NCBI GenBank assembly: GCA_036611895.1
Contig: GCA_036611895.1_4766.1
Length of the DNA: 64,000 nt
Source: a phage
Reading direction: 5' to 3' (one strand)
In this document: piece after piece, positions 1 to 64,000 of the stretch
Position numbering within the stretch: position 1 is the stretch's first letter
How the letters are laid out: each line of letters begins with the position of its first letter
Translations under genes and position numbers: made by a program
The notes under the pieces: model-generated
Database searches by the model: none
What the model was told of the DNA's origin: nothing
What the model saw: only the letters and a program-made list of their open reading frames with translations

Positions 1-98
1 CCTCATTAGAGGGGCTTGTTTTTTATTGGCTTTTTAAGCCTTACTACTTTGTCGGGTAGTTCAGTACCTTTCGGTAAAAACTACCTTACACCTTTGAA

Positions 99-491
99 TC
101 AGATTGTACAACCACCACCATCACAGGTATTGTTTTCTGCAAAGGAAGCCAGAGCCTTAGCAGTCTCCTCTTTCTCATGCAGTGCCTGACGTAGCAGGTA
201 ACCCTCTAATTCCCAAATCTTATTGAATGCATTTTCATACGCATACTGACGGCCCTTCTGCTCATCATAGATGGTTGGGTCTACACAGGCAGATACGCCT
301 TCAACTTTAAAGTTGTTTTCCAGGATGATAACACAATAGGTTACCAGACCCAGGTTAGCCAAATCATCTGCCGGGATTGCAGAGGGGTCAACGAATGCAG
401 ACTTCACTGCATCAGCACCATTGAAATAGTAGACGCTCTTAATCTTAGCTTCGATTGCTTCTTTACTTACTGTTGCCATTATTAGCCTCAT
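99..491 (-). CDS. hypothetical protein
   Basis: 130-aa ORF at the left edge of the minus-strand block; no recognisable motif. Confidence 0.4.
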   Translation of the reverse strand: MRLIMATVSKEAIEAKIKSVYYFNGADAVKSAFVDPSAIPADDLANLGLVTYCVIILENNFKVEGVSACVDPTIYDEQKGRQYAYENAFNKIWELEGYLLRQALHEKEETAKALASFAENNTCDGGGCTI

Positions 492-543
492 AGAGTGGTT
501 TGAATATGTACTTAAACATGGTTGCGTTTATTAGTACTCAAAT

Positions 544-568
544 AAAAAAGTCCCTCCGAAGAGGGACT
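544..568 (-). terminator. rho-independent terminator downstream of tRNA-like cluster
   Basis: Plus strand AAAAAAGTCCCTC-CGAA-GAGGGACT, so minus sense is an 8-bp GC-rich stem followed by a T6 run. Confidence 0.6.
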
Positions 569-688
569 TAGTAGCTTTAATGCAGATCACACCGATAGGT
601 ATGTTTACAATAACTAGAGTGCCGGACTGTCTCACCGGCATTGTCTTTAGAGTGCAATGCAATCAGGACTATGTTCTCTATTAATAAG

Positions 689-762
689 TACCCACTACTG
701 GATTTGAACCAGTGACCTTCCGATTATTTGTCGGTTGCTTTCCCCGTCTAAGCTAAGTGGGC
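689..762 (-). tRNA. tRNA-like gene, isotype undetermined
   Basis: Minus sense has a 7-bp acceptor stem (GCCCACT/AGTGGGT), D-stem GCTT/AAGC and T-arm ACTGG-TTCAAAT-CCAGT; anticodon arm has one A-A mismatch and loop CAAAUAA with A at position 33. Confidence 0.5.
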
Positions 763-770
763 ATAAATGG

Positions 771-843
771 TTACCCGGACAGGATTCGAACCTGTGTCCT
801 AGTTGGTTTACTAGTGGGGCTTTACCACTAAGCCTACCGGGTA
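771..843 (-). tRNA. tRNA-like gene, isotype undetermined
   Basis: Perfect 7-bp acceptor stem (TACCCGG/CCGGGTA), D-stem GGCT/AGCC and T-arm ACAGG-TTCGAAT-CCTGT; anticodon stem CTAGT/ACTAG encloses a 6-nt loop (or 4-bp stem with 8-nt loop). Confidence 0.5.
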
Positions 844-1232
844 TTAATGAGTGAGCCATGCCAGACTTTAACTGGCTCCTTCTTCGCAATCCTTACATAC
901 CCCTACATAATTATTGCGTTAAGCTTTTTTGTTTAAGTTTAAGTGAAGGCGTTCTTGCTGACTCATAATAGGTTGGGCGTTTGACGAATGACTAGTTCGT
1001 TACTACCCATTTGCCATAAGTACCTGGCGACTTTGGTTTGAGGTGGGAGTCCGAGTCCTGTACAGCCTTACCGTTCTCACATTGGCAGCGTATCTAGAAT
1101 ATCACTTCCGGCAACTGGATTTAACTGTTACACCTCAAATCTGGTAGGGGCGTCCAGAGGTCTCATCTGGTACTTACGCCGTCGTATGGTTACGACTTAC
1201 CCCCATATTTCTTACAATTCGAGAGAACTCTT

Positions 1233-1308
1233 ACCCTGGTTTAGGATTCGAACCTAATTGGGAAGTAGTTTTCCATGACATTTTTCACTTCTTTCTCGGT
1301 AACCAAGA
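1233..1308 (-). other. degenerate tRNA-like element (T-arm only)
   Basis: T-arm TTAGG-TTCGAAT-CCTAA and a G-U-containing acceptor pairing, but no foldable D or anticodon arm by eye. Confidence 0.25.
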
Positions 1309-1328
1309 TAAGAGTTCTCACGAATTGG

Positions 1329-1391
1329 TTCCGGCGTCTGGACTCGAACCAGAACACTCATGCCGTGCACGACACTAGTACCTACACCGGA
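1329..1391 (-). other. degenerate tRNA-like element (T-arm hairpin)
   Basis: T-arm-like TCTGG-TTCGAGT-CCAGA; the only acceptor pairing gives a 63-nt unit, too short for a cloverleaf. Confidence 0.2.
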
Positions 1392-1534
1392 ATTAATTGC
1401 CAGGGATTCCACCTGGCTCCATCTGTTTTTATAGTCACTCAGATATCGTCTGGACTCTTTACTGTGGTCCGTACCGGCTACTTAGAGTAACTACGGTAAA
1501 GATTATTCCACAGCTTACATTGATGGCACAACCC

Positions 1535-1618
1535 ATCAAAGAGTACACTAGCACTGGGCCACGCATAAGTGGGCATCGGCCTTCCTCCCACAGCTAATCT
1601 ACTAATGTACTCATTGAT
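1535..1618. repeat. inverted-repeat-flanked unit A
   Basis: ATCAAAGAGTACACTA at 1535-1550 and TAATGTACTCATTGAT at 1603-1618; arms are 12/13 complementary and enclose about 55 nt. Confidence 0.6.
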
Positions 1619-1791
1619 TGGCCCTCCGTTTCTAATACATGGACGGAGGAACTCCACGGTCGTTTGATAATCAGGACGACTCACTCCTGACTGACGCTTG
1701 GCTTATTAGGCTGCCATCAGAACAACATCATCGTTTGCATTTATCTTTGTGGTCAGTTTCTAAAAAGTCCGCAAAGTCGCTTACGAAAACT

Positions 1792-1892
1792 ATCAAAGAG
1801 TACACTAAGCACAGGTAGCTACCCTGCCGTCTTCTCCACCTACACCGGCTACAGTGTAAACCTCCGCACGTTAGCTTAATGTACTCATTGAT
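1792..1892. repeat. inverted-repeat-flanked unit B, second copy of unit A flanks
   Basis: Same 16-nt flank sequences repeated at 1792-1807 and 1877-1892 around a different approx. 70-nt interior. Confidence 0.6.
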
Positions 1893-1911
1893 AGGATGTC
1901 AGTAGGTCGGG

Positions 1912-1981
1912 GGCTGGATTCGAACCAGCGAAAGAAGTAGCGACCGTCTGCACATGCCTACGTGCTACCCCGACCATTATA
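1912..1981 (-). tRNA. tRNA-like gene, isotype undetermined
   Basis: Perfect 7-bp acceptor stem (GTCGGGG/CCCCGAC), D-stem GCAC/GTGC and T-arm GCTGG-TTCGAAT-CCAGC; anticodon arm is imperfect with a short variable region. Confidence 0.5.
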
Positions 1982-2394
1982 ATAGGGGAGGGAGGACGAG
2001 TCCCTCTTTACCCTATGATTTAGTTTGCATGTAAGACCTAACAATTCGATGCTGTAGGTAGCTATGCTATCCGACATTTAACCCAGCCCATATAGGGGCT
2101 TATGTGATTAAAATGCTCAACATTGAGCGGTTAGTTGATAAGGGATCTGAAGCCTTATCCCAAAGATACTAACCTTTGGGATATAGCCTAAGATTCAGAA
2201 ATGGCCCCTATAGGGAGAGGCCATTGATTAACCCGAATGTTGCTTTACATTTTCTGTGATAACCCATTCTTAAAATAGTCTACCTGACGGATGGGCATAA
2301 ACCCTAGCGTCAGTGCCATACGGCAAAGATTAAGTTAAGAAAGGTTATGATAGGAGTTCCTATCTCAAAGGATTCTAACAGAACCCTTCACGAT

Positions 2395-2566
2395 ATTAAC
2401 TACTCTTTTTTAATGCTTCTACTTCACCATCTTTATACCAAACATATGGTACTAAGATTTTGCAGCCTTCTGATTCAATGTGAAATGCTTTCTTTCCTTC
2501 AACGGGTTCTCCCCCCATGAAAGAACTAACCTTTCCATTGAACCAGTGAATAGTAAATTTGTTCAT
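2395..2566 (-). CDS. small hypothetical protein (56 aa)
   Basis: ATG-initiated ORF MNKFTIHWFNG... in an otherwise ORF-free stretch; weak RBS; below the track cutoff. Confidence 0.25.
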
Positions 2567-2800
2567 ATTAGTCTCAATTGAACCAATGGACTTCGGAGAG
2601 TATTAAAGTCCACTGGTTCGGTTGTTGTTGTTACTCTGGCGGCTTGTCACCACCGTGTTTACCACTGCATTTCCACAGGATAATGACAGTGATGATAAAA
2701 GCTATGTATGGAGCCGACACGTCTATAATCCTGACCAGTAGTAGCATCAGGACTATAAACACTACCACACCTAGCAGCAGATTCTGAGCCACCTACCAGA

Positions 2801-3238
2801 TTAACTACGTTTAAGGCCAGCGAACAGTGAAGGCTTAGTAGCAGGTTTCTCTGCTGGTTCTTCGGCCTTAACCTCTTCCTGCACAACTTCTTCTTGTGCT
2901 TCTGGTTCAGCTACTGCTTCTTCAGGATCCGGCGTAGAACTCTCGTTCTGACCACCAGTAGAGGTCTGGGTTTCTTCTACCTTTACCTCTTCAACAGCTT
3001 CTTCCGGCTCTGGTTCTACCGGACGGTGTTTAGCTTCTTGAGGATTCTTACGAGAACGGCGAGTTTTCTTCTCTACTCCCACGGGTGGAGTGTCTTCGTG
3101 AACCTCTTCGTTAATACCAACGGAGGCAGTACCATCTGCATTGATGACAATATTAATGTCACCAGCAAGATTGATTTGATCATCAACATAAGCCTGTACA
3201 GCAGCTTCTACTTCGGACTGGTTCAAAATGATTTGCAT
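2801..3238 (-). CDS. hypothetical acidic protein
   Basis: 145-aa ORF with a strongly acidic, Glu/Pro-rich C-terminal half; 1-nt gap to the next gene. Confidence 0.5.
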   Translation of the reverse strand: MQIILNQSEVEAAVQAYVDDQINLAGDINIVINADGTASVGINEEVHEDTPPVGVEKKTRRSRKNPQEAKHRPVEPEPEEAVEEVKVEETQTSTGGQNESSTPDPEEAVAEPEAQEEVVQEEVKAEEPAEKPATKPSLFAGLKRS

Positions 3239-3239
3239 A

Positions 3240-3794
3240 TTACGCCTTTAATAACTTAATAAGGTTCTGGAAAGCTGGTAGATTTACGCCAGCATGGATT
3301 GCACCGATTGCATCAGCTAAGTGCTCATTCTTATTCAGAAGTTTGCCCTTCTTATCGGTGAGCCAGTTGGCTTCAGGATAGATGGCATGAGCAGCACGAA
3401 TCATCGTGTCTTTGGATGCAGTTTTATCACCGACCAGTGCAAGTTTGTTTTCAATTGGGGATACTTCAAAGATTGGACAACCCAATGCACGAAATGCACC
3501 GATTAATCCTACGCATACACCATAGGATTTCATACCGTTAGCAGACTGAGAGCCTACTGGTACTTCTACGAATACTGCTTTAGCAGATCGTAACCATTCC
3601 TCACAACCAAGAAACAAATCGTAAGCGGCTTGTATATCTTTGGAGTTGGTTCGAACTTGTTTGTTGTGGTCAACTTCAGTTTGAACCAGTTTAAGTTCGA
3701 CCTGCTCGAAGACGCCGGACTCAATGTCCAGCATCCCACGAGCTAAACCCCAATTGCGGAGACTAATGTCTGCACCAACAATTGGGATTTTCAT
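3240..3794 (-). CDS. RuvC-like Holliday junction resolvase
   Basis: N-terminal IVGADIS, mid VFVEVP and C-terminal EHLADAIGAIHAG resemble the RuvC catalytic D, E and HxADA motifs. Confidence 0.55.
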   Translation of the reverse strand: MKIPIVGADISLRNWGLARGMLDIESGVFEQVELKLVQTEVDHNKQVRTNSKDIQAAYDLFLGCEEWLRSAKAVFVEVPVGSQSANGMKSYGVCVGLIGAFRALGCPIFEVSPIENKLALVGDKTASKDTMIRAAHAIYPEANWLTDKKGKLLNKNEHLADAIGAIHAGVNLPAFQNLIKLLKA

Positions 3795-4591
3795 TAACGT
3801 TTACCGAACAGAGATTTACCACCAGCAGGAGTAGTACCCGTACCAGCACCTGGTTTAGGAGGTAAGCCACCTTTACCATTACCACCAGCAGAACTCTTAG
3901 TCTTGTCACGAGTTTTGCCTTTGTTCTTTTCCAGCCATGCTGCATAGAATACAGCCAGTTCTGGGGTCAGCTCTTTTTCAGCCTTCTCTGCTTCCTGAGC
4001 CTCGACGACTGTGACCAGCAGTTCCGGGTGAAACACTTTCTGAATCTCGTTTACTTCACGGGTTTCACCGGAGTCAACGTAGCCGTTGTCACCTTTAACC
4101 TGCTTGGATTCCAGAACTTTTTCCAGAGCGAAGGTAACAGTTTGACCAACCAGTTCAACTGGAACCATGACAGATTTATTAACTTCTGCTTTAGCGTCGT
4201 AGTCATAAACTTTGACAATCTTCTCTTCGAAGTCTGCTTCAGGCAGTTCAGTACCGGTAGCCATCAGCATCATGTCGTTAATGACAGTGTAGCCAGGCAA
4301 GAAGTATTCTTTACCGTTCTTCTCGTAAGTCGGCTTGTTGCCTTTAGCATTACCAGAAGTGAAGTACACCTGAGCACGGAACTCACCGGCAGGTACGCCA
4401 TCAGAGTTTTTCAGGTCTTCAATGATTAACTGCATCCAGTCTGCACCAGAGTCAGCTTTACCTACGTAAGCTACTTTTACAGTACCGGTGTAGATATCGG
4501 ATTCTTTTGCACCGAAGCCACCACCACCAAGGGAGTCTTTTACAGCTTCAACGTTTTTGGTTTTTTCTTTCAGATTACTGAACAATGACAT
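3794..4591 (-). CDS. single-stranded DNA-binding protein-like (N4 SSB-like by size and position)
   Basis: 265-aa ORF with a Gly/Pro-rich flexible C-terminal tail, located downstream of the replication genes; assignment by synteny. Confidence 0.4.
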   Translation of the reverse strand: MSLFSNLKEKTKNVEAVKDSLGGGGFGAKESDIYTGTVKVAYVGKADSGADWMQLIIEDLKNSDGVPAGEFRAQVYFTSGNAKGNKPTYEKNGKEYFLPGYTVINDMMLMATGTELPEADFEEKIVKVYDYDAKAEVNKSVMVPVELVGQTVTFALEKVLESKQVKGDNGYVDSGETREVNEIQKVFHPELLVTVVEAQEAEKAEKELTPELAVFYAAWLEKNKGKTRDKTKSSAGGNGKGGLPPKPGAGTGTTPAGGKSLFGKR

Positions 4592-4630
4592 ATGATTTTC
4601 CTAATAAGTGATTAACAACCAGGCAAACGC

Positions 4631-5383
4631 TTAAGCGTAGTATTCAGCCAGATGGTCTAAGAGTTTCTGGGCATCGTTATCAATGTAAGTCTCGGACTTA
4701 TCGAACATACCCATTGGGGAACGAAGTCGTTTACCAACAGACTTCTTAGTAGGACGGGTCTGGAATACGTGCTTATATCCTAAGTCACGTTCTTCTTCCG
4801 TAATTTCTAACATCTTGTTCCCATACTTCTCTAGTTCTTTAATGTCTACACGTTCTGCGTAAACCACTGTAGAGAAGTAGGCTTCAAGCCCGTTATTCTT
4901 AAGAGAGCCTTTCACTGGGATGAATGTTTTCATCACACCAGCAGCTTCATCAAGTTCGTCTTTAGCGTGTGCAGTAATGATTACTGGCTTACCAAACTTA
5001 ACGACTTTCTGTTGCAGCAGTATCTTAAAGAACTGTGCAAAATCCCCCCATGCCTTTTGCGTATTTGCGGAAGGCAATACGTATTGGGATTCCAGCATAT
5101 CCATCATAAAGGTTGCTGAGTCAATGATGATACCATCAACATCATCTGCCATTTCTCCACCAGGAGATGCAACATCAAATGCTTCCCAAATCTGATATGG
5201 GTCTTCAATGTTGTAGGTATTGAACTTGTTACGGAAAGGCAGACGTTTACCTGCTTCAGTATTCAGATAGAGCCAGCGTTCCTGGTTCCTGATGTTACGC
5301 AGTGATGCTGATTTACCACTCGCTGAGAATCCTGCAATCAGGATTAGCTGAGTGTTCATATCATTGGGAATTACTTCGGACAT
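4631..5383 (-). CDS. RecA-like P-loop ATPase (AAA_24/Sak4-like)
   Basis: Walker A GFSASGKS near the N-terminus, hydrophobic strand plus D (IIIDSA) as Walker B; about 250 aa. Confidence 0.55.
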   Translation of the reverse strand: MSEVIPNDMNTQLILIAGFSASGKSASLRNIRNQERWLYLNTEAGKRLPFRNKFNTYNIEDPYQIWEAFDVASPGGEMADDVDGIIIDSATFMMDMLESQYVLPSANTQKAWGDFAQFFKILLQQKVVKFGKPVIITAHAKDELDEAAGVMKTFIPVKGSLKNNGLEAYFSTVVYAERVDIKELEKYGNKMLEITEEERDLGYKHVFQTRPTKKSVGKRLRSPMGMFDKSETYIDNDAQKLLDHLAEYYA

Positions 5384-5439
5384 TATTTTTCCTCATTTAA
5401 TTTAGGAGTCCTTCAAACCAAAGAAAGACTCCTGTTTGC

Positions 5440-7593
5440 TTACTTGCCAGCGAAGCGTTTAGCCACGGTGACCATTACGGTTGCATTCAACTCATCATCT
5501 GGTAATGGATTAGCCAGTTTCTTATTGAATGAGTGGACGGCTTGCTGTACTTGGGCAAAATCCCAACCGCTGTCAACCAATGCCAGTGCGTACTTAATCA
5601 TTTGATTATTACGATTACCGGTAGCAATACGACTAGCGAACCAACGCTCCAGATTATCCAACGACTGTACTTCCTTCATCTGGTTCTGGAACTGCTCGTT
5701 CTTACTAGTACGAGGAATAAAGTCACGCACGTCCAACAGATTTGCTTCAAGATTGTAATGATAAGAACCAGTCTCGCAGGACATCCACTTCTTGGCTCGC
5801 TGATTAGCAGACTCATCCGTTTCGAACGGTAGCCAAGACATAACGTTATTCATGAACTCTTTATATTCCTCGGTATCGAGGTGTAACTCATAGTTCATTG
5901 GAATAATCAGACGGAATCGGTTCTCTTCATCAGAATGACGTTTAGTGGTATAGGTCATGAACTTATATTCCTTCATCAGTTCATGGCACGTATGCAGTGG
6001 TACTCCACCATCACAGTCAATAACAATCATGTTAAATCCTGGAATAACGTTCTCTTCAGAACGATGCCCATTCTTCATGTGATGGTTTACCCAGTGCATA
6101 CCGGGAGCTTGGGTTAATACATGCAACTGGTCGAACGGTACACGTTCACCAATGTAGTCATAAGCAAAGCTATCACTATATGCCACTATCATCTCATTGA
6201 TGTCAGTTTCTTTCAGAGTTTCCCCACGGAAGAACTCAATACCTTCATTGAAGGTTTTCTTAATGATGATGTGCTGTTTGTAGCCCCATGCTGTAGCAAG
6301 GGTCATCATCTCATTACGAGCTGCATTGCCACTCTTATAGAACGGCAATGACTCTAGCAAGTCAGCATGAGTCACTTCTTTACCTACAGAAGCGATATAC
6401 TTAGCCAGCTTCACATAGGCTTTCTCACGATTGAGAATACCCTGGAATGCTGCTCCAGATTCCTCTACAAGCAGGATTGCTTGTTTAAGGTGGGACATCT
6501 CAATGAATGAACTCTGGTCAACAAACGCTAATGCACCTGCCAGTTTAAGTGCTTTGAAGTAACGGTGGGATATTTCGGCCTTACGAATTTCTTCGTGGTC
6601 AGCCATAGCTTCTGCCTGTTTCTCACAGTCAATTTTGTAAGTAATCAGAGCAATACCCACTGCATCTTCCACAACCATCTTAAAACCAAACAGGTTTGGG
6701 TCAGCCAGACTATGGAAATGGTTAGCCCACTTACCAAGAGACTGTACGTTATCCTGCTTAATCAGGTTACGGTATATTTCTTCTGGGGTCAGTGTTGCAT
6801 GTGCTCGTTTGTCTAAGTGACCAATGGCAAATAGACAGCGACGTGCATACCCTGTATCGAGGAAGTCATAGAACTGATCTTCAGTCTGACCACCATCCAG
6901 TAGTTTACTTGGTGTACCAAATAGCAACAGGTTAGCTGGAGTCTTACCATCCAGTTCTTCGCCACGAACACTTTCAGCAGTGTTTTTGGTTAGCTTCTGC
7001 TTAACCTTACCCTGGTCATATAACTCTAGGAACAGGGTTAATACATCTGTGTTAGCCAATAGGTTTGAACCAATCTCATCAATCTGAAGGTTGATTGAAC
7101 CACAGCCAGCCATTAACAGCTTATGACGTAGCTGTTTAACTGCCGGTGGAGTACCAGAGTCAAACGTAAACGGATATGCCCCGGCACGCTTATACTCTGC
7201 TTCAACTTTATCAAACTCATCATTCTGGTCTGTACCCTGACGAGCAGCACGTTCGTTAGCAATCTTCCATAAACGGTCATTTGCAATGACGGGCATGGTG
7301 TCTTCCATAAAACGTTTACGGAAGCCAGTCATGAACCCGTCTTCAATAATATTTACCGAGTGACCTTTACCGAAGCCAGACGTTGCTAATGCCATAGCGT
7401 AAATGTTGACTGGTAAGTCACCACGGTCTTTAGTGACAATGGTTGCACCCATGCAGGATGCCATTTTAGCCAGGAAGTAGGCTACTTCGACACGGAAGAA
7501 TCCTCTGTCGTTGTTTTGTGTCTTGTTACACAGCACATCTACAATTTCTTCAATTGCAGGGTGGTGACTTATGCCAGTAAGGTCAATACTCAT
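5440..7593 (-). CDS. DNA primase-like replication protein
   Basis: 717-aa ORF; C-terminal region has an hhhDxD-like motif (MIVIDCDGG) reminiscent of AEP primase-polymerases; position between ATPase and polymerase. Confidence 0.45.
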   Translation of the reverse strand: MSIDLTGISHHPAIEEIVDVLCNKTQNNDRGFFRVEVAYFLAKMASCMGATIVTKDRGDLPVNIYAMALATSGFGKGHSVNIIEDGFMTGFRKRFMEDTMPVIANDRLWKIANERAARQGTDQNDEFDKVEAEYKRAGAYPFTFDSGTPPAVKQLRHKLLMAGCGSINLQIDEIGSNLLANTDVLTLFLELYDQGKVKQKLTKNTAESVRGEELDGKTPANLLLFGTPSKLLDGGQTEDQFYDFLDTGYARRCLFAIGHLDKRAHATLTPEEIYRNLIKQDNVQSLGKWANHFHSLADPNLFGFKMVVEDAVGIALITYKIDCEKQAEAMADHEEIRKAEISHRYFKALKLAGALAFVDQSSFIEMSHLKQAILLVEESGAAFQGILNREKAYVKLAKYIASVGKEVTHADLLESLPFYKSGNAARNEMMTLATAWGYKQHIIIKKTFNEGIEFFRGETLKETDINEMIVAYSDSFAYDYIGERVPFDQLHVLTQAPGMHWVNHHMKNGHRSEENVIPGFNMIVIDCDGGVPLHTCHELMKEYKFMTYTTKRHSDEENRFRLIIPMNYELHLDTEEYKEFMNNVMSWLPFETDESANQRAKKWMSCETGSYHYNLEANLLDVRDFIPRTSKNEQFQNQMKEVQSLDNLERWFASRIATGNRNNQMIKYALALVDSGWDFAQVQQAVHSFNKKLANPLPDDELNATVMVTVAKRFAGK

Positions 7594-8105
7594 TTAAATA
7601 ATCCTAAGCTCATGTTAGTAACGGCAAATTCCCCAAAATGTGCTAATGCAGCTTGGTCATATACCTTAGCTGCCTCTACTGCATCTGGGAATACACCTAG
7701 AAAATGTGATTTGTGGTTTACCTTAATTGCTGCTTGGTATCCACTCCTGAATTTTGTAACACCCATAAAACCTGTAGTGTTGTTTTTATTCAGTCCACGG
7801 TTAGCTCCGTTAGTACTTTTATCGGCTTCTCTCAGATTGTCTATCCAGTTATGGGTTTTAATAGTGTCCTTATGGTCTAAAAGACCCTTTGGCCATACCC
7901 CATAAACATAGAACCAAGCTAATCTGTGAGCAGCTTCCCGTTTGGCATCAACAGTTATATAGATATAGCCGTCACTCTTGTTAACTGACCCAGCAATGCT
8001 ACCTACTGGTGTGCGATTACTGAGAGATATACGACGAGTGAAGATGCCAGTTTGAGCATCATAATGCAGTAATTCTTTCAGACGTTGCTGGGTCAGCTTA
8101 CTCAT
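7590..8105 (-). CDS. HNH homing endonuclease with AP2 DNA-binding domain
   Basis: HRLAW...G...DHKD...N motif followed by a C-terminal AP2-like domain (GVTKFRSGYQAAI...AAKVYDQAA); the likely start ATG at 8105 overlaps the upstream stop as ATGA. Confidence 0.8.
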   Translation of the reverse strand: MSKLTQQRLKELLHYDAQTGIFTRRISLSNRTPVGSIAGSVNKSDGYIYITVDAKREAAHRLAWFYVYGVWPKGLLDHKDTIKTHNWIDNLREADKSTNGANRGLNKNNTTGFMGVTKFRSGYQAAIKVNHKSHFLGVFPDAVEAAKVYDQAALAHFGEFAVTNMSLGLFK

Positions 8106-9082
8106 GATGGAAAATATCTCTCTCTTTGTTTGCAAATGGACGCGACAGGGCAGTACAGACAACGCTTAACCTGCCCCTCCACGACCTTGATAGCACCTTT
8201 GCCACCTTTTTCAGCCATGAAGATACGAGCAGATGCCATATCGTCAAAGTTTTTGGTACTTCTGGCTCCAGGTACATCTACCTTAGAAGCATCAGAGAAG
8301 TATTTGAACTGTGGCTCTGTTCGCCACAACTCCTCGTCAGTACATTCAGGAATTTCCTCTTCAGGTGCATTCCAGTAATTCTCAATGAGGTGAATCTTCT
8401 CTTCTACCCAACGTTCAGTCTTATCGACAGATAGCAACGGAATATCCTTATGCATAATACGATTAGCAGGATAGTTCGGATTGCTATTAGCCATGTGCTT
8501 CATGAAGTCAGTGAAGATGTAGTTAATACGAATTACATCCTCGGTAATGATGTCGTTGTGAATCCAACGATACAAGCTGCCTTGCATCTTGTGTTCATCA
8601 TCACGGGAACCAGCAACCCAGGAATAGGTTGAGGTAGACTTAAAGTCCTGCAACAGACCTTCTGTTACGATGTCGAACTTACCACCGATAGTCCAACCCT
8701 TAACTACCCTGGTTCCACGCTTTTCAATGTAGATTGGGATAAGGTCAGGGTTAGCATCAAAGTCTGCTTTGGTTGGGTTAATGACTACTGCATCAATTAC
8801 TCGCTGAGGATAACCCAGTTTTTTCAATGCAGTCTTATGACCCAGCTTCCAGGCTTTCTCGATAGAATCATGTAAGCCAGTACCCATTGATGTGGAGACG
8901 AAATCCATAACATCAATTGACTGGTCACTTAAATCTACACGATGTTTCATGACGATTTGCTTAATAGGCTTAAGCAATGTAGTAACAGACAGATACTTAG
9001 GATTGTCTACGTAATCATACTCGTCATGCAATAGCCATACAGCCAGAGCCAGTGAGACATCATGGTTGTTGGTTATTTTCAT
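8102..9082 (-). CDS. PD-(D/E)XK nuclease (RecB/Cas4-like exonuclease)
   Basis: GGKFDIVTEGLLQDFK core (D...E/Q-x-K) and a C-terminal Cys cluster CLYCPVASIC. Confidence 0.5.
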   Translation of the reverse strand: MKITNNHDVSLALAVWLLHDEYDYVDNPKYLSVTTLLKPIKQIVMKHRVDLSDQSIDVMDFVSTSMGTGLHDSIEKAWKLGHKTALKKLGYPQRVIDAVVINPTKADFDANPDLIPIYIEKRGTRVVKGWTIGGKFDIVTEGLLQDFKSTSTYSWVAGSRDDEHKMQGSLYRWIHNDIITEDVIRINYIFTDFMKHMANSNPNYPANRIMHKDIPLLSVDKTERWVEEKIHLIENYWNAPEEEIPECTDEELWRTEPQFKYFSDASKVDVPGARSTKNFDDMASARIFMAEKGGKGAIKVVEGQVKRCLYCPVASICKQRERYFPS

Positions 9083-9344
9083 TATATGCCTTTTTCAATA
9101 TACGGTTGGCATAGTGCACAATCTTCTCTGAGTCGTACACCGAAGAGTTTCCAGGTTTACCATTACCCATACGGGCAGCAGCATTTCGCCACAGAGCTTT
9201 AAAGGCACAACCTTCATCGAAGGTCATGCCTAGTGCTTGAATAATATCCTCACACTCTGCTTGGTATGGCTCTTGCTCTTTCCGTTGAGGGTGCTTAACT
9301 GGTACTACATACCAGTTATTCAATCCACCGGAGAGCTTAGCCAT
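9060..9344 (-). CDS. hypothetical protein
   Basis: 94-aa ORF packed between nuclease and polymerase genes. Confidence 0.4.
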   Translation of the reverse strand: MAKLSGGLNNWYVVPVKHPQRKEQEPYQAECEDIIQALGMTFDEGCAFKALWRNAAARMGNGKPGNSSVYDSEKIVHYANRILKKAYNENNQQP

Positions 9345-9649
9345 TATTTATCCTTAGGAATCATGTTTGCCTGGAACTCTGGTTCAGACATCAGACCCAG
9401 GTTGCTGAGAGACAGGTAAATGATGTCTTTCAAGTCAACCGAGGTATCGAAACGCTGGTCCAGACTAATCTTCAGGGAATGATTGGCACGGGCCAAATCT
9501 TTATAGGTCACATAAGGTTCATCAGTGAGCAACATTGTGTTCATGGTAAGCAGGGAACCATCATCCACTTTAGGAAGTTGGAAGACTACCTGTGCTGCTA
9601 CCATCCAATGATATTTTCTGACTACAGTTTCTTTAGTACTTTTGGTCAT
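9344..9649 (-). CDS. hypothetical protein
   Basis: 101-aa ORF; stop/start overlap with flanking genes. Confidence 0.4.
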   Translation of the reverse strand: MTKSTKETVVRKYHWMVAAQVVFQLPKVDDGSLLTMNTMLLTDEPYVTYKDLARANHSLKISLDQRFDTSVDLKDIIYLSLSNLGLMSEPEFQANMIPKDK

Positions 9650-12225
9650 GCGAATGCCTTTTGAATTATTTGATGAACTTCTTCTGGGGTAGCGTGATTT
9701 GGAATTTCAATCTCGTTAGCCCACGTTGGGTAAAACAAGGATAGTTCCCCACCCAAACCAACCTCTGGATGAGCAATATCAGGATGATCTTGCCAGTTAA
9801 CGGCTTCAACCAAATACTTGTTCGTGAACTGCAGGGTATCCATGTTGTCACGAATCATGAAGTACTGAGCATCATGAATATGAATACTAGGACGAATATC
9901 TAACCTGAACTCACTGGCTCTGACTTTACGCATAAACTCCGAACCAGCACGGTTATTCAGTAGACACCAGCTTTGCCCTAAAGCATTACCAGCAGTTCTG
10001 CCTTCTGCTTCTGCTTCATACGGAGTCTTACATGTCCCACGTAATACCTGAGCCAGTAAAGGAGTACGCACTCTCAATCCGAATGCGGCAGTAACATAAC
10101 CAGTTTTGGCAGCTTCGTCTAGCTTAGCCTGAACCCACATGTCACTAACTACGTAGAGATCGTGATAACGTTTCTCTGTAGTCTTAGCCTTTTCTTCAGA
10201 GAAGCCACAGTTTTTCATTAAGCCCATATACGTACCACCATAGGTAAGCAAGAAGGTTGGAGCCTTCGAGTCACTACGCAATGATTTGTACTTATGCTGA
10301 ATGGAGTTAATGGATTCTACCGTATCTTCTATGTCTGGCATCTGCTCGCCAAAGTAAGCATATGCACGGAGACTATGCCCATCGTAGCCATCGGTATATA
10401 CCTTAAGCTTCTGTGGGTCTTTAGTAGTCAGTGCAGAGATTCTGTCTTCCAGCGAGGCGAAATCCAAGCCGCAAAATATCCAGCCTGGAGGAGCTTCGAA
10501 GCATTTCTTAATCTTCTTGGCATATTTAGAGCCGGATGGAATTGTTTGTAGATTTGGCTCTGAAGCCGATAGCCTACCGGAGACTGTGCCTCCCAGATTG
10601 AGGTTACCGAATAGGTAGTGCCAGCCATCCGGTCCCGGTTGGGCATTCCTGAAAGCTGGTATAAAGCTAGTGATAATCTTATCCACGAGCTTATAGTCGA
10701 TAAGTGCATTGAGCAGTTCCTTAACATCTTCACTCTGCGTATGGGTACGCAGTGCTTTAATAGTGTCACCGTCAGTAGCAGGTTGCTTGCTCTTAGTAAG
10801 ACCAAGAACAGGTAAGCCAATATAGTCAAATAACAGCTTCTGTAACTGTGGACCAGAGTTAGGATTAAACTCGATATCACAGTCAGCAAGCGTTACCTGC
10901 TTCTTCTTCAACTTAGCATTCTTATCGTCTACCCATTCCTGACGAAGCATCAGGGTGAAATTCTTCATGAGCTTAGACTCACGAATAGTTTTCAGAGCCT
11001 GGTTCCTGTCAGTTTCCATCTCCTTAGCCACTTGGTTAACGGTATCCATATTCATGGGCATACCGGTTAACTGCATCTGGATGATGTCTTCGCAAGCTGG
11101 TTTAAAGATGTTGTTGTAAACATCTAGTTGGTCATCAGCAATGAGAGTATCCCAGTGCTTCTCATAGGTGTACCAAGTACACAAACCATCAATGAGGTTG
11201 TAACGTAACAGTTGCTCATTAGGAATAAGACGAATGTCTTTAATATCATCCTGAGCATAGTTACCAGCATACTCCTGAGCCTGATCTTTCAGACTAAGGT
11301 GATTACCAGCACAACTATTAGTAGCCAGGTAGGTGATTAACTTAGTACAGTCCCAGTTACGTAGCATGATATCCATGCCATGCAGTAAGCCTTCCGTATC
11401 AATCAGATTATCCATGAATAACTGATAGATAAGCACATACACGTCATAGCTAATGTTGTGATACATCTGACGTTGTGTGTACTTAATGAAGAACTCACGC
11501 AGAAGATTTCGAACAATATCGTTTCTGTTGATACGCCCATAAGGTGCTTCAGTAGCTCCAGGAATTGGCTCGTAGTCCACATTAAAGGCTATGCCTTGTG
11601 TCTTACTCCAACAGAATGTAATTGTCCCTATACCGGCGTTATAGTGCTTTAAACCGAATGCTTCAATGTCTATAGCCAGAGGCTTATTCATCTCAAGCAG
11701 TTGGTCTAGCCAGGCTTTAATCTTCTCTGGGGTATCCGGATAGGCTTCAAACTCAATGATTCCCTGACCTGGTTCAGCATACTGTCCACGTATGTGGTTA
11801 AGTAATGCATCCATACCCTGAGCAATCTTGGATTTTACTACAGGAGGATCATAAAAGACCTGCCTGTAGCTAGGTGCATAGATAACCTTCTGCTTACCCC
11901 ATACTGAGTCACAAACATAGCCGAGGTTAGCCTCTGCTTTAGCTTCTTTAGTCAGTATTTTGAAGTAATCAGAATCGGTACAGATAATGTATTGAGTCTC
12001 TGCATCATCCAGTACTTGTTGCAACTCCTGCTGTATGAACTCCTTAATCTCCCTTGCAGGAGTCTTCTTCTTGCCTGGGGCAGAATGAAGTTCAATGAAG
12101 ATGAAATCTTCCATACTAAGGTCATTAGGCAGCAGGTAGGTTTTAATCATCTCCTCCCTTCGGATTTGATGACCGAGGATAGCAATAGGATACTTACCCG
12201 TATCTTGAGAGGTGATGTAACGCAT
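9646..12225 (-). CDS. DNA polymerase, family A, with 3'-5' exonuclease domain
   Basis: Exo motif IDIEAFGL; Pol motif A LDFASLEDRISAL, motif B KAPTFLLTYGGTYMG, motif C HIHDAQ; 859 aa; RBS AAGGT upstream. Confidence 0.9.
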   Translation of the reverse strand: MRYITSQDTGKYPIAILGHQIRREEMIKTYLLPNDLSMEDFIFIELHSAPGKKKTPAREIKEFIQQELQQVLDDAETQYIICTDSDYFKILTKEAKAEANLGYVCDSVWGKQKVIYAPSYRQVFYDPPVVKSKIAQGMDALLNHIRGQYAEPGQGIIEFEAYPDTPEKIKAWLDQLLEMNKPLAIDIEAFGLKHYNAGIGTITFCWSKTQGIAFNVDYEPIPGATEAPYGRINRNDIVRNLLREFFIKYTQRQMYHNISYDVYVLIYQLFMDNLIDTEGLLHGMDIMLRNWDCTKLITYLATNSCAGNHLSLKDQAQEYAGNYAQDDIKDIRLIPNEQLLRYNLIDGLCTWYTYEKHWDTLIADDQLDVYNNIFKPACEDIIQMQLTGMPMNMDTVNQVAKEMETDRNQALKTIRESKLMKNFTLMLRQEWVDDKNAKLKKKQVTLADCDIEFNPNSGPQLQKLLFDYIGLPVLGLTKSKQPATDGDTIKALRTHTQSEDVKELLNALIDYKLVDKIITSFIPAFRNAQPGPDGWHYLFGNLNLGGTVSGRLSASEPNLQTIPSGSKYAKKIKKCFEAPPGWIFCGLDFASLEDRISALTTKDPQKLKVYTDGYDGHSLRAYAYFGEQMPDIEDTVESINSIQHKYKSLRSDSKAPTFLLTYGGTYMGLMKNCGFSEEKAKTTEKRYHDLYVVSDMWVQAKLDEAAKTGYVTAAFGLRVRTPLLAQVLRGTCKTPYEAEAEGRTAGNALGQSWCLLNNRAGSEFMRKVRASEFRLDIRPSIHIHDAQYFMIRDNMDTLQFTNKYLVEAVNWQDHPDIAHPEVGLGGELSLFYPTWANEIEIPNHATPEEVHQIIQKAFA

Positions 12226-12234
12226 AGCTTTACC

Positions 12235-12765
12235 TTAGAAAATCAGATGGGAAGCTGCATAGTACTCAATAGAGGGAAGAATCTTCTCATACTGCTTTAT
12301 TGCCATGGGATCACCAGCAAGTGTCCAGGCTGCTTCACGAGTACGGGGCAGTTCCTTGTACTTACCAGTCTGGTCTTGAGCTACCAGGCACTCAGGCAGA
12401 GCATCACGCACATCCTGATAGGACATACAACCACGAACCAGGCGATATACAGTCTGGTTCACAAGGTGTACTTCCATAATCAGACGACTGGAGGCTTTCA
12501 GATACTTGTCCATTGCAGGCCAAAGTTCTGGATTAAGTGTTAATCGTTCACCGTAGGTTGGAGGTCTCGCAGCATTAGAACGCTGATAGAACTCCCCTTG
12601 ATAAAGAAATCCAGCCGATACATCAATACCATTGATACGGTCATTCTTATCAATGATACCGTTTAACACACTATCAATACGAACCAGTTCTGCTAAGAAC
12701 AGGTGTTTGACTATATCGCTGCTATTGGCAACTTGACCAATAGTCGCTGAACCAATCTGAGGCAT
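12235..12765 (-). CDS. hypothetical protein
   Basis: 176-aa ORF between helicase and polymerase. Confidence 0.45.
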   Translation of the reverse strand: MPQIGSATIGQVANSSDIVKHLFLAELVRIDSVLNGIIDKNDRINGIDVSAGFLYQGEFYQRSNAARPPTYGERLTLNPELWPAMDKYLKASSRLIMEVHLVNQTVYRLVRGCMSYQDVRDALPECLVAQDQTGKYKELPRTREAAWTLAGDPMAIKQYEKILPSIEYYAASHLIF

Positions 12766-12775
12766 ATATCCTCCC

Positions 12776-14086
12776 TTAGAAAGTTAGACCACCATACTTA
12801 CTGGCAAGATTGCCATAGAACACTACTCGCTTACGTGCACGGGATACAGCGACGTAAAGCAGACGGGCAACCATATCAGGTTGGCGACAGCTTGAGAGGT
12901 CATCTGCATCAATAAAGATTGTGTCGTAAGTAGAGCCTTGTGATTTATGGACAGTACATGCATGAGTAGCACGCAGGTCTGGAATGGTTTCTTTAAGACG
13001 GAAGTAAGGTTCCCAGTTCTTCTCCTTACCCAACCACTTAACCAAACGGTTGAAGTATTCTGGGTCAGTAGGTACTGGAACTTCACTTACAATACCACCA
13101 TAACCAAGGTCCAGAGTACTATCACGAACTTCCAGTTCCAGGTCACCTGTAACTGGAATCATGCGAGTACTGCTATCCTGGTCAATGAGTTTTACGTCTT
13201 GCTCGATAGATAGACGGTCTTCCACACCTAAGCGAACAGCAGAGTTAGATACTAGTTGTTCACCAATGGAGTACTCACCCACGTAGCCATTAGCTTCACG
13301 AATGTAGTTATTGTAATTAATAACCTGGTCATTCGTATAAGCAACAATACGGCTATTGGTAGGTTGAGTGAAGTGACTGAGAACCAGTTTCTCCATCTCT
13401 TCCCCCTGTACCCAGTCAATAATGCCCGGAATACATTTAATAGGCAGGAAGCCTGTCTTACCTTCCACCGTATCACGTAATTGCTGGTGCAATGCTTTGA
13501 GTTCCGGTGCATCGGTACGCATCTGTTCAGTCAGATAGTGTGTTGGGATATTCCCTGCATACACTGGAGACTTATTCTCTTTAACAGGCAGAAGCTGAGA
13601 AGCATCCCCTACGAATACCAGCTTACACTGGTGAGTACCTTCACGAGCATACTTAAGTAACTGACGGTCAATCATGGATGCTTCGTCTACGAAGATGATT
13701 TTGTTCTTCTTAATATTGAATGATTTAGACGGTACGACATTAGCCTCACCAGTCTTAAAGTCATTCTTAACAATCAATCCCTGGAAGGAATGATAGGTAG
13801 ATGTTGGACGTCCAGTAGCCTGAGCCAGAACTTCGGCAGCCTTGTTCGTGGTCGCAGTCATAACAACTTCGTTATACAGGGGCTTGGTTCCCATAAGGGA
13901 GCAAGTTTCCATATATGCAGGCATTGTGTCATCAATGAGGTGCGACATCAGGAATGTCTTACCAGTACCACCTGGGCCTGAAATTCCAAATTCGGTAGCA
14001 TTAGGGTCGAGCAGGAAGTCGAAGAACTCCTTCGCAACCGCTTCTTGCCCCTTGTTCAGTGGGGCTTTGGTAGGTTTGGAAAACAT
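12776..14086 (-). CDS. SF1 DNA helicase (Dda/RecD-like)
   Basis: Walker A GPGGTGKT, Walker B IIFVDEASM, C-terminal VHKSQGSTYD motif. Confidence 0.85.
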   Translation of the reverse strand: MFSKPTKAPLNKGQEAVAKEFFDFLLDPNATEFGISGPGGTGKTFLMSHLIDDTMPAYMETCSLMGTKPLYNEVVMTATTNKAAEVLAQATGRPTSTYHSFQGLIVKNDFKTGEANVVPSKSFNIKKNKIIFVDEASMIDRQLLKYAREGTHQCKLVFVGDASQLLPVKENKSPVYAGNIPTHYLTEQMRTDAPELKALHQQLRDTVEGKTGFLPIKCIPGIIDWVQGEEMEKLVLSHFTQPTNSRIVAYTNDQVINYNNYIREANGYVGEYSIGEQLVSNSAVRLGVEDRLSIEQDVKLIDQDSSTRMIPVTGDLELEVRDSTLDLGYGGIVSEVPVPTDPEYFNRLVKWLGKEKNWEPYFRLKETIPDLRATHACTVHKSQGSTYDTIFIDADDLSSCRQPDMVARLLYVAVSRARKRVVFYGNLASKYGGLTF

Positions 14087-14100
14087 TAAAATCTCCAGTA

Positions 14101-14121
14101 AAAAACCCTCCGTAGAGGGTT
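14101..14121 (-). terminator. hairpin with T-run immediately upstream of helicase RBS (terminator/attenuator)
   Basis: Minus sense AACCCTC-TACG-GAGGGTT followed by TTTTT, then GGAG and the helicase ATG. Confidence 0.45.
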
Positions 14122-14575
14122 AGATGTAAGGGGTTAAATCTGGGGGAGTATAGTCTTTCCCTTTCATAACTTTCTTATTCTCATTGAAGACAGGTTCCCC
14201 ATCTTCAAACTTAGAATAGTTTGAGCGATTGACTTCAGCCAATGCTCCAGGGACATTCATCCCAAGGAAAGTACCGACGCCAGTTGCTGTAACAATCTGG
14301 TCTGCCAGTGAATCCAGCAGGTTGGTACTGGCGTCAATGCGATAAGCATCGTCATTACGTTTCATATGGTTTGCCAGATTTGTAATGGCATCTTGTGCAC
14401 GTTGTAGCAATTCTGCATCGTAGCTACCATTTGGATAAATGGTCTGAAGCATTTCTTCTACTTCTTCCAGATGACAACCAATCTGGGTACTAATGTTCTT
14501 ACTCGTCGGATTCGGTACGGCTTTTAGAAACCATTGCCGTGTGTTTTCCAGCGTACAAACGGATGAACTTGTCAT
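14120..14575 (-). CDS. hypothetical protein (possible MazG-like NTP pyrophosphohydrolase)
   Basis: LEEVEEM acidic motif reminiscent of the MazG EExxE pattern; N-terminus overlaps the upstream ORF by 77 nt, so the true start is probably internal. Confidence 0.3.
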   Translation of the reverse strand: MTSSSVCTLENTRQWFLKAVPNPTSKNISTQIGCHLEEVEEMLQTIYPNGSYDAELLQRAQDAITNLANHMKRNDDAYRIDASTNLLDSLADQIVTATGVGTFLGMNVPGALAEVNRSNYSKFEDGEPVFNENKKVMKGKDYTPPDLTPYI

Positions 14576-14894
14576 GCTCAGTCTCTTGGTTAAGGTGGCG
14601 ATTGTTATATGCCTCCAGAATCAAGTCTCTTACATATGAGCGAATCTCATAAGCAGGACCAACTTGTTCTGACAGCCAATCAGCCACATGGGTTGGTAAA
14701 GGACGTAATACGTTTTCCATGAACGTCCGACGTGTGTCGGCTGGTTCAATGTTTAGAGAACGCAATCGCAAAGTAACTGTAGTTGGGTGAACCCCCAACG
14801 TCTTAGCGATAGTTGCGAGGGACAGACCAACAGCATTCATACGAATGATGTCTTCATCGGTTGCTTTGCGATTACTTCTGAATACTTTAGACAT
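14499..14894 (-). CDS. helix-turn-helix DNA-binding protein
   Basis: GLSLATIAKTLGVHPTTVTLRLR looks like an HTH; RBS GAGGAAA upstream. Confidence 0.45.
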   Translation of the reverse strand: MSKVFRSNRKATDEDIIRMNAVGLSLATIAKTLGVHPTTVTLRLRSLNIEPADTRRTFMENVLRPLPTHVADWLSEQVGPAYEIRSYVRDLILEAYNNRHLNQETEHDKFIRLYAGKHTAMVSKSRTESDE

Positions 14895-15120
14895 AGCTTA
14901 TTTCCTCTTCAAAGATAGCCTCACTTTATTATAAGTGAGGCTATTTGAACAGGCTAGGACTGGTTCTTATACCATTCCCCGAACTCTTTCATTGCATCTT
15001 CTAAGGACAAGCCTTCAAAGAATTGACCAAAGTGTCCGTTGTACGTCACACAAATCCTTGTAACGGTTTACTTTAGGGGTGTGATTACTTCCCGTATAAC
15101 CACCTTATCAATGCTAATCA

Positions 15121-17181
15121 TTACTTAGTAGCCTTGATCAGCTTGGTAGCTAACTTAGTTTCTTCTTCAGTCAGTCCCATTGCAGTGAATGACTTCTTAG
15201 CATGACGCTTATAGTCTTGCAGAGCATGGCCTTTCTGATAGTCAGAGTACGTCGTATCGTTAAGGATGCTACGCAGATTATCAGCGTGTTTACCAGACGG
15301 AGCTACTTTAGTGGCAGCAGCAGAACGTGTAGGTTTAACTGTCTTATCCTGCTTAACAGCTTTAGGTTTACCAATAGGTTTAGCTGTATAGGTAGCACGT
15401 ACATCAGCAATCTTAGCTACTACATCACTACCTACACCGAATGCACCCCAAGGCTTTCTGGCTTTGGAACGCAGTTCTACCAGAAGGTCAGCAGCAGCTA
15501 ACTTATCTTCCGGTGTTGTTGCATTAAGGAACTCTTTGACTAGTTCCTGGATTTGTTCTTTCACAGTAGGAGCCTTCTTAATAGCAGGTTTAAGGTCAGT
15601 AGCTTTCACTGGTTCAGCAGCTACAGCTTCATTCAGCGACTCTTCCATGTTCAGCGCTTCTTTGCTAGCGACTGTACGGAATTGTTCTACAGAACCAGAT
15701 GTGAGATTAGTGTATTTGAGGTTAGTACCACGATGACCACCAACCATAATAAGTGTGGTAGGTGAACTATGGTTCCCAACGATGGCATCATTAAGCAGCT
15801 TCTTACCTACCTCTGTCTTAGACAGATAGATACCGCTGTTAACGTTAAGACGTTCCTCTTCCGGTAGTTCAGCAATAATATGATATGCAGATACACGCAT
15901 CTTATTGGTGCTGTACTCAGGAACAGCAAATACATCTTCAGGTGCTACTTTACCAAGGATAGTTACGTCACCACCGAAGCTACGGATATAGCTCATGGAT
16001 GCTACGTGCAGACCGTTAGAACAATCCTGACGACGGTCAGGGTCTACCAGGTCTTCACGTACCTGAACTTTACAGCCTACCCATTGACGAATTCTACCTG
16101 AGTGACAGTCAACGAATACACGTCTACCATTTTCTGCGTCTTTATACTTCAGACGCTTCAGGAACAGGATTGAACCATCATCAGCAATAGGTAGCTCAGC
16201 AGTTTCCATGAATTTCATCAGGTCTTCTACTGAGTGCAGACGGTCTTTAATAACCGGAGCCAGACGCTCAAGGAACTTAGTAAAGCCCTTGTAGTCTTTC
16301 AGCTGGGCAGACTGACGTAGATGACGATGCAGGTTTTCAACTCCGGGGATAACCCCATTATTGGTAACAGCAACAACCACTTCGTCTTCCTTCACTTCGG
16401 TGTGAAAGTTAGCATCATCAGTACTGATAGCACCTAATGCAGCCAGCTTCTCAGAAGCAGCAGCCAGCTTATCCTGGTTCGTAGTTTTAGCTATTTCTAC
16501 ATAAGGAGATGGCGTTACATCACGACTGGTAAATACAATGTGTACTCCTTTGATGTGCTGAGCTTGTTTAGCAAACTCACTCATTTCATCATCGGATACT
16601 GCACGAATTGCAATAGGCCATTCTCGTGCAAGGATACGATTGGTATGGTCATAACCCCAACTCAGTACGTCATTGATAAAACGAACCAGTGCAGGATGGT
16701 TATGGTCCTTATCCCAGCCAGTAACCCACATCAGGTTTTCACGTCTGTCGTAGAAACCATCAGATACAGTTACTTCTGGTTCATTAGCCTGTACAGCCAG
16801 GAAGGTATCCATAGCTTTAGATACTAACGTCTTAGTAGGATTGCCCAGCTTAATATCTGAGACGATATGTGCAGGAGGAACACCTGTACCATCCTGGAAG
16901 AACTCTTTAAGTTTAGCTTTAGCTACCTTGAAGAAACGGACGAATCCGTTGGTGTTCTTCTCTGCTTCTAGATACTCAGTACGTAATGCTACTTCTGGCG
17001 CAATGTTTACTTCTACCAGGTCTTTGGTGGTTCCCAGACCTTTGGTTTGTGCTTCAGATACAATGCGAGCAACCCGTGGGTCGTTCTGAGGATATACAAT
17101 TGTGGAGCCATCAGGCTTCCACAGTGTGAGGTTACGACTGTCAACTGCCAGTGCGATGATAGAAATCAGTTCGATTTTCAT
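15121..17181 (-). CDS. rIIB: rIIB-like protein
   Basis: 686-aa ORF immediately downstream of the rIIA-like gene; assignment mainly by pairing and size. Confidence 0.4.
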   Translation of the reverse strand: MKIELISIIALAVDSRNLTLWKPDGSTIVYPQNDPRVARIVSEAQTKGLGTTKDLVEVNIAPEVALRTEYLEAEKNTNGFVRFFKVAKAKLKEFFQDGTGVPPAHIVSDIKLGNPTKTLVSKAMDTFLAVQANEPEVTVSDGFYDRRENLMWVTGWDKDHNHPALVRFINDVLSWGYDHTNRILAREWPIAIRAVSDDEMSEFAKQAQHIKGVHIVFTSRDVTPSPYVEIAKTTNQDKLAAASEKLAALGAISTDDANFHTEVKEDEVVVAVTNNGVIPGVENLHRHLRQSAQLKDYKGFTKFLERLAPVIKDRLHSVEDLMKFMETAELPIADDGSILFLKRLKYKDAENGRRVFVDCHSGRIRQWVGCKVQVREDLVDPDRRQDCSNGLHVASMSYIRSFGGDVTILGKVAPEDVFAVPEYSTNKMRVSAYHIIAELPEEERLNVNSGIYLSKTEVGKKLLNDAIVGNHSSPTTLIMVGGHRGTNLKYTNLTSGSVEQFRTVASKEALNMEESLNEAVAAEPVKATDLKPAIKKAPTVKEQIQELVKEFLNATTPEDKLAAADLLVELRSKARKPWGAFGVGSDVVAKIADVRATYTAKPIGKPKAVKQDKTVKPTRSAAATKVAPSGKHADNLRSILNDTTYSDYQKGHALQDYKRHAKKSFTAMGLTEEETKLATKLIKATK

Positions 17182-17185
17182 CAGA

Positions 17186-19753
17186 TTAGTTACCTTTCAG
17201 TTTATTTAGACGATTACGGTAGATGGACTTAAACCCAGGAATATCCTCTGGATTATTCTTAAGGTGTTTGACCAAACTACCTAAGTCCAGCGTCTGTAGA
17301 ATGTCATTCTTATTCCAGTTATAACTGAATAATCCTTTGTAACCTTTCAGTATTTCAAAGTACTTATGGTTACGGGGGTTAACCATCATTGTATACGGTT
17401 CTAGGTCATCTACTGATTTAATACAGCCCATTTCAACAAGTTTTTCTTTGTTGTTATGTGGTCGATTTCGTAGAAAGTCATATGCCCATTCATACTCTGG
17501 TTTAAAAATCAGATTCTGTAATGGTTTGAAGGTTAGGCCCAGTATGTCTAGAATTTCCCAATACTCTCTGTCATCCAGTCCTACGTATTCCAGAATACCA
17601 ATACGGTGTTCAGTAACATATTTCTTGAAGCCTTTACTGGTAATAACTGGCATCAGCTCCATAAAGCGAACATCATCAATGTGGATAGCACCACGTCGTT
17701 TAGCCTTGTTAGCTTCGATTTGATTTCGGCAGACAACTGTCTCTGCTTTCATCTCATCGGATAACTCATACCATTTCCACATGGTTCCAATTCGAGCAGT
17801 TACTGGACTACCAGTACCAACCTGATTAGCCAGTACATAGTACTTAGGCTGTTCTACCTCAACGAAACCATATTTCTCATGGAAGCTCGGGTCAGCAAAA
17901 CCTTTGTCAATGTAAGGTTTAGAATCCCAATCACCACTTTTATTCCGTACAGAAGTAGTACCAAGAACTGCATTCAATGAAATCAGAGCATTGGTTTTAC
18001 CTCCTGCTTTGGTTTTATTGGCAGCTATTGTCTTAGCACGTTTCTCAGCAGCTATCTTAGCCTGTTCTCTACGGTAGTTAGTTGGTTTGTCCCACTCATT
18101 ATATTGAGTAAGGTCAATTACCCGATAACCCATAGCAGTGAACTTAGCTACAGCCTCTTCTGCTGCACCCTTCTTAGGACCAACGACGTGAACAAAAGCT
18201 GTACGCTCCAGATCACCTCGGTTGTATTCAGGGAAGTATGAGAAAGAGTCTGCACAATCAGATAAACGTCGGGTAACTACAACGTTCTTGGTAGTGAATA
18301 TGCCGATACCCTGATGGGAGGTATGGTACATCTTAAAGTAGTCTGTAAGTTTACCTTTCACCAAGTCTACAGAATTACCCTGGTTCATTATGTAACCAGA
18401 CCACTTAATACCAGAGATTTTTAAAGCAGCAATCTGAGGTAAGTGCAGATGGCGATATACTAATTCATGGAATGGGGAGTATGTACTTTCTTTACGAGTA
18501 TCCTTAAGAGCACGCATAGCCTTACCATACAGTTTTTTAAGACCTGCATATTCAGGACGAGCTAACAATGCTTTATTGGATAGATTACGCCAATGCTTGA
18601 TGTGATGCTTACGCTGCTTAGCCCACAAACTAGAGGACATATAGCGTTGAACAATTGGGTCTGTAACAGCAAGCAAGAAAGACGGATAGGTCCAGAAGCA
18701 GGTAGAGGATTTAGAAGCATATTCTTCAACCTGCTTAATAGCATCAGGAATTTTAGCCTTAATCTCTTTCTCCATACGGTCTACTAAATCTACGCATAGA
18801 GTAGTAATACCATCATCAGTTAACTTCTGGTTAGACAGCGTTTCCCGACTAGGAGCAATAGCTAGAGTATCCGGTGCAGCCTGAACTACTAAATTGTCAG
18901 CACCAATAATATTCATAAAGTTGAGGATAAGACCTACAGCTTCTTCACTAGCCGGGCTGGATACTATTGGGTACATTACGTTACCGTAGCGAACGTATAT
19001 GTTACTACTCCCCATATAGCCCTGATACCATTTATCAGACATATCATATGAACCAGGTTCAAATGACATACCTAACGTATCCAGTAAAGTGTAGTCGCCT
19101 TGCTGAATACTAATACCTGTTTCTGTTTTAACGAGTTTAGTAGTACTTAGTTCAGCCTTAATCTCTCCATTGAACACAATAGACTTGATGTAATGTACAA
19201 ATGTATTTACATCATGCTTACCCAGTTGGAATTTAACTTCCAGACCAGATTCCTCAGTGGGAATACCAGTAATAATAGGAACAATACCCGGTTTACCGTC
19301 ATTCTCAATTGCAGCCTTAGCTACGTTATATACAGACATCTTTCCCTGGTTCCATGAAGTAACCTGGAAGCTATCTGTATAAGCGAATGGGGATTTACAT
19401 CCCAGACCAAAGCCACCAGTAACACTACTGTTGGCCTTCTTAGTAGATGCACCATAGACACCATAAATGGAACCAATGAGTTCATCCGGGATTCCGTTAC
19501 CGTAGTCACGGAAGGTAATAAAGTTGTCTTTATCAATGGTAATACGAATAGGGGTATCAGTCTTACCTGCCTCAATATGAGCATCCCAACTGTTACAGAT
19601 AGTCTCACGGACTACTGCCAGAGTAGGATTGTTATACAAGGAAGTACTTAATACATGGAAGAATGCCGGGTCATCAGAGATGCCAAAGGCAATTGTTTCT
19701 TTACCACCCAGTGTCGCTGAGGTAGCTACTTCATTGGTATCTGCAACTAACAT
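17186..19753 (-). CDS. rIIA: rIIA-like protein with N-terminal GHKL (Bergerat-fold) ATPase domain
   Basis: N-terminal NSWDAH and DYGNGIP motifs match the GHKL N-box and G1-box pattern; 855 aa. Confidence 0.55.
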   Translation of the reverse strand: MLVADTNEVATSATLGGKETIAFGISDDPAFFHVLSTSLYNNPTLAVVRETICNSWDAHIEAGKTDTPIRITIDKDNFITFRDYGNGIPDELIGSIYGVYGASTKKANSSVTGGFGLGCKSPFAYTDSFQVTSWNQGKMSVYNVAKAAIENDGKPGIVPIITGIPTEESGLEVKFQLGKHDVNTFVHYIKSIVFNGEIKAELSTTKLVKTETGISIQQGDYTLLDTLGMSFEPGSYDMSDKWYQGYMGSSNIYVRYGNVMYPIVSSPASEEAVGLILNFMNIIGADNLVVQAAPDTLAIAPSRETLSNQKLTDDGITTLCVDLVDRMEKEIKAKIPDAIKQVEEYASKSSTCFWTYPSFLLAVTDPIVQRYMSSSLWAKQRKHHIKHWRNLSNKALLARPEYAGLKKLYGKAMRALKDTRKESTYSPFHELVYRHLHLPQIAALKISGIKWSGYIMNQGNSVDLVKGKLTDYFKMYHTSHQGIGIFTTKNVVVTRRLSDCADSFSYFPEYNRGDLERTAFVHVVGPKKGAAEEAVAKFTAMGYRVIDLTQYNEWDKPTNYRREQAKIAAEKRAKTIAANKTKAGGKTNALISLNAVLGTTSVRNKSGDWDSKPYIDKGFADPSFHEKYGFVEVEQPKYYVLANQVGTGSPVTARIGTMWKWYELSDEMKAETVVCRNQIEANKAKRRGAIHIDDVRFMELMPVITSKGFKKYVTEHRIGILEYVGLDDREYWEILDILGLTFKPLQNLIFKPEYEWAYDFLRNRPHNNKEKLVEMGCIKSVDDLEPYTMMVNPRNHKYFEILKGYKGLFSYNWNKNDILQTLDLGSLVKHLKNNPEDIPGFKSIYRNRLNKLKGN

Positions 19754-19780
19754 TTATTTACTCTCCAGATTAAATGTTGC

Positions 19781-20044
19781 TTACATTAGAACTTGTTTAC
19801 ACTTATCAAAAATAGCTTTACGAAGTTCAGCTTCTTCCCGTGGTTCATCATTAGGATGGTGACCCAGTGGACTGTTTTGAAAAGCATTCATTAGGAATAA
19901 GACCTGATACTCGGTTAAACCATTAATCTGAATGCTATACGTTTTCTCTGAGGCGATATTTACATTAGCCATTGCGTTTACCTGCCATTGCTTGAAGGAC
20001 AAATACAGCCAGATCTGCTGCTTGGTCATCACTAACTGGATCAT
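19781..20044 (-). CDS. hypothetical protein
   Basis: 87-aa ORF; overlaps the upstream ORF, so the real start is probably internal. Confidence 0.3.
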   Translation of the reverse strand: MIQLVMTKQQIWLYLSFKQWQVNAMANVNIASEKTYSIQINGLTEYQVLFLMNAFQNSPLGHHPNDEPREEAELRKAIFDKCKQVLM

Positions 20045-20342
20045 TACCGTGCCCTAATTGAATGTGACCTTCATCATCCCATTCATCAAGCATACGCTGT
20101 ACTTCGGACAAACCGGCTTGAATCATTTCCTTGCTTGGTTCTAACCATAACTTACGTTCCTCTGCCAGTGCAGCAATGCACATACATAGAGAAGCGATGT
20201 TAGCTGGACAAGCAGCAATATCACCAGTTACTGCAATCTCACTAAGTGGGACAGCTTTACCGGTTTTACTATGAATTACTTCGGGGTTAATCATGAATTT
20301 GCTCCAGGTTATGGGCAGGAATAGGGAAGCATGGATAGTCAC
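19965..20342 (-). CDS. hypothetical protein
   Basis: 125-aa ORF. Confidence 0.4.
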   Translation of the reverse strand: MTIHASLFLPITWSKFMINPEVIHSKTGKAVPLSEIAVTGDIAACPANIASLCMCIAALAEERKLWLEPSKEMIQAGLSEVQRMLDEWDDEGHIQLGHGNDPVSDDQAADLAVFVLQAMAGKRNG

Positions 20343-20499
20343 CGGTAGGGTCCAGTGTTACTGACACATGCAGTGTATTGGTCATTTGGGTTAACATTTG
20401 AGCAGCATTGAAATCATCCTGGATACAGGCATATACAATGTCACCCTTCTCACCCTCACACATTACAGGTGTGTCTTTGATACGGTATTTAGCAGGCAT
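20287..20499 (-). CDS. hypothetical protein
   Basis: 70-aa ORF; 56-nt overlap with the next gene. Confidence 0.3.
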   Translation of the reverse strand: MPAKYRIKDTPVMCEGEKGDIVYACIQDDFNAAQMLTQMTNTLHVSVTLDPTGDYPCFPIPAHNLEQIHD

Positions 20500-20508
20500 A
20501 TTGTTTCC

Positions 20509-20763
20509 TTATTTTTTACTGATAATGGGGTTTTTGTAATTCCAGGCTCTACTAAGTTTTTCCAACTTAAATCCTGCATACCCTGCTTCTTTAGACAGGA
20601 TTTCTTCCGCAGTGTCTATTGCGTTAATTTTGCATAAACGCCCATCTATACAGATATTTTTAAAACTGCCTGTGGATTCTCTGTATATTCCATTGGAATC
20701 TTTCTCCAACATAGTTGCATACCAACTTGCCATAAGTCCTCCTGGGACAGTAATTGAAACCAA
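20509..20763 (-). CDS. hypothetical protein
   Basis: 84-aa ORF just downstream of a terminator. Confidence 0.35.
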   Translation of the reverse strand: MVSITVPGGLMASWYATMLEKDSNGIYRESTGSFKNICIDGRLCKINAIDTAEEILSKEAGYAGFKLEKLSRAWNYKNPIISKK

Positions 20764-20787
20764 AAAAAGACCTCCCGGAGGAGGTCT
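20762..20787 (-). terminator. rho-independent terminator
   Basis: Plus strand AAAAAAAGACCTCC-CGGA-GGAGGTCT, so minus sense is an 8-bp stem followed by T7. Confidence 0.65.
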
Positions 20788-20792
20788 TAGGT

Positions 20793-21029
20793 TTACTTAC
20801 TATTTTCTTCAATGAAGCGTCTCATACGTTCTTTTGCTTCATCATGCTCTTTAATAGCTACATAGTCTCGTGCATAGTAATATGCACACCATAAGCCAAT
20901 ATCACATGCAGAGAAGCGAGCCGCTACGAAGAACATCTCTTCCAGGCTCTGAGCATTGTGTAATGAAAATACAAATTCCAGAACCAGGATGATACTTACA
21001 ATCATTGCTTGGATAGCTAGTTTTTTCAT
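20793..21029 (-). CDS. small membrane protein
   Basis: 78 aa with an N-terminal hydrophobic helix (LAIQAMIVSIILVLEFVF). Confidence 0.4.
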   Translation of the reverse strand: MKKLAIQAMIVSIILVLEFVFSLHNAQSLEEMFFVAARFSACDIGLWCAYYYARDYVAIKEHDEAKERMRRFIEENSK

Positions 21030-21970
21030 TCAGTAATAGTCTCACCTGGGATTAGCTTACGGAATTGGATAAAGTGAAGCAGGTTACCTGAGTACAGATT
21101 CCCCTCTTTATCCATGGAGGTAACACCTTGTTCCCAGGTAACTGGGTTCATATTATTCACGTACTTCTCACCAAGGTTCATAGGGGTAGCCTGATGTTCT
21201 GTTGGGGAAGCATGAATAGGTTGGTTTTCCACTAATTTAGCAAATAAGCCAAGGTCTTCTTCGATAGTAGAAGGTCGTCCTTCAAAATTGTTATAGGAAG
21301 CACGAGCACAACGTGCAGCACTTACTTTAAGAAGTAGTCCATGCACTTCTGCATCACTTGGTTCATCGCGTGTAATTCGATTACGTTTGCAGAAATTGTA
21401 AGCCCCAACACGGTCAATATGAGCAATGTACGGCATATGCCATTGTCCATATGGTAATGCTCTTGGTGTACTTTCTTCATGTGCCTTACGCATTGCTTGA
21501 GCCAGTTCACGAATTTCTGGTTGAGCATCTTTGTGGTCACGCAATCCATAGAAATTAGCCCAGCTTGTTGAAGTTACCACTACACGAATATGTGTGAATG
21601 GTTCCAGAATACGGTTAACAATCTGCTTATGTACTTGCCCACGACGTAGCTGTTCAGCATACACAGCAGCAGCAGATGCAGCGTTATCCCAGATAAATTT
21701 GGCATCCTCAATCTCCATAGGAGTGAGTTCTTCCTCTGCCTGCATACCTTTCTGGTTCTTGCCCCAGTGACTTGGCATCACTGGTTCATTACGAACCTGT
21801 TCGATGAACTTAGAGGTAGGAATAGCACGACTGCTTGAAGCATTGCGGTTAAATACACGGTGGGTCATAAACTCACTGTGAATGAATCGGGGATAAACCA
21901 ATTCAAAGGTTGTGATACGAGTTCCTGTTTCTGGATGAACGGAATCTGCAATTACTGATGCCTTAATCAT
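21026..21970 (-). CDS. thyX: flavin-dependent thymidylate synthase ThyX
   Basis: ThyX-type motif HRVFNRNASSSR (RHR-x7-S pattern) in a 314-aa ORF. Confidence 0.8.
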   Translation of the reverse strand: MIKASVIADSVHPETGTRITTFELVYPRFIHSEFMTHRVFNRNASSSRAIPTSKFIEQVRNEPVMPSHWGKNQKGMQAEEELTPMEIEDAKFIWDNAASAAAVYAEQLRRGQVHKQIVNRILEPFTHIRVVVTSTSWANFYGLRDHKDAQPEIRELAQAMRKAHEESTPRALPYGQWHMPYIAHIDRVGAYNFCKRNRITRDEPSDAEVHGLLLKVSAARCARASYNNFEGRPSTIEEDLGLFAKLVENQPIHASPTEHQATPMNLGEKYVNNMNPVTWEQGVTSMDKEGNLYSGNLLHFIQFRKLIPGETITE

Positions 21971-22413
21971 TAGAATGACCTTAGATAGTTGGTGATACCA
22001 CTTCTCGTCTCTGTGATTCTCTTAACCTGAACATATACCAGCTTAAACTCACTACGAGGTAGTTCTTGTAATACTGCTACACCTTCAGTAAGAGCCACAG
22101 AACACGCTACAGCGGTTTCTTCTTTAAAGGAGTACAAGTCTTCATACATGAGGGCTTCATACTCTTTACGTAGCATACAGAGAGCATTTCTTGCCTTATC
22201 ACTTACTTCTCGTGAACCAGCAGACATAGCTAAGCTGTATATGATAAAGACTTGTTCAAAAACAAAGTCCAGTAATCTATCAGGATTGTTAGTCCCCATG
22301 AATAATTTTGTTATGTAGGAACGAGCTTTACGGTTGAGTTCATACTCATCCTCTATGCCTTTATTATACAGAACAGGATTTCGTTCCCTTTTTCTTAAGA
22401 ATGGGATACGCAT
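21970..22413 (-). CDS. hypothetical protein
   Basis: 147-aa ORF; start overlaps the upstream stop. Confidence 0.4.
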   Translation of the reverse strand: MRIPFLRKRERNPVLYNKGIEDEYELNRKARSYITKLFMGTNNPDRLLDFVFEQVFIIYSLAMSAGSREVSDKARNALCMLRKEYEALMYEDLYSFKEETAVACSVALTEGVAVLQELPRSEFKLVYVQVKRITETRSGITNYLRSF

Positions 22414-22793
22414 TAGTATTTACTACCTCTTCTATACCAGGGGTAGTGATGGGTAGTACTTTTGCCTTTGAACACGTCCTTAGTACGGGGGTTCTTTTGT
22501 ATTTGAGCCAGATAAAGTTGTGTGTCATCCCCACATGGATTAAGCCAGAACTTATCTATGATTCGGTCTACCTTAGATTTCAGATGAGGTTCTGGGGGAA
22601 TATATGAAGGAAAAGGTCTGCTAGTAGTCCATCCTTTTTGAACAAGAACCTGCATTGTTGTGTAAAGATCTAATACATTTTCATTCTCCACTTGGTCATG
22701 GATAGTTTTACCCAAAGTGAGCATTGCAGTTTGTTCTAGCTTACTTAAGTCCAGCCCATACAAGATAGACTTACCATTTCGTCTGTTTGACAT
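22413..22793 (-). CDS. hypothetical protein
   Basis: 126-aa ORF. Confidence 0.4.
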   Translation of the reverse strand: MSNRRNGKSILYGLDLSKLEQTAMLTLGKTIHDQVENENVLDLYTTMQVLVQKGWTTSRPFPSYIPPEPHLKSKVDRIIDKFWLNPCGDDTQLYLAQIQKNPRTKDVFKGKSTTHHYPWYRRGSKY

Positions 22794-22809
22794 AAGAGTA
22801 CCTATAATT

Positions 22810-22835
22810 AAAAAAGCCCACGGGTTAGGTGGGCT
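22810..22835 (-). terminator. rho-independent terminator
   Basis: Plus strand AAAAAAGCCCAC-GGGTTAG-GTGGGCT; minus sense hairpin followed by a T-run. Confidence 0.55.
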
Positions 22836-22910
22836 TGGGTTAGGAGATGGATAAGCAATGAGCTGGAAGCAACTTCCACAAGCACCACTATATAATGATG
22901 CTTAGGTTAG

Positions 22911-23189
22911 TTACTCTGCTTTACTGCCACCATTGGTTTGAACAACAGTTACATTTGTAACCTGGTTCTGACCTTTGTTGGACAGTGCCCAAATCAGTGC
23001 TACTACCCAGAATACCAGTGACCAGCCTAATACGATATTAAGCACACCAATGCCCCACTTAGAGGCATGGCCTCGTGCAAAAGCAATGATAGTAGGGATA
23101 AGGTATACAGCTAATACAAATAACAGAACAAGGATTGCTGCTAAAGATTCCATGATGGTTCCTATGTGGGGTTGAGTTAGTTTCTTCAC
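22911..23189 (-). CDS. superinfection-immunity-like small membrane protein
   Basis: YLIPTIIAFARGH...NIVLGWSLVFWVVALIWAL matches the Imm-type pattern; two predicted TM helices. Confidence 0.6.
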   Translation of the reverse strand: MKKLTQPHIGTIMESLAAILVLLFVLAVYLIPTIIAFARGHASKWGIGVLNIVLGWSLVFWVVALIWALSNKGQNQVTNVTVVQTNGGSKAE

Positions 23190-23226
23190 AAATAGCCCAA
23201 CAGTGCTGGGCTATTTAGGCAGCTAC

Positions 23227-23436
23227 TTACTCAGCATCTTTGCTTGCAGGAGCAAGGGCTTTCTTCAGGTAATTACGTACTGAACGATAGGTTTCTTTGG
23301 TATCCAAAGTACCATCATTTACAAACGAAATACGCGCGCAATCAGACTGCGGAATCTGTTGCACTGCAATCACATTTGCAGCATTAATGGTTAAACGTAC
23401 ATCTGAGGTTGCATGGGTTACTTGAAATACTGACAT
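23227..23436 (-). CDS. hypothetical protein
   Basis: 69-aa ORF. Confidence 0.35.
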   Translation of the reverse strand: MSVFQVTHATSDVRLTINAANVIAVQQIPQSDCARISFVNDGTLDTKETYRSVRNYLKKALAPASKDAE

Positions 23437-23445
23437 GAGTTTTCC

Positions 23446-23952
23446 TTATTTGCTGCTTCTTGCAGCTACTGGTTTGTTTTCCTGGTTCTGATACTTACCA
23501 TTGTAATTAGCAGGTTCTTGAACCAGATGAAATAATACTTGAGCTATCCCAGCACCAGCCGGGATATGCAATTTCTTACGACCATGATAGACCAATTCAA
23601 GGGTGAGATACCCTTTCCATCCTGGTTCTATTACGGTATTGAACACTGATAATGCACGTCTTGCCCATGTAGACTTATCGTGAACTATAGCTACGCAGGA
23701 CGGGGACATGTTGAACTTCTCAATTGCTGAAGCCAATGTGAATTTACCGAAATGGCGTGATACTTGATTTCCATCAACAACCTTCACCATTGGAATCAAT
23801 CCAAATAAGCGATAGAAGGTAATATCTTGTTTGATACGAATATCATAACCAGCTTCACCCAATCCATAGCTTACACCGTGTTCAGATATCTTACGGTCTG
23901 GGACATCCAGCAACTGGGATGAACGATATAGAGAATTACCATTAACAACCAT
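23446..23952 (-). CDS. dcd: dCTP deaminase family protein
   Basis: NTVIEPGWKGYLTLEL and KSTWARRAL motifs typical of the dCTP deaminase/dUTPase fold. Confidence 0.75.
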   Translation of the reverse strand: MVVNGNSLYRSSQLLDVPDRKISEHGVSYGLGEAGYDIRIKQDITFYRLFGLIPMVKVVDGNQVSRHFGKFTLASAIEKFNMSPSCVAIVHDKSTWARRALSVFNTVIEPGWKGYLTLELVYHGRKKLHIPAGAGIAQVLFHLVQEPANYNGKYQNQENKPVAARSSK

Positions 23953-25127
23953 TATTTCATTCCTTTAGGGATATGAACTACCTCCCCAAAAGGTACGGTA
24001 GCATTGGGATTATTCAGAACACACCAGATGATTGGAATATCAAATGGCAATTCTTCCATTGGACGAACATACATATCGGAGAATATGATTGCAGCGGTTG
24101 GCTTATTCTTAATAATCCAATCTCGTACAGGCACAAGGCTTGTACCACCACGACCTGTAATCTTAATCTCTTCAAAAGTATCTTCTTCAGTGATGTCTAT
24201 CTCTTCTTGAATAATATCGTCGAAAGTAATTAAGGACATCTTCTTAGGGTTGAACTGGCTTTTAACGTAGGCAACCTCTGAGTTAAAACGCAGAGAGTCA
24301 GCACTACTAATAGAACCAGATACATCCTCAAAGTAGGCTAAGTGACGTAGGCGTCCTTCATCATCTTCCAGGGAAGGTAGATAAATATCAGTGTAACGAC
24401 GGTTAGGTCTGGCCCACGTATAGTGTGTGTCATCAATGTCGGTAAAGAAGTTCATGAGAACTTCCTGCCAAGGAACCACTGGTTTAAGGAATTGGGTAAT
24501 GACCTCTTCCATACGACCAGCACCCTTACCGGGCATCTGTCCACCAGCCATCTTCTGGCTCTGCATTGCACGTACTACGTTGTTGACTACAGCACCCTGG
24601 GACTGTCCCGAAGTGGGGGATTTCATGTCGCCAGCAAGACCTGCTCCAGCACCCCCTGACGGCTTCTGCCTTTTCTGAGGGTTCTTCATCAGGTCATCGT
24701 AGATGTCTTCTTCGACCCATCCTTTATATTGCGGGTCTTTGCAAATGCCTTCATCAATGCCAGTGAACTTGTAGCCATCTTCTTCTAACTGAAGGTTAAT
24801 GAAGTGGTCACAAGCCTGGTTCCATACTTCTGGGTCACGGCTTCCACGACGGATGTCATGTAGATATGCTACATGCCATAGTTCATGCATTAATACTGTT
24901 TCTCTTGCATCTGGACACATCCAGATAAAGAAATCAGGATTGAAATGGAGTTCTATCCCATCAGTACATGCAGTGGGACAATCCTCACGTTTCCATGAGA
25001 ATTTAAGACTACACAGTAATGAACCAAAGAACGCAGCAGACTTGCCCAGAAAGGCTTGGGCCTGAATACGGTCATACTCACGCATGAGTTGTTCATCACT
25101 AAGTGTGTGCTGAGGAAATTGGTTCAT
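23952..25127 (-). CDS. vWA-domain protein with zincin-like HExxH motif
   Basis: MHELWHVAYLH (HExxH) in the N-terminal half; partner of the adjacent MoxR-like ATPase. Confidence 0.5.
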   Translation of the reverse strand: MNQFPQHTLSDEQLMREYDRIQAQAFLGKSAAFFGSLLCSLKFSWKREDCPTACTDGIELHFNPDFFIWMCPDARETVLMHELWHVAYLHDIRRGSRDPEVWNQACDHFINLQLEEDGYKFTGIDEGICKDPQYKGWVEEDIYDDLMKNPQKRQKPSGGAGAGLAGDMKSPTSGQSQGAVVNNVVRAMQSQKMAGGQMPGKGAGRMEEVITQFLKPVVPWQEVLMNFFTDIDDTHYTWARPNRRYTDIYLPSLEDDEGRLRHLAYFEDVSGSISSADSLRFNSEVAYVKSQFNPKKMSLITFDDIIQEEIDITEEDTFEEIKITGRGGTSLVPVRDWIIKNKPTAAIIFSDMYVRPMEELPFDIPIIWCVLNNPNATVPFGEVVHIPKGMK

Positions 25128-25134
25128 GTTGTGA

Positions 25135-26187
25135 TTATCCGTGAATGTAACGAGAGATGTTAGCAGCAGCCTTACGCCATTCAGGGGTAGCCTGAAGTTC
25201 TGGTAATGCTCTGCCTACTGTACGGAAGTACAGAATCTTATGGGTGAACGTTTTAAAGCGTTCAATGTACTGAAGAACTTCAGCGAAATTCTCTTCAGTA
25301 GTTTTGTTAGCCAGATGGTTAACGGTAGCCCAGCACAGGTTGTTATCTTCCGGTAATGCACAGCCCAGTGGGTCTTTGACTACCTTCTCAATCGTAATGA
25401 TACGATTATATACCTGAGTAAACTGAACAAATTCTGTAGCTTTACCGGCAGTAACGTGTCCTGCATAGTAGATAGAATCTTCATCAGGCAGAGCACCTTC
25501 TGGTAGGTTCTTGAGGTCTTTATTAACAAAGTCCCAGGTACGTGGACAACAGAAAGTTTTGTTCTTATGTGCTGGGTCGAAGTCATGCAGGTAACCAGGG
25601 TTAGCATGTAAGAATGCAACCAGACGTTCATCCCATTGTTGGGGAATCATTACATCTTCAACAAAGATGTCGAAGTTAAGTTCCATCTCAAAGTGAACCA
25701 CACGAGACTGCATTGCAGTACCCAGAGGATTAACAATGGCACGGTCAGTAGCTTTGTTACCAGCACAGACAATCATCACATTAGGATGAAGTTTTTTCTG
25801 ACCAGTCATACGGTCTAGAATTAGTTTGTATGCAGCAGCTACCACTTCTTTCTTAGCTGAGTTGAACTCATCAAGGAACAGGAGCCAGCCATTATAACCT
25901 TCGGGTACTTCGTCTCCCTCAATGGGAAATAAGTCAGCGAATGGTATAAACTCTGCACGGTCACCATTACGGAATGGCAAACCAGACAGGTCTTCCGGGG
26001 CAGAAGTAGACAGACGATGGTCTATCAGTTTCATACCAAATTCTTCTGCAATAGAACGAATGATTGCAGATTTACCCATGCCTGGTGATGAAGTTAGGAA
26101 TGGTACGTTACCTGCTTTCAAAGCACGGATAATAAAGTTACGAGCTTGACGTGAATTACATACGGTCAAGGAGTCAATGCTTGCCAT
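25135..26187 (-). CDS. MoxR-like AAA+ ATPase
   Basis: Walker A SPGMGKS and Walker B LLFLDEFN. Confidence 0.7.
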   Translation of the reverse strand: MASIDSLTVCNSRQARNFIIRALKAGNVPFLTSSPGMGKSAIIRSIAEEFGMKLIDHRLSTSAPEDLSGLPFRNGDRAEFIPFADLFPIEGDEVPEGYNGWLLFLDEFNSAKKEVVAAAYKLILDRMTGQKKLHPNVMIVCAGNKATDRAIVNPLGTAMQSRVVHFEMELNFDIFVEDVMIPQQWDERLVAFLHANPGYLHDFDPAHKNKTFCCPRTWDFVNKDLKNLPEGALPDEDSIYYAGHVTAGKATEFVQFTQVYNRIITIEKVVKDPLGCALPEDNNLCWATVNHLANKTTEENFAEVLQYIERFKTFTHKILYFRTVGRALPELQATPEWRKAAANISRYIHG

Positions 26188-26221
26188 TTACTTACTCTCC
26201 TAAAGCTAATGGAATTACTAA

Positions 26222-26548
26222 TTAAGATTTAATACATGGGTATGCTGTATCAATCGCCAACAGAACCATGTCTGATGGCACTTTTATTGCATTAACCTTT
26301 CGGTCATACAGAATAATAGTGGCTACCTTGTCAAAGACATTTCCTAACTTCAAATGCTCTGGTACGCAGTTTTTTCCTGCTTCTACGCCCATAGTAACCA
26401 TGCCCATGAAATAACCCTGGTTCACAAAGTTTGCATTATTGGCTTTGTAGTCGGCAGCAGCATCCAACAAGGTTTCACGGCTAGATGCTTGGGCATTGAA
26501 TGACAGAACAGATAAAGCTACTACAGCAACAGCAATTAAAGTTTTCAT
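26222..26548 (-). CDS. secreted or periplasmic small protein
   Basis: N-terminal signal-peptide-like MKTLIAVAVVALSVLSFNAQA. Confidence 0.45.
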   Translation of the reverse strand: MKTLIAVAVVALSVLSFNAQASSRETLLDAAADYKANNANFVNQGYFMGMVTMGVEAGKNCVPEHLKLGNVFDKVATIILYDRKVNAIKVPSDMVLLAIDTAYPCIKS

Positions 26549-26734
26549 TTAGTTACCTTTTAATTGGTTTAGTTGAAGTACACCGATAGGGGTTAATGAC
26601 CACCCAAGACCAGCATTGAACTGTACTAAGCCCAGCTTCTTAAGAGACTGTGCGGTTTTGTTATTACGGTTGCTGGTGGCAGAACCACCTTGAACCATAC
26701 GAAGGAATATTGCTTGGGACTGGGTTAATTTCAC
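26549..26734 (-). CDS. hypothetical protein
   Basis: 61-aa ORF. Confidence 0.3.
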   Translation of the reverse strand: MKLTQSQAIFLRMVQGGSATSNRNNKTAQSLKKLGLVQFNAGLGWSLTPIGVLQLNQLKGN

Positions 26735-26991
26735 TCATCTTCTCCTTCATCTGGGAGTGGTGATAAATCTACACCTAAATGCTCAAAGCGTTTTTCTAAG
26801 ACAGCAATCCTCTTTTGATAAAATGACAGCAGTTCAGGAAGTATTCTTGTACGAGCTTGTGGTCCTAAATCCGTACCATTGAATGATACTTTCACCATAT
26901 GTGGTGACTTCTTCAAACTAGCTAATTGCTGTCGGTTGTCGTTGTATTCTTCATACAGTTTTTCAACCAAACGTAGATTATGAATATTCAT
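26731..26991 (-). CDS. hypothetical protein
   Basis: 86-aa ORF with stop/start overlap. Confidence 0.4.
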   Translation of the reverse strand: MNIHNLRLVEKLYEEYNDNRQQLASLKKSPHMVKVSFNGTDLGPQARTRILPELLSFYQKRIAVLEKRFEHLGVDLSPLPDEGEDE

Positions 26992-27209
26992 TTCTTCTCC
27001 GGTACGAACTGCATTACACAGTTTTGATTACGAGGGATATTAAGTTCACATTCATGTTTGAGGGTTTGTGTTACAGAGTTTGGAGTAGAACCAAAGTAGG
27101 TATTAGATATAGCTACAAATCCTGCACCTATTAAACCACCTAGCAAGAATGAGAAGAATGCAATCTCTTTATACATTTCCTGGCTCCAGATGTAGAAAAC
27201 CCCAGTCAA
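26988..27209 (-). CDS. small membrane protein
   Basis: 73 aa with a central hydrophobic helix. Confidence 0.35.
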   Translation of the reverse strand: MTGVFYIWSQEMYKEIAFFSFLLGGLIGAGFVAISNTYFGSTPNSVTQTLKHECELNIPRNQNCVMQFVPEKK

Positions 27210-27237
27210 TGCTGGGGTTTATCTATCAGTTTATACT

Positions 27238-27498
27238 TTATAGACCGTGTGGTCGGCATAGACTACCTGAACCAAAGGAACGATGTCCAAGTCGGCCCAG
27301 GATTAGGTTGCTTACTTCAGCAGCAGCACGACTGAATGCTTTAAAGTCAAAGACTACGATACCAAAGAGTGGGGCTGCGATAGCAGCTACCATGATTGGC
27401 GTCAGGTCAACCAGTGACATACCCAAGATTAAGTGAGCAGCGTAGGCAATAATACCCATTCCAACACCACAACCATATCCAATAGCAATTTTACGCAT
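27238..27498 (-). CDS. small membrane protein
   Basis: 86 aa, Gly/Ala-rich hydrophobic segments. Confidence 0.35.
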   Translation of the reverse strand: MRKIAIGYGCGVGMGIIAYAAHLILGMSLVDLTPIMVAAIAAPLFGIVVFDFKAFSRAAAEVSNLILGRLGHRSFGSGSLCRPHGL

Positions 27499-27555
27499 AG
27501 TTACCTTCTTAGTTAGTAGATTGATACATATTCATATAACAGACAAACAATAGTC

Positions 27556-27585
27556 AAAAAAAGACCTCCCTTCAATAGGGAGGTC
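27556..27585 (-). terminator. rho-independent terminator
   Basis: Plus strand AAAAAAAGACCTCCC-TTCAATA-GGGAGGTC; minus sense stem followed by T7. Confidence 0.6.
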
Positions 27586-27635
27586 AAGCTTGGGAGTTTT
27601 ATTTCAGGGTTTATAACCCCAAACAAAGGATACCC

Positions 27636-28469
27636 TTATTCTGCAACAGTAACAGGGATGGTTACATCGACAGTACCATTGGTAACTACTACAGAAGTAG
27701 CATCACCAGCAGCAACTGGTTTAACCGTCAGTACGTTACCAGCAATGGTAGCTGTAGCACGACCGGATTCTGGAGCAGTCTTGATAGACAAAGTACCGAC
27801 AGATGAGCCAACAGGCATAGCAACAATCGTTACGTTCTTACCATCAGTAGTATCAGCAGCAACAGACAGAGCCAGTGAAGCTGGAGTAGCTACCAATGAG
27901 CTTGCTTCGTAGTAGCCTACAGCCAGCAGCGACTCATCTTCTACAGTGGTTCCATTAGCATCGGTAACAATCACTTTGTAAGTACCAGCAGAAGCAGCTG
28001 TTACGCCATTAAGAGACAATGTTGCAGTAGCAGCGGATTCATTCTCACCTGAATCAATATCAGCGAATGCTGCACCAGCAGTATTAGTTTTGAATTGCCA
28101 TTTATAAGTAAATGGTGCTTTACCACCTGCTACATCAACATGCCAGTTAATATCCTCACCTTCGATAGCAGAGACTACACGAGGCAGTTTGGTAGCAATA
28201 GTCAGTCGTGGAGTAGCCTTCATCTCAATAGAGATAGCCTGCATATCCACGATGTTGTTAGGCCAGAAGCCTTCTTCAGCAGGGTTTTTGGCAGAGCGTT
28301 TATACAGCAGATCACGAACACCATGAAAGATAACTAAGCTATCTGGATAAGTGGCATCTGGATGTACAAAGGTTCCTACTTCTACGGAACCACCTGGGAT
28401 AGAGCCATTGGCATCCAGTACAGTTGCAACATTAGTGGTTTTGTTAAAACCTACTTTTAAAGTTGGCAT
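27636..28469 (-). CDS. Ig-like domain protein
   Basis: Thr/Ala/Val-rich beta-strand-like repeats (KVIVTDANGTTV, VTIPVTVAE); start moved to the ATG at 28469, which has a GAGGAAA RBS. Confidence 0.5.
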   Translation of the reverse strand: MPTLKVGFNKTTNVATVLDANGSIPGGSVEVGTFVHPDATYPDSLVIFHGVRDLLYKRSAKNPAEEGFWPNNIVDMQAISIEMKATPRLTIATKLPRVVSAIEGEDINWHVDVAGGKAPFTYKWQFKTNTAGAAFADIDSGENESAATATLSLNGVTAASAGTYKVIVTDANGTTVEDESLLAVGYYEASSLVATPASLALSVAADTTDGKNVTIVAMPVGSSVGTLSIKTAPESGRATATIAGNVLTVKPVAAGDATSVVVTNGTVDVTIPVTVAE

Positions 28470-28525
28470 ATCAATTTCCTCATAAGTAAATAGCAGAGTT
28501 AGTATACATGACAGATAAAAAAATA

Positions 28526-28545
28526 AACCCTCCGTTAAGAGGGTT
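28526..28545 (-). terminator. rho-independent terminator overlapping a stop codon
   Basis: Plus strand AAAAATAAACCCTC-CGTTAA-GAGGGTT. Confidence 0.5.
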
Positions 28546-28759
28546 AGTTGTTTACACAGTAGATAGCAAAAGCTATCCATCCTGCTATTACAAAGCAGCC
28601 TAGTGAGTATGCTCCATAGTAGTAATAAGCAAACTTAGACTTGTGGGCATGGACTATCGTAGACAGAACCAGTACAGATAAAACTATCAGTATTAGCTGA
28701 AAGATTACTTCAAAAGGGATTAGCATAGTTGTTACCTCCAAGCAAAAAATATGCCTCAC
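28544..28759 (-). CDS. small membrane protein
   Basis: 71 aa with two hydrophobic helices. Confidence 0.4.
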   Translation of the reverse strand: MRHIFCLEVTTMLIPFEVIFQLILIVLSVLVLSTIVHAHKSKFAYYYYGAYSLGCFVIAGWIAFAIYCVNN

Positions 28760-28783
28760 TCCCGAAGGAATGAGGCTAGTTTA

Positions 28784-30001
28784 TTAACTTAATGCATAGT
28801 CTGTTTCAAGAATGTCCTGCCAGAGGCTGTCATCCAGCTTACCAGCAGAGAACTCTTGTCCCAGTACCTGAGACAGGATGAAGCCTAGCAGGTCACTCTT
28901 AGCAATGTCAGACAGAATCTGATTGTACTGACGACGTAGGTCATTACCGTAGTTAGGATGGCAACGGAAGCAGTCATGTACAGTCATTACAGGGAATGGT
29001 TTCTTAGGCATAGTGTCAATCATATCTGCTACTACCTGATGGTCTACATAAGCAATAGTGCATGGGTCAAGATAATCCAGGATTGATACGGATAGGAAGC
29101 CAGATTTCTCATAATGGCTCCACAGCTCCTGTACTTTCTCCAGATTGCCTGCAATCTCCCCATATTCTGATGGACCATCCTCACAGAGTTCTCGCACAGC
29201 TTCCACTAAGTCACGGTCGAAGTTACAACGACGCAGCATCTCACGCACCACCATCCCATCAATAGAGTGGGTGATGTTAGCAGAGAGCATACGAGTCTTC
29301 TCTTCTGTGCCCTGAACCATACGAGTGATGTCGAATGGCTTACCTAAGAAGTTAACAGTCTGTACTTCAGGAATCATGACCTTAATGACAGCGTGGAAGT
29401 TGTCAGGCAGTACCCATACGTAACGGTTGGCATCTGGATTACCACATTGCAGTAAGAACTTGTTAAGTGCCCAAGGACCACTAGCAACAGTTTCCATTAC
29501 ATTCTCAAAAGTCTTGAGACGAATACCTTCACCGAATACTTCTTTAGGCTTGGCTTCTGAGCCGTAGAATGCAGTCATAACTGCCTGCTTAGTGTCACTA
29601 CGTTTAATACGAGATGCTTCACCAAGGATGTCCAGCATCTTGTGATAGATAACTGTATAGGCATCACGACGTAATGGCTTACCATTCTCTCCCATGTAGT
29701 TAACTACGTTACACAGTTCAGCAGCAGAACGGTCACCAGTCAGGCAAGCCAGTAACTGCAATCCGGATGATGTAGCATCCAGGGCTACGGCATAACCAAT
29801 AGGCTTACCTGCTTTCATATCTTTCCATGCATTTATACCTGCAAAGAACAGAGCAGAATCTTCAGCTTCATCTACCAGATTAAGCAGGTTAGCTTCGTTC
29901 TCATCGAACCAGGAGATACGCTCATCCCATGTCTTTTTATCTAAGCCATAGTTATTAGCAATATCTACTTTCAGGTATTCACGAGCGGTTAACAGTTGCA
30001 T
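28784..30001 (-). CDS. T7-like single-subunit RNA polymerase, catalytic subunit (N4 RNAPII large-subunit-like)
   Basis: LDATSSGLQ resembles T7 RNAP motif A (DGSCSG) and VHDCF resembles motif C (HDSF); only about 405 aa, so a split polymerase. Confidence 0.65.
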   Translation of the reverse strand: MQLLTAREYLKVDIANNYGLDKKTWDERISWFDENEANLLNLVDEAEDSALFFAGINAWKDMKAGKPIGYAVALDATSSGLQLLACLTGDRSAAELCNVVNYMGENGKPLRRDAYTVIYHKMLDILGEASRIKRSDTKQAVMTAFYGSEAKPKEVFGEGIRLKTFENVMETVASGPWALNKFLLQCGNPDANRYVWVLPDNFHAVIKVMIPEVQTVNFLGKPFDITRMVQGTEEKTRMLSANITHSIDGMVVREMLRRCNFDRDLVEAVRELCEDGPSEYGEIAGNLEKVQELWSHYEKSGFLSVSILDYLDPCTIAYVDHQVVADMIDTMPKKPFPVMTVHDCFRCHPNYGNDLRRQYNQILSDIAKSDLLGFILSQVLGQEFSAGKLDDSLWQDILETDYALS

Positions 30002-30058
30002 TTTATGTTCCTTTTGCTTCTTGGCTCTCCACTATGGAGAGCCTGCTTATTGGATTTA

Positions 30059-30172
30059 TTTACGTTTACGTTTACGTTTGGCCTCTGCCTCACGTTTGAG
30101 AGCTTCGTTAATACGCTTTAACACTAGTTCTCTGTGAGCATAGAAGTCAGCTACTGCACGATGATTAATCAT
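30059..30172 (-). CDS. Lys/Arg-rich micro-protein (37 aa)
   Basis: ATG with AAGGAG RBS about 10 nt upstream; ends ...EAEAKRKRKRK; contains (ACGTTT)x3; below the track cutoff. Confidence 0.35.
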
Positions 30173-30983
30173 TGTTTACTAGCTCCTTATCAGCGAACTC
30201 CAGTACAGCTTTGTTGTAGCTGGTTCCCTGATAGTTGATGTGGTAGCCGCAGGCATATGTACGCCCACGTTTGTCATACTTGTGAGCCAGTGAGAAGTTA
30301 TTACCTTCTTTGGTTACTAACTCCATTACTTCCTTAGCTGTACGGCTGTACTTCTCAAAGGCTTTAACACGTTTCTCATAGTCCTGACGGGTTTCACCCT
30401 CTTTGGGTTTATCCATGTTAGGACGAGAGTCTTTTACATAGTTAGCAACGTCCCAGTTAATACAGAGACGTTGGTTATTCATACGGTTGATGTGGTCAAG
30501 ACAGACATCCATCTCATGATGGTTCTTCTTGAGGATGATGCTACCTCTGCTTTCATAGTAACCAGTATCACGATTACACAGAACAGGCTTAGGAGCACTT
30601 ACGATAGGCAATGGATACTGGAATGCTTCCAGTTCCATCTGAACATCTTCACTAATCTCATAGATAACACCGAACTTGTCGATGGTAGGGTCATAGTTGA
30701 AGCAGTCATTCTCTGCCATCTTATATAGGCAGTCAGCGATGTACTGAGCATCATCTGAGTGACTCATGAGAGAGCCAATCATAGTTTGGATGTCAGCACG
30801 TTTATGTAAGGCAATCTGCACCATTGCATCAATGAGCAGCTTATAATCAATTTCTAAATAGGCAGCGAATGCCTTAAAGTCAATTTCTTCGGAGTCCTCG
30901 AATTCCTTCCTCATGCGAGGGAGTAATTGATTCTTGTTGAAAAGGATTTCAAGTCGCTTCTGATGTTCAATAGATGAGTACAT
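30165..30983 (-). CDS. RNAPII small-subunit-like (N-terminal part of split T7-like RNAP)
   Basis: 272-aa ORF directly upstream of the catalytic subunit; assignment by synteny and size. Confidence 0.45.
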   Translation of the reverse strand: MYSSIEHQKRLEILFNKNQLLPRMRKEFEDSEEIDFKAFAAYLEIDYKLLIDAMVQIALHKRADIQTMIGSLMSHSDDAQYIADCLYKMAENDCFNYDPTIDKFGVIYEISEDVQMELEAFQYPLPIVSAPKPVLCNRDTGYYESRGSIILKKNHHEMDVCLDHINRMNNQRLCINWDVANYVKDSRPNMDKPKEGETRQDYEKRVKAFEKYSRTAKEVMELVTKEGNNFSLAHKYDKRGRTYACGYHINYQGTSYNKAVLEFADKELVNND

Positions 30984-31036
30984 CGCTTATTCTCCTAAAT
31001 ATGATTAATAACCAAAAGCTGCGGAGCAGCTATTAC

Positions 31037-31297
31037 CTAACGCTTAGTCCAAAAGGTAATACGAATACTGTTTTCATTACCGATGTAGTCGATGCGTACA
31101 TGCAGACCATTACCATTAAACTCATTACTTTTCTTCTGATAAGGCCAGACTAGGCTAGTCATAGGTATTTTGATGAAACCAGATATGTGGCCTAGCTTAG
31201 TACGACTCTTTAATTCATTTTGTAATGCACAATAGATGTCGTGCCGTGTGAGTGCTCTGGCTCTGACTTGAGCAGACCATAATTCTTCATATGTCAT
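31037..31297 (-). CDS. hypothetical protein
   Basis: 86-aa ORF. Confidence 0.4.
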   Translation of the reverse strand: MTYEELWSAQVRARALTRHDIYCALQNELKSRTKLGHISGFIKIPMTSLVWPYQKKSNEFNGNGLHVRIDYIGNENSIRITFWTKR

Positions 31298-31677
31298 GAG
31301 AAGGTTCCCCAGTAGATATAATCATCTCCCAGAATGGGCTTCCAGGCTTCGTCAAACATGACATTGCCAGTAGCATTGGCAAACATAGGAGCGATTTCTT
31401 CATCCTTATAGCCAGCTAATCCACAACCAATACGTGTTACTTTAAAGTCCCACTCTGGATGTGCTGCTGCATACAGGATAAATGCTTCAACGAATGTTTT
31501 AATGTCTTCTAAGGACATAGTCTTTATTGACTGGTCTTTGGTTGGAATTGCATAGCTGCAACCATAATGGCCTACGCCCATACCCCAACGAGCACCATGC
31601 TTTTTATATGCAACTTTCGCTGCACCAGCACCGTGACGACCTGCTAAATTACTTCCGAATACAAAGACTTCTTTCAC
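31294..31677 (-). CDS. Rossmann-like (SLOG/DprA-like) small protein
   Basis: FVFGSNLAGRHGAGAAKVA glycine-rich loop. Confidence 0.35.
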   Translation of the reverse strand: MKEVFVFGSNLAGRHGAGAAKVAYKKHGARWGMGVGHYGCSYAIPTKDQSIKTMSLEDIKTFVEAFILYAAAHPEWDFKVTRIGCGLAGYKDEEIAPMFANATGNVMFDEAWKPILGDDYIYWGTFS

Positions 31678-31871
31678 ACTAACCCCCTTACTTCTTTATA
31701 GAATTTAACAGCGTCTTCCTGAGTTTCAGGCTTAACTTCATAAACATAGTCAAGAGCTTGTTCGTGGTCTTTCTGTTCCTTCTTGGTTCTACAATGACCA
31801 CATTTACCATCCCATTGGGATACATGGCCTTTACCACATTTGCATTGTTTATTCATTAGGATTCTCCACAA
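31674..31871 (-). CDS. zinc-ribbon micro-protein
   Basis: CKCGKGH...CGHC; 65 aa. Confidence 0.4.
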   Translation of the reverse strand: MWRILMNKQCKCGKGHVSQWDGKCGHCRTKKEQKDHEQALDYVYEVKPETQEDAVKFYKEVRGLV

Positions 31872-32229
31872 AATAGTTATATATAGCCTTTACTAGCTTC
31901 TCTTTAATAACCTCACCATGACAAGGTTTTGGATAACAGAAGCACTGTAAGGCCAATCCTTTCTCGTCAATGGCTTTATTACCAAGACGATTAAGTTCAT
32001 CCAGTACAACTGGATTCTTTCTCATGATTTGTTCATTAAGCCATACTCGATACTTGGCTATAACCTGTTCTCTCGAACCGTCTTTACCAATGACAAATGG
32101 ATTGCCTAATGGTGAGCCACGCCCAATATACTCACCGGATTTACTGTGATGTTTATTAACAATAGTAATTGATCGTGCAGTTACACCCATTAGAGTATCT
32201 GTGTTATTACCTATTGAAATAGTCTTCAT
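31849..32229 (-). CDS. DUF4326-like protein
   Basis: GRGSPLGNPF and CFCYPKPCHG motifs as recalled for this family. Confidence 0.4.
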   Translation of the reverse strand: MKTISIGNNTDTLMGVTARSITIVNKHHSKSGEYIGRGSPLGNPFVIGKDGSREQVIAKYRVWLNEQIMRKNPVVLDELNRLGNKAIDEKGLALQCFCYPKPCHGEVIKEKLVKAIYNYFVENPNE

Positions 32230-32540
32230 GGTTTAAGTACCTGGAATGGGAACACAGGACGTTTACTACGCCACTGGTTCATAGCTAATTCACTGGTTTC
32301 AGAACCATCATGTAAGTCATAGATAAATGAGATTACATAGTCTGGTTCTTCCGGGAAGTTCTCTGTAGAGAATGGTAGCCCAGATTCCTTAAGGATAGGA
32401 ACCAGTGGTGATTCAGCATTACAATAGAGGGTAAACTCTTCATTAAATGCCTGGCTTGTCTGAGATACATAATCAATATTACGCATCATCTTATCTACAT
32501 CAGTAAATGTAGAATCATGAACTACTAGAATAGTTTTCAT
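32226..32540 (-). CDS. hypothetical protein
   Basis: 104-aa ORF. Confidence 0.4.
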   Translation of the reverse strand: MKTILVVHDSTFTDVDKMMRNIDYVSQTSQAFNEEFTLYCNAESPLVPILKESGLPFSTENFPEEPDYVISFIYDLHDGSETSELAMNQWRSKRPVFPFQVLKP

Positions 32541-32791
32541 ACCTTTCTTAATGTCCCATAGATGTTATTATCGACAATATTCAAATCACAAAAACCAATC
32601 TCTTCTTGTCTCCCAGAGGATACCCAGATATTGTTTTCTGTTAGCTTAGGCTTTTTAGAGAATCCTATTAGTGAGGTATTAGCACTCTTATATTGACGAG
32701 GTAGTAATGCTATATACTTAACCCAGTGAGGCACTTGAATAGTATGCTTCATATATTCCACAGTCTTGCCTGTAGGATATGTAATAATCAT
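32537..32791 (-). CDS. hypothetical protein
   Basis: 84-aa ORF. Confidence 0.4.
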   Translation of the reverse strand: MIITYPTGKTVEYMKHTIQVPHWVKYIALLPRQYKSANTSLIGFSKKPKLTENNIWVSSGRQEEIGFCDLNIVDNNIYGTLRKV

Positions 32792-33148
32792 TTAGTACCT
32801 TACAACATATACGGGTTTATTAAGCCTATTCATGATATCAATCATGTGCTTGGTTCCTTTGGAATTACCATCCCAGAAGCACACAGCAGCATCTGCAAAT
32901 TCACCCATTTCTTTATTCCTACGGAATCCAGCAGATTTGCCATAGGTATCCCATTCAGCAGGGAATACATGTATCTGCATATTTGCAGATTTCCATAGAT
33001 GGAAAGCTAATATATCTGCTCCACGAGCCATACCACATACCAATTCTGGGCATTCCGGTATATTCCCTGAATTTACTAACTTCTGTAATTCCTCAATCAT
33101 ACGATTGGTATTTACGAAGTCTCTCCCACCAGCTACAATCAGTCTCAT
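32792..33148 (-). CDS. SLOG/DprA-like Rossmann-fold protein
   Basis: VAGGRDF...GMARGADILAFHLW...DGNSKGTKHMI resembles the DprA/SLOG nucleotide-binding pattern. Confidence 0.45.
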   Translation of the reverse strand: MRLIVAGGRDFVNTNRMIEELQKLVNSGNIPECPELVCGMARGADILAFHLWKSANMQIHVFPAEWDTYGKSAGFRRNKEMGEFADAAVCFWDGNSKGTKHMIDIMNRLNKPVYVVRY

Positions 33149-33366
33149 TTCTGATACCCCTGTATATAGTTAATACGGCGAATACGTTGAGTAGATGCCT
33201 TAACAGCTATCTGTTGATTCTCTTCTTTATGCTGATTATTCAGGATCTTATCCCATTCCTTCTGGTTCCGTTGTTTCTGTAGAATACGACTACACTTCTT
33301 ATGATTAGCAACTCCTCTTCCTTTATTGCAAATCGGGCAAATACCATAATTAGTGCTGAACAACAT
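33145..33366 (-). CDS. zinc-ribbon micro-protein
   Basis: CPICNKGRGVANHKKC; 73 aa. Confidence 0.4.
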   Translation of the reverse strand: MLFSTNYGICPICNKGRGVANHKKCSRILQKQRNQKEWDKILNNQHKEENQQIAVKASTQRIRRINYIQGYQK

Positions 33367-33378
33367 TTTGTTTATTCC

Positions 33379-33612
33379 TTAGTAAGTATATTCAAGAGAG
33401 GTTTTACCATCTGTATGACATACAGATACTTTACTATCTATGAAGTACATCTTGTTATTAATACGTACTTCATCAATAGAGAAATTGCTAAAAGGTTTAG
33501 AGTACACCTTACGAACAATAGTTCTGTTAGTACCCTTTAGTTTAATTCGGGCATAACCTTTTCGGTCAACGAATATCTCATTACCTACAATTACATCACT
33601 GAGGTTGTTCAC
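33379..33612 (-). CDS. hypothetical protein
   Basis: 77-aa ORF. Confidence 0.4.
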   Translation of the reverse strand: MNNLSDVIVGNEIFVDRKGYARIKLKGTNRTIVRKVYSKPFSNFSIDEVRINNKMYFIDSKVSVCHTDGKTSLEYTY

Positions 33613-33913
33613 TTAGTGCCTCCAGTAGTATTTTACGAATAACATTTACATCAGATTCAGTACCAATTAAACCAACAGGTTTACCTGTACTATCTGTTAC
33701 AAAGGATGCAATCCTTTCCATCTCTGCTGTAATTAACTTGTCACCACTAATAAGACGATTACGAAGGTAAGCTTCATAAGCTACCTCTACATCTTCTACC
33801 GTGGTTCTTTCATTACGAGTGAATGGATTACTTAATGGGAAAGGTAAGTGGATACGTATATTCCGGTCAGCTATCTTAGCTGAATGGGGAAGTATACAAA
33901 CAATTTCATTCAA
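33596..33913 (-). CDS. hypothetical protein
   Basis: 105-aa ORF. Confidence 0.4.
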   Translation of the reverse strand: MNEIVCILPHSAKIADRNIRIHLPFPLSNPFTRNERTTVEDVEVAYEAYLRNRLISGDKLITAEMERIASFVTDSTGKPVGLIGTESDVNVIRKILLEALSEQPQ

Positions 33914-34047
33914 GGTTATTTCTCCTATTTAAATACATATCTAACTATTCAAGAATAAAAAATAGAAGCCCTCCTAATGGAGGACTCCCAGTTCTACTAA
34001 TGCACCATAGGTTAATAGTGCAAACATGGTTATTGAGATAAGCCAGT

Positions 34048-34179
34048 TCATTTGAACGCATCCGGGTGATTGAAGGTAACAATCTTACGTACTGGTTCAG
34101 ATGTCTTTTTCTTAGCAGCCAGACGCTCTTTCATCTTCTGTACGTCTTCTTTGGTTCCCATGATTAATGACTTACGCAT
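34048..34179 (-). CDS. Lys-rich micro-protein (43 aa)
   Basis: ATG with GGAG RBS 9 nt upstream; below the track cutoff. Confidence 0.35.
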   Translation of the reverse strand: MRKSLIMGTKEDVQKMKERLAAKKKTSEPVRKIVTFNHPDAFK

Positions 34180-34346
34180 GATTTAGTACTCCACATAAAG
34201 TTAAAAGGTTTACTGTTACGTACAATTCTTACAACCATTTGATAGCCATTGAGTTGTACAACACCATAGTGTCGTTTCTGTACACCAGTGTGATACCTAC
34301 GAAAGATACACTCTTCAATGGCATCTTCTATGTTAGTGAATATCAC
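34164..34346 (-). CDS. hypothetical protein
   Basis: 60-aa ORF. Confidence 0.3.
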   Translation of the reverse strand: MIFTNIEDAIEECIFRRYHTGVQKRHYGVVQLNGYQMVVRIVRNSKPFNFMWSTKSCVSH

Positions 34347-34561
34347 TGGTTCCTCTTTGCAAACTCTTCGGCTTCCTTAGCCCAGAGTTGCTTACGATCT
34401 TCTTTAGCTACGATGGAAGCAAACAGGCATTTAACGAATACAACTGGTAACTTACAAATAAGTACCAGCTTAGTAATTACCCACTTGGCTCCATTGAGAA
34501 TGTAACCACGTAGGTGATAAAGCACATAACAGAGTATTACAAACGCAATGAAGTCCAACAT
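34343..34561 (-). CDS. small membrane protein
   Basis: 72 aa with an N-terminal TM helix. Confidence 0.4.
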   Translation of the reverse strand: MLDFIAFVILCYVLYHLRGYILNGAKWVITKLVLICKLPVVFVKCLFASIVAKEDRKQLWAKEAEEFAKRNQ

Positions 34562-34563
34562 AG

Positions 34564-34863
34564 TTAGTCCTTACAGTTAATGAATTGAGAATGTAATTCA
34601 CCATTACAGATATTCATACCATCTTCATAGTATGGCTCACCTAGTTCTTCATAGTAGGCTTTGTCATCAGGATGTGGTCTAACCACCAGGTCAAATGCAG
34701 GTAATTGACTGCCACCATCAATCACGTTGAGTAAGCTGAATATAGCTCCCTCAATACGTTCAGTAGTATCTCCTCCATCTGGAGTATTTGCCCAGTAATG
34801 TACAATTTCTTTAGCATTAAGTAGGAATTTATTCCTTACTTCTTCCTCAGTAAGTGCTCTCAT
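34564..34863 (-). CDS. hypothetical protein
   Basis: 99-aa ORF. Confidence 0.4.
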   Translation of the reverse strand: MRALTEEEVRNKFLLNAKEIVHYWANTPDGGDTTERIEGAIFSLLNVIDGGSQLPAFDLVVRPHPDDKAYYEELGEPYYEDGMNICNGELHSQFINCKD

Positions 34864-34967
34864 TTAGTACATATCCTCTTCTAATATAAATCTATATCTA
34901 TCTGGTTACTGTTTCAGTACCCTTCGTCTAAAGATACTCAAAAAGTAGAAATAGCTTATCGTCTAGT

Positions 34968-34996
34968 TAAAAATAAAAGACTCCCCGAAGGGAGTC
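34968..34996 (-). terminator. rho-independent terminator
   Basis: Plus strand AAAAATAAAAGACTCCC-CGAA-GGGAGTCT. Confidence 0.6.
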
Positions 34997-35006
34997 TATT
35001 GGTTGA

Positions 35007-35480
35007 TTAGAAAGTCAGTTTACGAGCATATTTATTCTCGTCTGCTGGGATGTCAGCAGCCTCTGCTTTCACACGACGAAGTTGAACTTGCAGGTTAATG
35101 ATACCTTCTTCACCTGGTTCCAGGTTCTGAGCATATGCGATTAACTGTTCCAGCAAGTCGTTCTGTGCACAACGCATAGCACGGAAGTCAGCATTGCTGC
35201 TATTGGTAGGCAGCGGTTCCTGAGTATCCAGTGGAATACCAGTAGGCAGTGAGATGAATTTCTCATCATCAGAGCCTTCATTAGCCACATAACCAATGTT
35301 CAGCCAGAACTGAGCTTTTGGTTTGTCAGTTTTAGCAGTAGAAGCAGTATCGTTAGACTGACCGAAAGTGAATTTTTGAATAGACATTTTGTACTCTCCA
35401 GATTTATGTGATTTACGGGTGAACTCGTCGGTGAGAACACCCAAACAAAAGGATAAAAGTTCAATGATTAGTGGATGCAT
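35007..35480 (-). CDS. hypothetical protein
   Basis: 157-aa ORF; real start probably the internal Met of MSIQKFTF. Confidence 0.4.
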
Positions 35481-35519
35481 TTACATCATCCATAAGACGC
35501 GGAGCGTCTTGGTTTTGGC

Positions 35520-35789
35520 TTACCAATACATAGCTGCTGTGCCTTCTTCGGCAAAGAACTCATCTAAGCTGTTTTGATTTTCTTTACGGAACTGACGACG
35601 CAGCTTACGGATTTGTTTCTTGGTAGGTTTAGCAGGGAAACTGTAGTCAACAACCAGAGGCATTCTGGTTTCTTCACATACTTCAGAGAACCATAACTGC
35701 CACTCTGCTGCAGCAGGGATGTGTTGCTGCTTACCAAAAACCGGTTGCTTAGTACCACCAACATAGAACAGGTCAGTATTAAATTGCAT
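35520..35789 (-). CDS. hypothetical protein
   Basis: 89-aa ORF with a basic C-terminal stretch. Confidence 0.4.
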   Translation of the reverse strand: MQFNTDLFYVGGTKQPVFGKQQHIPAAAEWQLWFSEVCEETRMPLVVDYSFPAKPTKKQIRKLRRQFRKENQNSLDEFFAEEGTAAMYW

Positions 35790-35842
35790 GAGTAAACTCC
35801 TGAATTAAAATGATATCCAATAGAAGCGGAGCTTCTTGGTTT

Positions 35843-36214
35843 TTAAGGAATGTAGGACAACCAGGTTAATAGTTCTGCTTTAGCTTTCTGATACTTACTG
35901 TCTACAGTTTCATCTGAGATATCTATGTCTGATTCTCCGTAATGATGGATGTCAGACTGATATTGCTCTTGCTGGCGAATGGCTTCCTCGAATCTATTTA
36001 ATGCTTCAATAGGTTCTTGTTTTTGCCATACCCATAAAGCACCTGCAAGAGGTAGATTGTCATCTTTGTACCAACGTGGTCCTATTCCAGATACACACTT
36101 TAATTTACTATCTTCAGTAAGAATGAATCTTCCTGGTGAGTGAAATTTTCCTACTAGTTCTGTTCCTACAGGAACATCTTTAGTTAATGATTTTACGCAA
36201 ATGTACTTAGCCAT
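35843..36214 (-). CDS. hypothetical protein
   Basis: 123-aa ORF. Confidence 0.4.
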   Translation of the reverse strand: MAKYICVKSLTKDVPVGTELVGKFHSPGRFILTEDSKLKCVSGIGPRWYKDDNLPLAGALWVWQKQEPIEALNRFEEAIRQQEQYQSDIHHYGESDIDISDETVDSKYQKAKAELLTWLSYIP

Positions 36215-36265
36215 TATCTATCTCCAAAGTAGATAGTTATCTACTTTTGACTATCTATCTAATGT

Positions 36266-36295
36266 TCAAAACAGGAGACTCCGAAGAGTCTCCTT
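36266..36295 (-). terminator. rho-independent terminator
   Basis: Plus strand CAAAACAGGAGACTC-CGAA-GAGTCTCCT; 9-bp stem then a T-rich tail in minus sense. Confidence 0.5.
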
Positions 36296-36301
36296 GATGA
36301 C

Positions 36302-36625
36302 TTAGTCTTTAGTCAGGATGTCAATTACTTTGGAATATTCTGCGTTATAGATCCGAGCGTTCTCTGAATCCTTGCAGAATTCCTCGATACTTTTCTTACG
36401 CAGAGTCTCAGTCATAGCTGTTTCCTCTGCCAGTTTATTAACAAAGGTATGCATTTCTAATTTAGTACGAATGGCTTGTTTCTCTGCCATAGTACTAACA
36501 TATGAATTAAGCATACCTACTGCTTTAGTTGCTGTGCTGAATGTATCTGCAACAGTAGTAGCAGCTGAGTTAACAGTACCAAGTAAAGTTCCTGCGGTCA
36601 TACGTACAGTAGCTTGAGTAGTCAT
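36302..36625 (-). CDS. hypothetical protein
   Basis: 107-aa ORF with GGAG RBS. Confidence 0.45.
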   Translation of the reverse strand: MTTQATVRMTAGTLLGTVNSAATTVADTFSTATKAVGMLNSYVSTMAEKQAIRTKLEMHTFVNKLAEETAMTETLRKKSIEEFCKDSENARIYNAEYSKVIDILTKD

Positions 36626-36859
36626 GATGATAGCTCCAATAGTTGATGATAGGACGACATGTCCATAACATGCGGAGCATGTGTAACGTGTAAGGTGGGG
36701 TAGGGTAGTGGCTACACCGTCAACATACCGGGGGGGCTAGTTGAGTGTAAGGGTGTAGCCCCAGCCACACCACTATGGCTGTACATAGCTATCACAATTT
36801 TGACATGCAAAAATATTATAGGCACTATCTCTATAAGCAGATAACTTTGAGGTACTAAC

Positions 36860-36985
36860 ATGAAAGATGGATGGGGTAACTACAATCCTACAGACCCTGA
36901 GAACTGGCTTCACTTTATTGCATGGGCTTGCGCTGTAGGATTCATAAGTATTGTGCTCTTATCACTGGTTCTATCTTATCTGTAA
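36860..36985 (+). CDS. plus-strand micro-ORF encoding a single-TM peptide (41 aa)
   Basis: GAGG RBS 7 nt before the ATG; MKDGWGNYNPTDPENWLHFIAWACAVGFISIVLLSLVLSYL; TTGACA at 36798-36803 upstream; lies antisense within the minus-strand early block. Confidence 0.3.
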   Translation: MKDGWGNYNPTDPENWLHFIAWACAVGFISIVLLSLVLSYL

Positions 36986-37012
36986 ATACTATGGGGGATA
37001 GCTATTTATCCC

Positions 37013-37147
37013 CTATTCATCATAGCGTTTAATACCTAAAACCTTGTATAGCTTACCCTTTACAAGCAATGGTCCACCTACTTCTACGAAAGCTAGGCTG
37101 TGTACTATCACTGGTTCAAGTAAGCCTTTTACTGTTATATACCACAT
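37013..37147 (-). CDS. micro-protein (44 aa)
   Basis: ATG with AAGGA RBS; below the track cutoff. Confidence 0.3.
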   Translation of the reverse strand: MWYITVKGLLEPVIVHSLAFVEVGGPLLVKGKLYKVLGIKRYDE

Positions 37148-37183
37148 ATTAATCCTTATAAGCAGTTAAATAGGAGGAAGTGG

Positions 37184-37588
37184 TTAGTAGCTATCTGTGA
37201 TACCAAAGGACATATGATAACCACCTGTGTTTACATCCCAGGGTTGCGACAAATTAATATCCCAAGGAAGTGTCTTTCCAGATTCAAGTATTCTTATAGA
37301 CCTGAAGGAGTTACCCTCTTTTATCATACTGGTTTTTACTGTTACCGGTAGGAAGATATGGAAGTAATCCCCTTCTGGTGCAAGGTAAGTATCTCCTTCA
37401 TTGAGGGTAACTATCTTTGCTTTGCTGTTAGTGAGAAGTCTATGCCCCTGTGCAAAATCTGCTAACTCTCCTGGTTCCATTATTAGTGTAGAACTCCCAT
37501 AGGTCATAATATGGATGATTGCTTTTTCTGGTTCAGAGGAATAGTGCAGTAAATCTGTACCATTCATCCCTAAGAGTTTAACGTTCAT
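37184..37588 (-). CDS. early paralog-family protein, divergent member
   Basis: Weak match to the family core (IIHIMTYGSSTLIMEPGELADFAQGHRLL). Confidence 0.4.
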   Translation of the reverse strand: MNVKLLGMNGTDLLHYSSEPEKAIIHIMTYGSSTLIMEPGELADFAQGHRLLTNSKAKIVTLNEGDTYLAPEGDYFHIFLPVTVKTSMIKEGNSFRSIRILESGKTLPWDINLSQPWDVNTGGYHMSFGITDSY

Positions 37589-37591
37589 ACT

Positions 37592-37876
37592 TCAGTACCT
37601 TTCCTTATAGATGGGGGTGCTATCATCGAATGATAGGATGTACTTGTCTGTATTAAGATGCCAAGGACTAAAGCTACCCTGCCAGGACATAGGTGTTTCT
37701 GGTTCAAGTAGATGTACTACCGAATTCTTATTGTATAGGAAGAGTAATCCTTGTATCTCATGTAGAGACTGTTCATCTGGAACCAAGATAAGTACATCAG
37801 CATTCAGGTCAGCTATTTCTTTATGGTGGATGTAATTTTCCCCATTAGGCTCTGGATAAATTTTACTGATAACCAT
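37592..37876 (-). CDS. early paralog-family protein
   Basis: Core ILVPDEQSLHEIQGLLFL...HLLEP. Confidence 0.5.
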   Translation of the reverse strand: MVISKIYPEPNGENYIHHKEIADLNADVLILVPDEQSLHEIQGLLFLYNKNSVVHLLEPETPMSWQGSFSPWHLNTDKYILSFDDSTPIYKERY

Positions 37877-38196
37877 TAGAGACTCTCGTCGCTAGATAAA
37901 TATGAGGTAGAAGGGTAGAGGGTAATAAGTCTACCGGTAAGGGTAGTAACTACCGTAGGTTCAGCAGTTGATAAGATATATACTCGTGCAAACTCAGATA
38001 TCTCAACTGATGTATCTATCTTAGTGAATGTAATGGGTATGCCTAACATTAGACATGTACCTATGAACTCATCTGCTTCTTCATTTGGTTCATATAGGAT
38101 AGTAGTTCCATCCATCTTACCATTTAAACAATCTTGTTTAGTTACTTTGCTGCGATAGCAACTTGTACTTAGAGCAACTAATGAGTAGAAGTGCAT
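37876..38196 (-). CDS. early paralog-family protein, divergent member
   Basis: Core TILYEPNEEADEFIGTCLML. Confidence 0.4.
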   Translation of the reverse strand: MHFYSLVALSTSCYRSKVTKQDCLNGKMDGTTILYEPNEEADEFIGTCLMLGIPITFTKIDTSVEISEFARVYILSTAEPTVVTTLTGRLITLYPSTSYLSSDESL

Positions 38197-38199
38197 GGC

Positions 38200-38589
38200 T
38201 TACTTCCTTACATAGTAATAATGGTATTCCTCATTCTCATGACTACTATCCCATTGGTAATCATCAGATACCAACATGAAAGGCAGGGCGTCATATGCAC
38301 TGCTATCGGCATAGACGGAAGGAGGAATGATACATACAACCTTACGATCATTACCTGCTAAGAATAGTTGACCTCTTACTTCATGGTAGTCCTCTAGAGT
38401 AGGAACCAGGATTACATGCTGAGGATTGCTATCTATCACTTCTTCTAAAGTGAAGTCTGTTGTGTACAAGGATTCCCCTTTAATAAAACTGGGGGCGGTC
38501 AGTATGAATTTCATGATGGATTTTCCTTCCTTTAGGAATAGGTCTGAAGTAAACGGAAAGTGTTTTATTAAAGAGGTTATGTTCAACAA
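38200..38589 (-). CDS. early paralog-family protein
   Basis: Core ILVPTLEDYHEVRGQLFL...CIIPP; likely true start is the Met of MKFILTAPSF at 38514. Confidence 0.5.
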   Translation of the reverse strand: MLNITSLIKHFPFTSDLFLKEGKSIMKFILTAPSFIKGESLYTTDFTLEEVIDSNPQHVILVPTLEDYHEVRGQLFLAGNDRKVVCIIPPSVYADSSAYDALPFMLVSDDYQWDSSHENEEYHYYYVRK

Positions 38590-38875
38590 TCATTTCCCAG
38601 CCTGGTACTTTATAGAACCTGACTCCTGGGAAGAATGTTTCGAAGTCTGCATACTCAGTAAGGTCATACACAACTGGTTCAGTAAGTATACGCGTATTGA
38701 TTTGCAGATTACTTAAGAAAAATGAACCAACTATCTCGTGGGATTCTTCGCAGTCTGGTAGGAAGACTATTTGTTTGGATAGGAACTTACTAACTATCTC
38801 TGGTTCCCCTAGGTAGTATGGTTCCTGCTTACGTAGTACACCAGTAATATCAATATCAAAAGCGTAGATGCTCAT
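38480..38875 (-). CDS. early paralog-family protein
   Basis: Core VFLPDCEESHEIVGSFFL...ILTEP. Confidence 0.5.
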   Translation of the reverse strand: MSIYAFDIDITGVLRKQEPYYLGEPEIVSKFLSKQIVFLPDCEESHEIVGSFFLSNLQINTRILTEPVVYDLTEYADFETFFPGVRFYKVPGWEMIVEHNLFNKTLSVYFRPIPKGRKIHHEIHTDRPQFY

Positions 38876-39075
38876 ATTTGCATACCTCCTGAAAAAGAAA
38901 TGGGGTAGAGCCTCTCGACTCTACCCCTTACCGTTTTCTATCACGGGTCAGTTCATCACCCTAGATACATGTGTATCGTTAGCCTACTAGGTAGGAAAGG
39001 AGCCGGGCAACCCTGACTGTAGAAGTTATTAACTCTTTACGAGTACCGCCACTGTCTACTAGGCGGCATGACTAA

Positions 39076-39366
39076 TCACATCGTCACCGTCATCCGAACA
39101 CTGTCTTTGCTTCGCCTGACGGAGACACTATGAGGTAATTTTGTGAAGAACACAAGAGCTGATGGCCCCTTTTCTAAAGAGTAAGTTTCTCTTGGTTCTA
39201 AGATTTTAATGCCCGGACGATTCTCTAAAAGCATCATCCCAGCTAATTCATGGTAGGTATCTTCATTATGGGTAATAATGATATCACCTGAAAGAAAACC
39301 AGCCTTAGTGTGGTCTAGCTCCCTGTATTCATCTTTAGAGCCTGAGACTTTCATATAGATTCTCAA
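39076..39366 (-). CDS. early paralog-family protein
   Basis: Core IIITHNEDTYHELAGMMLL...KILEP; first gene of the minus-strand block. Confidence 0.5.
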   Translation of the reverse strand: MRIYMKVSGSKDEYRELDHTKAGFLSGDIIITHNEDTYHELAGMMLLENRPGIKILEPRETYSLEKGPSALVFFTKLPHSVSVRRSKDSVRMTVTM

Positions 39367-39537
39367 AGGTTACTCCTTTTGGGAATAGGGTCATCGGAAC
39401 AATACATACTATTTAGTATCATGAACTTTTTCTATATCATGACTAAAGTGTAACTGTATGGTATCGTTTCTTCAAGGGGTATCTCACCCCAAGAAAAGAA
39501 TCTTCTTTAATAGACATAACTTTGTAGCGAGATAAGT

Positions 39538-40227
39538 ATGAGTGAACTAACTAAGCAGCAGATTATTAATGCCTTACCTGCTAACTTCAAAAACAGTGTT
39601 ACCCAGGAGTTGGTAGACACGATTAACAACATAACCCAAGACCAACTGGTTGCTGAGTCCTTTCGTGAAAACTTTATCTCCTACTCTGGTGTAATGAAGG
39701 AAGGTAAGTTTAAGACACAGGACTACATGAATGCAGTTCAGTATGTGACTTACAAACATATGGGCTACTCAAATAAGGAAGCCTACTTTAAGACGTTCCC
39801 TAATCGACAAGCAGAACTTGTTGCACGAGGAACCAGTGAGAAAGATATTAGTGCTTATGTATCTGCCTACCACAGGGGTAAGTTAGTTAACCTCATCATG
39901 GAACAAAGTTTGGTTCCAGTGTGGATTGTGAACCAAGACAATTATCAGAAGGCTATCAACGTTCAGGTTGAACTGATGACTACAGCAGCAAGTGAGAAGG
40001 TAAGATGTGATGCAGCTAACTCTATCCTTACTCACTTAGCTAAACCAAAAGATCAGGTAACAAATATCAATCTGGACTTAAGAGAGAACTCCGGATTAAC
40101 TGACCTCAAGGCAACACTTGCTGCATTAGCTGAACAGCAGATTAATGCAATCAATAGTGGTGTACCTACCAAAGAGGTTGCTGGTTCTAAACTAGTACGT
40201 GCAGATGAGGACATTACAGATGTCTGA
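39538..40227 (+). CDS. hypothetical protein (possible small terminase subunit)
   Basis: 229-aa ORF immediately upstream of and overlapping the large terminase. Confidence 0.35.
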   Translation: MSELTKQQIINALPANFKNSVTQELVDTINNITQDQLVAESFRENFISYSGVMKEGKFKTQDYMNAVQYVTYKHMGYSNKEAYFKTFPNRQAELVARGTSEKDISAYVSAYHRGKLVNLIMEQSLVPVWIVNQDNYQKAINVQVELMTTAASEKVRCDAANSILTHLAKPKDQVTNINLDLRENSGLTDLKATLAALAEQQINAINSGVPTKEVAGSKLVRADEDITDV

Positions 40228-41809
40228 GTTAATTAAACAGGAACTGGATGAGTGGCTAGACCAGGTGGATTACTCCCACCTTAATTCTTCTAACTACGTT
40301 CCTAGTCAGTTTGCTCTTACCTTTGCCAACTTTATTAAGTTGGTTAATGGCAAAGAGGGTGAGTCCAACAAAACACCTCCAGTTCACTTGAAGATGCTGG
40401 ATAAGATGATTAGTCCTAACCAGTATGTAGTTAACCTGTGCTTCCGTGGTGCAGGTAAGACTGCTGTGTTCATGGAATACTTTACTTTATTCCTGGCAGT
40501 GTTTGGTCACTTACCAAGCCTGGGTAAAGTAGAAGGAATGATTTACGTATCAGACTCAATGGATAACGGTGCTAAGTCTGCACGTAAGAACATTGAGTTT
40601 CGCTACAAGAATAGTGAGTTCCTTCAGCAATGGATACCTGAAGCTACCTTTACGGATAACCTATTAGAGTTTCGTAATGTAGAAGGGCATCGACTTGGTG
40701 TTAAGTTGTTTGGTGCTAAGACAGGTCTTCGTGGTACGAAGATATATGGTAAACGTCCAACACTTTGTGTACTGGATGACTTGATTAGTGATGGTGATGC
40801 TAACTCCAAGACTAGCATGGAAGCTATTAAGGATACCGTCTATAAAGGTGTGAACCATGCACTTGACCCAACCCGTCGTAAAGTAATCTTCAATGGTACT
40901 CCCTTTAATAAGGAAGATATTATCATTGAAGCTGTTGAGTCTGGTGCATGGGATGTCAACGTATGGCCTGTATGTGAGAAGTTCCCCTGTAGTAGGGAAG
41001 AATTTCAGGGTGCATGGGATGATCGTTTCTCTTACGATTACATTAAAGCCCAATATGACATGGCAGTTAAGACTGGTAAGTTGGCTGGCTTCTATCAGGA
41101 ACTTATGCTCCGTATTAGCTCCGAAGATGAGAGACTGGTTCAGGATAGTGAAATAAGGTGGTATAGCAGACAACAACTGTTAAGGATGAAGTCCTGCTAC
41201 AACTATTATATTACAACCGACTTTGCTACTTCGGAGAAACAGACCAGTGACTACAGTGTCATATCAGTTTGGGCTTATAGTTCTAATGGAGATTGGTTCT
41301 GGGTTGATGGTGTGGCTAATCGTCAGCTTATGGATAAAAACTTTGATGACCTGTTCCGTCTGGTTCAAGAATACCAACCCCAAAATGTTGGAGTCGAAAT
41401 CACAGGACAGCAGGGTGGATTCATCTCACTCCTTCAGAAAGAAATGATTAACCGTAATGTCTTCTTTAACTTTGCATCCTCTGAGGGTGGTAAGCCAGGC
41501 ATACGTCCTGTAACCTCTAAGCTGTCACGCTTTAACCTGGTAGTTCCATGGTTCAAAGCTGGTAAGATGTACTTCCCAGAAGAGTTGAGAGATTCAACTA
41601 TTATGGGTCTGTTCATGGGTCAGATTAAACTAGCTACCATTAATGGAATCAAAGGTAAGGATGACTGTATTGATACTATCTCTATGCTGGGTTATCTCAA
41701 TCCTTGGAAACCACAAGCAGGTATGACTATGGTGGATAACAAGGGCGACCCAATGTGGGATGATGAAGAAGAAGATAGTGTTAACCCATTACGTTCGTAC
41801 ATTGTGTGA
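40220..41809 (+). CDS. terL: terminase large subunit
   Basis: Walker A FRGAGKTAV; C-terminal nuclease-like acidic motifs; track ORF starts at a GTG at 40199, but the ATG at 40220 has a GAGGA RBS. Confidence 0.8.
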   Translation: MSELIKQELDEWLDQVDYSHLNSSNYVPSQFALTFANFIKLVNGKEGESNKTPPVHLKMLDKMISPNQYVVNLCFRGAGKTAVFMEYFTLFLAVFGHLPSLGKVEGMIYVSDSMDNGAKSARKNIEFRYKNSEFLQQWIPEATFTDNLLEFRNVEGHRLGVKLFGAKTGLRGTKIYGKRPTLCVLDDLISDGDANSKTSMEAIKDTVYKGVNHALDPTRRKVIFNGTPFNKEDIIIEAVESGAWDVNVWPVCEKFPCSREEFQGAWDDRFSYDYIKAQYDMAVKTGKLAGFYQELMLRISSEDERLVQDSEIRWYSRQQLLRMKSCYNYYITTDFATSEKQTSDYSVISVWAYSSNGDWFWVDGVANRQLMDKNFDDLFRLVQEYQPQNVGVEITGQQGGFISLLQKEMINRNVFFNFASSEGGKPGIRPVTSKLSRFNLVVPWFKAGKMYFPEELRDSTIMGLFMGQIKLATINGIKGKDDCIDTISMLGYLNPWKPQAGMTMVDNKGDPMWDDEEEDSVNPLRSYIV

Positions 41810-41815
41810 GGAACC

Positions 41816-42526
41816 ATGCAAAAATTATCGGAAGTATATCGAGGCTTGGCACTAAGTACCTTAAAAGGTACTGGTGCAGTCACTGATGACAGATTAGATA
41901 TTGAACCAGATAGTAAGCCTGAAATATTGGCTGCTATTAATGAAGGACTGGTACGACTGCATAGTCGTTTCCCTCTTAGAACTAATAGCTGCATTGTAGA
42001 GATGAAGGAAGGTCGGACTGATTATCCTCTACAATCTAAGTATGCTTACTCCAGATTTACTAAGTCTACGCTTGAGATTCAATATCCATATATCATGGAT
42101 GGGTTCATGAAACCTTTCCAAGATGATGTTATTAAAATCTTAAATGTGTTTGATAACTCAGGGAATCGCCGTAGACTGAACGATGATTCAGACCCTCATG
42201 CAATTTTCACCCCTCGGCCTGATACTATTCAGTGTATGCGTCCTCGACACTTCGAGGCACTTAACGTAACTTATCAAGCTAAGCACCCAGTACTTACGGG
42301 TGATGAAGAACAGGAAGTTGATTTAGCTGATACGCTAATGACGGCACTTCATAACTGGGTGGGTTATCGTTACCACACTGGTTTGAATACTCCGGAAGCT
42401 AATGCTAAGGCAGCAGAGTATCTGCAAACATACGAAAGCATCTGTGGTGAGGTTGTTGATTACGACCTGGCTAATGGAAGTATTTCAATTACCGAAACTA
42501 AATTTGAACAACGAGGATGGCGATGA
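41816..42526 (+). CDS. virion structural protein
   Basis: 236-aa ORF between terminase and tail spike. Confidence 0.4.
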   Translation: MQKLSEVYRGLALSTLKGTGAVTDDRLDIEPDSKPEILAAINEGLVRLHSRFPLRTNSCIVEMKEGRTDYPLQSKYAYSRFTKSTLEIQYPYIMDGFMKPFQDDVIKILNVFDNSGNRRRLNDDSDPHAIFTPRPDTIQCMRPRHFEALNVTYQAKHPVLTGDEEQEVDLADTLMTALHNWVGYRYHTGLNTPEANAKAAEYLQTYESICGEVVDYDLANGSISITETKFEQRGWR

Positions 42527-45210
42527 ACGCACACAACCCTTTTGATGCAAAACAGGATTGGACTAATCCTTACTGCCAGAATAGTTCCAATGACCCAATG
42601 GTGGATGCACTACTTGGTAATGCTTACCATGTGGTTCGTACTGTGTACTGCAACCTGGGTAATCTTAAACTCCTGTATGATTTCCTGAACCAGTATGGAA
42701 TGGTACTTGGTGTACAGTCTGAGGCAGAACTTAAGGCTCTAACCACTGATGCTAAATATGCACGTATCTATGGCTTCTCTCGTGCAGGTGATCGTCAGGT
42801 TACTGACTACCTGTATGTGGAAGGCGACCGTACCGGTATTATTCCAGATGACCCAGAAGCAACTGGTTCGTGGATTACTGTTGCTACTACTGGTTCCAAT
42901 GGGGGTGGTACTTCCTCCAGTGAGGGTGCTTATATCCCTTGGGTATACAGCAATGGTTCTGCTACTGGTGGGGAAACTTCCATTAACGTACCGGATGGGA
43001 CAGTAGGTGTACCCTTTATTATTGTTAATGGTGATATGCAGTATGTAGGGCGAGGTTTTGAGTTTAACGCAGATAACCTTTCCGTAACTCTGGCTCAGCC
43101 TTTGGAAGAAGGTGATGAAGTAGTATTCCTTCTGACTGGAGTTCCTGCTGTACCGGACAATCCCAATGTTAATGACTGGGTTCAGATTAACTGGTTATAC
43201 AACAATGGTGCTGCTGTAGGTGGTGAGCAGGTTATTGCTGTTCCTTATACCTTCCAGTCTATTCCAGCCGTGTATAAGAATGGGCTTCGTTTGTATAAAG
43301 GTTTAGCTTCTGAATCTTATACTGCTGACCCAGATAACCAACGTATTCTTCTTACTGAACCACTGGCAACCAATGACCGATTAATTGTACAGATTGGTGG
43401 TGAAGCACAGGTACTGGAAACATCAGACCATACTCTTCAGGAAGTTGCTCGTGCTACTAACGTTAAGGATAGTGAGGTAATTCTTAGCACTGACACAACT
43501 CAATTCCTAAATGGTAAGAAGATTGTTTACTCTGTTAGTGAGCAGAAGTCCTATAGATTACCTACATTACCTACTAACGTATTTATTTCTTCCGTTAATG
43601 GTAACCAACTAACATACAATCCTGGTGGGATTGTTGTTGACCTGCTCCCTGCACCTAATGATGTAATTCCAGTGGAGAATGAGTTGCAGGCATATAAAAC
43701 GGCTATGGTTACTGATGGAGGAACATTAGTAAATTCTGGCTTATCTGGTGTTTCTTCTGCAATTAAGCGAACCATTGATAGCCATTTTAAAGACTACTAT
43801 AACGTTAAAGATTTTGGTGCTGTTGGAGACGGTGTAACTGATGATACTGAGGCTATTCAATTAGCGGTATCATTCCTTGGAGATTTAACTACTAAAACTA
43901 TGTTTAGTAGACCATCTGTACTGTTTTTCCCTGAGGGTGATTACTTAACCAGTAAGCCCATTATCTTGTGGGATGGTGTTACTTTACGTGGGGCATCTCA
44001 ATCTTCTACAAGGATTCAGATGACTTCTTCTACTAATACTACGGAAGTCACTACTAATTCCCCTGTTAGGAATCTTCCACGTAATGTTAACTGTATTCTT
44101 GCGGTGTTCTCTTCTGGAACAGGTTACCCATATAGAACTACTATCTCTGATATTCAATTGTATGGTATAGCCGGTACAGCTGGAGTAACTACAGGCAAAG
44201 TAGCCTATGCAATCTATGCACCGGAAGCAGCATTTCTAACCGTGGAAAGGGTACGCACTTGGTATACAAACTATGGCATTATGTCATATAACCTGTGGAT
44301 GAGTACTTTTCGAGACTTAGATTTACGCGAACATGCTGAGTGGAGCTTCTTACTATCTAACGATAGTACTGGTAGAGGAGGTTCTACATCTATTTCCCTA
44401 GAACGGGTATATGGTCATACGAGTGAAGGTGGAATTAAACTATATGGGGCCAATTATTCTACATTGTCTTCCTGTGGAGTAGATGCAGCAGGTTCGTCTA
44501 ATCCCTCCGCAGCGGATGCGGCATCTAAAGCCCCATATGTATTTGAAAGTTGCCAGGGTCTTGTAGCCAATTCTTTAGGCGCAGAATCTATTTATACAAG
44601 TCGTTGTATCATTGTTATTGGCGGGCATGTAACCCTTAATGAGCCTGATTTATACGCTTGGCGTGGTGATGTCACTGGGCGGCGTATGTATGGAGTACAT
44701 GTAACGGTAAATGGCAACCTAGTACTTAATGGTGGTAGGTTATATGGAATTCAGTTCAGAGCAACTGATGCTACCGAATGCTTTGCAGTAGTACAGTCGG
44801 ATGGTGTTAATGGGTCTGTTCAATGCAATGGGTCATTAATTTCTGATGCTTCTGTTGACTCTGAAGGTACAGCGATTGGTAATATTTTCTTTGGTTCCCG
44901 TACTTATAGAGGCAGGACTATTCAGCAAGAAGCAGGGATATCTAGATACCAGACTAATACCTTAACCCTTATTGCAAGTGTTACTACTGGTGATTTATTC
45001 TCATCTGGCTTAGATACTACAAGGTATACTGTAATAGATGCTGTAGCTCAAATTCATAGTAATTCCCCTACACTAGACCAGGCAAAGCTAAAAGTGCAGG
45101 TTATGAATGTCAGTGCAAATAGTGCTAGAATTTGGATTATTAATCCAGATGGTACTGCTAACTTCACTGCCCAAACCTTACGTGTAACATTCACATATAG
45201 AGTAAATTAA
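42517..45210 (+). CDS. tail spike with pectate-lyase-like beta-helix domain
   Basis: NVKDFGAVGDGVTDDTEAIQLAV matches the pectate_lyase_3/tailspike signature; 897 aa. Confidence 0.75.
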   Translation: MAMNAHNPFDAKQDWTNPYCQNSSNDPMVDALLGNAYHVVRTVYCNLGNLKLLYDFLNQYGMVLGVQSEAELKALTTDAKYARIYGFSRAGDRQVTDYLYVEGDRTGIIPDDPEATGSWITVATTGSNGGGTSSSEGAYIPWVYSNGSATGGETSINVPDGTVGVPFIIVNGDMQYVGRGFEFNADNLSVTLAQPLEEGDEVVFLLTGVPAVPDNPNVNDWVQINWLYNNGAAVGGEQVIAVPYTFQSIPAVYKNGLRLYKGLASESYTADPDNQRILLTEPLATNDRLIVQIGGEAQVLETSDHTLQEVARATNVKDSEVILSTDTTQFLNGKKIVYSVSEQKSYRLPTLPTNVFISSVNGNQLTYNPGGIVVDLLPAPNDVIPVENELQAYKTAMVTDGGTLVNSGLSGVSSAIKRTIDSHFKDYYNVKDFGAVGDGVTDDTEAIQLAVSFLGDLTTKTMFSRPSVLFFPEGDYLTSKPIILWDGVTLRGASQSSTRIQMTSSTNTTEVTTNSPVRNLPRNVNCILAVFSSGTGYPYRTTISDIQLYGIAGTAGVTTGKVAYAIYAPEAAFLTVERVRTWYTNYGIMSYNLWMSTFRDLDLREHAEWSFLLSNDSTGRGGSTSISLERVYGHTSEGGIKLYGANYSTLSSCGVDAAGSSNPSAADAASKAPYVFESCQGLVANSLGAESIYTSRCIIVIGGHVTLNEPDLYAWRGDVTGRRMYGVHVTVNGNLVLNGGRLYGIQFRATDATECFAVVQSDGVNGSVQCNGSLISDASVDSEGTAIGNIFFGSRTYRGRTIQQEAGISRYQTNTLTLIASVTTGDLFSSGLDTTRYTVIDAVAQIHSNSPTLDQAKLKVQVMNVSANSARIWIINPDGTANFTAQTLRVTFTYRVN

Positions 45211-45216
45211 ACTTTA

Positions 45217-45240
45217 CCCCCCTCTTCGGAGGGGGTTTTA
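45217..45240 (+). terminator. rho-independent terminator
   Basis: CCCCCTC-TTCG-GAGGGGG followed by TTTTA. Confidence 0.6.
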
Positions 45241-45262
45241 CTAGAAAAACAAAGAGGTCGTT

Positions 45263-47320
45263 ATGAACGAGTTATTCTCACAAGGTGGTAAAGGCTCTAC
45301 TGGTATTCTTACCAATAAACAAGCCATTGCTCGTAAGTTCGGTGTTAAGCATAATGAAGTAGTCTACTTTGCTGTAGGTGTAGACTTGGGTGGTTATAAA
45401 GTCATCTATGACAAGTCTACTCAGCGTGCTTATTCTTTACCTGCACTACCGGTAGGAACCACTGCTGTAAGTCTCAATGTACATGCAGTTCTGGTTCATT
45501 CAGCAGGTACAGTTGATTTGGGTGAACTGGCTGCTACACGTAGGGAGTTCGTAAACCTATCCGACTCGTTTGCTACCGGTTTAATCGTGAATACTAGAAA
45601 TGAATTACTATTCCATAATGGTATAGGTTACACCTACTTAGGCACTCTACCTGTAACAATTACCGCAGGAATTAATCCAGTTGGCAACCCCGATTGGAAA
45701 CCTCAGACAGACCCGAATTTTGGGCGGGATGAAGTTAATGATGACATTCGTGCTTACGTTAGAGACGGCGATCCCATCGCCCCAGACTATACTCAAGCAT
45801 TAAAGCGAGCTATAGCAAGTGGTCGTGGTCGTGTTTACATTAATGTACCTGTTGAGATTAAAGAGGATTTGACAATCCCACGTCTTTTCCGGGTAGATGT
45901 AGATAAAAACGGGTATATATACTCAACGACAAATAAAGTTCGTATTGAGGGTTTTATTAACTCAATAGGTGGTGGTGATCCGTATCGCAACTATATCAAA
46001 CAATACGGGGTCAATTCCTCTACCGTCCCGGGCGTGTACATGGCTAACGTAGTGGTCAATATCCCGGAAGACTTCCCTACGATGCAGGCCGCTATAGATG
46101 CCGTACCGGATAACTACTGGCAGTTTATTACCTTGCAGATATCTGATGGAATCTACGACGAAGATTTGGTTATTCGTAATAAGAAGGGTTGCTGCCCTAC
46201 GTTCCCACCAGCTTCTGGTCAGCAGGCAATTCTGGTTATCACTAGTAAGTCTAAAGACAGGTCTAAAGTGAGCTTCCGCTCAGCTCAGGTATTTTCTTGC
46301 GGTGGTACTCCATTCTCTCCTAATCTGGAGAACCTTAACTTCACTAACCGTACGCACAGTGATGAGGATTGTTCTGTAGAATTCTACGGCTGCACTAGTG
46401 GAGCAGTTAATAAGTGCAGCTTTAATGGTGTAGGCGTAGACAAGTGCATCGAAGCATACAACAGCATAATTATCGTAGAAGCGTGCCACTTCGGGGATAA
46501 TATCAACGATAAAGGAATGGTAGTTAAGCATGGCGGTACTATCTTGTCTGCCTCTACTCAGATTGGTGGTATACTGCAACCTATTACTGGAACCTTAAAG
46601 TCCTGGGTAGCAGTAGGTATTGGTGGCACTATCATAGCTAACGACCTCAGTTCTTGTATTGGCAAGGTAGCACAGTCTCGCGTAGATGGCGTGCAGTCAG
46701 GGGTAATAGTTGAAACCGTAAGTAAGAGCATTAACGGAGTAACTAACTTCTTCAGACTAGCTACCACTCGCCACCATACGCAATTCCAGGATTATGACAA
46801 GTTCACTAATACTGTAACTGGTTCGGGTTCCAGTCTTAATTACTACCCTGAAGGGGGGTTAGTGGTTAATGCGGGTACTGCCGGAGGTACTGCCCTGCTT
46901 CGCTATAAAAGAGAACGTCGCCTAGTTCGTCAGCATGAAACCTCTAACTATTTAGGCTTTGCTGTAGCCTGCACAGTCCCCAGTGGAGTGACCGCACTTA
47001 ACTGTCATTTAGTATGTGGCTCAGTGGAAAGTGGCAACTACTTCGGTATCCGTTATATCAATAATGTCGCTCATGGCGTCATCTGCCGGGGAGGAGTAGA
47101 AACTACTACTCCATTAGCTTATAGCACTGAAACTATATGTACATGGACGTGTAAGTATTTAGGTAAGGGTGATGGTCAAGTATTGTTTATGTATGATGAT
47201 GTATATGCTGGGCATATTAATGGCATTAAGCTTGCTTCTTACGATGGCACGTATTTCGAAGCTAACGTAACCAACGCTCGCACGCAACTGTACGAACTTG
47301 AGTTCGTAAGCAGTATGTAA
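45263..47320 (+). CDS. tail fibre/spike protein
   Basis: 685-aa ORF after the first tail spike; Gly/Thr/Asn-rich beta-rich composition. Confidence 0.45.
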   Translation: MNELFSQGGKGSTGILTNKQAIARKFGVKHNEVVYFAVGVDLGGYKVIYDKSTQRAYSLPALPVGTTAVSLNVHAVLVHSAGTVDLGELAATRREFVNLSDSFATGLIVNTRNELLFHNGIGYTYLGTLPVTITAGINPVGNPDWKPQTDPNFGRDEVNDDIRAYVRDGDPIAPDYTQALKRAIASGRGRVYINVPVEIKEDLTIPRLFRVDVDKNGYIYSTTNKVRIEGFINSIGGGDPYRNYIKQYGVNSSTVPGVYMANVVVNIPEDFPTMQAAIDAVPDNYWQFITLQISDGIYDEDLVIRNKKGCCPTFPPASGQQAILVITSKSKDRSKVSFRSAQVFSCGGTPFSPNLENLNFTNRTHSDEDCSVEFYGCTSGAVNKCSFNGVGVDKCIEAYNSIIIVEACHFGDNINDKGMVVKHGGTILSASTQIGGILQPITGTLKSWVAVGIGGTIIANDLSSCIGKVAQSRVDGVQSGVIVETVSKSINGVTNFFRLATTRHHTQFQDYDKFTNTVTGSGSSLNYYPEGGLVVNAGTAGGTALLRYKRERRLVRQHETSNYLGFAVACTVPSGVTALNCHLVCGSVESGNYFGIRYINNVAHGVICRGGVETTTPLAYSTETICTWTCKYLGKGDGQVLFMYDDVYAGHINGIKLASYDGTYFEANVTNARTQLYELEFVSSM

Positions 47321-47328
47321 ATAAAACT

Positions 47329-47356
47329 AAGCCCCCTTAACTGGGGGCTTTTCTTA
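47329..47356 (+). terminator. rho-independent terminator
   Basis: AAGCCCCC-TTAACT-GGGGGCTT followed by TTCTT. Confidence 0.65.
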
Positions 47357-47569
47357 TATAGAGTCTACTGTTTGCATTACCCTAATGGATACTGATGTTA
47401 AGATTATTACTTGCCCAGATATATTAAACATACCCAACTGAATACCATCCACCATGAGTTGATACCAGATACTACGTCTGGATGTATTTCATCATACTAA
47501 GTATTATCTAAGAGTCATCTTATGATATGACCCTATTGGGGATTCTAACTACACAACTACGGTAATATT

Positions 47570-47899
47570 ATGAATGAATCGGGTGAACTACTCCTAGTCA
47601 GACTGGAGGAACGATTGAAGACTCTGTTTGAGAACCAGACAAGGGAAAGGCAGGACCGTGAGAAACTGGAGGAAACTCTGGTAGAACTACGGGATTCAAT
47701 CAATGACATAGGCAATAGGCTGAAAAATGTGGAGGATAGCTTAGCTAAGAATGAACCTACTATTGAAGAGTTCATTACCATTAAGCATAAAGTTGTTGGT
47801 GCTGGGATTTTCGGTAAGTGGGTATGGGCTGGGGCAGGTGCAATTATTGGTGTATTGGCTGCTGCAAGACGGGAGATTTTCACATGGTTCGCAGGCTAA
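47570..47899 (+). CDS. membrane protein with coiled-coil (possible holin/antiholin)
   Basis: N-terminal charged coiled-coil region and C-terminal TM helix (VVGAGIFGKWVWAGAGAIIGVLAAA); sits at the head of the lysis cassette. Confidence 0.35.
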   Translation: MNESGELLLVRLEERLKTLFENQTRERQDREKLEETLVELRDSINDIGNRLKNVEDSLAKNEPTIEEFITIKHKVVGAGIFGKWVWAGAGAIIGVLAAARREIFTWFAG

Positions 47900-48144
47900 A
47901 GAGAAAGATTGAGTTAGTACCCAATTGGAAAAGGTGCTGGAAGTGGGCATCTATTCAGATTAGTACATTTGGATTAATTATGTTTTCTGCCATAGATATC
48001 ATTCAACCAATGTTGACAGGACTACCCCGTCATATCCTGGAAGATATTCCCCATGGTTCCAATATTGCAATCGCACTGTTTGCCTTAAACATTGTAGGCA
48101 GATTAATACGATTCCGACCAAAGGAAAATTCACATGAAAGCTAA
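47884..48144 (+). CDS. holin-like protein (two TM helices)
   Basis: Starts MVRRLKRK; two hydrophobic helices; directly upstream of the endolysin. Confidence 0.45.
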   Translation: MVRRLKRKIELVPNWKRCWKWASIQISTFGLIMFSAIDIIQPMLTGLPRHILEDIPHGSNIAIALFALNIVGRLIRFRPKENSHES

Positions 48145-48769
48145 ACAGAAACTTGCTGCGAAAGGAGGTGCAGTGGGAGGAGTTGTCGCTGCTATCCTGG
48201 GGGCAGTGTTCTATATGGAAGGGGGATATGTAAACAATCCTCGTGACCCAGGTGGGGAAACTAATCATGGAATTACCCAATCTGTAGCTAAATCTCATAA
48301 AGAAGTCCTGGCTACTGAGTATGGTTGGGATGGTTCTATGAAAGGTTTATCAAAAGAGATGGCTGCTGAGATATACATTGATGACTATGTACTTAAGCCT
48401 AACTTCGTAGCCTTCGCTGATATATCTCCTGCTGTAACACACAAGCTGGTAGATGCTGGTGTTAACACTGGTGTAACCCGTCCTGCTAAGTGGTTGCAGT
48501 TATCTCTTAATGAAATGTCCCGTAATGGCAAAGACTACCCTAAAATACAGGTTGATGGTAAAGTCGGTACAAGTACTGTTAATGCATATAAAGCATTACA
48601 GAAAAAACGAGGCAAAGTTGCAGCATGTCAGGTAATGATTAAGTTACTTGACGCCAAACAACTGAACCACTACACCTCATTAAACATGCCAGACTTTACG
48701 TATGGTTGGGTAGCTAACCGAATAGGCAATGTGCCACTGGAGGCATGTAATGAAGATGCTAATCTCTAA
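48134..48769 (+). CDS. endolysin, GH108-type N-acetylmuramidase with peptidoglycan-binding domain
   Basis: EGGYVNNPRDPGGETNHGIT signature; AAGGAAA RBS; Gly/Ala-rich N-terminal hydrophobic segment (possible SAR). Confidence 0.75.
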   Translation: MKAKQKLAAKGGAVGGVVAAILGAVFYMEGGYVNNPRDPGGETNHGITQSVAKSHKEVLATEYGWDGSMKGLSKEMAAEIYIDDYVLKPNFVAFADISPAVTHKLVDAGVNTGVTRPAKWLQLSLNEMSRNGKDYPKIQVDGKVGTSTVNAYKALQKKRGKVAACQVMIKLLDAKQLNHYTSLNMPDFTYGWVANRIGNVPLEACNEDANL

Positions 48770-49256
48770 AGGTTGGCCTTATCTTCTGGTGGTGGTCCTT
48801 GGGGCCACCATTTACTTTTGGGGTAATTCCAATGGGCAGTCTACTGTTCAAAAGAAATGGGATGCTCAAAAGGTTGAAGACCAAAAGGCAACACAAAAAT
48901 TACAGGACAAATACAATGCTCTCCAAAGAAACCATAGTTATGAAGTCGGGTTACTCACTTCCCGGTTGCAGACGGCTGAGAGTAATTACGCAAGCGAGCT
49001 TGCTCGCGTTAGCAGTGATTACGACAGCCGGATGCAACAGTCTGAAAGACGAGCATCGGTATATAAACGTCAAGCCGAAGCCGGAGCCTTTGAGTGCAGA
49101 AGTCTTGCAAGCCATGCAGCCAGACTCGACAACAGTCTTGAAGAAGGCAGACGTTTGGTTGAAGAACTCCGGGCAACTGTTAGACTCCGTGACAGCCAAC
49201 TAATTGAGTTGGGTAAACAGATTCAGGCTGACCGTAAACTTTTTGAACAGGAATAA
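48750..49256 (+). CDS. i-spanin (Rz-like)
   Basis: N-terminal TM ([17 protein letters not shown]) followed by a coiled-coil region; GGAGG RBS 7 nt upstream. Confidence 0.6.
48940..49203 (+). CDS. o-spanin (Rz1-like lipoprotein), embedded in +1 frame of the i-spanin
   Basis: Signal peptide ending in lipobox-like TAGC, followed by a Pro-rich mature part of about 56 aa. Confidence 0.55.
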   Translation: MKSGYSLPGCRRLRVITQASLLALAVITTAGCNSLKDEHRYINVKPKPEPLSAEVLQAMQPDSTTVLKKADVWLKNSGQLLDSVTAN

Positions 49257-49258
49257 CT

Positions 49259-51529
49259 ATGGAACACCAAGACACTTTTAAGCCTTTACCAGACCCGGCT
49301 CAATCAGAGAAGTTAACGGACTGGAAGAAGGAACCAAGTATCCAATTACTGAAAGGTGATTTGGAATCAGCTAAACCTGCTCACGATGCAATCATGGCAC
49401 AGATTCGTGAGTGGAATGACCTGATGGAAGTTAAGGGTAAGGCTAAACCCCCAAAGGTTAAAGGACGATCCCAAGTCCAACCTAGACTGGTTCGCCGTCA
49501 GGCAGAGTGGCGTTATGCTCCATTGTCTGAACCATTCCTCTCATCCAATAAACTTTTCAAGGTAACCCCTGTAACTTTTGAAGATGAGTTAGCTGCACGT
49601 CAGAATGAATTAGTTCTTAACTACCAATTCCGTACTCAGCTTAATAAAGTAAAACTGGTAGATGATTATGTTCACAGTATCGTAGATGACGGTACTGGTA
49701 TTGCTCGCATTGGTTGGGAACGTAAGACTGTTAAGATTAAAACAGAAACTCCAGTCTTCCAGTTGTATCCGATTGAGAACCAAGAACAAGCAGATATTCT
49801 TCAGCAGGCTTTACAGCTTCAGGCAGAAAATCCTCGTGAGTATGATGAAACAATGCCCGAAGATATTAAGGAAGCTGTTAACTACTTCAATGAAACTGGA
49901 GAAGCTACCTATGCAATCCAGACTGGTGTTACTGAGGTAGAGGTAGAGAAAGCACTGGTTAACAGACCGACTGTTGAAATGCTTAACCCCAATAACGTAG
50001 TTATTGACCCAAGCTGTAATGGGGACTTGGACAAAGCTTTGTATGCAGTTATCTCGTTTGAGACATGCAAAGCAGACCTCATGAAGAACAAGGACCGTTA
50101 CCACAATCTGGATAAGATTGACTGGGAAAGTTCTAGTCCTATGACTGACCCAGACCATGAAAGTAAAACTCCTAGTGACTTTCAGTTTAAAGATGCACTA
50201 CGTAAGAAAGTAGTTGCTTATGAATACTGGGGATTCTACGACATCAATGATGATGGTTCGCTGGAACCAATTGTTGCTACCTGGATTGGTTCTACTCTTA
50301 TCCGTATGGAGAAGAACCCATTCCCGGATGGTAAGTTACCGTTGGTAGTTGTTCCTTACATGCCACGTAAACGTGAACTCTATGGTGAAGCTGATGCTGA
50401 ATTGTTAGGTGATAATCAAGCAATTCTTGGTGCAACTATGCGTGGGATGATTGACCTGTTGGGTCGAAGTGCAAATGGACAACGTGGTTATCCTAAAGGG
50501 ATGTTAGATACCCTTAACCGTCGTCGTTATGATGATGGACAAGACTATGAATACAACCCAATGCAGGGTAACCCTAGTCAGGCCATTATGGAACATAAGT
50601 TCCCTGAGTTACCTCAGTCGGCAATAGTAATGACTCAGATGCAGAACCAGGAAGCAGAAGCACTAACAGGTGTTAAAGCATTCTCTGGTGGCGTAACTGG
50701 TGAAGCTTACGGTGATGTTGCTGCTGGTATTCGTGGTGTACTCGATGCAGCATCCAAACGTGAGATGGCAATCCTTCGTCGATTAGCTAAGGGTATGGCA
50801 GACATTGGTACTAAGATTTGTGCAATGAATGCTGTGTTCTTATCTGAGAAGGAAGTGGTACGTATTACTAATGAGCAGTATGTAGAAATTAACCGTGAAG
50901 ACCTTAAAGGTAACTTCGATATTGAAGTTGATATTAATACTGCTGAGATTGATAACCAGAAATCTCAAGACCTGAGCTTCATGGTTCAAACGTTAGGTAA
51001 TACAGTGGACCAGACTATTACGTTATCTCTTGTAGCTAAGATTGCAGAACTTAAACGTATGCCTGACCTTGCTCATGAGTTACGTACCTGGCGACCACAA
51101 CCAGACCCTATGGAAGAACAGCTTAAGCAATTGGCAATTCAGAAAGCACAGCTTGAGAATGAAGAGTTGAAAAGTAAGATTGCACTCAATAATGCTAAAG
51201 CGAAAGAAGCTATTTCTAGTGGTGACCTTAAAGACCTGGATTATCTGGAACAGGAATCTGGTACTAAACATGCTCGTGATATGGAGAAACAAAAAGCACA
51301 ATCTCAAGGAAACCAGAACCTTCAGATAACTAAGGCGTTGACAACACCTACTAAAGAAGGTGAAACTACCCCCAACATATCTGCTGCTGTCGGATATAAC
51401 GCTTTGACTAACGGGAACTCTTTACAGGAACGTGACTTAGCTGCACAGCAAGACCCGACTTATTCACTTAGTTCCCAGTATTATGACCCTAGCCAAGACC
51501 CAGCATCGGCTCTTGGTATGAACTTATAA
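49259..51529 (+). CDS. portal protein
   Basis: 756-aa ORF upstream of scaffold-like and capsid genes; assignment by size and synteny. Confidence 0.5.
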
Positions 51530-51542
51530 GGCAGACCTTCAC

Positions 51543-51887
51543 ATGAGTAAAGAATCAACAATCGCAGGACTGGAACATCGACTGGAAGCTGCTAAAGGTG
51601 CAGTTGCACATGCAGAAGATGTACGTAAACTTCTGGAGAATCCACTGTTCCGTAAAGTAATCCTTCGCCAATTCTGTGTGGAAGATTGTGCACGTTACGT
51701 ACAAGAGTCTGGTGATCCACTGCTTGAATCGAATAACCGTGCAGATGCACTGAACATGGCTCAAGCTGCTGGTCACTTACGTCGTTGGCTCGACCTCGCT
51801 ATTCGTATGGGTGAAAATGAAGCTGACGTTATTCTTCAGGTAGAAGAAGAACTCGACGCAGTTCGTGCTGAACCTGAAGACGAATAA
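51543..51887 (+). CDS. hypothetical protein
   Basis: 114-aa ORF. Confidence 0.4.
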   Translation: MSKESTIAGLEHRLEAAKGAVAHAEDVRKLLENPLFRKVILRQFCVEDCARYVQESGDPLLESNNRADALNMAQAAGHLRRWLDLAIRMGENEADVILQVEEELDAVRAEPEDE

Positions 51888-51906
51888 TTAACCGGAGATA
51901 TTTCCT

Positions 51907-53127
51907 ATGACTACGGAAGCTGCAACCACAGCTTCCGACATTCTCGCAATGTCGGATGATGAGATTCTGAATATGGAAGCCCCAGCAATTATTGCTGAGG
52001 AAGATACTTCCACTCAGAACAACCCAGAAACCAACGGCGTACAGACTCCTGATGAAGAAGTTGACCCCTCTGCTGTTGAAGACCTACCAACCGAAGAAAC
52101 CTCCCCTGAAACTGAGCCAGTTGAAGATGATTCAGCAAATTCTTTAACTTCTGATAAAGTTGATGATAAAGTTGTTGACACAGAAGTTGATAGTAACGGT
52201 GAGCCGATTACTAAAGCTGAACCTTCTACTACTGAACCAGGCCAGGAACAGAAAGAAGAAGGCAAACAGTCTGAAGGTCTGCCTGCTGACTTCAACTATA
52301 AGGAAGGTTATGAAAAGTTGATGGCTCCTTTTAAAGCTAACGGCAAAATGATTACTCCCCGTTCTCCGGAGGAGGCCATTAGCCTGATGCAGATGGGTGC
52401 TAACTATACTCGTAAGATGCAAGAACTTCAGCCGTACCGTAAGGTAATGCTGATGTTACAGAACAACGGTTTAATGGATGAGGAAAAACTTTCTTTCCTG
52501 ATTGACCTGGATAAAAAGAATCCTGAAGCCATTAAAAAGTTGTTGAAAGACTCTGGTACAGATCCTCTGGACTTTAATCCAGAGGAGGAAATTAACTACC
52601 AGGGTGGCAAACACCGTGTTACAGACACCGAAGCAGATTTTGCAACCGAAATTGACGACTTAAAGTCTACTCAAGAAGGACAAGCTACATTAGGTGTTAT
52701 TAGTTCGACATGGGATGCTGCCAGTAAAGATGCTCTTTATCAGAATCGTGGCTTACTCCACACCATTCACGAACAGCGTGAGAATGGTATTTATGACACC
52801 ATTGCTAATGAAGTGAATCGTCTTCAGGTGTTAGGTCAGATTCCGGTAGGTACTCCGTTTATTCAGGCTTATAACTACGTTGGTAACCTCCTTGCACAAC
52901 AGGGAGCATTTAACCAAGTAGCTAAGCCTGAACCGGTACAAGCAGTTAAACCAGCAGTTCAGCCGGTAGTGCGTGTAGCACAACCTAAGCAGACTCTGGC
53001 TAACAGTGAGCAAGCTAAAGCAGCTTCCCTTAATCGGGCTGCTACACGTAAAGCAACACCTATTGTGAACCCACTCGCTATGAGTGATGAAGATTTCGCT
53101 AAACTCCCAGTACCGGGTAGTCTTTAA
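51907..53127 (+). CDS. scaffolding-like acidic protein
   Basis: Highly acidic Glu/Asp/Thr-rich N-terminal region; directly upstream of the capsid gene. Confidence 0.4.
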   Translation: MTTEAATTASDILAMSDDEILNMEAPAIIAEEDTSTQNNPETNGVQTPDEEVDPSAVEDLPTEETSPETEPVEDDSANSLTSDKVDDKVVDTEVDSNGEPITKAEPSTTEPGQEQKEEGKQSEGLPADFNYKEGYEKLMAPFKANGKMITPRSPEEAISLMQMGANYTRKMQELQPYRKVMLMLQNNGLMDEEKLSFLIDLDKKNPEAIKKLLKDSGTDPLDFNPEEEINYQGGKHRVTDTEADFATEIDDLKSTQEGQATLGVISSTWDAASKDALYQNRGLLHTIHEQRENGIYDTIANEVNRLQVLGQIPVGTPFIQAYNYVGNLLAQQGAFNQVAKPEPVQAVKPAVQPVVRVAQPKQTLANSEQAKAASLNRAATRKATPIVNPLAMSDEDFAKLPVPGSL

Positions 53128-53143
53128 ACAGGAATGAGATGAT

Positions 53144-54346
53144 ATGTTAAACTATAACGCTCCAATTGACGGTCAGAAATCTAGCATTGATGGTGCTGGT
53201 TCCGACCAGATGAATACCTATTACTGGCTGAAGAAGGCTATTATTCAGTCCCGTAAAGACCAATATTTTATGCCTCTGGCTAACACCGTTAACATGCCGA
53301 AGAACTACGGTAAGACTGTTAAGGTGTATGAGTACGTTCCTCTGCTCGACGACAAGAACATTAACGACCAGGGTATTGATGCCAATGGTGCTACCATTGT
53401 TAATGGTAACCTGTACGGTTCTTCCAAAGACGTTGGTAACATCACTTCTAAACTGCCTCTGCTGTCAGAGAATGGTGGTCGTGTTAACCGTGTAGGCTTT
53501 ACCCGTCTGGCTCGTGAAGGTTCCATTCATAAGTTCGGCTTCTTCTATGAATTTACCCAAGAGTCTCTGGACTTTGATTCTGATGACCAACTGAAAGAAC
53601 ACCTGTCTCGTGAACTGATGAACGGTGCTGTACAGTTGACTGAAGCTGTTCTTCAGAAAGACCTGCTGGCTGCTGCTGGTACTGTATTGTATGCAGGTGC
53701 TGCTGTCTCTGATGCTACCATCACTGGTGAAGGTTCTACCCCGTCTGTAGTTTCTTATAAGAACCTGATGCGTCTTGACCAGATTCTTACTGAGAACCGT
53801 ACCCCGACTCAGACTACTATCATCACTGGCTCTAAGCTGACAGATACTAAAGTACTTGGTGGTACTCGTGTAATGTACGTTGGTTCTGAACTGGTTCCAG
53901 AACTGAAAGCGATGAAAGACCTGTTTGGTAATAAAGCATTCATCGAAGTTCAGCACTATGCTGATGCTGGTACTCTGATGAATGGTGAAATCGGTTGTAT
54001 TGATAAGTTCCGTATCATCCAGGTTCCAGAGATGCTGCATTGGGCAGGTGCTGGTGCTCAGGTTACTACTAACCCGGGTTACCGTACCTCTATGGTATCT
54101 GGTCAGGAGCACTACGACGTATTCCCGATGCTGGTAGTTGGTGATGACTCCTTCTCTACCATTGGCTTCCAGACTGATGGTAAGTCTGTTAAGTTCACCA
54201 TCATGACTAAGATGCCTGGTAAAGAAACTGCTGACCGTAATGACCCGTATGGTGAAACTGGCTTCAGTTCTATCAAGTGGTACTATGGTATCCTGGTTAA
54301 ACGCCCAGAACGTCTGGCTCTGATTAAGACTGTTGCTCCTCTGTAA
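53144..54346 (+). CDS. major capsid protein
   Basis: 400-aa ORF after the scaffold-like gene, followed by a hairpin; assignment by size and synteny. Confidence 0.55.
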
Positions 54347-54364
54347 TAGTCCGAAATAAAACAA

Positions 54365-54390
54365 GGGGGACATTAGTCCCCCTCTTAATA
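54365..54390 (+). terminator. hairpin terminator after capsid gene
   Basis: GGGGGAC-ATTA-GTCCCCC followed by TCTTAATAAAA; weak T-run. Confidence 0.45.
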
Positions 54391-54413
54391 AAACTAAATG
54401 AACCACAGGAAAT

Positions 54414-55052
54414 ATGAACATGAGCATTAACGATAAACCGACCACTGACGTAGAAGTGAACGTACAGGGCAACGAAGATACCGTTAACGATATTGCAATG
54501 CCTAGCGAACTTGAAGTTCTTAAGCAACGTGCAACGTTGATGAATATCAAGTTCTCTAACAACATTTCCGTTGAAAAGCTTCGTGAGAAGATTGAAGCTG
54601 CACAAGTAAAAGATGAACCAGTAGTAGAAGCTTCTGTTAACCCACTTGGTGCTAATCAAGAAGCTGGCGTTAAGAAGATGACCCTGGGTCAGAAGATTCG
54701 TGCAGAACAGACTCGACTGATTCGTGTACGCATCCAGAACCTCGATCCTAAGAAGAAAGACCTGCCTGGTGAGATTATCACCGTAGCTAACGAATATATG
54801 GGTACTGTACGTAAGTTTGTTCCGTTCGGTGAAGTGACCGATAATGGCTATCATATTCCGTATTGTATCTACGAGTTCCTTAAAGAACGCAAGTTCATCA
54901 ACATTACGACTCGTAAAGGTAAGAATGGCTTACCGGACATCCGTGCAACAGAAGCACGTGAGTTCTCTATTGAAGTACTGCCTCCGTTGACTGAAGCAGA
55001 ATTAGCTCAACTGGCTCAAGCACAGATTGCTGCTGGTAGCCTTAACGATTAA
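54414..55052 (+). CDS. virion protein
   Basis: 212-aa ORF in the late structural block. Confidence 0.4.
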   Translation: MNMSINDKPTTDVEVNVQGNEDTVNDIAMPSELEVLKQRATLMNIKFSNNISVEKLREKIEAAQVKDEPVVEASVNPLGANQEAGVKKMTLGQKIRAEQTRLIRVRIQNLDPKKKDLPGEIITVANEYMGTVRKFVPFGEVTDNGYHIPYCIYEFLKERKFINITTRKGKNGLPDIRATEAREFSIEVLPPLTEAELAQLAQAQIAAGSLND

Positions 55053-55072
55053 CGTATAAGCTACAGTTCAAC

Positions 55073-55110
55073 ACGGCTCACTGGGGTAACTCCGTGGGCC
55101 GTTTCTTTTT
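55073..55110 (+). terminator. rho-independent terminator
   Basis: ACGGCTCAC-12 nt-GTGGGCCGT followed by TTCTTTTT. Confidence 0.5.
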
Positions 55111-55122
55111 GAACCAAGAGGA

Positions 55123-55965
55123 ATGATTATGTCTTGTTCTGCTGAGGTAGAAGCTAACCGACTCCTAGAAGAGTTAACTAAGGGTGATGACTTTACCCTT
55201 CCTGATATTGATATGTCCGGTCCTGAATGGGATATACCTGGTGGAGATGATTCCCCAATCTTTGGGGCCATTACTAAAGTAACAAATGAATCTCTTACTA
55301 CTCGTGAAGTAGGTGGTAGTGGTACGTTTGATGCATTAATGGAATCCGCACACAATCACCTTAAAGCTGAGTTTAAGGCTAACCGTATTACAGGTGGTGA
55401 ATATACCAAAGCATATATTGCTATGATGGAATCATGCATGAGTAATGCTGTTCAGTTCTTACTTGGTCGTGACCAGGCATACTGGGCTGCTGCATTGGCA
55501 CAGATTCAGGCAGTTACTGCTCGTGTTACATTGGCTACTTCTAAAGCTCAGTATGTACTGGCTAAGATACAAGCATTGTCTACTAAGGGTGAATACGCTC
55601 TTACTAAGATGAAGATTGCTACTGAGTCTGAAACATACTGTGCTGCATTATTTAATGTACAAAAAATTCTTCCTGCACAGGAGCGTTTGATACAGGAACA
55701 ATATGAAGTACAACGTGCACAGACTCAGGAAATGCGCTCTGATGCATTACCTATTCTTGGTTCTATTGGTAAACAGAAAGAGTTGTATTCTCAGCAGATT
55801 ACTTCGTATCAACGAGATGCAGAAGTTAAAGCAGCTAAGCTGTTTACTGATGCATGGATTACTCAGAAGACTATTGATGAAGGCTTGAATCCACCTAATG
55901 GCTTTACTAACGCAAGTATTGATACCATTCTAACCAAGCTGAAGTCTAACAACGGGCTGAACTAA
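55123..55965 (+). CDS. virion protein
   Basis: 280-aa ORF. Confidence 0.4.
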
Positions 55966-55966
55966 T

Positions 55967-58621
55967 ATGGGCTTATTCAGTGGGAAGACCAAAGTATACG
56001 TAGCATCCTCTGTCTATAACATGGCAGGGGATATTCACAAACGTCCTAACTATATGAAGACTGTAGTCATTGGTAACATTATTTCCAATACAGGATTCAC
56101 TATGGCAGACACTATCTCTGATAGTTATCTGAATGGACCCGGTATTCGTATGCGACTGTTCTCCAGCTGGAGTAAGAACCACTATGATTCAGAAGTTGGT
56201 ATGGCTGGTTCTTCATTAGGTGTACTGGCTAAGATTGACCCTACTGTAATAGAGGGTCAAATTACACCTCCTGCTGGGGAGTCTGTTTATGTTCAGGCAG
56301 CAGAGATTGGCTTTGCTGATTTTGAGCAATGGTGTGACCAGTACCTTTATGAGAATGCTCCAAGTCGAATCATGGAACGATTCGACGTAGACATTGATGA
56401 GGATACCAATGAAATTACTATGACCTCCCTGGATGGAGGTTCTACTATTAAATTCACACCTACCAACTTTGAACCAGGTGCTTTGTATCTCTATGCTGAT
56501 TACACGTCCTATAAGTCCCCTACTACTAATCCACCTGTAGTAGGACCGACTACTGTCTATGATGATGAGGATGACTTACCCTCTACTTTGTTATGGACTA
56601 CCATCTCAAGTGATACTACGGCCAATTCAACTAACCTTACCAAAACTATACATACTCATTCTGTTTACTCTGATGGCAGACCTGATGAAGACAGTACTGT
56701 CATTGAACCAAGCATAGATAATTGGAACTCTTACGTTAAGGTTTATCGTAGAGGATTCACTGAGAAACCTGATGATGTGACTGTAGTTGTATCTGACAGG
56801 GTAATGACCCATAGAAAGTTCGGTGAGATTCAGTCCAGTACTGCTGTAACTACCAATGTAGTAGATATTGGTGGGGGTGTTACTCGCACAGACACAATCA
56901 CTACAACCACAGAGACACTGGTTCGTAAGTACTCATCTCAGACTACTCGTACTGACACAGAGATGACTGCTGTTGGTACACCTAAGATGCTTATCTATAA
57001 ACAGAACTCTGGTAATGTTGCACTGGATTCTCTGTTTGAGACTGAGGCTACTGATAACCGATTCTACCCGTTCATTCCAATCAGGAATGATAAACGATGG
57101 GTAGAAAATGACCCAATCTACCCACACTGTAAGAAAGCTCTTTATAAAGCTACTGGTGGAAAAATTGATAAAGTAGTCACGGAGCTTAAGAAGAATGATG
57201 ACATAGGTGATATTCAGTACATTTATGGCACATTTGGTGTATCTCTTAATACCCCAGAAGATGCTGCTAAGGAATACATCTACCGTTTCTTTCAGATGGC
57301 TACTGAAGCATTCCCACCTGACCCAACCTACCCGACTTTGGAAGCAGTAATTGCAGGTTATCAGGCAGCTAATGATGCAGTTGATGCATATGTAGAATGG
57401 TGGAACAGGACTGAAGGGCATACTATTGGAACTCCTCCACCACTGCCAGAATACCCTGTAATACCTAAACGAGAGTTTAGAGTGCATAGTAATAAGCATT
57501 ATAAATACGACATGACCATTGGTTGGAACTATGTGTCTGAAACTACACATTCAGGGCAAGCATGGGCTGGGGCTAAGCAGGGACAACTACGAGCCAGATA
57601 TGCAGGAGATATAACCCTTACTCGCAAGAACATAAGGACAGCTTCTAACTCCGGTTCTGCTAAGAAACTTGAGGTAACATATACATTCTATTCAATGCAG
57701 GAGTATGAGTTACTTTGGCAGGATGGTAATAACACTTACCGTAAACTCAGAGTATTGGGCCTAAACCACAATAACAGGGTATATAAGAATAAGTCAGTGC
57801 ACATTGATGTTGCTGAAGCAATGGGTGATGCAGAAGAAAGTGGATTCATTATTCCACTGCACACTAACATTTACCGTTCAATGTCACTGGTTCGAAGTAC
57901 TCAGCTATCTACTGCCTGTTCCTACTTAGTGATGAACTCATATAAGAAGGTTAAGCAGAAATGGTATCAGACCGGGGCATTTAAGATTGTTGTTGTAGTG
58001 GTTGCTGTGGTTATTTCTGTATTTACAGCCGGTGCTGGTGGTGCAGGCATACTTGGTGCATATGGTGCAGTTGGTGCTTCACTTGGTTTTGTTGGATTAG
58101 CTGCTGTGATAGTTGGTGCTGTAGCAAATGCTATTGCTGGAATGATTCTGGTATCCATTATCACTAAAGTATCCACATCACTGTTCGGTGATAAATTGGG
58201 CTTTATTATTGCAGCTATTGCCTCAATGGTAGCTATGAATGTTGGTACTGCCCTGTCTACCGGTACATCTCTGTCCACTCTGGCAAGTGAAATGATGAAT
58301 GCCCAAAACATCATGCAGCTTACCAGTTCAGTAGGTAATGGTATTAGCCAGTATATTAATGCATCTACGGCTGCTACTATTCAGAAAGCAGAGAAAGTAA
58401 TGCAGCAGTACAATACTGATATGATGGCAATCAATAAGCAGTATGAAGAAATGTTTGGTACTGCTGGACAGGGTGTAATTGACCCTATGCAATTCGTGTC
58501 AATGGAGTCACTGGATTCATTCTTATCACGTACTCTTATGACTGGTTCAGATATAGCCGACATGTCTTTAGACATGATAGGTAACTACTCTGACATGACC
58601 CTTAATACTGACCTAGTTTAA
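55967..58621 (+). CDS. large virion protein with C-terminal multi-TM region
   Basis: 884 aa; residues encoded around 57970-58320 form consecutive Gly/Ala/Val-rich hydrophobic helices. Confidence 0.45.
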   Translation: MGLFSGKTKVYVASSVYNMAGDIHKRPNYMKTVVIGNIISNTGFTMADTISDSYLNGPGIRMRLFSSWSKNHYDSEVGMAGSSLGVLAKIDPTVIEGQITPPAGESVYVQAAEIGFADFEQWCDQYLYENAPSRIMERFDVDIDEDTNEITMTSLDGGSTIKFTPTNFEPGALYLYADYTSYKSPTTNPPVVGPTTVYDDEDDLPSTLLWTTISSDTTANSTNLTKTIHTHSVYSDGRPDEDSTVIEPSIDNWNSYVKVYRRGFTEKPDDVTVVVSDRVMTHRKFGEIQSSTAVTTNVVDIGGGVTRTDTITTTTETLVRKYSSQTTRTDTEMTAVGTPKMLIYKQNSGNVALDSLFETEATDNRFYPFIPIRNDKRWVENDPIYPHCKKALYKATGGKIDKVVTELKKNDDIGDIQYIYGTFGVSLNTPEDAAKEYIYRFFQMATEAFPPDPTYPTLEAVIAGYQAANDAVDAYVEWWNRTEGHTIGTPPPLPEYPVIPKREFRVHSNKHYKYDMTIGWNYVSETTHSGQAWAGAKQGQLRARYAGDITLTRKNIRTASNSGSAKKLEVTYTFYSMQEYELLWQDGNNTYRKLRVLGLNHNNRVYKNKSVHIDVAEAMGDAEESGFIIPLHTNIYRSMSLVRSTQLSTACSYLVMNSYKKVKQKWYQTGAFKIVVVVVAVVISVFTAGAGGAGILGAYGAVGASLGFVGLAAVIVGAVANAIAGMILVSIITKVSTSLFGDKLGFIIAAIASMVAMNVGTALSTGTSLSTLASEMMNAQNIMQLTSSVGNGISQYINASTAATIQKAEKVMQQYNTDMMAINKQYEEMFGTAGQGVIDPMQFVSMESLDSFLSRTLMTGSDIADMSLDMIGNYSDMTLNTDLV

Positions 58622-58634
58622 CAGGAGAATCCCT

Positions 58635-59078
58635 ATGGATTTGTCATTCTTAACAGGCAACCAAACCCCACAGCCAGCTGCTATGTCTTGGATGTCTAAT
58701 AACAATCAGAACTTTAATACCCCGGCTATGAACTATAACCCTGGTGCTGCTATCGGTATGGGTACAAATTTGGGGGCAACTTCCCCTACTTCTTTCATGT
58801 CGGGTTCAGCTAATCAGTTGGGCCTGAATGTACCCACCTTCCAGTTAGGACTGGGTGCACTTGGTTCATTAGCTAATATCTATAGTGGTTTCCAGGCCAA
58901 TAAGTTAGCCAAAGACCAGTTGAACTTTACTAAGAGTGTTACTAACACTAACCTGAATAACCAGATTAAGTCTTATAACACTGCACTGGAAGACCGTGCT
59001 CGTAGCCGTGCTGTTGCAGAAAACCGTGACCAGTCTTCAGCTGATGCTTACATTGCAGCTAATAAATTAACCCGTTAA
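58635..59078 (+). CDS. virion protein
   Basis: 147-aa Asn/Gly/Ala-rich ORF. Confidence 0.4.
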   Translation: MDLSFLTGNQTPQPAAMSWMSNNNQNFNTPAMNYNPGAAIGMGTNLGATSPTSFMSGSANQLGLNVPTFQLGLGALGSLANIYSGFQANKLAKDQLNFTKSVTNTNLNNQIKSYNTALEDRARSRAVAENRDQSSADAYIAANKLTR

Positions 59079-59090
59079 TAGGAAACCATC

Positions 59091-61037
59091 ATGGCTCAAA
59101 TTACATGGCGTAATGTTGATGCACCTAACTTCTCTGGAGTTGGTGACAGCATTCGCACATTTGGTAGCATGATTGGTAACGCCACCTCCGGCTTAAGTGA
59201 TGCACTGGGTAATTTCCAGAACGCTGCCAAGCAGGAGGCTGGCAATGCCGTCATGATGAATGCTATGCAGTATCAAGACCCTACTGAGTATCGTAATGCT
59301 TTGGCATCCGGTGCATTGTTCCAGGGGGTTGACCCTTCACTCGTAAACCAACATACCCTGCAGAATCTGGATGAGCGAGCAGGTACTCTGTTGACCCAAC
59401 AAGGTCAGCAGGGAATTAATGACTACAATGTTTATCGTTTTGGTCGTTTACAGGATAATGACTCTGCATTAGATAATGCATCTCCAGCTATTCGTTTACT
59501 GTCTGAGGCTTATCAGTCTGGCGACCAGAATCGTATTAATGCAGCATTGAGTCAGACTCGTGATGCACTGTCTGCACTTCCTGCTGACCAACAACTGGAT
59601 ATGCTGAGCCGTCTTCAAGGTCAGGGTGGTCAGGCTATTAACCAAGCACAGAACCGCTTTGATTTGGGTGTGGCTCAACGCAATGATGCGGATTCACAAG
59701 CTGCATCCGGTATATTGACGGACATTTTCCGCAGTGCTTCTACACCTATGGATGCTCTTACACTGGCAGAGTCTGCTATGAAGAATGCTTCTCCTGGTGT
59801 ACGTGCTGCAATCATGCGAGGTGTGAACCAGAGGTTCCCGGGTACTTATGCTGCATCCCCTTCTGGCTCTTCTCCAGGAACTGCTGGTACTCGTTCTGGT
59901 TCCCCTTACGATGCAACCTATACCTTTGCAGCTACTGATAAGCCTATTACTGAGATGACCCTTGGTGAGGTTACTAACCATCAGCAAACTATGATTAATA
60001 ACCCATCACAAGGTCATTCTCCTGTAGGTGCATTCCAGATTAATAAAGCTACCCTGGAAGACTATGCTCCTAAGGTGCTTGGTTCAAATTGGCGTAATCA
60101 GCAAATGACTCCTGAAGTGCAGGACAAAATAGCTGAAGCAATCTTCAATGACCGTAAGAATGGTAACCTTTCTAAGACTTGGGCTGCATTGCCTGACCTT
60201 GGTGTGGGTGGTTATAAGGACATGCCTTGGAGTGAAGCACGTCAGTTAATTGCACAGGCAGAGGTAGGTGCATCTCTTGAGCAGTTACAGACCCAACAAG
60301 TAGTTTCAAACATGGCAGGCAATACAGTTGCTGCACGTCAGTCTGAAGATAATACTGGAACCATTACTGCTAACTATGCTCGTGCATTACGTGATAACTC
60401 TACCATTGGTGAAGTAGCAGACCGTCTTCTTAAGGATGCTTTTAAAGGTTCTGAGAAAGGATGGATGATAGCTCGACTGAATGATGTTATGCAGGAATCC
60501 GGACAGTCTCCTGCTGTAGCTGCTGAGATTCTTAAGCAGTCTACTACCAACGTACCGGAAGGTATGATTAGTCGAGCACTCGATGCACTTAACCCATTTA
60601 TCTCCAATGAAGGTGGTGGTGGTATTCGCATTGATGATACCGTTGCCAGAGAACTGGCACGTTCAGTACGTCGTGGGGAAGGTATTGAAGCTACTGCTCG
60701 TGATAGTGTTCTTACTCAGGTGCAAGGTAATATTGCAAATGCCCAGAACCAGGTAACGCAAGCAGAAGCCTTACTTGCTGATACTCGCCGTCGTGTAGCT
60801 GCTGGACAAAGTGGGCTTGCTGCTACTATTCCTGCTCGTGAGGCTGAGTTAGTAAGAGCACGGGCTGCACTGGATGCTGCTGTCAATACTGTGGTAGCTA
60901 ACCAAGGAAACCTGGTTCCACAGAACTTCCGTTCTAATGCTTCAGTAGAACGTGAGCGTAGTCGTGAAGATGAAGAACGAGCTAGACGTTATCGAAAATT
61001 AGCAGAGGGTTTACCTCCCTATATGCAACCTCGATAA
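59091..61037 (+). CDS. large virion protein (possible peptidoglycan-hydrolase-like motif)
   Basis: 648 aa; SPVGAFQINKATLEDY loosely resembles the lytic-transglycosylase GxxQ motif. Confidence 0.35.
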   Translation: MAQITWRNVDAPNFSGVGDSIRTFGSMIGNATSGLSDALGNFQNAAKQEAGNAVMMNAMQYQDPTEYRNALASGALFQGVDPSLVNQHTLQNLDERAGTLLTQQGQQGINDYNVYRFGRLQDNDSALDNASPAIRLLSEAYQSGDQNRINAALSQTRDALSALPADQQLDMLSRLQGQGGQAINQAQNRFDLGVAQRNDADSQAASGILTDIFRSASTPMDALTLAESAMKNASPGVRAAIMRGVNQRFPGTYAASPSGSSPGTAGTRSGSPYDATYTFAATDKPITEMTLGEVTNHQQTMINNPSQGHSPVGAFQINKATLEDYAPKVLGSNWRNQQMTPEVQDKIAEAIFNDRKNGNLSKTWAALPDLGVGGYKDMPWSEARQLIAQAEVGASLEQLQTQQVVSNMAGNTVAARQSEDNTGTITANYARALRDNSTIGEVADRLLKDAFKGSEKGWMIARLNDVMQESGQSPAVAAEILKQSTTNVPEGMISRALDALNPFISNEGGGGIRIDDTVARELARSVRRGEGIEATARDSVLTQVQGNIANAQNQVTQAEALLADTRRRVAAGQSGLAATIPAREAELVRARAALDAAVNTVVANQGNLVPQNFRSNASVERERSREDEERARRYRKLAEGLPPYMQPR

Positions 61038-61054
61038 AATCTTACATACTAATA

Positions 61055-61079
61055 AAGCCCCATCCGGGGCTTTTCTCTT
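61055..61079 (+). terminator. rho-independent terminator
   Basis: AAGCCCC-ATCC-GGGGCTT followed by TTTCTCTT. Confidence 0.6.
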
Positions 61080-61140
61080 ACATTCACTTACTGTACAGTG
61101 AATCTTCTTATACGATATAAGTTTGAACAGGAATCATGCT

Positions 61141-64000
61141 ATGTCAACATTTGACCGTCTGGCAGGTTTCGCAGACAGCATCACTACTGCTAAGCAAGTC
61201 GATGTCTCTACTGCAACCTCTCGGAAACAAGCTGAACAAGGGCAAAGCCCTTTCCAATTAACTCCTCAGAATGCCTACCAATTACAGGCAGGACGTGCCG
61301 GTGACTTAGGTGCTGGTGCATTTGAACCAGGTTCTATTCAGGCAGATTTTACTAATGCCTCCCCCCTTGAAATCGTAAACAAGTATGGCAATGAGCAAGG
61401 AATGGACATTCTCAATGCTCGTGTCAATGCAGCTAATTCTGTTCGTCGTGATTTAACTAAGAGTCGTACTTATGGTGAAGCACTTGGTGATACCCTTTCT
61501 GGTGTTGGTCTTGGTGTTGCTAATACCCTTGGGGGCATTGCTGCTCTTGGCACAGGTTTGGTCAATGATAATGCCGGGGCAACCATTGCTTCCAGTCTTG
61601 ACTGGTTGAATAAAGGTGTACACAACCTACAGTCTGATGCACTGAATGCTCGCCGTAATGTAGTACAGAACCAGAACGTAATATCTGCACAGGAAAATGA
61701 GAAACAGTATAAGCAGGATATTGCTGAAGGAGAAAGTGAACTCGTTGCTTCCTTGTCTCGCATTGGTCGTGATGCTTACGATTCTGTCGCTAACACTTTG
61801 TCTAATGGCATGGCTGCTACAGATGGTCTGGCTGAGGGTGTTGGTTCACTGTTTACTGGTGGTCCACTTATCCGTGGTGTATCTGCACTAGGTAAGGTAA
61901 TGGTAGGTGGTGATAAAGCTGTTAAGGGCATTACCTTAGCTGCTGAATTAGGTTCACGTCCTGCACGAATTGCACAGTCTGCTGGTCGTGTTGCTGCACC
62001 TGCTATAGCAATTGGTGGTATGGAAGCTGGTGGTGCATACCAACAGACTGCTAATGAAATTATGGAAATGCCATTCAGTGAACTGGCTGCTAAATCTCCT
62101 GTATACCAACAGCATATTAAAGACGGTTTATCTACTGAAGAAGCACGACGTCAGACTGCATCTGAAACAGGTATCACTGCTGCTGGTTTAACTGCTCCAG
62201 TTGCTGCTCTTACTGCTCCACTGGTATCCAAGTTTGAACTTAATCCACTTAAGGTAGGTTCACTGGCTGGTGCTGGTTCTAACATGCTGCGAGAGACTGT
62301 AGAAGAAGGTATTCAGTCTGGTACAAGTCAGTTTGCACAGAACAAGGCAATCCAAGGTAATGTTGATGCATCTCGTGACATCCTCAAAGGTGTAGGCGAA
62401 CAAACTGGTCTTGGTGCATTGTATGGCTTTGGTTCTGCTGGAGTTGCTCAAGCTCCTGGTGCAACTGTTAAGGCTGCTGGTGCTGCCGTTGGTCCTGCTG
62501 TACGTACTACCCTGGCTGGTGCTTCTCTGGCTGGTAAGGCATTAGCAAAAGTAGCTTCTCCTATTACTAACATCCTGGTTCAACGTGGGGAAGAAGTTGC
62601 TAAGCGTAATGAACAAGCATCCCCTGTATCTGATGCTACGGTTAACGCTGCTGCACAGGAAGCTACTGCTCAGGCAGAACAAGCACAAGCAACTGTACAG
62701 GAAGCAGTAGATGCAATGGATATTTCTCCAGAAGAGAAAGCTGCTGCTACTCAGTATGCTGCTGACTTAACTCAGGTAATGAAGTTTGATCCAGTAGAAC
62801 TGGAACAAGCTAGTCCAGTAGTCCGTGAAGCTGTTTCTGGTTCCACTAACCGTGTTGAAGCTATTCAGAAGATGGCTGACCTGGTTAATACTGCTGAAGA
62901 CCCTAACGTTCAAATGGAAGCTGCAATCCAGATGTATGACAACATTATGTCTATGGATAGCTTCATTAACCGTGATCCAGGTGCATTAGCTAATCTGGAA
63001 CAGGGTTCTCCTGCTGCTAATATTGTTGATCAGTTCTCCGGTCTGATGGCTAATGTACAGAATACACCGAAGGTACTCCGTGCATTCCGTGCCATTCATT
63101 CCATGATTCAGGAACAGGCAGAAGCAGGTAAACTGAAAGCTACTGAAGAAGCTAACCAAGCCCAAGCAAACAACATTGCTATGGCTGCTGATATGTCTCC
63201 AGAAGTGCTGGACGCAGATTCAGTGAACATGGTTCTGAAACATGCAAGTGAAGGTAAGATTACATTGGGGAATCGTCAGCGTGCTGCCCTGCAATCTGCT
63301 GCTGCTCTATTGCAAGGAGCACGGGAATTTGACGCTAAAGCAGAAGAACTAGGCTTACGTCCTCAAGACATTGTTAGTAAACAGATTAAAACCGACGAAT
63401 CTCGTTCTAATGAAGGTCAGTACTCTGCGTTGCAACATGCTAAACGCATTCGTTCTGCGTACAACTCTGGTAACTTCGATTTGGCTTCCGCTTATCTCGA
63501 CGACTTTATGAAGTTCGCCCAGCACATGCAGAATAAGGTCGGAGCGTTGAATGAGCATCTGATTTCTGGGAATGCGGATAAGAATAAGTCTGTCCATTAT
63601 CAGGCTCTTACTCCCTCGCGTGAATGGGTACGTAGTCGTACTGGCCTCGGTGTCAATCCGTATGATACCAAGTCTGTTAAGTTTGCCCAACAAGTAGGAC
63701 TGGAAGCCAAGACCGTAGCTGATATTGCTAACGCACTTGCTACGGCTTACCCGGAGCTTAATGTTTCTCATGTGAAAGTTACCCCATTGGATTCACGTCT
63801 GGACAAGCCTGCTGCCCAGGTAGTTAAAGAGTTCCGTCAGGGCAATCTTGATGCTGCTCAATCCCAACAGACCAATGAACCAGTGAATCAGGTTGATGAA
63901 ACTCCTGTTACAAAACAGGAACCAGTTACCCCTACTGTACAGACTAAACCCTCTGTTAGTGAAGCTGTTAAAACAGAACCCACTATTAAAGAGTCTAAAC
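61141..64000 (+). CDS. giant virion protein, 5' part only (candidate virion RNA polymerase)
   Basis: Frame opening at ATG 61141 stays open by manual translation through the window end (more than 950 codons); Ala/Gly/Gln-rich; N4-like position after the internal virion proteins. Confidence 0.45.
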   Translation, partial: MSTFDRLAGFADSITTAKQVDVSTATSRKQAEQGQSPFQLTPQNAYQLQAGRAGDLGAGAFEPGSIQADFTNASPLEIVNKYGNEQGMDILNARVNAANSVRRDLTKSRTYGEALGDTLSGVGLGVANTLGGIAALGTGLVNDNAGATIASSLDWLNKGVHNLQSDALNARRNVVQNQNVISAQENEKQYKQDIAEGESELVASLSRIGRDAYDSVANTLSNGMAATDGLAEGVGSLFTGGPLIRGVSALGKVMVGGDKAVKGITLAAELGSRPARIAQSAGRVAAPAIAIGGMEAGGAYQQTANEIMEMPFSELAAKSPVYQQHIKDGLSTEEARRQTASETGITAAGLTAPVAALTAPLVSKFELNPLKVGSLAGAGSNMLRETVEEGIQSGTSQFAQNKAIQGNVDASRDILKGVGEQTGLGALYGFGSAGVAQAPGATVKAAGAAVGPAVRTTLAGASLAGKALAKVASPITNILVQRGEEVAKRNEQASPVSDATVNAAAQEATAQAEQAQATVQEAVDAMDISPEEKAAATQYAADLTQVMKFDPVELEQASPVVREAVSGSTNRVEAIQKMADLVNTAEDPNVQMEAAIQMYDNIMSMDSFINRDPGALANLEQGSPAANIVDQFSGLMANVQNTPKVLRAFRAIHSMIQEQAEAGKLKATEEANQAQANNIAMAADMSPEVLDADSVNMVLKHASEGKITLGNRQRAALQSAAALLQGAREFDAKAEELGLRPQDIVSKQIKTDESRSNEGQYSALQHAKRIRSAYNSGNFDLASAYLDDFMKFAQHMQNKVGALNEHLISGNADKNKSVHYQALTPSREWVRSRTGLGVNPYDTKSVKFAQQVGLEAKTVADIANALATAYPELNVSHVKVTPLDSRLDKPAAQVVKEFRQGNLDAAQSQQTNEPVNQVDETPVTKQEPVTPTVQTKPSVSEAVKTEPTIKESK

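Follow-up and report, generated by a model that had tools for sequence, protein, structure and literature searches.

The window, a 64,000-nucleotide stretch of phage DNA, shares 93% identity with the Gamaleyaviruses ZQ2 and St11Ph5 and, judged by its sequence, comes from a Gamaleyavirus, an N4-like coliphage of the G7C type. The interval from 55967 to 61037 contains three genes, with products of 884, 147, and 648 aa, in an order that matches gp54-gp53-gp52-gp51-gp50 of N4 (Table 1). The three proteins are, with hardly any room for doubt, homologs of N4 gp53, gp52, and gp51, respectively. The 884-aa protein aligns over residues 1-883 with residues 1-883 of the “Gp53” chain of PDB 9YFT (phmmer; E=0, 1064 bits) and matches phrog_2220 (E=0). 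The 147-aa protein matches the “16.5 kDa protein” of PDB 9YF4 (E=7.6e-46), the “N4 gp52-like protein” of 8VXQ (E=4.2e-4), and phrog_2646 (E=2.4e-51), whereas the 648-aa protein is 46% identical to full-length N4 gp51 and matches the “66 kDa protein” of PDB 11MN (E=3.6e-115) and phrog_6126 (E=8.8e-303). The next open frame, confirmed from 61141 to the end of the window, aligns through its residues 1-952 with residues 1-957 of the “Virion DNA-directed RNA polymerase” of PDB 9PNR/11GP (phmmer; E=0).

The original prediction described two genes at this locus and suggested that their products could jointly make up the cell-envelope penetration machinery. Both open reading frames are real and were correctly delimited, but the 147-aa frame between them was overlooked; the proposed machinery holds in outline, the genes being homologous to gp53, gp52, and gp51 of N4. 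The interval probably encodes the proteins by which an N4-like coliphage gates its tail and ejects its genome, and its tail plug and two ejection proteins are already known components of such phages. What is new is a previously unannotated lambda R-like domain in gp51.

Table 1. Positions of genes, domains, and motifs in the window
Feature	Coordinates	Strand	Basis or remark
884-aa homolog of N4 gp53 tail plug (DEV gp74 family, PHROG 2220)	55967..58621	+	phmmer, PHROG, gene order
Predicted N-terminal half of the hydrophobic knot, plug aa 29-56	56051..56134	+	N4 gp53 residues 29-56, ungapped N-terminal alignment; knot defined in PMC13434306
Gly/Ala/Val/Ile-rich hydrophobic helices, plug aa 666-765	57962..58261	+	Kyte-Doolittle; N4 residues 670-716 are the second knot half
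147-aa homolog of N4 gp52 (16.5 kDa protein; DEV gp73-like outer-membrane pore ejection protein)	58635..59078	+	PDB and PHROG matches
648-aa homolog of N4 gp51 (66 kDa virion protein; T7 gp15-like periplasmic tunnel ejection protein)	59091..61037	+	PDB, PHROG, AF2
Long-helix “leg” (tunnel wall), gp51 aa 41-248	59211..59834	+	AF2, DSSP helices
Lambda R-like (GH104-type) lysozyme-superfamily domain, gp51 aa 271-393	59901..60269	+	inserted between helical halves
Motif SPVGAFQINKATLEDY, gp51 aa 310-325	60018..60065	+	G313 and Q316 invariant
Candidate catalytic helix WSEARQLIAQAEV, gp51 aa 380-392	60228..60266	+	C-terminal of core; ends in invariant Glu391 (codon 60261-60263)
Virion RNA polymerase (N4 gp50 homolog), N-terminal 953 codons	61141..64000	+	frame runs past window end

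The central domain of the gp51 homolog

In the AF2 model of the full-length gp51 homolog (pLDDT 83.7), the leg consists of helices 41-59, 64-73, 87-143, 146-161, 165-215, 219-230, and 235-248 (DSSP) and matches the part of the N4 decamer that has been resolved, residues 52-255 (PMC13434306). Past residue 255, N4 gp51 is disordered in the 1-359 construct and has been assigned no function (PMC13434306), whereas the same region of the window protein is read here as a lambda R-like domain. This region (aa ~271-393) is the sole strongly conserved part of gp51, and 499 clusters formed at 50% identity carry it. Across 143 full-length homologs, with identity down to ~21%, only the columns of G313, Q316, and E391 are invariant; the first two are invariant in 151/151 as well as in 143/143 sequences.

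The 648-aa protein had been predicted to carry a motif reminiscent of lytic transglycosylases. That motif, SPVGAFQINKATLEDY, is real and is located inside a domain of the lysozyme superfamily; since it contributes two of the three invariant columns over the 143 homologs, it is not a chance match. It aligns with lambda R 62-TGAGRYQLLSRWWDAY-77, pairing G313 with G65 and Q316 with Q68, and further conserved residues are identical in the two proteins (Q344/Q91, W364/W124, L367 and P368/L127 and P128, and Y375/Y132). In hhalign comparisons, the domain matches lambda R with a probability of 84-94%, aligning gp51 270-378 to R 30-138. PHROG 90, the family of lambda R itself (E 3.9e-62), is matched by 37 of the 56 gp51 relatives (best E 4.2e-10); the window's own domain, used alone, has no match to it at E<1 and reaches it only through the family profile. 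The domain is modeled with a pLDDT of 89.5 (AF2), its best structural match is lambda R (1AM7/3D3D), and its structural neighbors in BFVD are baseplate-hub tail lysozymes. The central domain of gp51 is thus very probably homologous to the lambda R-type lysozymes.

There are, however, clear differences in domain organization. Lambda R is a free endolysin of 158 aa whose catalytic Glu19 lies on the N-terminal helix, whereas the gp51 domain is located inside a 648-aa ejection protein, carries an inserted helix of 14 residues (aa ~289-302), and has its sole invariant Glu on a helix that follows the core. In the alignments to lambda R, the canonical N-terminal catalytic helix is absent at the collinear position.

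Glu391 and the case for catalysis

The helix that follows the core ends in E391, which is invariant in 151/151 sequences with identity down to 35% and is found within IAxxE[S/V/T]G, a motif typical of catalytic helices in the lysozyme superfamily. With this helix relocated to precede the core, Glu391 fell on the catalytic Glu19 of lambda R in a single register in 10/10 tests, and hhalign agrees with this register. The mean PHROG 90 score was 27.9 bits for the permuted sequences, compared to 21.8 bits in the native order and 22.3 bits with a reversed helix; the gain, averaging 5.6-6.2 bits, was seen in 10/10 members and not in the reversed-helix and native-order controls, with the ten paired tests, which are not independent, amounting to one conserved helix motif worth ~6 bits. 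In the native order, there is also a weak alignment of E391 with lambda E148; even the 8KEA hub does not conserve the C-terminal helix of lambda R that carries E148. These comparisons suggest that the gp51 domain could be a circular permutation of the lambda R fold, with E391 presumably occupying in three dimensions the position of lambda E19.

The odds lean slightly toward a catalytically active domain with E391 as the acid. A competing view, considerably less probable but a serious one, is that the domain is a degenerate, dead lysozyme fold that only binds peptidoglycan, anchoring or orienting the tunnel, or serves as an oligomerization or gp50-docking module, while the wall is cut in trans, by an autolysin of the host or some other factor, as suggested by Bellis et al. 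It would account for the missing collinear catalytic Glu, the variable E293, and the apparent lack of a hydrolase reported in the literature, and a binding-only module would likewise retain the cleft residues Q316, Q344, W364, and Y375. Such a fold does not readily explain why a Glu in a catalytic-helix-like motif is invariant across the family or why it comes into register with lambda E19 once permuted.

An additional argument comes from another schitovirus lineage. The Pseudomonas phage proteins ZC03_016 and ZC08 gp16 (“peptidoglycan hydrolase,” 831 aa) are encoded at the same genomic position, flanked by the gp52-like gene and that of the virion RNA polymerase, and are virion proteins with a lysozyme-superfamily domain in mid-protein, as in the window gp51 (PMC11619397). 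In ZC08, this is a bona fide Pfam SLT domain (aa 336-443, E 2.4e-18) with the normal order of motifs, as opposed to the lambda R-like domain of the window, and apart from the GxxQ motif the two show no detectable homology (hhalign probability 0.3%). The sequences point to a domain replacement within a conserved scaffold, and the intact SLT domain found there argues for an enzymatic position. The proposal that SPVGAFQINKATLEDY itself marks an SLT/GH23-type lytic transglycosylase, with the catalytic Glu upstream of GxxQ, is highly improbable, as Pfam SLT missed the window protein and gave only sub-threshold matches to 6 of its 56 relatives, the expected upstream residue E293 varies between E, D, and Q in the 151-sequence alignment, and the nearest family is that of lambda R (GH104-type, PHROG 90).

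The tail plug and its hydrophobic block

The 884-aa protein had been taken for an internal virion or channel protein ending in hydrophobic helices. The Gly/Ala/Val-rich block is real, but it is followed by ~120 polar residues, and the protein is a homolog of the gp53 tail plug (PMC13434306; PMC12892993), which in N4 is present in a single copy on the outside of the tail tube, at its mouth (cryo-EM, PDB 9YFT; PMC13434306). A Kyte-Doolittle scan (19-aa window, cut-off ≥1.6) detected three to four segments in aa 666-765 (666-699, 695-737, and 739-765; maximum 2.53). The composition of aa 668-785 (A 18%, V 14%, G 14%, I 10%; 5 charged residues of 118) is well beyond the normal range of soluble proteins. 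The block is retained in N4 gp53 and DEV gp74 (WYxxGxFK plus a hydrophobic run; E=3.4e-14 to 9ZE4_M) and, by alignment, is the match of the “hydrophobic knot” with which the N4 gp53 helices cork the tail tube (PMC13434306); by homology, aa 29-56 would form the other half of this knot.

Segments of transmembrane length and hydrophobicity, retained even in distant schitoviruses, could instead allow the released plug to enter a host membrane, outer or inner, as a channel part or breaching device; the last ~160 residues of N4 gp53 are unresolved, in the tail lumen beside gp52 (PMC13434306). Such insertion is improbable: the N4 knot residues are folded inside the tube mouth in full and empty particles alike, the plug is still tethered to the sheath/receptor-binding protein and seems to re-seal the tube, and membrane insertion is neither shown nor proposed (PMC13434306). 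Moreover, a single copy is poorly suited to channel formation, and pore activity has already been shown for gp52 and gp51. The real candidate for the outer-membrane pore is the 147-aa homolog of gp52, which in N4 has pore activity in lipid bilayers (PMC13434306).

Related systems and a model of ejection

N4 (gp53/gp52/gp51 and gp50; PDB 9YFT, 9YF4, and 11MN) belongs to a different genus, Enquatrovirus, but has orthologous genes in identical order, and the window shares its knot residues and its entire central gp51 domain, IAQAE(T/V)G included. Pseudomonas phage DEV, with detectable plug and pore homologs (9ZE4_M, E 9e-19; 8VXQ, E 4e-4), has the same ejection model for its gp74/gp73/gp72 as the window. 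The gp51 domain profile gave no match to DEV gp72; therefore, the Litunavirus tunnel proteins seem to lack the lambda R-like domain or to have diverged past detection. T7 gp14/gp15/gp16 share the general logic: a pore protein for the outer membrane, a helical tunnel protein for the periplasm, and a large protein for the inner membrane and cytoplasm are ejected one after another, and the set brings its own muralytic domain (PMC13434306; PMC4819975). In T7, however, it is gp16, the largest protein, that carries this domain (N-terminal, SLT-type, GH23), whereas the window has a lambda R-like domain on the gp15-like tunnel protein, and its largest ejected protein is an RNA polymerase. The baseplate hub of cyanophage A-1(L) (PDB 8KEA) and the gp5-like tail lysozymes of cyano- and rhizobiophages are myovirus hubs, unlike gp51, and the 8KEA catalytic helix is collinear (residues 106-116). 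A Delftia N4-like gp51 homolog has been annotated with a “lysozyme-like domain” (PMC5735904); no public annotation naming such a domain was found for the gp51 subfamily of the window protein.

In the proposed model, aa 29-56 and ~670-716 of the plug would fold together into a greasy knot corking the 12-mer tail tube, with the ~160 residues after the second hydrophobic stretch projecting upward inside the lumen of the tail. Once the receptor is bound, the plug would be dislodged, the 147-aa gp52 homolog would be expelled to form the outer-membrane pore, and the gp51 homolog would come third, its two helical halves, N- and C-terminal, assembling into the periplasmic tunnel through which the virion RNA polymerase would travel. 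The gp51 domain must cross a channel of ~35 Å unfolded and then refold, which counts against its being active.

With the lambda R-like domain as an active enzyme, up to ten copies of this ~125-residue unit would cleave peptidoglycan for the ejectosome in mid-periplasm, using the invariant Glu391 on the helix after the core as the catalytic acid; we infer both the enzymatic activity and the location at the peptidoglycan layer. Bellis et al. (Nat Commun 2026) described the N4 ejection proteins as lacking a peptidoglycan hydrolase (PMC13434306). The lambda R-like domain may be the wall-cutting activity that structural work said N4-like phages lack.

Genomic setting and the plug and pore genes

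The interval 55967-61037, for which the original prediction proposed internal virion proteins forming a cell-envelope penetration apparatus, is flanked on one side by the genes for the portal, the major head protein and a gp54-like protein and on the other by the gene for the virion RNA polymerase. The gene order is that of N4 gp59...gp56, gp55, gp54, gp53, gp52, gp51, gp50, and the gene for the 884-aa protein lies between the tail-tube (gp54-like) and gp52-like genes, as in N4 and ZC08. Along its entire length, the window DNA shares 93% identity with the Escherichia phages vB_EcoP-ZQ2 and St11Ph5; for ECBP1, the identity is ∼92%. These three phages are N4-like podoviruses of the G7C type and belong to the genus Gamaleyavirus. 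The window also encodes a homolog of N4 gp57, a protein whose homologs are labeled “tail length tape measure protein” in RefSeq N4-like genomes; for a podovirus gene situated between those of the portal and the major head protein, such a label is strange, and it probably reflects a mis-transferred annotation.

Coordinates of the genes and other features of the region (window positions unless stated otherwise)
Feature	Position	Strand	Remarks
N4 gp57 homolog	51907-53127		
gp54-like (tail-tube) ORF	55123-55965		phrog_2050; directly before the plug gene
Plug ORF	55967-58621	+	884 aa
Plug hydrophobic block	57962-58261		aa 666-765
Antisense ORF	57967-58314	−	115 aa; exactly over the plug hydrophobic block
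gp52-homolog ORF	58635-59078	+	147 aa; between the plug and tunnel genes
Low-complexity segment of the gp52 homolog	58635-58800		aa 1-55
gp51 (tunnel) ORF	59091-61037	+	648 aa
End of >90% DNA identity in some relatives	59693		query position 3727; about aa 201 of gp51
Transglycosylase-like motif	60018-60065		aa 310-325 of gp51; SPVGAFQINKATLEDY
G+C-rich hairpin and T-run	∼61056-61080		3′ of gp51, within 61050-61140; aaagCCCCatccGGGGcttttctctt
Virion RNA polymerase, N terminus	start 61141		open frame of 953 codons, truncated by the window end; E = 0 to PDB 9PNR/11GP
N4 gp51 gene	15130-17061 (N4 sequence)	−	

The 884-aa protein aligns from residues 1-883 to residues 1-883 of N4 gp53 (PDB 9YFT; E = 0, 1064 bits) and matches phrog_2220, the tail-plug family of N4 gp53 and gp74 of the Pseudomonas phage DEV, with E = 0; over its C-terminal third, it can also be aligned with the DEV “N4 gp53-like protein” (9ZE4; E 9e-19). 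In N4, gp53 is a one-copy tail plug, the bulk of which lies outside the 12-mer tail tube; the receptor-binding sheath protein holds it, and it is present in both full and empty particles. Its residues 29-56 and 670-716 weave six short helices into a “hydrophobic knot” that corks the tube, and its final ∼160 residues vanish into the tail lumen (PMC13434306). The corresponding plug of DEV is gp74 (PMC12892993), and a single plug copy sealing a 12-mer tube is described for N4 and DEV only (PMC13434306, PMC12892993).

The hydrophobic segments that had been noticed in the 884-aa protein are indeed there: its hydrophobic block comprises 3 to 4 of them, several of transmembrane (TM) length, with Kyte-Doolittle means of 1.6 to 2.5 (maximum, 2.53) and values of at least 1.6 over residues 666-699, 695-737, and 739-765. 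Ala, Val, Gly, and Ile abound in this block, and charged residues are nearly absent. The protein does not end with these helices, however, as ∼120 polar residues come after them, and the supposed poly-TM C terminus corresponds to the knot known from the plug protein of N4 and not to part of an internal channel protein. Both knot segments are conserved in the plug alignment, the hydrophobic segment is also found in DEV gp74, and a later membrane role of the plug, though conceivable, is without support. The antisense ORF that overlies the block is almost certainly an artifact of the GCN/GTN/GGN-rich sense codons and no gene.

The 147-aa protein, which the original prediction did not mention, is homologous to N4 gp52 (9YF4, 16.5-kDa protein; E = 7.6e-46) and to DEV gp73 (8VXQ; E = 4.2e-4). 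N4 gp52 is located in the tail lumen, forms pores in bilayers, and makes up an outer-membrane complex (PMC13434306). The most hydrophobic window of its homolog, aa 62-80, reaches a Kyte-Doolittle value of just 1.14 (the membrane-active helix of N4 gp52 is 72-88); this segment is amphipathic and not a classical TM helix. The N-terminal part of the protein is of low complexity, rich in Asn, Gln, Gly, Met, and Pro, and the N-terminal third is far less conserved with respect to N4 than the C-terminal helix. A Pfam Ntox22 match in that third (E 0.007) was below the threshold and was dismissed as noise.

Two further observations concern the tunnel gene. In about one-third of the related gamaleyaviruses (PD205, U1G, UE-S5b, PBM-2/3, and others), DNA identity of >90% stops within this gene, and the central domain of gp51 in these phages, as in G7C, shows only ∼65% protein identity; this pattern indicates a likely recombination breakpoint within gp51 and two putative gp51 alleles in the genus. 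Downstream of gp51, the hairpin with its T-run, which was not flagged by a pattern scan of the window, and the ∼100-nt gap before the start of the polymerase gene suggest a transcription boundary or attenuator.

A lysozyme-like domain in the tunnel protein

The 648-aa protein is 46% identical over 628 aa to N4 gp51 (PDB 11MN; E = 3.6e-115) and matches phrog_6126, the family of N4 gp51/T7 gp15-like periplasmic tunnel proteins, with E = 8.8e-303; N4 gp51 surrounds the portal before ejection and forms a decameric T7-gp15-like periplasmic tunnel afterwards (PMC13434306). The full-length AlphaFold2 (AF2) model (pLDDT 83.7) consists of a disordered segment (aa 1-41), long helices (41-248, the published leg), a linker, a lysozyme-like domain (271-392, pLDDT 91 to 98), and more helices (396-639). 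Both sets of predicted helices are consistent with the N4/T7-gp15-type leg fold, and this architecture identifies the domain as a predicted insertion between the two helical halves of gp51, with adjacent N and C termini, a geometry that would make permutation easy. In the published N4 gp51 construct 1-359, just residues 52-255 were ordered (PMC13434306). This construct stops in the middle of the domain, after “...ARKNG” in the 11MN sequence, so that the disorder past residue 255 plausibly results from cutting the domain in half.

The gp51 family is poorly conserved along its full length except for one island, aa ∼262-393. An exhaustive HMMER search of representatives with aa 262-400 retrieved 499 clusters (50% identity; E ≤ 1e-3), nearly all of them with the domain at an equal relative position in proteins of 550 to 800 aa; a simpler homolog search with the 135-aa domain gave one match only. 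Across 143 homologs, down to ∼21% identity, Gly313, Gln316, and Glu391 are the sole invariant columns of the whole protein, and Pro285, Gly308, Thr321, Gly331, Trp334, Gln344, Leu360, Trp364, Leu367, Trp380, and Ile387 are nearly invariant. None of the 140 GenBank phage records with the domain gives it a name; the labels are “structural” or “hypothetical.” In the record of Klebsiella phage vB_Kpl_K57alpha1.2 (OY979416.1), the domain match falls under a feature labeled “RNA polymerase,” which suggests that gp51 and the virion RNA polymerase are either fused or mislabeled there. A Pfam MCM3_WHD match in gp51 was below the threshold and was dismissed as noise.

Several lines of comparison place this domain with the lysozymes, and specifically with the R endolysin of phage lambda. 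The AF2 model of aa 256-405, built from a 56-sequence alignment (pLDDT 89.5, pTM 0.82), has the two-lobed lysozyme-like fold; apart from gp51 homologs, its Foldseek neighbors among viral models are baseplate-hub and gp5-type tail lysozymes (E 1e-4 to 1e-3), and Foldseek against PDB gave no significant match. In hhalign, the family profile matches lambda R with a probability of 84 to 94% (E 7.5e-6 to 2e-7) over 92 to 93 columns, pairing gp51 270-378 with R 30-138; identical residues include G313=G65, Q316=Q68, Q344=Q91, W364=W124, L367/P368=L127/P128, and Y375=Y132. PHROG 90, the “endolysin” family of lambda R, was matched by 37 of the 56 diverse members scanned singly (best E 4.2e-10, compared with 3.9e-62 for lambda R against this, its own family), and some other members match tail-lysozyme PHROGs. 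The window's own domain sequence alone did not reach PHROG 90, so it is the family profile, together with the fold, that supports the assignment; lambda lysozyme in PDB was not reached by HMMER profiles of the domain in either native or permuted order. Taken at the level of profile and model, the domain is, with high confidence, a homolog of the lambda R (GH104-type) lysozyme. It has been overlooked because Pfam yields only subthreshold SLT and Rpf-type matches for the family (nothing in Pfam or NCBIfam is above the threshold for the domain) and because no Pfam family exists for lambda R.

The motif noticed in the 648-aa protein as loosely resembling a lytic transglycosylase active site is thus present and falls within this lambda-R-like domain; the SLT/GH23 type is not borne out. 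The window protein has no Pfam match to SLT (PF01464), which 6 of 56 relatives match below the threshold (best E 0.013), and of the SLT motif order E-S ... G-L-M-Q ... A-Y-N-x-G, the GxxQ is present, but the upstream Glu is not invariant. The observation therefore holds, and its interpretation is supported in part.

A muralytic protein in this genomic position has precedent. The Pseudomonas schitoviruses ZC03 and ZC08 encode in the gp51 slot an 831-aa protein with the annotation peptidoglycan hydrolase, which was found among the virion proteins (PMC11619397); its residues 336-443 form a canonical SLT domain according to Pfam (E 2.4e-18). Apart from GxxQ, that domain shows no detectable homology to the one in the window, so different lysozyme families fill the same position, and a muralytic gp51 slot is not a new idea. 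The plug, pore, and tunnel are likewise ordinary and described already, and the genes themselves are known. What appears to be new is the recognition of the domain in N4- and G7C-type gp51, its affiliation with lambda R, and a putatively displaced catalytic helix.

Candidate catalytic glutamate and possible circular permutation

The catalytic acid of lambda R, Glu19, is located at the end of the N-terminal helix that precedes the beta-sheet. No collinear counterpart of this helix was found in gp51: the alignments begin at lambda residues 27 to 30, and in front of the domain lies a disordered Gly/Ser/Pro linker (pLDDT <50 at 255-262). The sole invariant carboxylate is Glu391, located where the helix after the domain core ends; it is part of the motif I-A-x-x-E-[S/V/T]-G, which is similar to L-A-W-S-E-G of lambda R and to the “ES” motifs of SLT and Rpf.

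In a permutation test, three constructs for each of ten diverse members were scored against PHROG 90. The helix (377-395) placed before the core (266-376) gave a mean of 27.9 bits, compared with 22.3 bits for the reversed helix before the core and 21.8 bits for the native order. The permuted order scored best in all ten members, with an average gain of 5.6 to 6.2 bits, although the ten tests are mutually dependent and together amount to one conserved motif worth ∼6 bits. The ten permuted alignments reach profile positions 655-663 in a single register, in which the Glu coincides with lambda Glu19, whereas in the native order the helix was aligned in none of the ten; hhalign gives the same behavior. 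With all 56 members in permuted order, the number matching PHROG 90 rises from 37 to 43.

A collinear alternative would equate Glu391 with Glu148 in the C-terminal helix of lambda R. Judged on the alignment with the cyanophage A-1(L) baseplate hub (8KEA), as the retrieved homologs of lambda R were all at least 85% identical, Glu148 is not conserved even between R and that hub. Two other residues were rejected as catalytic candidates: Glu293 (“LGEV”), the expected SLT-style Glu, is Glu in 56%, Asp in 23%, and Gln in 15% of the family, and the Glu of the upstream “LAES” helix (aa ∼227; “LAEGT” in N4, similar to “LAWSEGT” of lambda) is 24% conserved, its motif occurring in 5 of 141 homologs. On these alignments, the odds that Glu391 serves as the catalytic acid through circular permutation are about even or marginally better.

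Crossing of the peptidoglycan by N4-like phages

Peptidoglycan crossing by short-tailed phages is part of the ejectosome problem; in T7, the wall-crossing activity is the gp16 transglycosylase. N4-like phages form a large family and are used in phage therapy. For N4, the muralytic activity has been described as missing and suggested to be “provided in trans” (Bellis et al. 2026, PMC13434306); no zymogram data on N4 virions were found in the searchable literature.

The steps from plug release to DNA entry are shown for N4 and, by homology, would be the same for the phage of the window. Receptor binding would push the gp53-type plug aside, allowing the gp52 homolog to exit the lumen and form the outer-membrane pore; gp51 would then be expelled and build the tunnel, followed by the RNA polymerase and the DNA. 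The central domain of gp51 could refold in the periplasm and cut glycan strands locally, letting the tunnel pass the sacculus. In its full form, this proposal holds that the N4-type tunnel protein harbors a natural circular permutant of a lambda-type lytic transglycosylase, with the Glu391 helix moved from the N-terminal to the C-terminal side, and that its decamer would carry a wall-cutting ring at the level of the peptidoglycan, supplying the missing muralytic activity; we consider it to be evenly poised between right and wrong.

The domain in gp51 offers a concrete, mutable candidate for wall cutting, with Glu391, Gln316, Gln344, and Trp364 as the residues to change, and its extent suggests better construct boundaries, ∼256-405. 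The 140 GenBank phage entries with this domain could have their annotations updated. Should the permutation prove true, it would represent a neat rearrangement of a fold upon the grafting of an enzyme into a structural scaffold.

What the first reader, a model, noticed from the sequence alone, without database searches (positions are those of the whole stretch)
61141..64000. Start of a giant ORF that runs off the window, candidate virion RNA polymerase
From the ATG at 61141 the frame stays open for more than 950 codons to the window end (manual translation, no stop seen). It follows the internal virion protein genes and a terminator. In N4-like phages the gene at this position is the roughly 3500-aa virion RNAP whose polymerase core lies in the middle, which would explain why no polymerase motifs are visible in this N-terminal part.
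Basis: inference. Interest (0 to 1): 0.45.

Follow-up and report, generated by a model that had tools for sequence, protein, structure and literature searches.

The report
N-terminus of N4-like virion RNA polymerase
The open frame is the first 953 codons of the giant virion RNA polymerase gene of a G7C/N4-like coliphage: it covers the membrane-binding N-terminal "injection" domain and not the polymerase itself, and this is a well-known, already annotated gene.

Summary
Observation confirmed. From the ATG at 61141 the frame is open for 953 codons to the window end, while the other five frames hold 22-110 stops. Substitutions against relatives are mostly synonymous.

Interpretation supported. 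The window is a Gamaleyavirus (G7C/St11Ph5-like, Schitoviridae) genome. The 953 aa are 98% identical to residues 1-953 of the 3,595-aa "virion RNA polymerase" of phage ShWW44. They are 61% identical, and colinear, with residues 1-957 of N4 gp50.

The part inside the window is the N-terminal domain (NTD, aa 1-~903) plus the start of the low-complexity linker. The polymerase core of relatives lies at aa ~1132-2211, beyond the window.

The upstream genes are orthologues of N4 gp53, gp52 and gp51, followed by a terminator. Four N4-type hairpin promoters lie in the window's early region.

Among 74 related loci, 65 of the 67 whose ORF end lies within the contig carry one uninterrupted ORF of 3,200-3,873 codons. 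The window lacks only about 8.3 kb of a ~72.4-kb genome, which is the size of the rest of the gene.

The window's own continuation could not be retrieved. One metagenomic relative has an in-frame TAA three codons past the point where the window ends.

Verdict: ordinary, already known, low interest.

The parts
61141..64000 (+). 5' part (codons 1-953, plus 1 nt) of the virion RNA polymerase gene (N4 gp50 orthologue). It runs off the window end.
   Evidence: Open frame. 96% nt and 98% aa identity to the ShWW44 vRNAP. PHROG 2206 at E 8e-248. Aligns to PDB 9pnr/11gp residues 1-957.
61258..62460 (+). NTD helical subdomain 1 (aa ~40-440). It holds the most conserved, Gly/Ala-rich hydrophobic blocks of the NTD family.
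   Evidence: AF2 model: all-alpha, pLDDT mostly 80-93 except the loop at aa 250-281. Conserved blocks at aa 292-302, 345-365, 387-399 and 418-435 in 28 diverse vRNAPs.
61492..61569 (+). Hydrophobic Gly-rich segment 1 (aa 118-143, ...GVGLGVANTLGGIAALGTGLV...), a candidate membrane-inserting helix.
   Evidence: Kyte-Doolittle 19-residue peak of 1.38, also present in N4 and in the family average.
61828..61905 (+). Hydrophobic segment 2 (aa 230-255, ...LAEGVGSLFTGGPLIRGVSALGKVMV). It corresponds to the start of the membrane-spanning helices predicted for N4 residues 224-278.
   Evidence: N4 prediction and nanodisc insertion of the NTD: PMC13434306.
62170..62235 (+). Hydrophobic segment 3 (aa 344-365, GITAAGLTAPVAALTAPLVSKF), the strongest hydrophobic peak and one of the best conserved blocks.
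62608..63849 (+). NTD helical subdomain 2 (aa ~490-903), including the conserved block FAQHMQNKVGALNEH (aa 792-805).
   Evidence: AF2 pLDDT mostly 80-95. Conservation. Near-identity with N4 over aa ~740-890.
63850..64000 (+). Start of the low-complexity P/T/Q/E/K-rich linker that joins the NTD to the polymerase domain (N4 residues 907-1006).
   Evidence: P/T/Q/E/K make up 58% of aa 901-950. pLDDT is below 50 for aa 904-953. Linker described in PMC13434306.
61054..61079 (+). Intrinsic terminator after gp51 (8-bp stem, 4-nt loop, T-rich tail).
   Evidence: Fold of -13.1 kcal/mol, z -4.2. Conserved in all 12 distinct relatives including N4.
61082..61103 (+). Second inverted repeat (ATTCACT-N8-AGTGAAT) between the terminator and the gp50 start. 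Its function is unknown.
   Evidence: An inverted repeat lies at this position in every relative, with different arm sequences. 82% of cells are paired against 23-43% when the partner is slid, and 2 pairs change on both sides. It is weak as an RNA hairpin (-5.5 kcal/mol, z -1.6).
61105..61140 (+). Near-invariant leader block with a -10-like TATAAG (61116-61121) and the Shine-Dalgarno AGGA (61129-61132). It is a possible late promoter and the ribosome-binding site of gp50.
   Evidence: Alignments. The promoter reading is inference only; the consensus scan found no sigma-70 site.
59091..61037 (+). gp51 orthologue (648 aa), an ejection protein.
   Evidence: PDB 11mn '66 kDa protein' at E 3.6e-115. 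Role: PMC13434306.
58635..59078 (+). gp52 orthologue (147 aa), an ejection protein.
   Evidence: PDB 9yf4 '16.5 kDa protein' at E 7.6e-46.
55967..58621 (+). gp53 orthologue (884 aa), the tail plug.
   Evidence: PDB 9yft 'Gp53' at E 0. Role: PMC13434306.
36668..36682 (-). N4-type vRNAP hairpin promoter (ACATGC-TCC-GCATGT). Its flanks are homologous to N4 P1.
   Evidence: Four such hairpins were found against 0.2 expected in shuffles.
35822..35836 (-). N4-type vRNAP hairpin promoter (AGAAGC-TCC-GCTTCT), resembling N4 P2.
35494..35510 (-). N4-type vRNAP hairpin promoter (AAGACGC-TCC-GCGTCTT).
31017..31031 (-). Fourth hairpin of the same type (AGCTGC-TCC-GCAGCT). It is the counterpart of the N4 hairpin at 4546-4562, upstream of the RNAPII subunit gene.

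Best explanation
The ORF is the 5' 27% of the single giant late gene for the virion-encapsidated RNA polymerase (vRNAP, the N4 gp50 orthologue) of a Gamaleyavirus. The piece in the window encodes the N-terminal domain (aa 1-~903) and the first ~50 residues of the flexible low-complexity linker. It does not encode the enzyme.

Likely mechanism, by transfer from N4:
- A few copies of the ~3,600-aa protein are packaged in the head.
- On infection gp52 and gp51 are expelled first and build the channel through the outer membrane and periplasm.
- The vRNAP follows N-terminus first, as loosely linked 'beads on a string'.
- The all-helical NTD inserts its Gly/Ala-rich hydrophobic helices into the inner membrane and, with the gp51 C-terminus, forms the inner-membrane part of the ejectosome.
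- The linker tethers the refolded polymerase and C-terminal domains in the cytoplasm.
- There the polymerase transcribes from gyrase-extruded hairpin promoters at the leading genome end and so pulls in the DNA.

Shown here: the ORF, its orthology, synteny, the two-subdomain helical model, the conserved hydrophobic segments, and the hairpin promoters.
Shown in the literature for N4 only: membrane (nanodisc) insertion of the NTD, its flexibility, and the requirement for genome injection.
Inferred: that the same holds for this phage, and that the ORF continues to about 3,595 codons.
For: - ORF and coding signal.
- Orthology.
- Full-length gene and RNAP core in relatives.
- Synteny with gp51, gp52 and gp53.
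- NTD family: 589 cluster representatives, nearly all of the best 150 being 3,300-4,240 aa with the NTD at residues ~1-900.
- 65 of 67 IMG/VR loci whose ORF end lies within the contig have one ORF of 3,200-3,873 codons.
- The Pol/CTD part is absent from the rest of the window, and window nt 1 lies 362 nt downstream of the equivalent of the ShWW44 vRNAP stop, so only ~8.3 kb is missing, the size of the rest of the gene.
- Four N4-type hairpin promoters against 0.2 expected.
- AF2 model with two confident helical blocks and a disordered tail.
- Conserved hydrophobic Gly-rich segments.
- Literature: NTD in nanodiscs, predicted membrane helices at 224-278, linker 907-1006 and the ejection model (PMC13434306); NTD unresolved and flexible, with a proposed membrane and injection role (PMC13492108); NTD needed for injection and CTD for encapsidation (PMC4496689, citing unpublished data).
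Against: - The window ends at codon 953, so continuity of this genome's ORF is not observed, and its source sequence was not found.
- One 90%-identical metagenomic relative (L005) has an in-frame TAA at codon 956.
- The hydrophobic segments are only moderately hydrophobic (Kyte-Doolittle 1.1-1.5) and rich in Gly/Ala, so they are not classical transmembrane helices.
- No solved structure resembles the NTD model.
- The membrane role rests on N4 in-vitro data and on unpublished genetics.
Confidence: 0.95

Rival explanations
1. The gene is naturally split in this phage. A stop codon or frameshift in the linker just after 64000 would make the window's ORF a stand-alone NTD ejection protein of about 955-1,100 aa, with the polymerase and C-terminal domains translated separately (or by readthrough or restart).
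For: - L005 (ENA metagenome scaffold, NTD 90% identical) has one in-frame TAA at codon 956, three codons past the window end. The frame is otherwise open for 3,575 codons, and a GTG restart is called 11 codons later.
- Eight cluster representatives are 905-1,125 aa long and none is 1,126-2,476 aa.
- L065 carries a stand-alone 1,102-aa NTD homologue.
Against: - The last 200 nt of the window are almost identical to ShWW44 and St11Ph5, which read through the linker without a stop, whereas the L005 linker is diverged.
- 65 of 67 loci whose ORF end lies within the contig are uninterrupted.
- Several of the short proteins end in out-of-frame-looking tails, which points to indel errors in a low-complexity stretch.
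- The pSb-1 split is a 1-nt deletion in a CCC run.
Confidence: 0.03
2. The ORF encodes some other large internal virion, ejection or tape-measure-like protein that has no RNA polymerase attached.
For: - No polymerase motif or Pfam domain falls in the 953 aa.
- BFVD gives weak structural hits to proteins carrying an LT_GEWL domain or a 'large polyvalent protein-associated domain'.
Against: - 98% identity over all 953 aa to the N-terminus of annotated 3,595-aa vRNAPs.
- Colinear with N4 gp50 residues 1-957.
- The genome carries hairpin promoters that need a vRNAP, yet no polymerase domain is encoded elsewhere in the window.
Confidence: 0.01
3. It is a chance open frame or a non-coding stretch.
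For: None.
Against: - The chance of such a stop-free run is about 2e-25, and the other five frames are full of stops.
- 89 synonymous against 19 non-synonymous codon differences from ShWW44.
- 589 homologous protein clusters.
Confidence: 0.001

Closest known systems
vRNAP (gp50) of Gamaleyavirus phages ShWW44, St11Ph5, pSb-1, EC1-UPM and other G7C-like phages
   Same: Same gene at the same position. 95-96% nt and 97-98% aa identity over all 953 codons with no gaps, with an identical intergenic leader and terminator.
   Different: Only 19 amino-acid substitutions against ShWW44, with a small cluster at aa 276-281 in the low-confidence loop. The window's exact sequence is not in the collections searched.
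Bacteriophage N4 gp50 virion RNA polymerase (PDB 9PNQ-9PNW, 11GP, 11GO, 11FW; mini-vRNAP 2PO4, 3C2P, 3Q0A)
   Same: Colinear homology of the NTD (61% identity, residues 1-957). Same NTD-linker-Pol-CTD domain order in the full-length relatives, same neighbouring genes gp51-gp53, and the same type of hairpin promoters.
   Different: Gamaleyavirus vRNAPs are 3,595 aa against 3,500 aa in N4. They carry about 120 extra residues between the linker and the Pol domain (aa ~990-1131 of ShWW44), which lies beyond the window.
Pseudomonas phage DEV gp71 (a Schitoviridae vRNAP)
   Same: Giant ejected vRNAP with an alpha-helical NTD that has no similarity to known structures, encoded next to two ejection-protein genes (PMC10925440).
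   Different: Much lower sequence similarity. The NTD is shorter (residues 1-760) and the polymerase lies at residues 820-1,900.
T7 gp16 (internal virion protein forming the inner-membrane complex of the ejectosome)
   Same: Functional analogy only. It is the largest ejected protein, is proposed to bind the inner membrane, and couples genome entry to transcription (PMC13434306).
   Different: No sequence or fold similarity was detected. T7 gp16 recruits the host RNAP, whereas the N4-type protein carries its own polymerase.
crAss-like phage phi14:2 gp66 virion RNAP
   Same: A virion-packaged, ejected RNA polymerase (PMC13434306).
   Different: An unrelated fold (it resembles multisubunit RNAPs), a single globular protein, and no NTD-type module is reported.

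Membership tests
N4-like virion RNA polymerase (gp50; PHROG 2206) | N-terminal ~900-aa domain homologous to and colinear with N4 gp50 residues 1-~906 | tested here: met
   phmmer against PDB full-length N4 vRNAP: query 1-952 aligns to chain 1-957 at 1202 bits. 60.9% identity. PHROG 2206 at E 8e-248.
N4-like virion RNA polymerase (gp50; PHROG 2206) | One giant ORF of about 3,300-4,200 codons | not testable with these tools
   The window ends at codon 953 and the source genome was not found. Indirect evidence: relatives at 96% nt identity have 3,595 codons; 65 of 67 loci whose ORF end lies within the contig are uninterrupted; the missing ~8.3 kb fits the rest of the gene.
N4-like virion RNA polymerase (gp50; PHROG 2206) | T7-like single-subunit RNAP core in the middle of the protein (Pfam PF21867, PF21624, PF21894, PF21769; mini-vRNAP) | not testable with these tools
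   The core lies outside the window. In ShWW44 the Pfam domains fall at aa 1426-2170 and mini-vRNAP aligns to aa 1132-2211. None is present in the window's 953 aa or elsewhere in the window.
N4-like virion RNA polymerase (gp50; PHROG 2206) | Position directly downstream of the gp53-gp52-gp51 tail-plug and ejection-protein genes, on the same strand | tested here: met
   The gene order is identical in ShWW44, St11Ph5 and N4.
N4-like virion RNA polymerase (gp50; PHROG 2206) | The genome carries the enzyme's cognate hairpin promoters (5-7 bp stem, 3-nt loop, GC closing pairs) at the early end | tested here: met
   Four stem-GC-TCC-GC-stem hairpins, all on the early-gene strand, against a shuffle mean of 0.2. 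The N4 P1 and P2 counterparts were identified with the same scan.
N4-like virion RNA polymerase (gp50; PHROG 2206) | Protein is packaged in the virion and ejected into the host | not testable with these tools
   This needs virion proteomics or infection assays. It is established for N4 (PMC4496689 and PMC13434306).
vRNAP NTD as a membrane-associating ejection module | Conserved hydrophobic helices able to insert into lipid, and two helical subdomains followed by a disordered linker | tested here: inconclusive
   Family-conserved hydrophobic Gly/Ala-rich segments at aa 118-143, 230-255 and 344-365. AF2 model with two confident helical blocks and a disordered tail. Hydrophobicity is moderate, and actual membrane insertion is shown only for the N4 NTD in nanodiscs (PMC13434306).

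The most novel reading that the evidence does not exclude
In this phage, as in metagenomic relative L005, the vRNAP frame might be interrupted in the low-complexity linker just beyond 64000. The NTD would then be made as a separate membrane-anchoring ejection protein, and the polymerase and C-terminal domains would be made by restart or readthrough. More broadly, the linker might be a recurrent natural break point that lets Schitoviridae uncouple the injection module from the enzyme.
Probability: 0.03. Interest if true: 0.4.

Novelty: already known. Interest (0 to 1): 0.07.

Why it matters
It matters little as a discovery. The gene is annotated in dozens of GenBank Gamaleyavirus records at 90-96% nt identity, and its N4 orthologue is the subject of decades of biochemistry and of two 2026 cryo-EM papers.

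The check is useful for annotation:
- It fixes the start codon, the domain content of the window (NTD plus the start of the linker, not the polymerase), the terminator and the leader.
- It shows that several public records misname this gene: 'DNA polymerase' in HK2, PD205 and U1G, 'gram positive anchor domain protein' in ECBP1, and three split CDSs in pSb-1.

The NTD is still the structurally unresolved part of vRNAP. The conserved Gly-rich hydrophobic blocks listed here are reasonable targets for mutagenesis.

Tried and rejected
- Recovering the window's own genome beyond 64000 failed. Exact-protein look-ups of gp51 and gp52 found nothing. Exact search for the last 51 nt found nothing in viral, metagenome or genome contigs.
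- The word-indexed homologue search with the NTD returned only 3 proteins, probably because Ala/Gly-rich words swamped the candidate list. The exhaustive HMMER search was used instead.
- Pfam on the 953 aa gave only sub-threshold noise (TcaA_5th, FAM110_N).
- Foldseek of the NTD model against the PDB gave no meaningful match (best E 0.13, TM 0.14 or less, generic helical repeats). No fold-level analogue, T7 gp16 included, can therefore be claimed.
- The consensus promoter and terminator scanner missed the real terminator and found no sigma-70 promoter upstream.
- Rfam found nothing in 58000-64000.
- I considered that the gene is commonly split at the linker, because of L005 and the length cluster. 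I rejected this as a general rule after measuring 74 loci and seeing frameshift-type tails in the short proteins.
- Minus-strand ORFs inside the gene (61470-61763, 62260-62451, 63355-63771) were treated as spurious because the plus frame carries the selection signal. They were not tested individually.
Full report
**Observation**

Translation from the ATG at 61141 to the window end gives 953 sense codons and no stop. The other five frames of the same stretch contain 22-110 stops. At the window's base composition, a stop-free run of this length has a probability of about 2e-25. The nearest upstream in-frame stop is at 61099. The only in-frame starts after it are TTG 61123 and ATG 61141. The ATG has an AGGA 8 nt upstream and is the annotated start in relatives. 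Against the closest relative, 87 of 115 nucleotide differences are at third codon positions, and 89 differing codons are synonymous against 19 non-synonymous.

**Identity**

- Megablast places the stretch in Gamaleyavirus phages (Schitoviridae, Enquatrovirinae; G7C/St11Ph5-like). Identity is 96.0% to Escherichia phage vB_EcoP_ShWW44 and 95-96% to HK2, nithesis, pSb-1, St11Ph5, ZQ2 and EC1-UPM. The matched feature is mostly annotated 'virion RNA polymerase'.
- In ShWW44 and St11Ph5 the gene is 10,788 nt, or 3,595 aa.
- The window's 953 aa are 98.0% (ShWW44) and 96.9% (St11Ph5) identical to residues 1-953, without gaps. They are 60.9% identical to N4 gp50 residues 1-957.
- They match PHROG 2206 'virion RNA polymerase' at E 8e-248. 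They also match the full-length N4 vRNAP chains in the PDB (9PNR, 11GP, 11GO) colinearly at 1202 bits.

**Where the polymerase is**

The full-length ShWW44 protein aligns to the N4 mini-vRNAP crystal structures (2PO4, 3C2P, 3Q0A) at aa 1132-2211. It carries the four Pfam vRNAP domains at aa 1426-2170. Nothing of the kind is found in the first 953 aa. [quoted passage not shown]

Two 2026 cryo-EM studies of N4 vRNAP define the domains. The NTD is placed at residues 1-906 or 1-919, the low-complexity linker at 907-1006, Pol at 1008-2104 and the CTD at 2123-3500. In both studies the NTD was present in the sample but unresolved (PMC13434306; PMC13492108). In the window, P/T/Q/E/K content jumps to 58% from aa ~901, which marks the same linker.

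**Context**

- The three genes upstream on the same strand are orthologues of N4 gp53 (tail plug; PDB 9YFT, E 0), gp52 (16.5-kDa ejection protein; 9YF4, E 7.6e-46) and gp51 (66-kDa ejection protein; 11MN, E 3.6e-115).
- gp51 is followed by an intrinsic terminator at 61054-61079 (-13.1 kcal/mol, z -4.2). It is conserved as far as N4.
- A scan for N4-type early promoters looked for a stem of at least 5 bp ending in GC, a T(T/C)C loop on the coding strand, and a GC-started return arm. It recovered P1 and P2 in N4. In the window it found four sites, all on the early-gene (minus) strand: 36682-36668, 35836-35822, 35510-35494 and 31031-31017. The mean in shuffles was 0.2. The genome therefore carries the cis elements that only a vRNAP uses.

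**Does the ORF continue?**

The window's own continuation could not be found. Three indirect lines of evidence argue that it does continue.

1. The NTD family has 589 cluster representatives. Nearly all of the best 150 are proteins of 3,300-4,240 aa with the NTD at residues ~1-900.
2. In 74 IMG/VR loci found with a diverse alignment, 65 carry one uninterrupted ORF of 3,200-3,873 codons measured from the NTD match. Seven run off a contig end and two stop early.
3. tblastn with ShWW44 vRNAP residues 954-3595 finds nothing in the window. Window nt 1 aligns 362 nt downstream of the ShWW44 vRNAP stop, in the same orientation. The window is therefore a circular permutation of a ~72.4-kb genome from which only ~8.3 kb is missing, exactly the remainder of the gene.

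The counter-example is L005, a metagenomic scaffold whose NTD is 90% identical. It has a single in-frame TAA at codon 956, inside the linker, with the frame otherwise open for 3,575 codons. Its linker is diverged, however. The window's last 200 nt are nearly identical to ShWW44 and St11Ph5, which read through. I put the probability of a split in this genome at about 3%.

**Anatomy of the part in the window**

An AlphaFold2 model built with 28 diverse sequences has mean pLDDT 76.9 and is entirely alpha-helical.

- Confident blocks lie at aa ~40-249, 282-439 and 488-903.
- Low-confidence stretches lie at aa 250-281, 440-487 and 904-953.
- This matches the 'two globular helical subdomains plus linker' predicted for N4 (PMC13434306).

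The best conserved blocks across the family lie in subdomain 1 and are rich in Gly and Ala:
- GGMEAGGAYQQ (aa 292-302)
- ITAAGLTAPVAALTAPLVSKF (aa 345-365)
- VEEGIQSGTSQFA (aa 387-399)
- VGEQTGLGALYGFGSAGV (aa 418-435)

Family-conserved hydrophobic peaks fall at aa 118-143, 230-255 and 344-365. The second coincides with the start of the membrane-spanning helices predicted for N4 (residues 224-278). Foldseek finds no solved analogue. In BFVD the model matches only the N-terminal pieces of other Schitoviridae vRNAPs, plus a few weak hits.

**Mechanism**

By transfer from N4, the NTD is the injection and anchoring module.

- gp52 and gp51 leave the virion first and form the channel through the outer membrane and periplasm.
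- The vRNAP follows, led by the NTD, which associates with gp51 and inserts into the inner membrane.
- The ~100-residue linker lets the polymerase and the autoinhibitory CTD refold in the cytoplasm while staying tethered.
- Transcription from the hairpin promoters then draws in the genome (PMC13434306; PMC13492108; PMC4496689; PMC10925440).

The basis differs by step. Lipid (nanodisc) insertion of the NTD was shown in vitro for N4. The genetic requirement of the NTD for injection is cited in the review as unpublished data. Transfer of all this to the present phage is inference from 61% identity and conserved architecture.

**Comparison and novelty**

This is the gp50 orthologue of a G7C-like phage and is already known. 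It differs from ShWW44 by 19 residues in the window. The only family-level difference from N4 lies beyond the window: about 120 extra residues between the linker and Pol. Interest is low.

Noticed in passing
L005 12866-12868 (ENA ERZ28618834, scaffold_286): A 90%-identical relative has a single in-frame TAA at codon 956 of the vRNAP frame, inside the low-complexity linker. The frame is otherwise open for 3,575 codons. The gene caller splits it into a 955-aa NTD ORF and a 2,608-aa ORF holding the polymerase and C-terminal domains, with a GTG restart 11 codons later in the same frame. Whether this is a real split, readthrough or an error is unresolved.
   Followed up: partly
Proteins P0020, P0026, P0040, P0080, P0100, P0105, P0110 and P0142: Among the best 150 NTD homologues, eight are 905-1,125 aa long and none is 1,126-2,476 aa. 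Several end in Arg/Ser/Pro-rich tails that look out of frame. The linker therefore seems to be a hot spot for frame breaks, or for indel errors, in assemblies.
   Followed up: partly
L065 9926-13234 (IMGVR_UViG_3300047477_000034): A distant NTD homologue (31% identity) is a stand-alone 1,102-aa ORF. It is followed by ORFs of 284, 375 and 283 aa with no Pfam hit and no polymerase domain. This could be an NTD-only ejection protein or a chimeric contig.
   Followed up: partly
L006 / L008 (Shigella phage pSb-1, NC_023589), equivalent to window nt 63815: The pSb-1 vRNAP is annotated as three CDSs. The first break is a 1-nt deletion in a CCC run, most likely a homopolymer sequencing error.
   Followed up: yes
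window 61082-61103: A second inverted repeat lies between the gp51 terminator and the gp50 start. It is present at the same place in all 12 distinct relatives but with different arm sequences (ATTCACT/AGTGAAT, CTTACT/AGTAAG, CACACT/AGTGTG, ACACTA/TAGTGT). 82% of cells are paired against 23-43% when the partner is slid, and two pairs change on both sides. It could be an operator, an RNA hairpin or a DNA hairpin.
   Followed up: partly
window 61105-61140: A near-invariant leader block, TTCT.ATA.GATATAAGTTTG.A.AGGAA, is conserved from Gamaleyavirus to N4. It contains a -10-like TATAAG 19 nt before the ATG, and may be a late (N4 SSB-dependent) promoter for gp50.
   Followed up: no
window 31017-31031 (minus strand): A fourth vRNAP-type hairpin (AGCTGC-TCC-GCAGCT) lies about 4.5 kb from the three clustered early promoters. 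Its N4 counterpart (4546-4562) sits just upstream of the RNAPII subunit gene gp15. I did not determine whether it acts as a promoter or a terminator.
   Followed up: no
L001 about 14970-15390 (ShWW44 vRNAP aa ~990-1131), beyond the window end: Gamaleyavirus vRNAPs carry about 120 residues of apparently non-low-complexity sequence (LNKYGDRRDSPWLFADGTVVGSNGDH...) between the linker and the Pol domain. N4 lacks this stretch, and it has no Pfam match.
   Followed up: no
window 1-528: Window nt 1 aligns 362 nt downstream of the ShWW44 vRNAP stop, in the same orientation. The window is therefore a circularly permuted, reverse-oriented copy of the standard N4-type map, and the physical genome ends lie inside it, near 36.7 kb.
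   Followed up: partly
GenBank records PP514361 (HK2), ON922919 (PD205), MZ394712/NC_070872 (U1G) and JX415535 (ECBP1): The same gene is annotated 'DNA polymerase' in the first three phages and 'gram positive anchor domain protein' in ECBP1. These are annotation errors in public records.
   Followed up: no
AF2 model of window aa 1-953 against BFVD: Besides vRNAP N-termini, there are weak but high-probability Foldseek hits to uncultured-phage proteins annotated 'LT_GEWL domain containing' and 'large polyvalent protein-associated domain'. E-values are about 1e-3 and TM-scores 0.15-0.2. This hints that the helical module may occur in other ejected proteins.
   Followed up: no
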